A stretch of DNA of 38,172 bases from a virus. Positions 1 to 38,172 of this stretch are shown in pieces. The stretch lies in the IMG/VR virus record IMGVR_UViG_3300005077_000048, positions 1-38,172 of that record; one strand, given 5' to 3'. Under the pieces are notes generated by a model. That model saw nothing but the letters and a program-made list of their open reading frames with translations. It searched no databases and had not been told where the DNA came from. The translations under genes and the position numbers were made by a program. Numbering within the stretch: position 1 is the first letter of the stretch; each line of letters starts with the position of its first letter.

Positions 1-99
1 GCGTATACGGTTCCCACATCCACCCAGTCGAGCACGCCCGATCCTATGGTGCCGAGCACCTGCCCGCTTGATCCTTGCGAATCTGGCATGGTAAGGGAG
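1..99. repeat. Terminal overlap copy 1 (identical to 38074-38172)
   Basis: Base-by-base comparison of gcgtatacggttcccacatcc...atctggcatggtaagggag at both ends. It lies inside a coding frame, so it looks like an assembly circularisation overlap rather than a physical terminus. Confidence 0.95.
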
Positions 100-1085
100 A
101 TGTTCGAGCTTAGTGAGTTCGGTCCTTGGAGCAGGATGTAGTTGTTTCCGCTCACGCCTTCCTTGAGCGCGATGCCTCCTCCGAAGTACCCGCCCCAGAA
201 CCAGTCGCCCACGCCACCGATGTCGGTGTTGAGGTTTGTGCCTGGTCTTAGGGAGCTGTCGTCGAAGTAGAATTGCTCGCCTCCAGTATCGATCGCGATC
301 TGGTTTGTGCCCACTCCATAGATTGCTCCAGACGCTATGCCGTCCGGTCGGTTGAACCCGATGAAGCCGTCCATGATGTAGGTTCTAAGGTTGCCTGAGT
401 CGTAGTGGTAGATGGCATTGTCGCTTCCGTTCATCTCTACCCGAGTCGAGCCTGAGCTTGTGCGGACCGTTCCTCCCGTGATCGTCACGCCGGTGATGCT
501 TCCTGCAGTCAGGTTCAGGGTGGTGATGGTGTTGGTTTGGATCTCGTTTGCGGTGATGCTGTTGGCCGCGATGTTGTCTGCAGTCAGGAGCACGCCCACG
601 CCTCCCTTGCCTCCGAAGGCTTGGAAGGTTGCGTCCTTTCCGCTTGCCACGTTTTGCGCTACCGCCACGAGGAGCTTGTTTACTCCCACCGCATTGGCGG
701 CCGTTGTCGTCGTCTGCAGTACGGTCGTTGATACGGCAAGGTCGAAGTATATGTAGGTGATGCCGGTCATGTTGCCGGTGTTGCCCGTCGATATGCTGTA
801 GGTCGTTCCGTCCTTGAAGCGAAGCGTGCCTGCGGACCATGAGACAGTATCGTTATCGAGGGCGCTGATCGTCCCGTCGAACATCCAGCCTTGTATTGAA
901 ATGTCGCCGAAGCCTGTGGCTACTTCGGCCTCTACGTCATCGAGTCGGAGCCCGTCGGTAGGCGAAAGCTCCGAGAGCTTGCTCGGCGCGTCCACGATGT
1001 CCTCCCAGAGAATAGCCTCCGGCAGAGGGTTCTCGTCGTAGGTCTCTGGCTCGTATATTTTTCTGTCTTCGATTTTCGTTGCCAT
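1..1085 (-). CDS. Tail fibre protein, N-terminal part of a junction-spanning 447-aa gene (continues at 38073..37815)
   Basis: ATG at 1085..1083. Hand translation (MATKIEDRKIYEPETYDENPLPEAILWEDIV...) stays open to base 1 and is in frame with the M at 89..87. Fibre-like motifs IAANSITANEIQTNTITTLNLTAGSITG and NISLTMPDSQGSSGQVLGT. Absent from the ORF track because it runs off the edge. Confidence 0.8.
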   Translation of the reverse strand, partial: MATKIEDRKIYEPETYDENPLPEAILWEDIVDAPSKLSELSPTDGLRLDDVEAEVATGFGDISIQGWMFDGTISALDNDTVSWSAGTLRFKDGTTYSISTGNTGNMTGITYIYFDLAVSTTVLQTTTTAANAVGVNKLLVAVAQNVASGKDATFQAFGGKGGVGVLLTADNIAANSITANEIQTNTITTLNLTAGSITGVTITGGTVRTSSGSTRVEMNGSDNAIYHYDSGNLRTYIMDGFIGFNRPDGIASGAIYGVGTNQIAIDTGGEQFYFDDSSLRPGTNLNTDIGGVGDWFWGGYFGGGIALKEGVSGNNYILLQGPNSLSSNISLTMPDSQGSSGQVLGTIGSGVLDWVDVGTVY

Positions 1086-1088
1086 AGG

Positions 1089-2528
1089 TTATATGCTGTT
1101 GTCGAAGGTGAATCCGATGTGCGCCGAGTCGACCTCCGGCCCGTTGTTTCCGCTCGGGGTAAGGGTGATCTGAATGTCCACTTTTTCGCCCTGTCCCTCG
1201 AGGTTGAAGATTCCCTTGGTCTCTCCCTCTCCGTCGATGGCGCTTCGCTCGTCGCTCATGGTGGTTGGCACCCATCCTTCGCTATCGTCTGCGGCCGCTT
1301 CCTGCGTGGTCACCTTCGTCGCTCGGTATTTGAGGCTCACTGAACAGCCTGCGGGCAGAGGTTCCGCGAGCAGGATCTTCACGGCTCGGTAGAGCTTATC
1401 CATGTTGCTCTTGCCCATGTTGAGCTTGAGCGACTCGTACACGGCCACCGCCTTATTGCTGTGGTCAATGACGTCTATGCCGTAGGTGCTTCCGTCCTTC
1501 CAGCTCACGTAGATGTCGGTGTCGTCGGCCGCGAGTGCGCCGATCTCCGTTCCCGTAAGTTTGCCGTGGCTCGGAATGTATTCGAGGTTGAGCGCGCGAG
1601 GGTCATTCAGGTCAAGCCTTCCGAGGCTGTATACCCCGTTCTTGGTCCCGCCGTTCATGCCGATGTGAGTGATGGTGTTGTATTCGCATACGGCTCCCGG
1701 GTATGCGCTTGCAGTGCCGGGTATCGTCGTTAATGGCACGGTGTCTCCGAAGTTCCAGTATTTGATCTTGCCGTCCGTTCCCACCTGCGCCATAACTCCC
1801 TGCTCGAGGAAGCCCATGGCGTTCACGCCGTTGCCTTGTGCGCTCTTCTTGCTGTTCCAGCTGTCGGCCAAGCGGTCCCATGTGATGAAGTTTCCTCCGT
1901 TCGGAACGTCTTTGGTGCCCGTAATCACGCGATCGTTTCGGTCAAGGAGACATTTCCCCTTGATTCCTGTCGGCATGCGGAGCGCGGCTGGGTTGAATGC
2001 GTCCTCGTAGTCGTACATCGCGAGGAGGTCCCCGTCATTTACGATCACGACGCCTATTGCCACGCGCATGGTGTGGTAATCGCCTGATGCGCCGTTGGTG
2101 AATGTTCCCACGTTGGTCACGTTCCCCGTCCATGTCCCGCCTGCGTTGGTAAGCGAGATGCGCTTCAGCTTGGTCTGCGTTGCGTAGAGGAGGTATGTGC
2201 CAGAGGTGCTCTTGAATTCGCACGCTCCGGTGATTTTCCCGTCGGCGTCGGTATAGACGAGCGCCCATGTGCCTGATGCCTTGCGGTATATCTTGCCCGT
2301 GTCGCCGAATCCGTAGACATTGCCGTCGGATCCTTTGAACATGGTGAGCACGAGGTCGGTCACCGTGGTTGAGCTGTCCTTCTTCAGCTTCTGGTTGCAC
2401 TTCAGTGTGTTGTTTTCCCTGATGTTGAGGCCGTAGCCGAATGCGAAAGAGCCCCGCACGCCTTTGGTTGCGAGTGGGCTGATGCCTCCGTTGAAGTTTT
2501 CTATTGATAAGATGTCGAGGTCATCCAT
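1089..2528 (-). CDS. Putative tail hub/nozzle protein (beta-propeller-like), 479 aa
   Basis: Long ORF 3 nt upstream of the fibre gene. Recurrent strand motifs (DGNVYGFGDTGKIYR, SGTYLLYATQTKL, DGKIKYWNF). Position after an adaptor-sized gene, as in podovirus tail modules. Confidence 0.5.
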   Translation of the reverse strand: MDDLDILSIENFNGGISPLATKGVRGSFAFGYGLNIRENNTLKCNQKLKKDSSTTVTDLVLTMFKGSDGNVYGFGDTGKIYRKASGTWALVYTDADGKITGACEFKSTSGTYLLYATQTKLKRISLTNAGGTWTGNVTNVGTFTNGASGDYHTMRVAIGVVIVNDGDLLAMYDYEDAFNPAALRMPTGIKGKCLLDRNDRVITGTKDVPNGGNFITWDRLADSWNSKKSAQGNGVNAMGFLEQGVMAQVGTDGKIKYWNFGDTVPLTTIPGTASAYPGAVCEYNTITHIGMNGGTKNGVYSLGRLDLNDPRALNLEYIPSHGKLTGTEIGALAADDTDIYVSWKDGSTYGIDVIDHSNKAVAVYESLKLNMGKSNMDKLYRAVKILLAEPLPAGCSVSLKYRATKVTTQEAAADDSEGWVPTTMSDERSAIDGEGETKGIFNLEGQGEKVDIQITLTPSGNNGPEVDSAHIGFTFDNSI

Positions 2529-2540
2529 AGCTTTGTTTGA

Positions 2541-3209
2541 TTATCCCCAGCGAGAGCTCTTGGCTGTGCCTCCCTCTCCCGATGGTCCTTCCGCTTCGAT
2601 CTGGTTCTTGATCTGCGCGAGAAGTCCGATTGTCGGATCCAATACCTCGAGGAGCTCGGCCTTCGCCTCGGCGTATTTCTTCGCTTTGCGGAGGCACGCG
2701 GCCAATGCAATGCGGACGATCGACTCGTCGAATTCTTCTGGTGTTATAGGCTCGTCGTCATCCACCAAGTCGGTGAGCGACTTCCAGCCCTTGAGCCCGT
2801 AGAGGCTCATCTCCTTATCGTTCTCTGGCACTGGGTAGAGGAAGAAGAAGCCATTGTGGTTCGTGAAGCATGGATCTGGGTTTGCCTCCTGCTTCCTTTC
2901 CTGAAACTGTTGCCAGTTCACTCGGCGTCTTCCCGCCTGCCCTTCTGGGTACTCTTCGCCTTCGATGTCGATCTGGTAGATCGAGTTCGGCTTGAAGCGC
3001 ACGACTCCTCCCGGGTAGTCGTAGTATTCACGGCTGTCTACGGTCTGCCGTTCGAGCGCCAGTTCGAGGAATGGCCAGCGGTAGAACCCACAGACTGTCT
3101 TGCCTGCGGAGTCGAGCCACGCTGTCTTCATCTCGGGCGTCCAGAACCCGCTCACGCTTGCGGCGCTGATGCGGTCGTTCAGGTCTTGTAGTAATTCTGC
3201 TTTAGTCAT
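2541..3209 (-). CDS. Virion structural protein, possible head-tail adaptor, 222 aa
   Basis: ORF in the tail module, with an 8-nt overlap with the upstream gene stop. No diagnostic motif recognised. Confidence 0.4.
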   Translation of the reverse strand: MTKAELLQDLNDRISAASVSGFWTPEMKTAWLDSAGKTVCGFYRWPFLELALERQTVDSREYYDYPGGVVRFKPNSIYQIDIEGEEYPEGQAGRRRVNWQQFQERKQEANPDPCFTNHNGFFFLYPVPENDKEMSLYGLKGWKSLTDLVDDDEPITPEEFDESIVRIALAACLRKAKKYAEAKAELLEVLDPTIGLLAQIKNQIEAEGPSGEGGTAKSSRWG

Positions 3210-4992
3210 GTGGGTATTTTATCTCATAATCATCCTCATCACCATGAGCTGGGTACTTCGTTCGCCAGAATGGTGCGAGTATTTTTGCGGTGATCGTCGC
3301 GGTGACCGAGAGGAGCTTGCCGACCTGCTTGCTCACTTCTGCAGTCACGGTTGTCGTTGCGTTCATCACCACTGCTCTTCCTGCCTCAAGCGATGCCGAG
3401 ACGTTCACAGTCGCCTCGAGCACCTTCGCTTGGATCTTGTCGATTGTCGCCGTGATGGCGGTCGACGCCTCGAGGAGTTTCCCCGGGATCTTCGTCAGGC
3501 TTGCGGCTATGGTAGTGGTTGCCCCGAGCGTCTTCGATAGGCCCTTAGTCAGGCTTGCCGTCACGTTCGCTGTGGCCTCAAGGATCTTGCTCGTGCTGAT
3601 TGTCTTGGTAAGCGTTGCGGTTATAGTCGAGGTCGCGTCGAGGAGCTTGCCTGGCACCTTGGTCAGTGTGGCCGAGATGTTGAGGCTTGCGTCTAGGTCA
3701 AGGAGGTATACCTTCGTCGCTTCGAGAGCCGCGCTCACCGTTGCGGTCACGTCGAAGGTCTTCGCCATCTGCTTGAACATCGACGCGGTCGCTGTTGCTG
3801 TGACGTTGAATGTCTGGGTGAGTTGCTTCAGGACCGATGCACTCACTGTTGAGGTGACTGCCATGGTCTTTGATACCTGCCGAATGAACGAGGCGGCCGG
3901 TGTCACGGTTGCCGTTACGGTCTGGTCGTACTGGGTTGTTGCCAGAGGCGCGATCGATGCCGCGATTCGTCCGTTGTTTGATTTGAGTCCTGTCCATTGC
4001 ACCGCCACCGATCCAGTGCTTACCGTTCCGTTGCTGTCTGCGTATGCTAGACCGTCATCGTAGTATTGCCTTAGTGTAGTGAGTGCTCCTGCAAGGGTCA
4101 CATAGCTTGCTCCCGGGGTATCGAAGTCGTTGTTGAATCCGATCGTTACGGATACCATCCAGCAGTTTGCGGCGGTTACGGTGACGTTGAATGATGAGCC
4201 ACCGTTTCCTTGTGCAGTTCCGTCCGGTACTCCGCTTTGTAGACATCCTGTGTAGCTTGCTACGATGCCTCTCATTTGGATGCTTCCCGAGCATGTGAAT
4301 ACCGTGTTGTTCGTTCCTGTAGCCGGAGCTATAAGGTATCGCATCTGGCCGGGAGCGTTGTTTGCTGTGTATGTGAAGTTCGAGCCGATTTGCGTCGTTC
4401 CTACTCCGTTGTATTCGACGCTCGTCCATGATCTTGTGTTGTCTTGAAGGACTCCTCCGGTGATGAGAAGTCTGTTTGATCCCGATGTGGTGTGGGATAC
4501 CGTAAGAGAGTTTGTCGTTCCAATGTTCTTACTGCTTGAGTCGTATGCGATCGCCCCTCCGATGAGCGGTGCGAGCATGCCGTTTAGGTCTCCTTGGAAG
4601 GAGAGCTTGAGTCCCAGCACCATCATCGTGAGGAATACCGGCTGTGGCATGAATCCGTACTGTGGCTTTGGCTCCCATGCTTCCTTCCATACCCTGCGGA
4701 CAATGCCTTCTGCGTGCGCTACGACGGCCTCCAGCGTGTAGAAGCTCCTGTGGACGTGTAAGTTCCCCTTCTCGTCCTTCCATGCCTCAGTGGTCGATTC
4801 ACAACGAATAGTGTCTCCTATCCCGTTCGGTCCGAATGCACGCCAGAAGACCACCTCCCATGCTCGGAAGATGTTGTGAGTCCAGTTGCCCTTTACCCAC
4901 TCGATGTCGCGCGGAAGGTACCTCTCGCGCCCCGTGATGAACGCCAGTATCTTTGGGAGTATCTTCCTCATTGGATGTACCTTTGTATTCAT
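3202..4992 (-). CDS. Tail fibre/spike-like protein with C-terminal 18-residue tandem repeats, 596 aa
   Basis: Thr/Ser/Ala/Gly-rich central domain. Eleven repeats of the type TK.PGKLLDATSTITATL at residues 370-571. Alternative start M8 at 4971. Confidence 0.6.
   Translation of the reverse strand: MNTKVHPMRKILPKILAFITGRERYLPRDIEWVKGNWTHNIFRAWEVVFWRAFGPNGIGDTIRCESTTEAWKDEKGNLHVHRSFYTLEAVVAHAEGIVRRVWKEAWEPKPQYGFMPQPVFLTMMVLGLKLSFQGDLNGMLAPLIGGAIAYDSSSKNIGTTNSLTVSHTTSGSNRLLITGGVLQDNTRSWTSVEYNGVGTTQIGSNFTYTANNAPGQMRYLIAPATGTNNTVFTCSGSIQMRGIVASYTGCLQSGVPDGTAQGNGGSSFNVTVTAANCWMVSVTIGFNNDFDTPGASYVTLAGALTTLRQYYDDGLAYADSNGTVSTGSVAVQWTGLKSNNGRIAASIAPLATTQYDQTVTATVTPAASFIRQVSKTMAVTSTVSASVLKQLTQTFNVTATATASMFKQMAKTFDVTATVSAALEATKVYLLDLDASLNISATLTKVPGKLLDATSTITATLTKTISTSKILEATANVTASLTKGLSKTLGATTTIAASLTKIPGKLLEASTAITATIDKIQAKVLEATVNVSASLEAGRAVVMNATTTVTAEVSKQVGKLLSVTATITAKILAPFWRTKYPAHGDEDDYEIKYPHD
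3280..3885 (-). repeat. Eleven degenerate tandem coding repeats (54-60 nt, 18-20 aa)
   Basis: Units IRQVSKTMAVTSTVSASV / LKQLTQTFNVTATATASM / FKQMAKTFDVTATVSAAL / ... / SKQVGKLLSVTATITAKI read from the ORF translation. Confidence 0.8.
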
Positions 4993-5000
4993 GACGCGGT

Positions 5001-5019
5001 GGAAGGACTCGAACCTTCC
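5001..5019 (-). other. Isolated tRNA T-arm-like hairpin (GGAAGG-TTCGAGT-CCTTCC)
   Basis: Minus-strand read GGAAGGTTCGAGTCCTTCC followed by ACCGCGTC then ATG 4992. No matching acceptor 5' strand or D arm upstream. Confidence 0.5.
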
Positions 5020-5037
5020 TGTCTGCCAGTGCCGCTT

Positions 5038-5063
5038 GAGACGACCAGGCGCCTGTTCGTCTC
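5038..5063 (-). other. Strong stem-loop 3 nt downstream of the 5066 stop codon
   Basis: GAGACGA-C-CAG-GCGC-CTG-T-TCGTCTC. No U tract, so not a canonical intrinsic terminator. Confidence 0.4.
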
Positions 5064-5065
5064 GC

Positions 5066-5437
5066 TTAGGCTACTACGACGTTGATCGTGAATGCGATCG
5101 AGTCGCCGTTGCCAAGCGCGATGCCTGTGAAGTCGCCGCGCACATACATGTTGCCAGAGGTAGATGCGTCGAAGAGACCGGCTTCCGCGATGGTCTGAGA
5201 CCCTGCAGAAGTGATGGTTCCTGTGACCCTATAGGTGTCGCCTGCTACCGTAGTCGTCTGTTGAGACTTCGTGCCGTTCACTCTCGCTTCTGCGCTTGGA
5301 GTTACCAAGGCTGTCTGAGTTGCGGCGGCCGCAGTCGTACCAGTTCCCCATCCGATGTAAGTCGGGCTGGTTAGCTGAGTGTTATCAAGAGCGTCTACGA
5401 GGAGCGCTTTGCCTGTGTTTGTAAATACTGTTCCCAT
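5066..5437 (-). CDS. Small virion structural protein (Thr/Gly/Ala-rich), 123 aa
   Basis: ORF in the structural block with CATATG start context. Motif IAEAGLFD...GNMYVRGDF. No firm family assignment. Confidence 0.45.
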   Translation of the reverse strand: MGTVFTNTGKALLVDALDNTQLTSPTYIGWGTGTTAAAATQTALVTPSAEARVNGTKSQQTTTVAGDTYRVTGTITSAGSQTIAEAGLFDASTSGNMYVRGDFTGIALGNGDSIAFTINVVVA

Positions 5438-5452
5438 ATGTTTGGTGTTGGA

Positions 5453-5668
5453 TTAAGAGCGGGGCTGGATGCTGGCTGATGCCGTACCCATCTCGCTCGA
5501 TGCTATGGTGCCGAGGTTCTCCCACCGACCAGTGAATGGGATGCGCTTCTTACCGAGCCAGAGCCAGATGCCTTTGGGGCACCAGTTCGGCTTACGGTCC
5601 CAAGCGATCCTGAACACGCGGGCCTCGATGCTTACTTTGGGCTCCGTATTTGCTCTTGCTTCGCTCAT
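5453..5668 (-). CDS. Hypothetical small protein, 71 aa (KPNWCP...W motif)
   Basis: ORF with GC-rich third positions like its neighbours. Shares a KPxWCP-W-rich motif with the unlisted 59-aa ORF at 16600..16779. Confidence 0.5.
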   Translation of the reverse strand: MSEARANTEPKVSIEARVFRIAWDRKPNWCPKGIWLWLGKKRIPFTGRWENLGTIASSEMGTASASIQPRS

Positions 5669-5670
5669 GG

Positions 5671-6219
5671 TTAGAACTGTGCGTCGTCACCTCCCCCGTT
5701 CGACTGATCGGGATCTGCGAGCTCGCGCTTTGCGCGGATCGCGGCGATGATGTCGGCGTTCTTGGTCGTGTCGTCCACGCCCTCTACGCCCTCGTTCTTG
5801 GCAATCTCGAGGAGGTCTGCTTTCGGCATGTTGGCTCGGAGCCCGTCGCCTGCCTTTGCTCCCTCTTCGTTGCTGTTCACCTTGGCCTCGCGTGCGGCGA
5901 GAGCGGCTTCCCGCTCCTTGAGCTCGCGCTCCTTGGTTTCGAGGTCCTTCATCCACTCACCTCGGTCCTTCACGACGTCTTGTACGTCATCTGGTACGCG
6001 AATGTATGTGGATCCGAAGCTCTTGTCGGCTTCTAGGAAGTCGATGAGCTCTTGGTCCGTGGTTTCGAACACTCCTTGATCGAAGCGAATGTCCTTACCT
6101 GGGACCGTCACGATGCGTCCTTCCACCTCTTTGGTGTATGACGGCTTGTACACGATACGAAGCGCGAGGAATCGCGAGATGTATCGTGCTGGTTTCGGAT
6201 TATGGTCTTGAGTAGTCAT
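5671..6219 (-). CDS. Hypothetical head-associated protein with C-terminal HeH/SAP-like motif, 182 aa
   Basis: Immediately downstream of the capsid gene. KADLLEIAKNEGVEGVDDTTKNADIIAAIRAKR resembles Rho-N/HeH helix-extension-helix motifs. Confidence 0.45.
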   Translation of the reverse strand: MTTQDHNPKPARYISRFLALRIVYKPSYTKEVEGRIVTVPGKDIRFDQGVFETTDQELIDFLEADKSFGSTYIRVPDDVQDVVKDRGEWMKDLETKERELKEREAALAAREAKVNSNEEGAKAGDGLRANMPKADLLEIAKNEGVEGVDDTTKNADIIAAIRAKRELADPDQSNGGGDDAQF

Positions 6220-6266
6220 ATCTTTATTTTGGTTGCTTATAATTTGCGGGTCTCACTTCGGCCCGG

Positions 6267-6324
6267 CCCTGCAGAGAAGAGGTCTCCTTCGTCCTCTCTG
6301 CAGGGTCGGTTTGACCCGACCTGC
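6267..6324 (-). other. Two overlapping GC-rich hairpins downstream of the capsid gene (terminator/RNA-stabiliser candidate)
   Basis: 6267-6305 CCCTGCAGAGAAGAGG...CCTCTCTGCAGGG (~14 bp) and 6300-6324 GCAGGGTCGG-TTTGAC-CCGACCTGC share GCAGGG. No U tract. Confidence 0.4.
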
Positions 6325-6346
6325 ATTACCGTTCGGTCGCTCGGGC

Positions 6347-7516
6347 TTAGAGAGAAGCCTTTGAAGCGATCGCGTGGCGGCTCTCCTGTTCGAACTGAAG
6401 TCCGACTTCAGAGAGGTACTCCTCGATCTTCTCGTCGTCACCATTGTCCTGACGGTCAGTCATGAGCTTGGTGTCTCGACCAGTGAGATAGCGGTAGGTG
6501 AGGGCTTCCATGTCCAGCACCACGCAGTAGTTGCCGTAGACAGAGCCTGTCAGCAATTCGTGCTTGATGATGTTCAAGGTGCCGTGAGCTGAGACGTATC
6601 GGGTGATCAAGATTCCATACGTCTTTTCAGACTGCATGATTTGAACCTTGTTCTTTGCCCATTGGTTGATCTGTGACACGAAGGCCGCAGATGCAAGCGC
6701 ATACTTCTCAGTGTTGCCGTAGCGGAAGGCATCCTCAAGGAAGGTTTCGAATTCAGCTTCAGTGTCGACGTTCGCCGTAGCGTAAGTCGTGATCTGAGGA
6801 ATTACTCCACCTGTGAAGCGCTGAGGCTTACCGTTGGCACCGGTGATCTTGGCTTTCTTTCCGAATAGGAAAGCTCGCTCAATGTCGACCATGTGCTCGA
6901 TACCCTTCTTGCGTCGCTGGTAGTCGAAGTCGTTCTCCTTGATGAATGTCTTGGTCGCACGGGACGTTTCAGTCACGCCGAATGGGGTTCGGAAGATCTG
7001 GCAGTAGCCAGTCTTCTCAGTAGCAGTCGTGCCTTTGATAGCACGGAGGCCCGCGCCTTCCTCATTCGCGTTACCGATGATCCAGATCGTCAGAGACGAT
7101 AGGTCTACGGTGCCTGTAGCGCCGCCAAGCTCGTTCGAGAGAGTGAGCGTGTCAGTCGATACGGCGGTCACCAAGAAGGTGTATCCGCTCGCAACGAACT
7201 TGATCACGTCGCCCACCGAGAAGTTGACGCCGGTTCCTGTGGCGACAGTAACCGAAGGAGTCGACGCAATGTTCTTCGAGGTGTTGCCTGATGCCGTAGC
7301 GCCCTCTCGGGTGCCGAAGGTATCTTCAAACCACTTGAACTCTGGGTCAGTTGTCTCCTTTTTCTTCAGGGACTTCTTCGCTTTGGTGACAGGGTCCATA
7401 CCCTTGACATTCGAAAGAATGGCAAGCATTGGGTATCTGCCAACATTGAGAAGGGATACTACGTCTGCGACGTCGTATTTACGTCCTGCAACATTTGATG
7501 TGTCGCGTGTACTCAT
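6347..7516 (-). CDS. Major capsid protein (HK97-fold expected), 389 aa
   Basis: Size and position directly after the scaffold gene. Own promoter-like element and a strong downstream hairpin. No paralogue. Confidence 0.75.
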   Translation of the reverse strand: MSTRDTSNVAGRKYDVADVVSLLNVGRYPMLAILSNVKGMDPVTKAKKSLKKKETTDPEFKWFEDTFGTREGATASGNTSKNIASTPSVTVATGTGVNFSVGDVIKFVASGYTFLVTAVSTDTLTLSNELGGATGTVDLSSLTIWIIGNANEEGAGLRAIKGTTATEKTGYCQIFRTPFGVTETSRATKTFIKENDFDYQRRKKGIEHMVDIERAFLFGKKAKITGANGKPQRFTGGVIPQITTYATANVDTEAEFETFLEDAFRYGNTEKYALASAAFVSQINQWAKNKVQIMQSEKTYGILITRYVSAHGTLNIIKHELLTGSVYGNYCVVLDMEALTYRYLTGRDTKLMTDRQDNGDDEKIEEYLSEVGLQFEQESRHAIASKASL

Positions 7517-7677
7517 ATGTGTTCATCGTTTTACTTGTAAAGGTTTCTCGGGTCGACCGGGGTTCTCTTTCCCCTATCTCCGATCACCGCACCGTTTTGG
7601 ATTTTCCGATGAGGTTGTCCTGCGCGGGCCTCTTGGGTCGCTGGTGGGTGTGCTCCACCACAGCTTTCGCTGATTTA

Positions 7678-7686
7678 ATTATAGCA
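7678..7686 (-). promoter_or_regulatory. Extended -10 element TGCTATAAT upstream of the capsid gene
   Basis: Minus strand reads TGCTATAAT in the 184-nt scaffold-capsid spacer. Weak -35 (GTGTAA) at 17 nt. Confidence 0.45.
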
Positions 7687-7700
7687 GAGGTCTTGACTTT

Positions 7701-8585
7701 TTACACGCCTAGTCCTCCGAGGAATCCTGTGGATTGTCCGGCATTCATCATGCCTTCCTTCACGCGGTCCTCGTCGCTCTTCACGGGCTTGCCGTCGGAG
7801 CCGTCCTGCTTTTCTACGGCAGTCTTCGGCTTCTTCTTTTTGCCCTCTCCACCTGCATCATCCTTCTTTTCAGAAGGCTTGATGTTCATGGCCTTGTCGG
7901 CCTTCTCGCAGGCTTCCTTGAGCGTCACGATCTTGCCCTTCGCGTTCGCGGCCTCGATGATTGAGAGCACGATTTCTCGGTACTCCTTGTTCTCCTTGAG
8001 GTGCGGGTGCGCCTTGGTCGCTTCCTTGATCTCTCGCGAGACGTTGGTCTTGACCTCGTTTGAGCGCTCGATCGCGTTCTTTGCGATTTCAGTCGCCTTC
8101 TCTGTGATCTTTCGGTTGAGATGGCGGGCGAATTCCTTCGGGCTCATCTTGGCGATCTCTTCGTCGGACAGCCCGATGTCGAAGTCTTCCTCTTCGCCAT
8201 CCTTGTTTTTGGTGTCCTCCTCCTTCGCCTTGATGCCCTTCGAGGTGAGGAATTTCTGGGCCATTTCAAGCGCCTTCTCACCGATCATCCCCTCGAGCTC
8301 GGTGTAGCTCTTGGCGATTTCCTCGGCAGACTTGCCCTTGAATTTGTCGGGCATTACGAATGCTTTGCCCTTCTTCTTGCCCTTGTCTTCCTCCTCGTCT
8401 TCATCGTCAGACTCATCCTCGGATTCGTCCTCATCGGTTTCGTCCTCGGAGTCTTCGTCTTCCGAATCCTCTTCGTCCTCCGCATCCGAATCTGAGTCTG
8501 TGTCCTCAGCTTCGGCCGCGTCGGTATCCTCTTCTTCTTCGTCGAGGATCTCTTCGTCACGGTTCTCGTCGCTTTTTGTTGACAT
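7701..8585 (-). CDS. Scaffolding protein with poly-acidic N-terminus, 294 aa
   Basis: MPDKFKGKSAEEIAKSYTELEGMIG motif, as recalled from podovirus scaffold/capsid-assembly proteins. Coiled-coil-like composition. Position before the capsid gene. Confidence 0.7.
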   Translation of the reverse strand: MSTKSDENRDEEILDEEEEDTDAAEAEDTDSDSDAEDEEDSEDEDSEDETDEDESEDESDDEDEEEDKGKKKGKAFVMPDKFKGKSAEEIAKSYTELEGMIGEKALEMAQKFLTSKGIKAKEEDTKNKDGEEEDFDIGLSDEEIAKMSPKEFARHLNRKITEKATEIAKNAIERSNEVKTNVSREIKEATKAHPHLKENKEYREIVLSIIEAANAKGKIVTLKEACEKADKAMNIKPSEKKDDAGGEGKKKKPKTAVEKQDGSDGKPVKSDEDRVKEGMMNAGQSTGFLGGLGV

Positions 8586-8615
8586 AAGTTTGCTTTGTTA
8601 CTTAACGATTTATAA

Positions 8616-8942
8616 TTACTTCCCGCCTCCGCGCACCGACACGAGCCGGTCGAAGAGGTTCTTGGTCCCCTTCACCGCCTTGCCGATGGCTTTCCCAGCC
8701 TTCTGGTATGGAGGCGTGAAGAGGTCCTTGCCTTCCTCGGTGTCTAGGCCGAGGGTCTTGCGGTAGTTCTCTTCGCTCCCGAAGTTCTCGCGGATCATGC
8801 GATCGTCGCGGTCCTTTCGGGCCTGCTCCATTTCCTTTGCGGCTGTACCGTCCCAGCCCTTCTTCATGTTGGCGAGCGTGCCTTTCGCCACGTTCTTAGC
8901 CCCCATGCGGAGCGCTGTCAGTTTCTTTTTGAATTCATCCAT
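8616..8942 (-). CDS. Hypothetical protein, 108 aa (start at MDEFKKK)
   Basis: Internal ATG 8942 of ORF 8616..9161. The upstream 73 codons overlap gene 8935..9210 in another frame and are Ser/Arg-rich. Confidence 0.55.
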   Translation of the reverse strand: MDEFKKKLTALRMGAKNVAKGTLANMKKGWDGTAAKEMEQARKDRDDRMIRENFGSEENYRKTLGLDTEEGKDLFTPPYQKAGKAIGKAVKGTKNLFDRLVSVRGGGK

Positions 8943-9210
8943 GGTTTTGTCGTGTGGCCTCTTCGTACTCCTCCTTGATCTCGGTGACAATTTCAAGGAC
9001 GCGCTCGAGGCCGTTGATGCGCTGAATGCGTGCGATGTAGTCGGAGCCGATGTCCGAGAGAGCCCGTCCCTCGAGGTCGATTCGGCGAAGATCCGCAAGG
9101 GTTGCCTGCGTCTCTTCTTCGATCTTCCGCTTGATGATGCTCCACCCTTCGGTGCGCTCAAGCTCTTGGATCGCCAAGCCGTTCTCGATTGTTCGTTCTT
9201 TCTCGTTCAT
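8935..9210 (-). CDS. Hypothetical protein, 91 aa
   Basis: ORF preceded by GGAGAATAAACCT-ATG (Shine-Dalgarno-like). Confidence 0.6.
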   Translation of the reverse strand: MNEKERTIENGLAIQELERTEGWSIIKRKIEEETQATLADLRRIDLEGRALSDIGSDYIARIQRINGLERVLEIVTEIKEEYEEATRQNHG

Positions 9211-9214
9211 AGGT

Positions 9215-9451
9215 TTATTCTCCTTCCTCTTCGCTTTCAGGGACCTTCATCCCCGCTTCTGCCTCAGCTCCCATGCCTCCCATTTCTGGTTCAGCTTGGA
9301 GAGCCTTGACCGCTTCGACGACTGCGTTGATTGCGTCAGCGCGTGTCATCTCTGCATCGATGGCAAGCTGGTCTTCGACCGCTTTCACGATCTCTTCCTG
9401 CAGTGTTGCCTTCTCTTCAGGAGTCAGCATTTTGTTTGGTTCCATATGCAT
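9215..9451 (-). CDS. Hypothetical acidic protein, 78 aa
   Basis: ORF MHMEPNKML... The alternative ATG at 9445 has the CATATG context. Confidence 0.55.
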   Translation of the reverse strand: MHMEPNKMLTPEEKATLQEEIVKAVEDQLAIDAEMTRADAINAVVEAVKALQAEPEMGGMGAEAEAGMKVPESEEEGE

Positions 9452-9482
9452 TCAGTGATTAGTTGGTTGATAAAATTCGACC

Positions 9483-9893
9483 TTATACGATCGGCAACGG
9501 CTTTGCCCAGTTGTGCAAGATGCCGGTGATTGCGATCGGTGCAGTGTCCGCGGCACCCGACGCTGTCATGGTTACGACTGCGCGAAGGTATCGCTTCGTT
9601 CTCTGCACTTGGAAGGTGAGCTCGCCTGCGGCTGTTGCCGTCTGCTCTGCACCTCCATCGGCGACGGTTTCGGATGCGTCCGAGAAGTCGTCGTCGTTTG
9701 ATTCCTCGATCTTGACCTTCACGTTGGTGAGGTCAGCACCGAAGGTTCCGATGTTCGCTCTGATGAGCGCCGCGTCGAACGGACCGCCTGACGCCATCGT
9801 ATCGATGATAGATGATGTCGGTTCGCTGTCTTCATCCGCGACGACTGGTGCCACGAAGGTTGCCAGTCTGATGTAGTCTCCTAGAGTTTTCAT
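9483..9893 (-). CDS. Hypothetical head-module protein (possible decoration protein), 136 aa
   Basis: ORF between portal and scaffold. Conserved leader motif upstream. No diagnostic motif. Confidence 0.45.
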   Translation of the reverse strand: MKTLGDYIRLATFVAPVVADEDSEPTSSIIDTMASGGPFDAALIRANIGTFGADLTNVKVKIEESNDDDFSDASETVADGGAEQTATAAGELTFQVQRTKRYLRAVVTMTASGAADTAPIAITGILHNWAKPLPIV

Positions 9894-9917
9894 ATCGTTG
9901 GTGTGATTAGTTGGTTG

Positions 9918-11051
9918 TTAATACTCGACCACGGCCACGTCGGTTGATGCGCCGACTGCGATCACGCTGATCGTAGTGACGCCTTCGTCGATACCGAAGT
10001 CGACCGTCTCTCCCTGGTGGATGTAGGCGTCGAAGTTCGCGCCTTCGCTTCCTCCGAGGAAGGTTGTTACCCCTACGCCGAAGGATCCGTTTGCGATCGT
10101 CTCGGCTACAGGGTACTCGTTGCCAGCCTCTCCGAGGGTTTGAGCCTCGAATACCTGGCTGTCGTTCGCGTTCGTTGTTGCGAGCACGTCGGTCGGCTGT
10201 GCGGTGCCTGTCGAGTAGTTGGTGCCTTCAGTTGCTCCACCGTTTACCGCGAGCTTGAGGTTATCAAGAGCGGCCGCGCTGTCTGCTCCGAAGAGCACTT
10301 GGTTTGCGATGGCTGATGCGCCGTTGGTCTCTGAGAGGACGTCCACGATGCTGTATGTCACGTCGTTTACGGTCACGGTCTCTGGTGCGACGCCTGGGTT
10401 TGATGCCCCTGTACCGCCTCCGAGAGTCGTGTCAGGCCATGATAGGGTCGCGTCGAGCGAGGTTGTTGCCTTGCTGTTTGCGGCCGTTCCCGGTACGCGT
10501 GCCACCACCTTCTGGGTAGTGTCGGCGTTGTCGGTTGCCACCACGTCTGGGTGAGCCACGGTGCCCGTTGCGTAGGTTGTGCCTGCGCCTGCGGTCGCGT
10601 TGATCGCGCTCTTCAAGTTGTCGAGTGCGGTTGCATCGCTTGCGCCGATGAGTACCTCGTAAGGTACTGCTGGGCCCGATGATAGGGCCGTCTTGAAGGT
10701 GTATGTGATCGCGCCGATCGTGATCTGGCTTCCGTCCACGATGGTGTTTGCGGTCACGACGCTTTCTGCGTGCTTTCCTGGCGTGATTACTCCCGTCAGT
10801 GTGAGCGTTGCAGTCGCCTTTGTCGCCTGATCCTTGCTTGCGTTCGCTTGTGAGCGAAGAAGGATACCTCCTCCGATTGCCGATACTCTCACGAAGCCTG
10901 TGGCTTCGTTGAGCACGATGTCGAGGGGCGATGCAGTAGGCACGTCTTCGAAGTAGTACCGCGCGTTTGCGTCCTTGAGGACGATCGCAGGCAGAGTGAA
11001 CCCTGCCGGTGCTCCTTTTGCTTGTGCGAATTCTGGGTGTCTCTTTTGCAT
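9918..11051 (-). CDS. Head-module protein with an internal ~85-aa duplication, 377 aa
   Basis: Two repeats sharing (I/V)T(Y)(T/S)...VL(I/F)GA..A.ALDNLK.A(I/V)N...G(T/N)Y(A/S)TGT...(D/T)V(V/L)AT.NA. Confidence 0.55.
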   Translation of the reverse strand: MQKRHPEFAQAKGAPAGFTLPAIVLKDANARYYFEDVPTASPLDIVLNEATGFVRVSAIGGGILLRSQANASKDQATKATATLTLTGVITPGKHAESVVTANTIVDGSQITIGAITYTFKTALSSGPAVPYEVLIGASDATALDNLKSAINATAGAGTTYATGTVAHPDVVATDNADTTQKVVARVPGTAANSKATTSLDATLSWPDTTLGGGTGASNPGVAPETVTVNDVTYSIVDVLSETNGASAIANQVLFGADSAAALDNLKLAVNGGATEGTNYSTGTAQPTDVLATTNANDSQVFEAQTLGEAGNEYPVAETIANGSFGVGVTTFLGGSEGANFDAYIHQGETVDFGIDEGVTTISVIAVGASTDVAVVEY

Positions 11052-11064
11052 ATGCTTTTAATTA

Positions 11065-13107
11065 TTATCTGTTAATTGCCCCTCTCGCTCGCGCGATCAG
11101 GTTTTGGAGAAAGCCTCCTTGCGGAGCGGCCGTCTCTGCAGTAGTCGCCCCTTCAGGTGGAATGAGCGCCTCTGGTCCGGGGAGCCCTTGCCGTATAAGC
11201 TCGGGTACCGGATTATCCGCTATCCCCTCTGCGGGTCCGTTCGGCACTCTGGCCGTTATTGGTCGCTCCGATGCGCCCGCTTCGACCTGCGGTGCGCTTT
11301 CTGGCTTCGGTGTCTCTATCTTGAGTTCGGGTGCAAGGATGTCGGCGTACTCTTCATAGCCCATCTTCTCGACGATGAGTTTCTGCAGGGTCGCCTTCTT
11401 CTTCTTCCATGCGTTCACCTCTTCAGGTGTGCCGCCTTCGGGCTTGTCGTCTACCACGAAGAGCTTGTACATCTCGAGGACTTCCTTCGCTTCCTGCTCG
11501 GCCGTCTTTTCCTTCTTCGGCACGACGTCCACGAATGCGTCCACTTCCACGTTCTTGTCTTCCTTGGTGAACTTGCCCCAGCGCACCTTCTTGCCGAGGA
11601 TGCGGAAGCTCTTCTCATCTCCGAGGAATTCGCGGTTCATTTGGATGAGCGCGTTTGCAAGCTCGGTGATGGCTATCTCCATCTGGCGCACGAGGAGGCT
11701 GAATCGGATGTTGGTCTGCATGAGCAGGATCTCCACCTTTGAGGCTGGCTCTTGGTTGCCCTTCGGCAAGCCTTGGGTGTATTCGCTGAGTGCGAGCGAG
11801 GTCTGCACTTCGCGGCGTAGGAGGTTGTCCTTCTCTACCCACTGTCGGCTGATCTCGGGACCTCGTTCGATGACCACGTCATCGGCTTTTTGCAGGTACC
11901 AGATTGCACCAGGCTTGTGCACGATGTCGCTGTCCTTGTAGCCCTGTCCCTTCTTTACCTTGCGGATCGGGTCGAGGCTGAACACGATGTCGTCCATCGC
12001 TTGGTTTCGTGAGTCGGCAATCTCATGGATTGTCGTTTCCACCGGTTCGAGGTGGCTCATTGCGTAGTATTCCCAGTTGAGCGTGATGTCTGGCAGGTCG
12101 ATGAAGACTTGGCCGCCGTTCACGTTCGCGTATGGGTTGTCGTCATTTCGGACCGCTTTCTTGCGGTTGAAGATGGTGATGAGTTTTCCTTCGATGTGGT
12201 CCCAGCATTCCCAGATTTCCACCACCTTGTCGCCCGCCATTTTGTCTGGCGTCGATGATCCGTTTCCGGTGGTCTGGTCTATCGCTTGATCCTTGTTCTT
12301 GCGGTCGTCGATCTGGCCCATCTTGAGGGTGTTGATCTCGTAGCGCTGTCGGCGTGGGTCGTCTGGCGTTTCGCTTCCTTCGTCGATCTTCTCCCACTTC
12401 TTCGACTTGATGAGTGACTTCTCTACCACTTCGCCGGTCTCTTCGTCGAGCTCCATGACGGTGTAGAGCGGATCCTCTCCGCGCTTCTTCTCGTCACGCT
12501 CAATGACCGCCTTCGACTTGAAGGCTTGCTTGATTTCCCAGCGTGAATTCTTCAGGCGCTTCATGGCCTGCGGGTCTGGGTAGAATAGGAAGTTGTCGAC
12601 TACCTCGATGTACGGGTCGCCGTCTTCGTCTCCGTCCCACATGATCTGCAGGACTCCGTTTCCGAACATGAGTTGCGCGTTGATCCATTCGATCTTCTTG
12701 TCGTCGAATTCCATCACCTGCAGGTCGTATTCGAGCAGGTCATCCCATTGCTGAATGCTCGGGCTGTTCTCGTTTTCCTGCTTGGTTGGGTAGAGGTTGA
12801 TTTTTATTTCTGCCGATGCGAGACGAGGCTTCACGGTCTCGATGATCTCGAAGCCTGTCGGTGGCATGAGGCTTGTTCCGTATGCATAGTTCGATGCCGC
12901 GCGGTATGCACGGTAGAGCTTGTACATGCGAAGGTTGCGGTCGATGAACGGCCTGCGGAATGTTTCCGCTCGGCTGAATCTCGACGTCCACATTTCGACC
13001 AGCTTCTTCTCCTCTTCCTCGTTAGTATCTGTCGGCTTCAAATCCACCGCCTCTTGGTCAGGAAGTTTGGTGTCGGGTCGTGTTTCGATTTCGCTTTTTT
13101 CTGCCAT
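11065..13107 (-). CDS. Portal protein, 680 aa
   Basis: Size and position immediately downstream of the large terminase. No family motif verified by eye. Confidence 0.7.
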   Translation of the reverse strand: MAEKSEIETRPDTKLPDQEAVDLKPTDTNEEEEKKLVEMWTSRFSRAETFRRPFIDRNLRMYKLYRAYRAASNYAYGTSLMPPTGFEIIETVKPRLASAEIKINLYPTKQENENSPSIQQWDDLLEYDLQVMEFDDKKIEWINAQLMFGNGVLQIMWDGDEDGDPYIEVVDNFLFYPDPQAMKRLKNSRWEIKQAFKSKAVIERDEKKRGEDPLYTVMELDEETGEVVEKSLIKSKKWEKIDEGSETPDDPRRQRYEINTLKMGQIDDRKNKDQAIDQTTGNGSSTPDKMAGDKVVEIWECWDHIEGKLITIFNRKKAVRNDDNPYANVNGGQVFIDLPDITLNWEYYAMSHLEPVETTIHEIADSRNQAMDDIVFSLDPIRKVKKGQGYKDSDIVHKPGAIWYLQKADDVVIERGPEISRQWVEKDNLLRREVQTSLALSEYTQGLPKGNQEPASKVEILLMQTNIRFSLLVRQMEIAITELANALIQMNREFLGDEKSFRILGKKVRWGKFTKEDKNVEVDAFVDVVPKKEKTAEQEAKEVLEMYKLFVVDDKPEGGTPEEVNAWKKKKATLQKLIVEKMGYEEYADILAPELKIETPKPESAPQVEAGASERPITARVPNGPAEGIADNPVPELIRQGLPGPEALIPPEGATTAETAAPQGGFLQNLIARARGAINR

Positions 13108-13181
13108 AGATTTATGTTGAGTTAATTATAACGCTTTTAGTTGTGCTTGCATAGTTGTCAAGTATGTGTATATCCCCAATG

Positions 13182-14828
13182 CTACTCCGCTTCCGTTTTT
13201 GCCTTCCTCTCGAGTGCGATCTTGAAGTATATGAGGGCGTGCAGGAGGTCGTCCTTGCCGGTTGATACCCATTCGCGGCTTGCGATGCCGAGCCTGTCGG
13301 TCACCGTTCGCGCGTAGGTCGTTTCCACGTGGTCGATGAGCATCTTGATTGCCTCGTCGTGCGGACCGTAGAAGAAGCGGATCCTGCCGTTCTTGAGGTC
13401 TGACAGCACGAGGTCGATGATGCGGTCGCGTTCCGTGAGCACCCTGATCTCCTCTTCGAAGTCCTTTTGGTCCCCCGTGAAGTCGTCGTCTGAGAAGCGT
13501 ATCACCTTGGCCTTCTTCGGGTCGTCCTTGTACCAGTTCACCCATACCCTGCCCGGGAATCGCTTGGCCGCGTCGATTGAGTCCTGCGGTTTGTAGCCTC
13601 CGTCGATGACGCAGTAGCGCACGTCGTATGCCTCCATGAGCTCTGCCCAGCGGTCCCACTTGCTCTTGCCGTGTTTGCCGTGGCTCTCGATGTATTCCTC
13701 GCTGTCTCGCACCTTTGCGATGACGAATATGCCTTCCTCGGTTCCTATCTGCAGGTAGAGCTCGCGTTCCTGAACGTCCACGCCCATGCATGAGTTGAGC
13801 TCGATGTGGTCTCGGTTAGTGAGGTTGCGGAGGATGAGGTCTTTGCTGATTCGGCTTTCGCTCGAGACGTATGGAAGCCCTAGCTTGTGGTTATAGAAAT
13901 AATCCATTGTCGCCTCGTTCTTGCCGGCCAGCGCATCGTTGTAGTAGTCGACGAGTGAAGCGCATGTGATCCACGGGATGATCATCTGGGTCATGAGGTA
14001 GCCCCGTCGCTTTCGCCCCGGGTACTTTGCCTTCCAGCGTCCGGTCCCTTCAGGGTTCGCCTTGCTTCTTGGTCTGATCCATTCGGGCTTCAGGTCCTTT
14101 CCGCAGGTACTGCAGATGTATACCTTCCGCTCGAGGCTCACGTTTGCGGGCCACTCCATGTGTTGTTCCTTTCCGCAGTGTCCGCAGTTGAAGCGCCAGT
14201 GCCTCTGGTCACTTTCGAGGATCACCTTGTTGATGCCGTAGTTCGGCACGGTCGGCGTCGAGATGTATCGTTTCTGCCTGAGCGAGTCCCAACCTTCCTG
14301 TCGTGAGTCGTATATTCCGATCGACTGCATCTCAGACTTGTCGAGCTCGTCGTAGGTGTTGCGGTCCGATGTGAGCATGAGCGATTCGCTCTCCGACTTC
14401 GTTCCCTTGAAATAGAGGAAGCCTTTGCCGAATTGTTTCTGGCTCACGCTCTCCACCTCCTTGTCCTTCACGAGCATCTTGATCGCGGGGTTGCGCTTGA
14501 TCATCTCGTTCACCTTCGAAGGCACGAACTTGTTCACCGCGTCGATTGTCGGCAAGGTGTGGATCTGGTTGATGCCGAAGTACCGACTGTCGTGTATCTC
14601 AGAGAGTATGGCCCATGTTGACACTCCAGCCTGCGACGGTTTCTGTATGGCTACCTCTTGATGTTTCTCCTCGGGTGGTAGGTCGTAGAGCTCATTGAGA
14701 AAGAAGTGCGGGCTGTTTTTGCCCACGTCTATCACCTTCCCCTTCTCGTTTACGATGCCCTTGGCTTTGATCCACGCTCTGGTACTGGCGCGTATCGCCG
14801 CCTCGACCATCGGATCATAGTTACTCAT
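13182..14828 (-). CDS. terL: Terminase large subunit (GpA-like), 548 aa
   Basis: Walker A-like KPSQAGVST, acidic YDELD. Zinc-ribbon-like FNCGHCGKEQHMEW...CSTCG, as in lambda gpA-type terminases. C-terminal nuclease-sized domain. Confidence 0.8.
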   Translation of the reverse strand: MSNYDPMVEAAIRASTRAWIKAKGIVNEKGKVIDVGKNSPHFFLNELYDLPPEEKHQEVAIQKPSQAGVSTWAILSEIHDSRYFGINQIHTLPTIDAVNKFVPSKVNEMIKRNPAIKMLVKDKEVESVSQKQFGKGFLYFKGTKSESESLMLTSDRNTYDELDKSEMQSIGIYDSRQEGWDSLRQKRYISTPTVPNYGINKVILESDQRHWRFNCGHCGKEQHMEWPANVSLERKVYICSTCGKDLKPEWIRPRSKANPEGTGRWKAKYPGRKRRGYLMTQMIIPWITCASLVDYYNDALAGKNEATMDYFYNHKLGLPYVSSESRISKDLILRNLTNRDHIELNSCMGVDVQERELYLQIGTEEGIFVIAKVRDSEEYIESHGKHGKSKWDRWAELMEAYDVRYCVIDGGYKPQDSIDAAKRFPGRVWVNWYKDDPKKAKVIRFSDDDFTGDQKDFEEEIRVLTERDRIIDLVLSDLKNGRIRFFYGPHDEAIKMLIDHVETTYARTVTDRLGIASREWVSTGKDDLLHALIYFKIALERKAKTEAE

Positions 14829-15378
14829 CGTCGTCGAGTGCTTTTAGGTATGCCTCCGCGGCCGCCTTTTCTGCCTTGGTTGGTAGGCGTTGCTCTTCGA
14901 CCTTAATCTCGCCGGAGTGCTCTATCTCCTGCTTTGATTTTCCGAGCGTGCGGTCTAGGTACTCCTTCGCGGCTGGAATGTTTTTGTTCTTCAGCCCTTC
15001 ATGCGCGAGCATGTCGAGCAGTGCCACGAGTCGAGGCTTCTTCTGCTTCTTCACCTCGTTCGTTCCTCGATCCGTAACGACCACCTCGACTTCTTCCATG
15101 AGGTGTTGCTCCTTGATTTCAATGACCTTCTGGCTCTTGGTGAGTGACGTCGGAGCGCTGTTGCCTTCGCGTAGATCTGGGACGTTTCCACCCTCAGATT
15201 TAATTCGGTGTAATTCGGTGCGGAGTTGCTTCTCGGTCATCTTCTCTACACCAATGACACCCGCTTTCGCGAGTCGTTCCTGCAGTCTCTGCTTCTTTGT
15301 TTTAGGACCAGCTCCGTGCTTCTCCGGCTTAGGAGATTTCGACGGGGCCGGAGCTTTGCTCTCGGTTATCCCTTTCAT
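14821..15378 (-). CDS. Putative terminase small subunit, 185 aa (start MKGITESK)
   Basis: Lys-rich ORF overlapping the terL start by 8 nt (ATGAGTAA). ATG 15378 sits 6 nt from a TGCTATACT promoter element. The upstream 27 codons of track ORF 14821..15459 cross the promoter/terminator. Confidence 0.55.
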   Translation of the reverse strand: MKGITESKAPAPSKSPKPEKHGAGPKTKKQRLQERLAKAGVIGVEKMTEKQLRTELHRIKSEGGNVPDLREGNSAPTSLTKSQKVIEIKEQHLMEEVEVVVTDRGTNEVKKQKKPRLVALLDMLAHEGLKNKNIPAAKEYLDRTLGKSKQEIEHSGEIKVEEQRLPTKAEKAAAEAYLKALDDDE

Positions 15379-15384
15379 GGTTTT

Positions 15385-15410
15385 AGTATAGCACCGTTTT
15401 CTTTTGTCAA
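15385..15410 (-). promoter_or_regulatory. Sigma70-like promoter (TTGACA-14 nt-TGCTATACT) abutting the terS ATG
   Basis: Minus strand: TTGACAAAAGAAAACGGTGCTATACTAAAACCATG. Perfect -35, extended -10, short 14-nt spacer. Confidence 0.55.
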
Positions 15411-15416
15411 GAAGAT

Positions 15417-15443
15417 AGCCCCCTGCATTTCTGCGAGGGGGCT
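15417..15443 (-). terminator. Intrinsic terminator at the early/late boundary
   Basis: Minus strand AGCCCCCTCGCA-GAAA-TGCAGGGGGCT followed by ATCTTCTT. Confidence 0.65.
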
Positions 15444-15542
15444 GTGGAGAAGTCCGCACGATGCGGGCCTGTTTGCCTTGGCCGGAGCCGTGGCTATGTG
15501 GTGTGTCCCGATGTGGTGCAAAGAGCTACTCCGCTTCTTATT

Positions 15543-15725
15543 CTACCTCTTTCCTTTTTTCTTTGCACGTTGCTTGTGCACTTTGATTGCGCGGACCTCG
15601 ACCTGCCACATCTCCTCCCCCTTCTCGACCTTCACGTCAGTGTCGGCGTAGAGCTCGAGGTGGGTGATCGTCGGGCGTTTGGAGTTCACTATCGCATAGA
15701 GGATCTTTGGTCTTGGTTTGCTCAT
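15543..15725 (-). CDS. Hypothetical basic protein, 60 aa (start MSKPRPK)
   Basis: ATG 15725 lies 4 nt after the tRNA-like 3' end. The longer track ORF 15543..15764 would read through the tRNA-like gene. Confidence 0.5.
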   Translation of the reverse strand: MSKPRPKILYAIVNSKRPTITHLELYADTDVKVEKGEEMWQVEVRAIKVHKQRAKKKGKR

Positions 15726-15729
15726 AAGG

Positions 15730-15813
15730 TGGACCAGCGAGGAGTCGAACCTCGGACCTCCCATCCCCGTCCTATCGGTCGGGGTGGGTGCTCTACCGTT
15801 GAGCTACTGGACC
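15730..15813 (-). tRNA. tRNA-like gene with canonical acceptor/D/T arms but a non-canonical 29-nt anticodon arm (no assignable anticodon)
   Basis: GGTCCAG-TA-GCTC-AACGGTA-GAGC-A-CCCACCCCGACCGATAGGACGGGGATGGG-AGGTC-CGAGG-TTCGACT-CCTCG-CTGGTCC-A. One U3-U70 mismatch. Confidence 0.6.
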
Positions 15814-15933
15814 AATCGGAGGGCTTGGGTTCCCTCCGACCGCCGGGGATTCTCTCCCCAAAATTAGCATGCATACTACCTGTCCTTGCGAACAGGAATG
15901 GAGGACCGATTACTCAGTCCCCCTACCTAGTCA

Positions 15934-16185
15934 CTAGGCTCCTGTCACCCCACTTTCGTTAGGCTGGGTTGATCGCGGGTCGTTGAGGACGAGCCCTTTG
16001 ATTGCCCACATTGCGCTCGTCTCGAGCTCAGTGATTGCCACTGAACGCTCTCGGCTTGCTGGCAATGACAGTAGGAACTTGTGCACTGCAGTGTATGCAT
16101 CGCGAGTCTCCTGAATCAGCGGAAGCATTTCATCTGCTGGCTTGAAGTACCCGAATGGATTCACTGGTGTTGCTTTGTCATCCAT
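15934..16185 (-). CDS. Hypothetical small helical protein, 83 aa
   Basis: ORF with CATATG start. Helix SVAITELETSAMWAIKGLV resembles a motif I recall from small phage nucleotide-sponge-like proteins (unverified). Confidence 0.55.
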   Translation of the reverse strand: MDDKATPVNPFGYFKPADEMLPLIQETRDAYTAVHKFLLSLPASRERSVAITELETSAMWAIKGLVLNDPRSTQPNESGVTGA

Positions 16186-16223
16186 ATGCGTGTGCGTTAG
16201 TTAATAATCCTGCTCCGGCTTTC

Positions 16224-16274
16224 GGGCAGGCCCCCGGGGACGAGTGCACTCGTTTGTTCCCCAGGAGTCTGCCC
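16224..16274 (-). other. Long GC-rich compound stem-loop in the 97-nt spacer
   Basis: Outer GGGCAG/CTGCCC, inner GGGGA/TCCCC and palindrome CGAGTGCACTCG. No U tract. Confidence 0.4.
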
Positions 16275-16282
16275 GTAAGCTG

Positions 16283-16603
16283 TCAGTTGCTGGCGTTTGC
16301 TGGCGGCTCCTCCTTCGGCTGGTCTGGCTCGAAGCCTGCGGCCTTCAGTGAGTTCTCTACCAGTGTATCAAGGTTCCTCTGTTTGTTTCTCTCTTGGATC
16401 ACCTGCCCCATGCGTCTCGTCTCCCTTTCGAGAAGCTCTTGGACGTATGTGATGGCGTCGTAGTCTTCCTGCTTTGCCACTGGCGGGATCGTCTTGCTGT
16501 TCATCGTGAGGTAGAAGAGGAAGTTCGAGAGCTCATGGTGGAGCGCTATCATCTTTGCCTGCACCTCTTCGGGTGTCATTGGCGGTTGTTCGTGTGTCGT
16601 CAT
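16283..16603 (-). CDS. Hypothetical protein, 106 aa (start MTTHEQPP)
   Basis: CATATG start at 16603 with an ATGA overlap to the upstream small ORF. The longer track ORF start (16732) is Arg-rich and overlaps that ORF. Confidence 0.55.
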   Translation of the reverse strand: MTTHEQPPMTPEEVQAKMIALHHELSNFLFYLTMNSKTIPPVAKQEDYDAITYVQELLERETRRMGQVIQERNKQRNLDTLVENSLKAAGFEPDQPKEEPPANASN

Positions 16604-16779
16604 ATGAGTTGTGTTGGATCTATTTTTTCGACCTTTATCGTTTGCCTCTGCATGAAGCGGAAGAGCCACCATGGGCACCACTTCGGCTTCGGCTTCAGGT
16701 ATTCCCCGATGCCTGCGAGGTAGCCGTTCCATATGCGCCTCTGCTCTCTCTTCATTGCTTTGATTTGTTTCTGTCCCAT
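16600..16779 (-). CDS. Unlisted small ORF, 59 aa (MGQKQIKAMKREQRRIWNGYLAGIGEYLKPKPKWCPWWLFRFMQRQTIKVEKIDPTQLI)
   Basis: Hand translation. ATG 16779 is 1 nt after the upstream stop, and its TGA overlaps the next ATG (ATGA). Just below the 60-aa track cut-off. Confidence 0.45.
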   Translation of the reverse strand: MGQKQIKAMKREQRRIWNGYLAGIGEYLKPKPKWCPWWLFRFMQRQTIKVEKIDPTQLI

Positions 16780-16780
16780 G

Positions 16781-17011
16781 TTATTGCGCTGTCGCGTTTT
16801 CTATTGCTTGGTTGATAATTGCGAGCTCTTGCGGCCCGAGATGCTGTCGGAGCACGTGCGTGTCATCCATCAGTATCTCGAAGAGCTTGCGTTCGGTGAT
16901 CATGAAGTCGCAGTCCTGGCACTCGTAGAGGGTCACCCTATCTTTCCTCGAGGCGAGGTCTCCCTCGCATTTCGGGCACTTCTTCCTGATCAGGTTCTGC
17001 CACTTCATCAT
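16781..17011 (-). CDS. Zinc-ribbon protein, 76 aa
   Basis: CPKC...17 aa...CQDC. ATGA overlap with the methylase stop at 17008-17011. Confidence 0.6.
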   Translation of the reverse strand: MMKWQNLIRKKCPKCEGDLASRKDRVTLYECQDCDFMITERKLFEILMDDTHVLRQHLGPQELAIINQAIENATAQ

Positions 17012-17772
17012 AGCTTCTCCGCTTGTTTCCCCGTTAAGGTTTCCCAGCGTTCGATGATTGTTTGGCAGTACCCCGGGTCCAGTTCGACCATGATGCACTT
17101 TCGGCCGAGGTGCTCGCTCGCGATGAGCGTTGATCCGCTTCCTCCGAATGGATCGTATACCACCTCGCCCGCCCGGGTGTTGTTCGGGATGATCTTGCGG
17201 AGGAGTCCTACCGGCTTCATCGTCGGGTGGAGCTTCGAGCTCGCTGGCTTCGGGTGGAAGATGACGCTCTTCGACTTCGGTCTGTTCATCTTGTGCCGTC
17301 CGTGCCAGCAGTACGCCGCCACTTCATGCATCGGGAGATAGTCCTTTCGGCCCACCACGACGCTGTTCTTCACCCATATGAGCATCTGGCTGTAATAGTA
17401 TCCAGCCTTGTCGATGCCGTTGCGGAGCGCTCGGAACATCACGTCGCTGTTGAAGATGTAGCAGGCGTTGTATGTGTCGAGGAACGGCTTGACCGCATTC
17501 ATCCAGTCGGCCGTGAAGATGGCATACTCTTCCTCGGTCTGCAGGTGGTCGTTCATGATCACCTTCACGTTCTCCTTGCCGAGCTTGGAGAAGTCTTTCT
17601 TGCCTTCGACGTATGCCACGCCGTATGGCGGGTCAGTCAGGATCATGCGGACCTTTCCTGGTGCGTGCTTCATCACCCCAGCCACGAAGGCTTCGTCGGT
17701 CGATGATCCGCATGCGAGGATGTGGTCCCCTAGCTTCCATGCTTCCCCTGGTTGTACGTTTTTCTTGTTCAT
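17008..17772 (-). CDS. DNA N6-adenine/N4-cytosine methyltransferase (beta class), 254 aa
   Basis: ILTDPPYGVAY (motif IV), then C-terminal VYDPFGGSGSTLIA (motif I). Start MNKKNVQ with an ATGA overlap to the C5-methylase stop. Confidence 0.85.
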   Translation of the reverse strand: MNKKNVQPGEAWKLGDHILACGSSTDEAFVAGVMKHAPGKVRMILTDPPYGVAYVEGKKDFSKLGKENVKVIMNDHLQTEEEYAIFTADWMNAVKPFLDTYNACYIFNSDVMFRALRNGIDKAGYYYSQMLIWVKNSVVVGRKDYLPMHEVAAYCWHGRHKMNRPKSKSVIFHPKPASSKLHPTMKPVGLLRKIIPNNTRAGEVVYDPFGGSGSTLIASEHLGRKCIMVELDPGYCQTIIERWETLTGKQAEKL

Positions 17773-18755
17773 TGCTTTGGTATGTGGCTGATAATGTGAC
17801 GCACCACTTCGACGTTGAATGCGTTTCCTATTGCGCTGATGCGATGCGACTTTGGGAATCCGTCCGTGTATCCGTCCGGCAGTGACTGCAGGCGCTCGCA
17901 CTCTACTGCAGTCAGAGGTCTCACCTCTCCTCTGCTGATGTCGACGCTGTCTCCTTCCTCAGCAATCGCGTATCCTTTCTTAGTTGCCTCTCGGACCACG
18001 AGCCTTCCATCATCGAGCAGTCCTAGGAATGGGCCGTCCGTGAAGTAGAGTCCGGTCTTGTTTCCTCCCGGGTGGCTTGGAAGCGAGACTGCCTTCCCTT
18101 CGATTGAGTAGATCCTGGATCCCTGTCCTCCGTTCGTATTCTTCAGCACGCCGAGCCTGATTGGTTTTAGTGACTTTGCTCTCTCTTCAGTTAGCTCTCC
18201 GTCTTCGAGTATGTGCTTCAGCATTATTCCCCGGTCCTCCGGTAGTGTGACTCCCGGGATGTTGGTCCAGAATAGGCGCCTCCTGCTTTGTGCCGATACG
18301 AGCGCCGCGTCTATCATGATTGGCTGTACCCCGAGCTCTTCGCTGATGCGGTCTTTGTATACCTGCTTCATGCTTGCCACGTTCTCGAGTATGAACCACT
18401 TCGGCTTCGTCTCTCTTAGAATGCGGAGGTACTCATAAAACAGCGACGACCTTTCTCCCTCCAGTCCTTTGCCGTCTGTCTTTGCCCGGGATAGGTCTTG
18501 GCATGGAGAGCCTCCAATAAGAAGGTCAATGTCATTCAGTGAGTGAGCGATGTCTCGCAGGTATGGTGCACTCGGCATGTTGCGCTTCACGTTTCGAACG
18601 TCTCCCAATTGAATAATTTCAGGCCAGTTCCTTTTCGACATCTCGATTGGTCGTGGTTCTATTTCGCTTGCGTAGTATGCTTCCACCTCGATTCCCGCTC
18701 GATCGAGTGCCACTCTTGCACAACTTATTCCATCAAAAAGTGAGAGGATTTTCAT
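17769..18755 (-). CDS. DNA (cytosine-5)-methyltransferase, 328 aa
   Basis: LSLFDGISC (motif I), GGSPCQDLS (IV), ENV (VI), AQSRRRLFW (VIII), AIGNAFNV (X). Confidence 0.9.
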   Translation of the reverse strand: MKILSLFDGISCARVALDRAGIEVEAYYASEIEPRPIEMSKRNWPEIIQLGDVRNVKRNMPSAPYLRDIAHSLNDIDLLIGGSPCQDLSRAKTDGKGLEGERSSLFYEYLRILRETKPKWFILENVASMKQVYKDRISEELGVQPIMIDAALVSAQSRRRLFWTNIPGVTLPEDRGIMLKHILEDGELTEERAKSLKPIRLGVLKNTNGGQGSRIYSIEGKAVSLPSHPGGNKTGLYFTDGPFLGLLDDGRLVVREATKKGYAIAEEGDSVDISRGEVRPLTAVECERLQSLPDGYTDGFPKSHRISAIGNAFNVEVVRHIISHIPKQ

Positions 18756-19183
18756 ATGTTTTCTTCTTTGATTAGCCTCTCTGCTTCATCGTAGCTCATC
18801 ACGTTGCCGTAGAGGAAGCTCGAGAGGTCTTTGGCACAGTGCCGGAGTATCGCCTTGCGCGTCTGTCTGTTCACGTTCTCGAGGCACCATTTGTATTGCG
18901 TTCGGTATGCCTCGAGCTCCTGGCTTATGCGGAAGTCGACGTCTTCCATGTAGCGCTTCCACCATGCCTCTGGTCCTCCCGGGTATGCGCCATGCTGTCG
19001 CACGTGCACGAGCTCGTGGACCAAGAGGTCCTCGTCCATCGGTTCCCTGAAGCTCTGGTGGATCGTGTCGCCGTATACCATGACCACCTTTCCGTCTTCC
19101 CACTTCACACCCCATGCCTTCCGTACCTCTGGGTATATCGGCGGCGGGTTGTATGCGATTTTGTGAGGCGTGTCGTGCGTCAT
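18752..19183 (-). CDS. HExxH protein, putative zinc metallopeptidase, 143 aa
   Basis: LLVHELVHVRQH motif. No family assignment possible by eye. Confidence 0.45.
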   Translation of the reverse strand: MTHDTPHKIAYNPPPIYPEVRKAWGVKWEDGKVVMVYGDTIHQSFREPMDEDLLVHELVHVRQHGAYPGGPEAWWKRYMEDVDFRISQELEAYRTQYKWCLENVNRQTRKAILRHCAKDLSSFLYGNVMSYDEAERLIKEENI

Positions 19184-19185
19184 GG

Positions 19186-19821
19186 CTATGCGTTGAGTAG
19201 CTTCTTATAAATCTCGTGCGTGAGCTCGACGTCTCCCAGCGCTCGGTGCTGTGTGATTCCCGCCCGATCCACTCCGAGCTCTTCACAGCAGATCGCCACG
19301 TTGTACTTCACCCCCTTGGCGAAGGTGTTCATCACGCGGTCTGCCCAGTCCTTGAAGGTCTCGTTCCATCGGCGTGGCATGTCGAGCTTCCCCGCCTTCA
19401 CGAAGACTGCGGTGTCGATCGCGTTGCGATAGAGCTGTTCGAGGAACTCTTTGTGCTGGCCGACGGTCCATCCGAATGTCTTGGCGACGTGGTATGCCAG
19501 CCACTCGATGTCGAATCGCATGCCGTTGTGGGTCAGGTGCGCTCCGTCCTGGTTCGAGAGCAGGAGGTCTAGGAACTCGGTCATTGCCTGCTTCGGGTCC
19601 TTTCCTTCTACGGCGATGAGCTCTGCCGTGATGCCGGTGATCTCCGTGATGTTCGCGGGGATCTCGATGCCGTGGTTGAGCACCCAGCTCTTGCGCTCCA
19701 CGATCTGGCCGTCGTGGACCGTCGCGCATCCTATCTCTAGGATCTTGCACGTCTCCTTCTCGAGACCCGATGTCTCGAGGTCCCAGACTAGGTATGTGGT
19801 TGGGTAATGTAGTTTGTTCAT
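19186..19821 (-). CDS. DnaQ-like DEDDh 3'-5' exonuclease, 211 aa
   Basis: Exo I VWDLETSGL, Exo II HNGMRFDIEWL, Exo III HRALGDVELT. Confidence 0.85.
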   Translation of the reverse strand: MNKLHYPTTYLVWDLETSGLEKETCKILEIGCATVHDGQIVERKSWVLNHGIEIPANITEITGITAELIAVEGKDPKQAMTEFLDLLLSNQDGAHLTHNGMRFDIEWLAYHVAKTFGWTVGQHKEFLEQLYRNAIDTAVFVKAGKLDMPRRWNETFKDWADRVMNTFAKGVKYNVAICCEELGVDRAGITQHRALGDVELTHEIYKKLLNA

Positions 19822-19831
19822 GCTCCGTTTG

Positions 19832-21076
19832 TTATTGCTTCTTTGCTTTTTTATTAGTGAACTCCTCCCAGCGTCGGATCATCACATCCACCATGACGGG
19901 GTCCTTCTCCATCACGAATGCCTTTCGCTTCAGCTGTTCGCACGCGATGATGGTCGAGCCCGAACCTCCGAAGAGGTCCATGACGTTGTGGCCCGGCGCC
20001 GTGCACCGCTTCAGCGGTTTCTCGAACAGGGTCACCGGCTTCTGGTACTGGTAGTCGTAGGCGTCCTTGCGGTCGCTCTTGTCGATCCAGATGCTGAGGT
20101 ATTCCCAGACGTCTTCCTGTATCTGGTTGCCCGAGTCGATCTCCTTGTTCAGGATCTCGGAGAGGTGCTTGATGCCTGTGTTTATAAATGGCTTGCCGCG
20201 CGTCCCGTAGACGACCGGCTCGTATGCTTTGTTGAATGCGTTCTTCGGCGTCACCTGCATGTCGGCCTTGATCCATAGGAGGACCCGCTCGCTCTTCAGC
20301 TTTCGCTCTCGCATCAGTGTCTGCAGGAGCCAGATGTCTTTCTCTTGGCACCAGTAGAACATGTGGCAGTTTGGCTTTGCGTAGACGAGCGCGTTCTCAA
20401 TGCTCTTGTCGATGAATGCCGCGAAGTCTCCGAGCTCCTTCTTCTCCTTCGTCGGAGGTAGGATGTGGCCCTCGTTCTTCAGCGTGAGCGGTGGGTCGTT
20501 GAATACCATGTCGGCATGCGCCTTGCCCATGAGGGCATGCACCTGCTCGATGTTGGTTGCGTCTCCGCACATGAGGCGGTGCTCTCCGAGCTGGTAGATG
20601 TCTCCGTTCTTCGCCTTCGGGTTCTTGATGTCCTTGATCGCGCGGCCAGTGTTGAAGCTGTCGTCGATCACGTCCACGTCATCGAAGAATACCTGCAGGT
20701 CTTCGTCTCCGAATCCCACGTCGAGGAGAAGGTCGAGCCCCATTTCTCGGAGCTTCTCTTGGTCCCAGCTTCCTACGTTCTTGTTGAGACGGAGGTTCAG
20801 GCGCTTCTCTTCGGCGATCGTGAGCTCCCTTGATGGGACCATCACGTCCACTTCTTCGATGCCCTTCTTGGTGTAGAGGCGGGTTCGCTGGTGGCCGCCG
20901 ATGAGTACGTCCTTTCGCTTGCCGATGTTCACCACCACTGGAATGACCGCGCCGAATTCAGCGATGCTCTCTTCGAGGTCTCGCTCTTCTTGTTCGGTCA
21001 TCTTGCGCGGGTTGTAGTCGGCCGCGATGAGGTCGGCTACCTTGCGCTTTTCAATTGTCCAGTTTAGGTTTTTCAT
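19832..21076 (-). CDS. ParB-like nuclease domain fused to an N6/N4 DNA methyltransferase, 414 aa
   Basis: N-terminal ADYNPRKMT...LIGGHQRTR (ParB N-terminal type). MVFNDPPL (motif IV variant). VMDLFGGSGSTIIACEQL (motif I). Confidence 0.85.
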   Translation of the reverse strand: MKNLNWTIEKRKVADLIAADYNPRKMTEQEERDLEESIAEFGAVIPVVVNIGKRKDVLIGGHQRTRLYTKKGIEEVDVMVPSRELTIAEEKRLNLRLNKNVGSWDQEKLREMGLDLLLDVGFGDEDLQVFFDDVDVIDDSFNTGRAIKDIKNPKAKNGDIYQLGEHRLMCGDATNIEQVHALMGKAHADMVFNDPPLTLKNEGHILPPTKEKKELGDFAAFIDKSIENALVYAKPNCHMFYWCQEKDIWLLQTLMRERKLKSERVLLWIKADMQVTPKNAFNKAYEPVVYGTRGKPFINTGIKHLSEILNKEIDSGNQIQEDVWEYLSIWIDKSDRKDAYDYQYQKPVTLFEKPLKRCTAPGHNVMDLFGGSGSTIIACEQLKRKAFVMEKDPVMVDVMIRRWEEFTNKKAKKQ

Positions 21077-21624
21077 TGCGTTTTTATTCCCCCTTCGATT
21101 TCTCCTTCAGTGTCTCTTCCTTGATCATCGCTTCCAACGTCTCGAGTCTCATCTGGTCGAGCGTCAGTCCTTCCTGCATCTCCTTCATTCGCATCCGCAC
21201 TGTCACCGCTTTCGGCGTCAGCGTGTCGAGGTCCGGCGTCACTGTCAGCACTCGGTCCGGGTCCTCCTTCATCATCACTTCGAGCATCTTCACGCTCACT
21301 TCCCTGTTCAGCGTTTTCTCCAGCTGATCGTTTCGGAGGGAGACCAAGGTCTCCAATCGGGTCTTTTGTTCCATACTTTTGATTTAGTGTTAGCTTGTTC
21401 TTTTGATAAAAGGCGAGGATCAGTTGCTCCGATTCGAGTCGGGTGCGCGTGTCCTCTACCAGCTTTTCCCGCTCCTTCTCTTCGAAGGCTTCGGTCCAGC
21501 CGTAATACTTCATGAGCTCCTCGGCCGTGGCCGTCTCATGGAAGTGTAGCTGGAAGAGCGTGTTCGCGATGTTGCGGATCATCGTCTCTTCTAGCTTATG
21601 AAATTGGTATCTGATTGTTGTCAT
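21073..21624 (-). CDS. Hypothetical protein starting at 21624 whose frame has no stop until 21073 (C-terminal 100 codons overprint 21084..21374)
   Basis: ATGA-coupled start at 21624. Good codon pattern to about 21375, then an A/T-rich third-position, Asp/Gly/Arg-rich tail. The true 3' end is uncertain. Confidence 0.4.
   Translation of the reverse strand: MTTIRYQFHKLEETMIRNIANTLFQLHFHETATAEELMKYYGWTEAFEEKEREKLVEDTRTRLESEQLILAFYQKNKLTLNQKYGTKDPIGDLGLPPKRSAGENAEQGSEREDARSDDEGGPGPSADSDAGPRHADAESGDSADANEGDAGRTDARPDETRDVGSDDQGRDTEGEIEGGIKTQ
21084..21374 (-). CDS. Hypothetical helical protein, 96 aa (or C-terminal part of a frameshifted/fused product)
   Basis: Codon third positions are G/C-rich like the rest of the genome. 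Stops lie immediately upstream in this frame. Weak ribosome-binding context. Confidence 0.55.
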   Translation of the reverse strand: MEQKTRLETLVSLRNDQLEKTLNREVSVKMLEVMMKEDPDRVLTVTPDLDTLTPKAVTVRMRMKEMQEGLTLDQMRLETLEAMIKEETLKEKSKGE

Positions 21625-22211
21625 GGCGTTTGTGTGGTGTCGCTTTCTTCTTCGATCGCAAGCCCGGCGACGTCGGCTGTGCGACCGTTTTCCTTCTCCC
21701 ATTCCTCGATCGTCTTCCTGCGGAGCTTGCGCCCCGCTTTGTTTCCGATCGAGTACATCGACCTGAAGATGTTCCCTGCGGATCCGTTGAGTGCGGCCAT
21801 CTCGTTCATCCGCGTCATCGCCTCTCGGTTCCTCGCGTGCTCTTCGGGAGTCATCGGACGGTTCTTCTCCGCGTCCTCTGCCTCCTTTCGTTTGCGTTCC
21901 TGCTCGCGATAGTATTCCGCTTTGCACTGGCACTCTCCCTTCTTCAGGTGCCACTTGCCGTATGAGCACTGCCACTCTCCGCTCTTCACTCTACAGAGGT
22001 CCGTGTATTGCTGGTGGTTGTATACCGCCTCGACCTCTGCCGTGTTGATCGTGATGTTGCCGAGCTCTTTGATGCGGATGAAACTATGCCCCGCTTGGTT
22101 GGCGAGGTGTTCGCTCATCTTGTCTCCGGTCTCTCCCGTCACCCAGTGGATGAGACCGCTCTTCATGAGGATGATTTTCTTTTCTTCGTATTGCGTAAGT
22201 TCGTTTGTCAT
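21621..22211 (-). CDS. Hypothetical Cys-containing protein, 196 aa
   Basis: CATATG start with an ATGA overlap to the upstream stop. GEWQCSYGKWHLKKGECQC. No family recognised. Confidence 0.55.
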   Translation of the reverse strand: MTNELTQYEEKKIILMKSGLIHWVTGETGDKMSEHLANQAGHSFIRIKELGNITINTAEVEAVYNHQQYTDLCRVKSGEWQCSYGKWHLKKGECQCKAEYYREQERKRKEAEDAEKNRPMTPEEHARNREAMTRMNEMAALNGSAGNIFRSMYSIGNKAGRKLRRKTIEEWEKENGRTADVAGLAIEEESDTTQTP

Positions 22212-22903
22212 ATGGTTGCTCCAGCTCCCGATCCTTTCTTCGGACCGTTGCCGTTATATTTGCCCGCCTTCGACAGCCAAGTGTAGAGGCGTCGCTTCAC
22301 CTCGAATGTCGGCTTGGTTTCCCAGAGGCGCTTCTTCCCGCTCTTGGTCGGCTCGGTCCAGTAGAGGTAGAACTTTCTGACCTCTGCGAGGATTGCTTCC
22401 CTCGGCGCTCCCGTGGCCTGCACGATCTCGTCGATGATCTTGTCGCGGTATACACTCACCGCTCCCTTCTCCGCGAAGAAGTCCCTCGCTATCTCTCCTG
22501 GTGTCGGTTCGACCGTCTTCTCATCGAAGACCTCCGGCAGTCGTGCGGCTTCCTCTGCGGCTCTCTCTTCTTGGATCTGCTTTTTTGTTTTTTTCTCTTC
22601 AGGTTGGAATGCGCCCTTAGTCATGTGGACGCAGGTTTTTATTTCCTTGCGTCGAGTGCGCTCCTTGTCTTCGTATAGTCGTAGGATGAAGCCGTGCTTT
22701 TCGAGTCTCTCGAGCGAGGCCCCGATTGTGCGCTCCTTGAGGCACGCTACTTCGGCGATGGTTGCATTCGAGGCGGTGCATTTTTCACCGCGCATTCGTT
22801 CGAACCAGTAAACGACAGCGTATACATCGCTGTCGCTCGGTCTGAGTCCTTTGCATGCGTGTACCTCGTATGGCTTTATTAAAAAATCTGGTTTGTAGTT
22901 CAT
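22208..22903 (-). CDS. Winged-helix replication-initiator-like DNA-binding protein, 231 aa
   Basis: N-terminal LRPSDSDVYAVVYWFERMRGEKCTASNATIAEVACLKERTIGASLERLEKHGFILR matches the HTH_36-type wHTH seen in phage/plasmid initiators. GGAGC 4 nt from the ATG. Confidence 0.6.
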   Translation of the reverse strand: MNYKPDFLIKPYEVHACKGLRPSDSDVYAVVYWFERMRGEKCTASNATIAEVACLKERTIGASLERLEKHGFILRLYEDKERTRRKEIKTCVHMTKGAFQPEEKKTKKQIQEERAAEEAARLPEVFDEKTVEPTPGEIARDFFAEKGAVSVYRDKIIDEIVQATGAPREAILAEVRKFYLYWTEPTKSGKKRLWETKPTFEVKRRLYTWLSKAGKYNGNGPKKGSGAGATI

Positions 22904-22925
22904 AATGCTCCGAGAGTCGATTGCT

Positions 22926-22980
22926 CTGTGCTACCTATTATACTTCTTCACTGTTTTTTCATCAATCGACTGTGCTACCC
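22926..22980 (-). promoter_or_regulatory. Sigma70-like promoter (TTGATG-17 nt-TATAAT) bracketed by two CTGTGCTACC(C) sites
   Basis: -10 at 22937-22942, -35 at 22960-22965. Motif copies at 22926-22935 (over the predicted start site) and 22970-22980 (just upstream of the -35). Confidence 0.55.
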
Positions 22981-22984
22981 AAAT

Positions 22985-22993
22985 TGTGGATAA
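22985..22993. promoter_or_regulatory. Perfect DnaA-box 9-mer (TGTGGATAA = TTATCCACA)
   Basis: Exact match to the E. coli-type consensus, in the spacer upstream of the initiator-like gene. A single copy could be chance. Confidence 0.3.
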
Positions 22994-23002
22994 CTGTTGA
23001 GC

Positions 23003-23554
23003 TTATCCCAATTTTGCTCGGAGCCTTGACTGCAGTGACTCGATTGCCATGTCCTTCGCCTTTTCGTATCCGTATGCGTCGCTCATTTTCCAGAAGTATT
23101 CGCTGTCAGGGAACTCGTACCCGTTCGGATCGAACTCTGTCTCGCGTAACATCTCGAGGAAGTCGTGCATCTGTTGCACCTCGGTGAAGTCTGCGGTGCT
23201 TCGTCTCCTTCGGACGGTCCGATCGACGAGCTCCACGTCGTATCCGAGCGCTTTGTCGAAGAGAGTCTCGCGGCCTTTCTTCTTCATGGCCGTGCCGATC
23301 TCTCCGGTGTGGATGTCTTGGCTTTGAATGATCCAGTATTCCACCACGGGACCGTTCAGGAACTTCCGCATGCGGTCTACCTCGGGGTTGTAGAGCTCGT
23401 AGGTGACGCGGATCGTCTTCGGTTTCCAGTCGGCCTCGACGGTCGACTGCACTTCCTTGATCCAGTAGTCCTTCCTTTGGAGCTCTCCCGGGCCCGGTGG
23501 CATGACCTCCCTCGAGGTGACGCTATAGTACAGGGTGATTTTTTTGGTCTTCAT
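23003..23554 (-). CDS. Hypothetical protein, 183 aa
   Basis: ORF only. 32-nt overlap with the upstream gene. Confidence 0.5.
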   Translation of the reverse strand: MKTKKITLYYSVTSREVMPPGPGELQRKDYWIKEVQSTVEADWKPKTIRVTYELYNPEVDRMRKFLNGPVVEYWIIQSQDIHTGEIGTAMKKKGRETLFDKALGYDVELVDRTVRRRRSTADFTEVQQMHDFLEMLRETEFDPNGYEFPDSEYFWKMSDAYGYEKAKDMAIESLQSRLRAKLG

Positions 23555-23891
23555 AGATTTTGTTGAGCCTGTCTCGTTTGCTTATAAGGTCCTCTGCCAC
23601 GCTCCACTTTCGGAGCGTCGCTTCGTCTGCGCGGTTGAGCATGATCCAGTCGAGGTATTGCCGCACCTCTCGCCTGTTCGCTTTGTCGTGCACGCTTTTG
23701 AGAAGCGGGAGGATGCACCACTTCTCATTGAGCCTTCCCTTGTTTCCGTGCGCGTAGCTTTCGAAGTTGTGGTGCCACTCGATCTTCACGCCTGGTCCGC
23801 GGCGTATGCCCGTGGCACAGCATCGGTGATAGAACTGGTCGGCTTCCATCTCGTCTCGGAGCTTCTTCGGTATGGGCTTGGTGATCGCCAT
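23523..23891 (-). CDS. Cys/His-rich protein (possible HNH/NinG-like), 122 aa
   Basis: HRCCATG...IEWHHNFESYAHG...PLLKSVHDKANR. Assignment is tentative. Confidence 0.4.
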   Translation of the reverse strand: MAITKPIPKKLRDEMEADQFYHRCCATGIRRGPGVKIEWHHNFESYAHGNKGRLNEKWCILPLLKSVHDKANRREVRQYLDWIMLNRADEATLRKWSVAEDLISKRDRLNKIYEDQKNHPVL

Positions 23892-23893
23892 GG

Positions 23894-24343
23894 CTAGATT
23901 TCGAAGATAGGTTGCGGGTGGTACTCCACTTCGTAGAGCCCTTGGTCGTCGAGGAAGTCCTTGATGTCCGGCACCTCATGGAGCGTGCGGTATTCGTCGA
24001 GGATCGGCTCCACGTCCTTGAGCGGGCTCTTCCATATCTTCGTCGGGATGGCGAGCTTGTTAGCGAAGAACTGGGCGCATCGGTCCATGTGCAGGCCGTA
24101 GTGTGCTTGCTCATGCCGGTATACCAGCCCGCCTCCGTGCACGAGGTATGCGAACTTCGTATACCCCTGCTGGCCGAAGAGGTGCTTGACCTCCTTCATC
24201 TCGAACTCGTGGCGTCCTTTCTCCTTGCACCATCGGTAGATGGACCAGAGGCTTCGGACGTGTTGCTTGTCGATCTGCCGAGCGTATCGTGCGACGGATC
24301 GCCCGCAGGTCGGACAGCATTCTCTTGGTTGCTTCGTGCTCAT
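23894..24343 (-). CDS. Hypothetical protein with N-terminal CCPTCG zinc-binding-like motif, 149 aa
   Basis: Start MSTKQPRE, with an ATGA overlap at 24340-24343. Confidence 0.5.
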   Translation of the reverse strand: MSTKQPRECCPTCGRSVARYARQIDKQHVRSLWSIYRWCKEKGRHEFEMKEVKHLFGQQGYTKFAYLVHGGGLVYRHEQAHYGLHMDRCAQFFANKLAIPTKIWKSPLKDVEPILDEYRTLHEVPDIKDFLDDQGLYEVEYHPQPIFEI

Positions 24344-24531
24344 TGTTTTGTTTCCTGTGCGTCGATGGTGCACTGCCCGACCATGTATTCGCAGTTGCTG
24401 ACGCCTATGCCGAGGTCCTTGGCGAAGTATTCCGCGATCTCCTCCGCGTCCTTCCCGATGAGCTCGGGAGGAACGTCTCGGATGATCACTCGATCGTTCG
24501 CGAAGTCTAGGATTGTGATGCGTGTCTTCAT
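24340..24531 (-). CDS. Hypothetical protein, 63 aa
   Basis: ORF with ATGA coupling on both sides. Confidence 0.5.
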   Translation of the reverse strand: MKTRITILDFANDRVIIRDVPPELIGKDAEEIAEYFAKDLGIGVSNCEYMVGQCTIDAQETKQ

Positions 24532-24713
24532 AGCGTTTTGTCGTTCTTCATTATGTGGTTAATGATGATGTGGTCTTCGACGTCGCTGATGAGCCTGAGT
24601 GCCTCGTAGTATTGCTCCTTCTGCATCTTCGGGAGTGATTGGAAGAATAGGTCGTTTCGAATCTCTTGGAGCTTACCGCGTAGAGTCCTTATTTTTTGTT
24701 GAAGTCTCTTCAT
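24528..24713 (-). CDS. Hypothetical protein, 61 aa
   Basis: ORF with an ATGA overlap to the downstream gene. Confidence 0.5.
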   Translation of the reverse strand: MKRLQQKIRTLRGKLQEIRNDLFFQSLPKMQKEQYYEALRLISDVEDHIIINHIMKNDKTL

Positions 24714-24717
24714 GGTT

Positions 24718-25815
24718 TTATTTGATTACCCCAGGCGTCTTTGCTAATTCAGCGAGCTCTAGCTCCATGTCTCGAATCTTCCCGCCGTGCTTTTCGAGCG
24801 CTCTCCTGAATTGGTCTGTGTCAGTTGGATGCTTTTGCGCGATCTCGTATTGGTCCTTCTCGTATGAGAGGTCCTTCTTCAGCTGGTCGTATCGTTGCTG
24901 AAGCGGTGAGCCATTGAGGTAGAATGTGTCGACCTTTTTCCAGAGCACCACGGTGTCTCCGACCTTCTCTTCCTTGAAGTCGGCGCGGGTTGCTTCAGTC
25001 CATCCGAACTGCGCTCTCCAGTTTCGGTATCGCTCCGCTTTCTCGAGGCGTGCCTTCTCCTCTGCCTCCTTCTTAGCCGCCTCTTCTTTGGCCCGTTTTT
25101 CGCGTTCTAGGCGCTCTTCCTCCTCTTTGCGAGCTTTCTCCCGTTCTTCCTCCCGGGCCTTCTCCTCGCGCTCCCTAGCCTCTTTCTCGGCCTTCAGGCG
25201 GGCTTCCTCCCTTGCGTTGGCTTCCTCCTTCTCGCGGGCGGCATCTTCGCGGGCTTTGATCTCCGCTTCCTTGCGCTCGTTCTCCTTTCTGATCTCCTCG
25301 TCGCGGGCACGCTGGTCCGCTTCTGCCTTCTCTTTGTCGGCCTTCAGCTTGTCTGCAGTGCGGGCGTTGAAGTAGCCCTCGAAGTCGTTGGCGTCCATGA
25401 GGAGCAGATCCTCGTCGCTCACCTCCACCCCGTCGCCGATCGCCGCGAGGCGTTCCTTGCGTGCCGGCAGTTTCTCCATGCGTTCCTCTCGGATCGCGAG
25501 CTTCTCGGCTTCCTCTTCGATCGCCTTGAGGCGGTCCTCTTCAGGCTCGATGATGCCGATGAGCTCCTTCTCCTTGGCGATCACCGCTTTGCTGAACTTG
25601 TTGGCGTCGTCGCGCAGGTCCTTCCCGTACTTCTCGATCGCCACTCTCGTCTTCTTCAGATCGATGCGGGCCTTGCGGACCGTCTCGAGCTGGGTCTTGT
25701 CCTTCAGGTCTGTGGCCTTCAGGTCCTTTGTTTTTTCGACCATGGCTTGGAGGGTTGCGACCGTCGGGTCGAACTTCTCCAGCGCGGTCTCGTCTAGTAT
25801 GATTTTCTTTTCCAT
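24718..25815 (-). CDS. Coiled-coil protein with a ~110-aa Glu/Arg/Lys charged helix, 365 aa
   Basis: Central ADKEKAEADQRARDEEIRKENERKEAEIKAREDAAREKEE...EKARLEKAERY. CATATG start. Adjacent to the YqaJ exonuclease. Confidence 0.5.
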   Translation of the reverse strand: MEKKIILDETALEKFDPTVATLQAMVEKTKDLKATDLKDKTQLETVRKARIDLKKTRVAIEKYGKDLRDDANKFSKAVIAKEKELIGIIEPEEDRLKAIEEEAEKLAIREERMEKLPARKERLAAIGDGVEVSDEDLLLMDANDFEGYFNARTADKLKADKEKAEADQRARDEEIRKENERKEAEIKAREDAAREKEEANAREEARLKAEKEAREREEKAREEEREKARKEEEERLEREKRAKEEAAKKEAEEKARLEKAERYRNWRAQFGWTEATRADFKEEKVGDTVVLWKKVDTFYLNGSPLQQRYDQLKKDLSYEKDQYEIAQKHPTDTDQFRRALEKHGGKIRDMELELAELAKTPGVIK

Positions 25816-25834
25816 ATGCTTCGGCTTTTTGTTA

Positions 25835-26548
25835 TTAGAACTCCGTTGGTAATACGATCTCCTTCCATGCGAGCCAGTCTGCTCGGAACTTGAGGAGGGC
25901 TTCCATCGCCTCCTTCACCGCTTCCTGCAGTATCTCGTTGTCGCGGCTCACCTCGACCGTGTAGAGCTTGGCGTCTTCGTTGATGAAGCGTGCGTCGTAG
26001 ATCAGGAAGTGGAGCTTCTTCAGGTCGTTGTTGACGAGGAAGTAGTGGACCACCTGCCATTTGTACTCGCTCGGGATTCCGAGGAAGGGTGCGCCTGCGA
26101 GCGGGTTTCCCTTCGCTCCCATGAGCCCCGTCTCTTCCATCGGGATCATGTTCTCGATGCGGTAGAGGATGGCCTTCTTCGAGTCCGGGCACTTCACCTC
26201 GGTCGCCTCGCTGTACTTCCCTGACTCGTCCTTGATCAGGCCGTCAGGGCTTAGGGCTATCCAGTCGTGCTCGTCGTGGACGCACATGCCCACGCGCTCG
26301 ACCTTCTTGCCAGTCTTCGCTTCGTAGGCGCGGATGGCGAAGATTTCCTCCGCGTTGCCGCGCTCCATCTCTGCGGTGGTCACGAATGCCTTGCTCTGCT
26401 CGGTCGCCTCTTCGGCGATGAGCTCGGCTATCAGGCTTCGGCGTGCCTCGGCGGTTCCCATGACCGCCTTGAGCTTCGTGCCAGTGATCTTGCACATGCG
26501 GGAGTCGTGCCACTCCTTGGTGCCTTGTTCTATTGCGATTGTTCTCAT
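25835..26548 (-). CDS. YqaJ-type (lambda Exo-like, PD-(D/E)xK) recombination exonuclease, 237 aa
   Basis: EQGTKEWHDSRMCKITGTKLKAVMG N-terminus. ALSPDGLI ... EATEVKCP catalytic D...E.K pattern. Confidence 0.8.
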   Translation of the reverse strand: MRTIAIEQGTKEWHDSRMCKITGTKLKAVMGTAEARRSLIAELIAEEATEQSKAFVTTAEMERGNAEEIFAIRAYEAKTGKKVERVGMCVHDEHDWIALSPDGLIKDESGKYSEATEVKCPDSKKAILYRIENMIPMEETGLMGAKGNPLAGAPFLGIPSEYKWQVVHYFLVNNDLKKLHFLIYDARFINEDAKLYTVEVSRDNEILQEAVKEAMEALLKFRADWLAWKEIVLPTEF

Positions 26549-27090
26549 GCTGATAGTTTGTTTTTAAGCTCGTCCTTTTTGGTAATGAGGTCTTTGTCGT
26601 TTCGGGCGCTCACAGGGAACTTCGACCAGATGGTCTTCAGTTCCTCGAGGCTTTTCGCGGCGGCGAGCTTTGCCGTGTACCCTGCGACGTCCACCTTTAT
26701 TTTGGGCACGAAGTCCCTGATGCGTAGCGCATCCTGCACTTTGCCGAACGCCTTCACCGGCGTGGCGTATACCTGTATCTGCTTTCCGATCCATTGCTCC
26801 GGGTGCGATCCGTAGAGCTGGGTGAGGATGTTTCCGTTGGTGATGTTGAGTATCATCTTCGGCACGTCCTCAACGAAGTAGAGCACTTGTTTCTGCTTCT
26901 TCCCGTCTGCCGTCGTCACCTCCTCTTCTCCCACGAACTTCTCGATGGTGAGGAGCATTTCCTCCCCCTTCTCGAGGTTGTGGCTTCCGAGATAGTCCTT
27001 GTCGAGGAAGTTTTTCCAGTGGCGATTCGCCCCCTTCTCCTTCTTCGTCAGGATTTTAGTTTCTCCTGCGTTTGACTGCTCCGTTGTCAT
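26545..27090 (-). CDS. Hypothetical protein, 181 aa
   Basis: ORF with an ATGA overlap to the exonuclease start. No motif recognised. A candidate unrecognised ssDNA-binding/annealing partner by position only. Confidence 0.45.
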   Translation of the reverse strand: MTTEQSNAGETKILTKKEKGANRHWKNFLDKDYLGSHNLEKGEEMLLTIEKFVGEEEVTTADGKKQKQVLYFVEDVPKMILNITNGNILTQLYGSHPEQWIGKQIQVYATPVKAFGKVQDALRIRDFVPKIKVDVAGYTAKLAAAKSLEELKTIWSKFPVSARNDKDLITKKDELKNKLSA

Positions 27091-27391
27091 GTGTGTTTTT
27101 TGGCTTTCGGACCATGCTCATGAGCACGGGTCCGTAGGCGGTTAGGTAGTTGATAAGGTTCCTCGCTTCGATGGTGTACCGGCGTTGTTTGCCTTCGCCT
27201 TCCTCCTTCGCTTTGAGGAGATTCGGTCCCGTCATGTCCGCTCTGATCACTCCGACGATGGTGCGGTGGTGGGTTGCCCATGGCATATACCCTTCCCGCT
27301 TTATGTCGGACACCGAGAGCTTCCGTTTCGGGTCCTTTCTGAGAGCTTCGACTTGGCTTCTCATGCTCTTCATTTTACTATGCGTTGTCAT
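27056..27391 (-). CDS. Hypothetical basic protein, 111 aa
   Basis: ORF only. 35-nt overlap with the downstream gene. Confidence 0.45.
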   Translation of the reverse strand: MTTHSKMKSMRSQVEALRKDPKRKLSVSDIKREGYMPWATHHRTIVGVIRADMTGPNLLKAKEEGEGKQRRYTIEARNLINYLTAYGPVLMSMVRKPKNTHDNGAVKRRRN

Positions 27392-27404
27392 ATATTGCTA
27401 ACGG

Positions 27405-28946
27405 TTAATTGTGGATATGTAGCTTGGCCTTCATTCGACCGAGGAACTCCGCGGCCATCGAGATGTTGTTTCCCTTGGTGGCTTGGTTCATTTCCCGTTG
27501 AAGGTCCTCGTATGCGGCTTCGCGCTCGATCTCGTCTTCGATGGTCTGGATCCGCTCCATCTCCTGGGCCCAGCGGTGGCTTGCGTCCCCGTCCATGAGC
27601 TCCTTGATGATGGCTCGCTTCCTCTCGAGGATGTCGACAATGTCTTCCTCGATCGTGTCGGCCGCGATGTAGTAGTACACGTTCACCGTTCCTTCTTGCC
27701 CGATGCGGTGGGCGCGGTCCTCTGCCTGGCTGTGAAGCTCTGGGCTCCACTCCATGTCGGCGAACATCACGATGCTTGCGGCCGTGAGAGTGATTCCCAC
27801 GCCTCCCGCTTTTATGTTCGCGATGAAGACCTTGGTGTCGTCGTGGTTTTGGAATGCGTCGACCGCTTTCTGGCGGGCGTGCATGTCGTCTTGTCCCGTG
27901 AGGGTCACCGCGAGGATCGGCTCCTTGGCGTCATCGTATCTCGTCCCGCGCTTGCTCTCCGCGAGCATTTCCTTGAGACGCATGATGGTGCCGGTGAACT
28001 GGCTGAAGACGATGACCTTTTGGCCTTGGTCCACGGCGCTTCGGATGTCGGAGACTATGCGCTCGAGCTTGGCCTGACTGCAGACCTGCTTCAGCTTCAT
28101 GAGCTCCACGAGGTGCCGCGCGTCCATGATGCCCTCGATGTCCTTGTCGACGTCGGGGTTGTTCGCGATCCATTCGACGTAGTTGTCGAAGGCGTTGTCG
28201 TAGGTGCGCTGGTCCTCCTTCGAGAGCTCGGTTATTTGCACCGAGATGATCTTCGGCGGAAGGTTGAGCACGTCCTTCTTCAGGCGTCGCAGGATGTTTC
28301 CCTTGGTGAACTCCCGAAGCTCCTCGAGGTGGGTCGCCCCGCCCTCGTCGAAGAATCGGATGATCTGCCCGTTCTTCTTCACGATGGTCTTCATGTATGC
28401 CCCGCAGTAGCGCTTGGCGTATACGGTCCTTGCTCGGCCGAGCGGGTGCTTGATGGCTTTGAGCAAGTTGAAGAGCTCGATCGGTCGGTTCATGATCGGC
28501 GTTCCCGTGAGGGCGTATACCTTCTCGAGCTGAAGAACCACGTCGAGCGTCGTCGATGCGCGGATGGTCTTTCGCCCTTTGATGTAGTGCGCCTCGTCGA
28601 TGATCGCGGTATCGATGAGGCCGTTTGCGATGAGGTTGAGGATCTGATCCTTGTATTTCGGAAGCAGGTCGTAGTTGATAATGATCCACGGTGTGGCGAC
28701 GAGCGTCTCTTCAGGTCCCGACTGGACCGTGGTTATTTCGTCTTCAGGGTATACCATTTTCACCTCGCGCTCCCAGTTGATCTTGAGGGATGCCGGGCAG
28801 ATGATGAGTGTCCCATGAGACGAGTCTTCTCCGGCGGCTACGATCGCTTGTCTGGTCTTTCCGAGACCCATTTCGTCAGCGAGTATCGCCCGTTTTGTTT
28901 TTTTCAGGAAGGTGATGCCTTCCTCTTGATGTGGGAATAGCTTCAT
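27405..28946 (-). CDS. SNF2/RAD54-family helicase, 513 aa (start MKLFPHQ)
   Basis: LFPHQEEG, ADEMGLGKT (motif I), DEAHYIKG (II), C-terminal helicase lobe. GGAG 11 nt upstream of ATG 28946. The track start at 29000 overlaps the previous gene. Confidence 0.85.
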   Translation of the reverse strand: MKLFPHQEEGITFLKKTKRAILADEMGLGKTRQAIVAAGEDSSHGTLIICPASLKINWEREVKMVYPEDEITTVQSGPEETLVATPWIIINYDLLPKYKDQILNLIANGLIDTAIIDEAHYIKGRKTIRASTTLDVVLQLEKVYALTGTPIMNRPIELFNLLKAIKHPLGRARTVYAKRYCGAYMKTIVKKNGQIIRFFDEGGATHLEELREFTKGNILRRLKKDVLNLPPKIISVQITELSKEDQRTYDNAFDNYVEWIANNPDVDKDIEGIMDARHLVELMKLKQVCSQAKLERIVSDIRSAVDQGQKVIVFSQFTGTIMRLKEMLAESKRGTRYDDAKEPILAVTLTGQDDMHARQKAVDAFQNHDDTKVFIANIKAGGVGITLTAASIVMFADMEWSPELHSQAEDRAHRIGQEGTVNVYYYIAADTIEEDIVDILERKRAIIKELMDGDASHRWAQEMERIQTIEDEIEREAAYEDLQREMNQATKGNNISMAAEFLGRMKAKLHIHN

Positions 28947-28963
28947 GGCTTGTATTGCTCCGG

Positions 28964-29245
28964 TTATTCTTCCCCGAACATGTCGCGATCTCGACCCCAC
29001 CCGCGTCTGTCTCTGCCGTTCCTATGGCCCCTGTGGTCATTGTGGCGCTCGTAGCGTTGCGTCTGGTGCCCGTTTGAGGGTTTCATCGCTTTCTTGGCCG
29101 CGCGGCACTCCTGGCATCGTTTTGGCGCTTCGAAGCCCATTCGGTTGTAGAATTCCTGGTCCTTCACCGTGAAGGTGAATGTGGCACCGTTCGGACATGG
29201 GTTATCCCTGTCTACCCCGATGCATCGTATTTCTTGGTCTTGCAT
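28964..29245 (-). CDS. Zinc-ribbon protein with basic Arg/His/Gly tail, 93 aa
   Basis: C-x9-C ... FTFTVKDQEFYNRMGFEAPKRCQECR resembles the 'probable zinc-ribbon' C..C...EQ.FY..KG...P.RC..CR pattern. Confidence 0.55.
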   Translation of the reverse strand: MQDQEIRCIGVDRDNPCPNGATFTFTVKDQEFYNRMGFEAPKRCQECRAAKKAMKPSNGHQTQRYERHNDHRGHRNGRDRRGWGRDRDMFGEE

Positions 29246-29256
29246 ATGTGTGTTGA

Positions 29257-29706
29257 TTAGAAGGGGATGTCGTCAGGGTTTATTGCTTCCTTGCCCTGCT
29301 CGTCTTCCTCCGGCTTCCCCATTTCATCAAAGTCCTTGTCGGCTTGGCTTCGGGTGTCACCGCCGCCTGCGTTCCCCGCCTTCGGACCCATTTGCATTTG
29401 TTCGACCACGATCTCGGTGCGGTACATTTTCTTCCCGCTATCCTTGTCGTCCCAGCTTCGTGTCTGCAGTCGGCCGATCACTCCGACGAGCTGGCCCTTC
29501 TTCAGGTACTGCGCCATGATGTCGGCGGTGTTTCCGAATGCCACCACGTTGTGGAACTCGGCGTCTTCCTGCTTTTGGCCGTTCTTGTCTTTCCACGTCC
29601 TCGATGTTGCCACCGATGCGTTGACTACCGATGTGCCGTTTGGGAGGGCTTTCTTCTCGGGGTCCCTCGTCAGTCTCCCCACTATCGTCACTTGATTGAT
29701 GTTCAT
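29257..29706 (-). CDS. ssb: Single-stranded DNA-binding protein, 149 aa
   Basis: MNINQVTIVGRLTRDPE OB-fold N-terminus, Gly-rich linker, acidic C-terminal tail ending DDIPF. Confidence 0.92.
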   Translation of the reverse strand: MNINQVTIVGRLTRDPEKKALPNGTSVVNASVATSRTWKDKNGQKQEDAEFHNVVAFGNTADIMAQYLKKGQLVGVIGRLQTRSWDDKDSGKKMYRTEIVVEQMQMGPKAGNAGGGDTRSQADKDFDEMGKPEEDEQGKEAINPDDIPF

Positions 29707-29716
29707 GCTTTGGCTT

Positions 29717-29881
29717 TTATAGTATTGCTTTGATAATTTCTGCGGTGATCCGGCCGAGGTAGAACCCGTCGGCTGGCACCTGCCCCGATGCGATCCATGA
29801 GGCGAACCCCATGAAGTCTACGATGAGGACCGCGAGTGCGATTCCCGTTGCGATGCCTGCGGCCGTTTTTACTTTTTCCAT
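29717..29881 (-). CDS. Small membrane protein, 54 aa (MEKVKTAAGIATGIALAVLIVDFMGFASWIA...)
   Basis: Internal ATG of track ORF 29717..30055. One clear hydrophobic helix. The upstream part of the track ORF is Arg-rich and better explained by another frame. Confidence 0.5.
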   Translation of the reverse strand: MEKVKTAAGIATGIALAVLIVDFMGFASWIASGQVPADGFYLGRITAEIIKAIL

Positions 29882-29994
29882 ACGGCGTCGAGGCATCGGC
29901 AGAGTGCTTCGTAGAAGCTGTATCCGAGGAATTGCTGGCCTTGGTACGTTGCGACGTAGTAGGGCGAGCCGTTTCCTTCTTTTTCTATGATCAT
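29869..29994 (-). CDS. Unlisted small ORF, 41 aa (MIIEKEGNGSPYYVATYQGQQFLGYSFYEALCRCLDAVWKK)
   Basis: Hand translation. GGAGA 8 nt upstream of ATG 29994. G/C-rich third positions. First gene after the early promoter. Confidence 0.5.
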   Translation of the reverse strand: MIIEKEGNGSPYYVATYQGQQFLGYSFYEALCRCLDAVWKK

Positions 29995-30045
29995 GTTTTT
30001 GTCTCCGATTTATTGCTTGGCTTGTAATGTCGACCTTCATTTGAG

Positions 30046-30076
30046 AGTATACCATGCGTTGTCATTCTGTGCTAAC
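30046..30076 (-). promoter_or_regulatory. Candidate early promoter (TTAGCA-18 nt-TGGTATACT) overlapping a CTGTGCTAAC site
   Basis: Minus strand: GTTAGCACAGAATGACAACGCATGGTATACT. Extended -10 at 30046-30054, -35 at 30070-30075. Confidence 0.5.
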
Positions 30077-30130
30077 GGCTATGCTGTGGACAAGTCCCCC
30101 TCTGGGGTGGGAGGCTCTGCCTCCCCATAC

Positions 30131-30165
30131 TGTTTTCTTTTACTTATTAACTTATTACTTATATG
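30131..30165. repeat. AT-rich block with three ACTTAT(T) repeats (DNA-unwinding-element candidate)
   Basis: tgttttcttttACTTATTAACTTATTACTTATatg, directly adjacent to the iterons. Confidence 0.5.
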
Positions 30166-30166
30166 T

Positions 30167-30253
30167 GGCACACCTGTGCCGCCCCGGGGTGGCACGCTTG
30201 TGCTACCCCCATCGCACACCTGTGCTACCCCCTCGCACGTGTGTGCGACCCTC
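30167..30253. repeat. Four direct ~21-24-bp iterons with a palindromic GCAC-N4-GTGC core
   Basis: GGCACACCTGTGCCGCCCC / GGCACGCTTGTGCTACCCCC / CGCACACCTGTGCTACCCCC / CGCACGTGTGTGCGACCCTC starting at 30167, 30191, 30213 and 30234. Confidence 0.75.
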
Positions 30254-30261
30254 TGAAATGC

Positions 30262-30287
30262 AAAAGACCCCCGTGAAGGGGTCTTTT
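30262..30287 (-). terminator. Intrinsic (bidirectional-type) terminator ending the late/lysis transcript
   Basis: AAAA-GACCCC-loop-GGGGTC-TTTT. U tract on both strands. ~100 nt downstream of the last lysis gene. Confidence 0.8.
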
Positions 30288-30384
30288 ACCAAGCCGAAGC
30301 AAGGTCAGGCGACTGTCGGAGCACAGCCCCCTTGCGGGTAACCTGACTCCTTAATCGTAGCATTTTATTGCCCTATTCGAAAGG

Positions 30385-37814: not shown

Positions 37815-38172
37815 TTAGTTCATTGCTACGGTGAACATGAAGTCGTTGTTTTCGAGTACGTCCGACAGGTTCGCCACGCGGACCGTGAAGCTGTTGGAGC
37901 TTCTCGACGATACGGTGATGTTCTTCACCGTCGAAGCTCTTGCCGTGCACGTCACGGAGTATGCGGTCGTTCCGAGGAAATGGTCCACGGTATAGACTCC
38001 CGTTGAGTCATTGCTCACGGACCAGCCGCTTGGGAATGGCGTTCCTTCGCCTCCACCGGATGTCACGTATCCTGCGTATACGGTTCCCACATCCACCCAG
38101 TCGAGCACGCCCGATCCTATGGTGCCGAGCACCTGCCCGCTTGATCCTTGCGAATCTGGCATGGTAAGGGAG
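37815..38172 (-). CDS. Tail fibre protein, C-terminal part of the junction-spanning gene (38074-38172 duplicates 1-99)
   Basis: Same frame as 1..1085 across the circular junction. The track ORF 37815..38162 starts at an internal Met. Confidence 0.8.
   Translation of the reverse strand, partial: SLTMPDSQGSSGQVLGTIGSGVLDWVDVGTVYAGYVTSGGGEGTPFPSGWSVSNDSTGVYTVDHFLGTTAYSVTCTARASTVKNITVSSRSSNSFTVRVANLSDVLENNDFMFTVAMN
38074..38172. repeat. Terminal overlap copy 2 (identical to 1-99)
   Basis: Same 99 bases as the window start. Confidence 0.95.

Follow-up and report, generated by a model that had tools for sequence, protein, structure and literature searches.

In mitochondria, and in the thrU-tyrU-glyT-thrT-tufB operon of E. 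coli, excised tRNAs define the ends of the neighbouring mRNAs. The tRNA region of phage T4 gives rise to two stable RNAs of unknown function that are not tRNAs. A tRNA frame can also carry a foreign hairpin, as in engineered tRNA scaffolds and in the tRNA-like units of murine gammaherpesvirus 68, which are fused to pre-miRNA hairpins. In plant mitochondria, t-elements direct cleavages by RNases P and Z that make mRNA ends, one of them at +2 of the ATG of rps4 (Forner et al. 2007, PMC1920247); they were found with the motif GGTTCRANYCC and are also tagged by the CCA-adding enzyme (PMC1920247).

We analysed a tRNA-like gene in a viral DNA of 38,172 nucleotides (IMG/VR record IMGVR_UViG_3300005077_000048, positions 1 to 38,172; the whole stretch is called the window). 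A cultured relative or a host could not be named, since a blastn search with 601 nt found nothing among 50,697 phage records and the large terminase is at most 26% identical to those of Vibrio phages. A sequence-only reading had divided the minus strand, arm by arm, into the parts of a tRNA with a U3·U70 mismatch and had folded the segment expected to be the anticodon arm into a rod. The division is exact at 15813-15730, and the proposed rod (CCCA/UGGG, a bulged A, CCCCG/CGGGG, an A·A mismatch and CC/GG, closed by a GAUA loop) is the one found in the unconstrained minimum free energy (MFE) fold, which is the entire cloverleaf (-39.7 kcal/mol, z = -2.6; 2 of 200 shuffles are as stable). The Rfam tRNA model (RF00005) matches exactly the same positions with 50.1 bits (gathering score 29; model positions 1-71), aligning 21 nt of the element where it expects 9, and a model of the clade (R1) gives 76.4 bits. 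The acceptor stem of the cloverleaf has 7 bp, and G18G19 is present in the D arm and GTTCRA in the T arm; a 5-bp anticodon stem with a 7-nt loop, U33 and a purine at 37 is absent. A normal anticodon loop reported by a standard tool would have contradicted the sequence-only reading: default ARAGORN called no tRNA across the window, and with introns allowed its sole call there was an implausible Pro(agg) with a 7-nt 'intron' at position 32/33. Applied with introns to the homologues, it returned anticodons that disagree (Gly, Arg, Gln).

Table 1. Coordinates of the tRNA-like gene, its second, reduced counterpart (site 2) and their surroundings in the window.
Feature	Position	Strand	Sequence or remark
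83-aa gene	15934..16185	-	Acb2/Tad1 hairpin domain; directly upstream of the leader
Structured leader	15814..15933	-	same architecture, different sequences in relatives
Leader hairpin H1	15923-15900	-	
Leader hairpin H2	15896-15879	-	CCTGT..ACAGG
Leader palindrome	15877-15866	-	AGTATGCATGCT, then AATTTT 15865-15860
Leader hairpin H3	15859-15845	-	GGGGA..TCCCC
Leader hairpin H4	15839-15816	-	TCGGAGGG..CCCTCCGA, then UU 15815-15814
tRNA-like gene, 84 nt	15730..15813	-	RF00005 match, MFE cloverleaf, family covariation
Acceptor stem	15813-15807 with 15737-15731	-	GGTCCAG/CTGGTCC, U3·U70
D arm	15804-15790	-	GCTC-AACGGTA-GAGC
A26	15789	-	
Rod, 29 nt	15760..15788	-	CCCACCCCGACCGATAGGACGGGGATGGG; replaces the 17-nt anticodon arm
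Variable loop	15759-15755	-	AGGTC
T arm	15754-15738	-	CGAGG-TTCGACT-CCTCG
Discriminator	15730	-	A
Junction	15723..15729	-	CCTT 15729-15726, then ATG 15725-15723
60-aa ORF	15543..15725	-	MSKPRPKILYAIV...; first gene downstream of the element
Start of packaging module	13182..15378	-	
185-aa protein	14821-15378	-	probable small terminase, unannotated; start deduced from P0001
Large terminase	13182-14828	-	PHROG 675, terminase large subunit, E = 4e-70
Site 2	4996..5063	-	second tRNA-derived element, T arm only
Site 2 hairpin	5063-5038	-	
Site 2 4-bp stem	5035-5032 with 4999-4996	-	GCGG with CCGC; encloses the T arm
Site 2 T arm	5019-5001	-	GGAAGG-TTCGAGT-CCTTCC, perfect
Site 2 downstream gene	ATG 4992	-	GTC, then the ATG of a 596-aa gene

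Some 20 related phage contigs (labelled here with L-numbers, as are the other contigs compared with the window) have a homologue at this genomic position, in the order Acb2/Tad1-like gene, hairpin-rich leader, element, packaging genes; L357 and L354 have no such element. Full-length MAFFT misaligned the rods, and trimmed cores with a covariance model were used for the alignment. In the 16 sequences aligned in this way, 94.6% of the cells are paired and both sides have changed in 17 of the 20 pairs. Six homologues aligned by hand gave 95% paired cells and two-sided changes in 15 of 20 pairs, a value that none of 500 shuffles reached, and alignments that had been slid were only 34-49% paired. 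Among the 16 sequences, the D stem, the base of the rod and the T stem are 98-100% paired with many two-sided changes; the acceptor stem is the least paired helix (85.7%), pair 3:70 being open in 8 of the 16 and two acceptor pairs being irregular in each of L349, L350, L359 and L360. In distant members the acceptor stems differ wholly in sequence yet pair perfectly (GGCCAAT/ATTGGCC, GGGGTAC/GTACCCC, TCGCAAG/CTTGCGA). G·U pairs are conserved on the strand of the element, which argues for RNA rather than DNA since the opposite strand would have A·C. Compensatory changes thus retain the cloverleaf in related phages, where an unconserved region would have spoken against the sequence-only reading. 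On this comparative evidence, the element is a real RNA gene, selected on the minus strand.

The rod is the part that sets this gene apart from a tRNA. It is identical in five genomes (the window, L349, L350, L351 and L353; group A), with no variable column among its 29 as against 16 of the 55 in the body (p = 0.0008). Across the relatives it ranges from 28 to about 70 nt, for an insert of 12 nt in the window and of up to about 55 nt elsewhere, and takes at least eight lineage-specific forms, every one of them helical. Group B rods have a 1-2-nt bulge, 6-8 bp and then a 2-nt bulge; a specific internal loop, a U·G pair and a GNRA-capped hairpin are conserved in them, with compensatory changes in 8 of 17 pairs. 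We searched for the 20-nt rod core in 185,579 species genomes and in IMG/VR and obtained no match in either, and on this ground an RNA anti-CRISPR or a mimic of a host RNA was rejected.

That no register gives a usable loop with U33, as first read, proved right in that the rod is closed and U33 is replaced by C33 in every rod type; an Arg anticodon in register had been overlooked. In L001, L006 and L007 a 5-bp stem is followed by NCG (CCG, UCG or ACG) at positions 34-36, and there the insert starts at about 37/38 and pairs with the anticodon, and NCG is present by homology in the window and in L358. Positions 32-38 of the window are, by homology, C-C-CCG-A-C, that is, the Arg anticodon CCG preceded by C33 and paired to CGGGG. 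Moreover, the body is 62% identical to the tRNA-Arg(UCG) of the relatives' arrays, against 44-51% for their Glu, Thr and Leu tRNAs. These comparisons show an element that, judged by its sequence, descends from a phage tRNA-Arg and has lost its usable anticodon loop. The inserted segment would zip the anticodon arm into a closed rod, and the element would be non-decoding. The pairing that masks the anticodon resembles the anticodon-intron helix of intron-containing pre-tRNAs.

The surroundings are those of a boundary between gene blocks. The leader architecture is common to L349, L351, L353, L001, L358-L360, L006, L008, L352 and L003. TTTT occurs at just 8 places on the coding strand of the window, and TAnnTTTG, the Bacteroidota-type promoter motif, once in the 38 kb, at 15866 in the leader, where it is a candidate promoter; the leaders of the relatives retain only GATTTT(G) of it. 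The palindrome of the leader and the T-run after it look terminator-like and would close the early/middle genes. The 83-aa protein upstream belongs to Pfam PF24729 (35.1 bits, cutoff 27), as do its homologues in L349 and L360, and is a candidate anti-CBASS/anti-Thoeris sponge. On the other side, the N-terminus of the 60-aa ORF is conserved in L001, L003, L007 and L358; used as a probe, it matched genomes by chance, along with a single viral contig, AT-rich and spurious (L316), and this line was dropped. The 185-aa protein further downstream has 44 homologues. The genome context is of bacterial type, with LysM and peptidoglycan-binding domains besides the Acb2/Tad1-like gene. Domain scans of about 45 ORFs of the phage returned no integrase, in agreement with the earlier reading, and no RNA ligase, kinase or splicing endonuclease.

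In two relatives, L351 and L353, the element heads a tight array of Glu, (Arg,) Thr and Leu tRNAs separated by 1-4-nt spacers, and a normal tRNA-Arg gene stands beside it in L353; it is also retained in genomes in which neighbouring normal tRNAs were lost or never present. Like the stable RNAs of T4, it is a small RNA gene lying within a phage tRNA array or bordering on one, presumably subject to the same maturation; a sequence relationship to them was not found, the blastn search of the 50,697 phage records being without a match. To our knowledge, neither T4 RNA is a cloverleaf in which a rod stands for the anticodon arm. The slot holds a tmRNA in L012, and in L015 a tmRNA directly precedes a similar long-armed element. 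As in tmRNA, whose acceptor/T domain runs on into helix 2, a long irregular helix follows here, but the element has a normal D stem and lacks G3·U70, a tag reading frame and pseudoknots; with 3:70 being U·U and the tmRNA model RF00023 giving no match in the Rfam scan of the window, a tmRNA or a reduced tmRNA was rejected. Among the at least 120 matches listed by a metagenome scan there is no close relative; long-armed tRNA-like genes are common and varied in it. Unrelated long-armed tRNA genes with a canonical U33-NNN-R37 loop followed by an insert are seen in L220 (Phe-GAA) and L088 (Ala-GGC). In our literature search we found no specific report of a tRNA-like phage gene whose anticodon arm is extended.

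The 4-nt gap noted between the end of the element and the next ATG (15725) is there, and an ATG lies 1-4 nt past the discriminator in the window, L001, L007, L349, L350, L358, L359 and L360, and in some others too. At least six different ORFs start at this distance, which is also the spacing between tRNAs within the arrays. The exceptions are L008 and L006, with the ATG 29 and 41 nt away. Close gene packing, common in phages, could be the source of part of this adjacency. The t-element motif GGTTCRANYCC occurs 32 times in 238 kb of family DNA, every time on the coding strand and within a tRNA-type element. The window has just two exact copies, GGTTCGACTCC (15751-15741) in the gene and GGTTCGAGTCC (5015-5005) in site 2, both intergenic and on the coding strand. 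Site 2 recurs in L363, with its pairing kept by compensatory changes and an ATG likewise 3 nt downstream. As in t-elements, the cloverleaf is non-canonical, its T arm is a perfect GGTTCRANYCC and it would stand at an mRNA border, and site 2 may be compared with the reduced t-elements, stem-loops that mimic the acceptor arm. Unlike t-elements, the phage element is not organellar, its anticodon arm is a well-paired, selected rod masking an Arg anticodon instead of a degenerate arm, and its cleavage is a prediction.

We propose that the element is a non-decoding signal, derived from tRNA-Arg, for RNase P and 3' processing that would yield a near-leaderless late mRNA, and we give this explanation about an even chance. 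Its observed basis is the conserved and covarying structure, the descent from tRNA-Arg, the synteny and the adjacency to an ATG. The retained acceptor stem, D arm and T arm would be the part recognised by RNase P, by the 3'-end tRNA nucleases and by the CCA-adding enzyme. Once transcribed, the element, which lies at the end of the hairpin-rich leader and is immediately followed by the opening gene of the packaging and structural module (or, in some relatives, by a few normal tRNAs arrayed ahead of that module), would be excised by the tRNA-maturation enzymes of the host. RNase P would remove the leader, and a cut at or just after the discriminator would place the 5' end of the downstream mRNA 1-4 nt before the AUG, so that the message would be effectively leaderless and translated as such. 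Site 2, with its T arm only, would do the same job before the 596-aa gene. The excised element is predicted to remain uncharged, since ArgRS needs C35 and position 36 in an open loop; it is also without G3·U70 (Ala), a long variable arm (Ser, Leu) or G-1 (His), according to the identity rules of PMC9976931. An alanine identity through the irregular 3:70 was rejected, as this pair is never G·U and 4:69 is C-G, not G-C. The proposed signal shares with mitochondrial punctuation and the tufB operon a tRNA-shaped unit in a polycistronic transcript; there the units decode, whereas the phage unit nearest the mRNA would not, and is kept even without normal tRNAs.

Of the three options left by the sequence-only reading (a short-intron tRNA, a decayed tRNA, and a non-decoding mimic such as a decoy or a processing handle separating early from late messages), the last, a mimic or handle at the early/late boundary, is the best supported, by the fixed slot before the packaging genes, the head-of-array position in two relatives, the ATG at 1-4 nt and site 2; for its version as a decoy for defence nucleases the data speak neither way. 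Some observations count against the processing explanation. The acceptor stem, which matters for RNase P, is weak, with 3:70 open in half of the aligned sequences and two mismatches in some members; the ATG is distant in L008 and L006, and L357 and L354 lack the element. The invariance of the rod counts against a pure processing signal, since processing needs no particular rod; the unchanging group A rod, with the internal loop and GNRA tip of group B, points to an extra, sequence-specific role.

This last point is the core of a second explanation, which we consider unlikely though worth weighing: the tRNA body would be a scaffold giving processing and stability, and the rod the working part, a sponge or binding site for some protein of the host or the phage. 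The partner might be an immune effector aimed at tRNAs, or a factor specific for tRNA-Arg that the masked anticodon-codon pair would hold. Several things fit this explanation: in group A the rod is better conserved than the rest of the gene, group B keeps its own rod features, rod forms (at least eight) turn over quickly among lineages, as an arms race would give, and the gene belongs to a phage tRNA island and has an Acb2/Tad1-like anti-defence neighbour. In addition, phage tRNAs are known to counter tRNA-cleaving defences (PMC11555353, PMC13096335). Against it, the partner is putative, nucleases that read the anticodon loop should miss an anticodon buried in a helix, the unmatched rod core argues against a copy of a host RNA or CRISPR repeat, the unrelated rod tips of different lineages against a shared ligand-binding motif, and neither the adjacency to an ATG nor site 2 is accounted for. 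In engineered scaffolds and in the gammaherpesvirus units the tRNA frame likewise lends a hairpin its processing and stability, but these are artificial constructs or eukaryotic pol III transcripts. We know of no natural bacterial or phage tRNA frame with a payload at the anticodon position. A related and less probable explanation, to which we give a low likelihood, is a counter-defence or regulatory RNA: a look-alike of tRNA-Arg, its anticodon masked by its own codon, would be made in quantity from the tRNA island beside the Acb2/Tad1-like sponge gene and would trap or divert a host factor that reads the tRNA body (an immune nuclease directed at tRNAs, for example, or an acceptor-end modifier), leaving translation undisturbed, and the turnover of rod types would be the trace of an arms race.

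That the gene is a decaying tRNA, functionless and kept by linkage in a compact genome, would explain the lost anticodon loop, the open 3:70 pairs in 8 of 16 sequences, the doubly irregular acceptor stems of L349, L350, L359 and L360 and the missing copies in L357 and L354. The part of this idea that stands is the tRNA-Arg origin with loss of the loop. Decay itself we hold to be very unlikely, because the D stem, rod base and T stem stay 98-100% paired through two-sided changes, the distant acceptor stems pair perfectly with different sequences, every rod is helical, with one form unchanged in five genomes, and the element persists where no normal tRNA neighbours it.

Slightly less credible still is a genuine intron-containing tRNA-Arg whose short intron, of a new kind, would be cut by an unknown endonuclease and ligase, possibly conditionally. 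It draws on the tRNA-Arg-like body, on the NCG in register in L001, L006 and L007, on the insert next to 37/38 that pairs with the anticodon and extends the stem, as in archaeal and eukaryal pre-tRNAs, and on the canonical loops followed by inserts of L220 and L088. Unlike in those pre-tRNAs, there is no 3-4-3 bulge-helix-bulge, the window having a 1-nt bulge, 5 bp and an A·A mismatch; the otherwise universal U33 is C33 in all rod types, the context is bacterial and the domain scans of the phage detected no splicing enzyme (RNA ligase, kinase or endonuclease). Two types have a pyrimidine at position 37 (C in L006, U in L007), the window form without its insert would retain an arm of 16 nt whose stem has 4 bp, L359 and L360 lack loop positions, a normal tRNA-Arg already stands beside the element in L353, and the ARAGORN intron calls disagree among orthologues. 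The short-intron option of the sequence-only reading thus finds no support as a spliced tRNA; its remarks that bulge-helix-bulge geometry is missing and that 12 extra nucleotides are too few for a bacterial group I intron were correct, such a self-splicing intron requiring about 200 nt or more with a P1-P9 core in the anticodon loop, and no Rfam intron model matched.

A DNA-level site (pac/cos, operator or recombination site) resembling a tRNA by chance, or an attP remnant, scarcely merits consideration in spite of the terminase genes just downstream and the palindromes in rod and leader, given that the G·U pairs are conserved on one strand only (A·C on the other), that the whole cloverleaf covaries, that every T-arm motif is on the coding strand and, for attP, judged improbable from the start, that the tRNA shape is complete where a 3' fragment is typical and that the scans of about 45 ORFs found no integrase. 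A bacterial Y RNA or YrlA mimic, a tRNA-like module whose two ends run on into a Ro-binding helix, was rejected as well: no Rfam match was obtained, the acceptor end is free and carries a discriminator, and an ORF follows directly.

If the processing explanation is true, some phages mark their operons with tRNA-derived signals in the manner of mitochondria, and the tRNA-trimming enzymes of the host would make leaderless late mRNAs, a simple means of separating early from late expression. Such tRNA-derived punctuation of operons would be new for bacterial viruses and would account for tRNA-like genes that annotation tools overlook or miscall. The T-arm motif with an adjacent ATG offers a cheap screen for these elements in metagenomic phage genomes. 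Invariable as it is, the rod may have a second function that depends on its sequence, possibly in counter-defence, and the family illustrates how a decoding tRNA may turn into a non-decoding RNA through an insertion that zips up its anticodon.

Retrieval of the sequence gave exactly the minus-strand read of 15813-15730 proposed in the sequence-only reading, and the Rfam tRNA model matched precisely this interval with 50.1 bits (gathering score 29), 21 nt being present where the model has a 9-nt stem end and loop. The unconstrained minimum-free-energy fold of the element is a cloverleaf (-39.7 kcal/mol, z = -2.6; matched by 2 of 200 shuffles), in which the anticodon arm is replaced by a closed 29-nt helix, the rod, folded just as that reading had drawn it: CCCA/UGGG, a bulged A, CCCCG/CGGGG, an A.A mismatch, CC/GG and GAUA. 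Default ARAGORN called no tRNA across the whole window; with introns allowed, it forced the element into a Pro(agg) tRNA whose variable region is contorted and in which a 7-nt 'intron' interrupts 32/33, and assigned the homologues to Gly, Arg and Gln. The claim that there is no usable anticodon loop thus stands, since neither ARAGORN in either mode nor Rfam finds a normal one.

About 30 related contigs were reached through TerL and the 185-aa protein (L-numbers designate loci on related phage or metagenome contigs). Using R1, a covariance model of the family's core, together with direct reading, we found that the corresponding slot of nearly every one contains a tRNA-shaped gene (table); none was found in that of L357 and L354. 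The canonical-looking tRNA-Ile(UAU) of L011 (5-bp stem, C-U-UAU-A-C loop) is not called by ARAGORN and falls below the Rfam gathering threshold, probably because its T loop (UGCAAGU) is unusual and it carries a U1-A72 pair. On the unrelated phage contig L015, a true tmRNA (771-1121) is followed after 3 nt by a long-armed tRNA-like gene (1125-1209).

Features of the window and of the corresponding slot on related contigs
Feature	Location	Strand	Content
SNF2 helicase, SSB, YqaJ recombinase, exonuclease, several DNA methyltransferases	transcriptionally upstream of element		domain scans
83-aa protein, Acb2/Tad1 hairpin domain	15934-16185	minus	Pfam PF24729, 35.1 bits (cutoff 27); directly upstream of leader
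Conserved leader	15814-15933; also L349, L351, L353, L001, L358-L360, L006, L008, L352, L003	minus	
60-aa ORF, 185-aa protein, large terminase, portal, major head protein	downstream of element		
Site 2, reduced tRNA-derived element	5063-4996	minus	hairpin, 4-bp closing stem, perfect T arm GGAAGG-TTCGAGT-CCTTCC
Slot	L349, L350, L351, L353		window's own 29-nt rod
Slot	L001/L002, L358, L359, L360		rod of ~48-52 nt, conserved internal loop (CUGUUC...GGAGC), GNRA-capped hairpin
Slot	L006		36-nt rod
Slot	L007		helix of 10 bp, 8-nt loop
Slot	L008 (= L362)		46-nt rod
Slot	L352		~51-nt rod, separate type
Slot	L003		~70 nt replacing arm
Slot	L009		4-bp stem, 9-nt loop without U33
Slot	L011 4324-4396		canonical-looking UAU arm, body with odd T loop
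Slot	L355		different body, 29-nt arm
Slot	L012 2268-2694		true tmRNA, CCA end overlapping an ATG
tRNA arrays behind element	L351 1900-2135; L353 1828-2136		Glu-CUC, (Arg-UCG,) Thr-CGU, Leu-GAG
Positions 32-38, tRNA register	L001		UC-CCG-AC
Positions 32-38, tRNA register	L006		CC-CCG-CG
Positions 32-38, tRNA register	L007		UC-ACG-UG
Positions 32-38, by homology	window		CC-CCG-AC
Positions 32-38, by homology	L358		CC-UCG-CU
Positions 32-38	genuine tRNA-Arg		CU-UCG-GA

Covariation analysis, which the sequence-only reading had suggested, revealed compensatory changes in the cloverleaf stems of the homologues. In six hand-trimmed sequences, 95% of cells are paired and 15 of the 20 pairs carry two-sided changes, a level reached by none of 500 shuffles; slid controls are 34-49% paired. 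Sixteen model-aligned sequences gave 94.6% paired and two-sided changes in 17 of 20 pairs, figures biased towards structure, since the model itself guided the alignment and two normal tRNAs are among the sequences. Distant members possess acceptor stems that are unlike yet perfectly paired (GGCCAAT/ATTGGCC, GGGGTAC/GTACCCC, GCATATG/CATATGC, TCGCAAG/CTTGCGA). Pairing reaches 98-100% in the D stem, rod base and T stem and is lowest in the acceptor stem (85.7%), where pair 3:70 is unpaired in 8 of the 16 sequences (U.U or C.A) and U.G once. The rods of L001/L002, L358, L359 and L360 (group B) fit a single consensus of 17 pairs, with compensatory changes in 8 pairs and one conserved U.G pair. These patterns argue that the element is a selected RNA. 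The mid-acceptor-stem irregularity (window 15811 with 15733) recurs family-wide, most members having U.U, C.A or U.G at 3:70; in L359 and L360 it is found at 4:69 and 5:68 instead, as A.G, and some acceptor-stem combinations look like recombinants in which the 5' half of one variant was joined to the 3' half of another.

Among the five genomes with the window's rod, none of the 29 rod columns is variable, against 16 of 55 columns in the body, the remainder of the cloverleaf (Fisher p = 0.0008), and the neighbouring protein is only 63-84% identical. This rod is more constrained than the element's other stems; by this comparison the window-type rod would be more than a spacer, and none of the explanations tested accounts for its constraint. 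Searches of 185,579 species genomes and of IMG/VR found no match to the 20-nt rod core, and a copy of a host RNA or of a CRISPR repeat is therefore ruled out. The rod interior GACCGAUAG (15769-15777, minus strand) is a 9-mer that seems to recur within a strongly conserved segment of domain I of bacterial 23S rRNA (..GACCGAUAGUGAACCAGUACCGUGAGGG..); a match of only 9 nt may well be chance.

The long ORFs of the window are all on the minus strand, and the coding strand is very T-poor (14.7% T, with TTTT runs at only eight places in 38 kb). Its flanking genes place the element on the boundary between replication/modification and packaging/structural genes, in agreement with the early/late position first proposed; nor was the earlier reading mistaken about integrase, since domain scans of ~45 ORFs detected no integrase, RNA ligase or splicing-type nuclease domains. 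The Acb2/Tad1 hairpin domain is also present in the homologues of the 83-aa protein in L349 and L360, and this protein may act as a sponge of cyclic-nucleotide immune signals. Most genes of the window have no Shine-Dalgarno sequence and stand behind A-rich leaders, which suggests a host that does not depend on Shine-Dalgarno pairing. Upstream of the element, the family leader follows a fixed order: first a long hairpin, then one of the form CCTG..CAGG, next a perfect palindrome with GATTTT directly after it, two further hairpins and UU, the palindromes being variable (TATGCATA, GCATGCATGC, TACGCGTA and others). Because TTTT is so rare, and another of its eight places is a textbook terminator, the palindrome and T-run most likely form a terminator or attenuator closing the early/middle unit, perhaps overlapping a promoter or operator. 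The sole TAnnTTTG of the 38-kb genome lies within the leader and is absent from the relatives' leaders.

Downstream, an ATG is located 1-4 nt past the discriminator in the window (A-CCTT-ATG), L001, L007, L349, L350, L358, L359 and L360, and likewise past the L012 tmRNA and past a second element in L355. The ATGs abutting RNA genes come from at least six different ORFs, their spacing from the discriminator is the inter-tRNA spacing of the arrays, and 13 of 14 members have C at position 74. Some relatives have a HAD-like protein (MKEIIIAFDIDGT..., DxDGT motif) and not the KPRPK protein as the first ORF past the RNA gene (L359 1250-1603; L012 ~2814 onward), which shows gene exchange at this junction, the spacing from RNA gene to ATG being kept. 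Site 2 ends 3 nt short of the ATG of a 596-aa gene; its counterpart in the L001/L002 phage (L363 997-1067) shows compensatory changes (GGGAGG/CCTCCC; GCGC/GCGC) and again stands 3 nt before an ATG, but that of a different ORF. The exact motif GGTTCRANYCC occurs twice in the window, precisely in the element and in site 2.

tRNA-like processing signals are already known, as are phage tRNA islands. Among the interpretations of the element, a tRNA-derived processing signal is the best supported: RNase P would cleave it at the 5' end and the tRNA 3'-processing route at or past the discriminator, producing a stable tRNA-shaped RNA and an mRNA beginning 1-4 nt ahead of its AUG. The closest described analogues are the plant mitochondrial t-elements, which share with the element a non-canonical cloverleaf, a conserved T arm and the motif GGTTCRANYCC, by scanning for which they were found; RNase P and RNase Z cleave them, they receive C/CA tags, and one gives an mRNA end at +2 of an ATG (PMC1920247). 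The rod may have a second role as protein-binding payload or decoy, a rival that stays live because pure processing leaves unexplained both the conservation of the rod and the rapid turnover of rod types; the adjoining Acb2/Tad1-like gene and the known anti-defence role of phage tRNAs (PMC11555353, PMC13096335) make it plausible.

In L351 and L353, the element heads a compact array of normal tRNAs (spacers 1-4 nt), which all read G/C-ending codons, hinting at a host G+C content below the phage's 55%. The element body is 62% identical to the array's tRNA-Arg, versus 44-51% for its other tRNAs, and the two 5' halves are nearly identical. At positions 32-38, the rods keep the NCG arginine anticodon family with U33 now C, and the 3' side of the rod reads as an insertion bearing the matching codon, paired with the anticodon. 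This pairing resembles the anticodon-intron helix of spliced pre-tRNAs, but the element has no bulge-helix-bulge, as the sequence-only reading had noted. Moreover, position 37 is a pyrimidine in two rod types, removal of the insert from the window's form leaves a 16-nt arm, and no splicing enzymes were detected among the ~45 scanned ORFs of the phage; a spliced tRNA-Arg is disfavoured on these grounds, which lead us to regard decoding as lost and not as merely hidden. By known identity rules, the RNA is unlikely to be charged (PMC9976931). Also disfavoured are a dead pseudogene, set beside stems that covary, and a DNA site, since G.U pairs are conserved and all 32 T-arm motifs of the family (238 kb of DNA) are on the coding strand, which argues for an RNA.

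Among the matches listed, metagenomes and MAGs hold many unrelated tRNA-shaped genes with perfect 7-bp acceptor stems, expanded anticodon arms and no ARAGORN call (L228/L167, L137/L155/L132/L196/L199, L179, L133, L210, L182, L220, L153, L171, L148, L178, L088 (= L281), L078, L085). In a human-gut long-armed family, the stems covary and a 19-nt loop with CU-CCU-AA is conserved. A 35-nt insert comes after a canonical Phe-GAA loop in L220, and an insert also comes after the Ala-GGC loop of L088; L179 carries G3.U70 and A73. These genes may include genuine short tRNA inserts, bacterial or phage. Literature searches returned no description of a phage family with an anticodon-zipped, non-decoding tRNA-Arg unit abutting start codons. 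A phage family that turns a tRNA-Arg non-decoding by zipping up its anticodon appears to be undescribed, as does the placement of such a unit, under selection, against start codons along with a second T-arm element.
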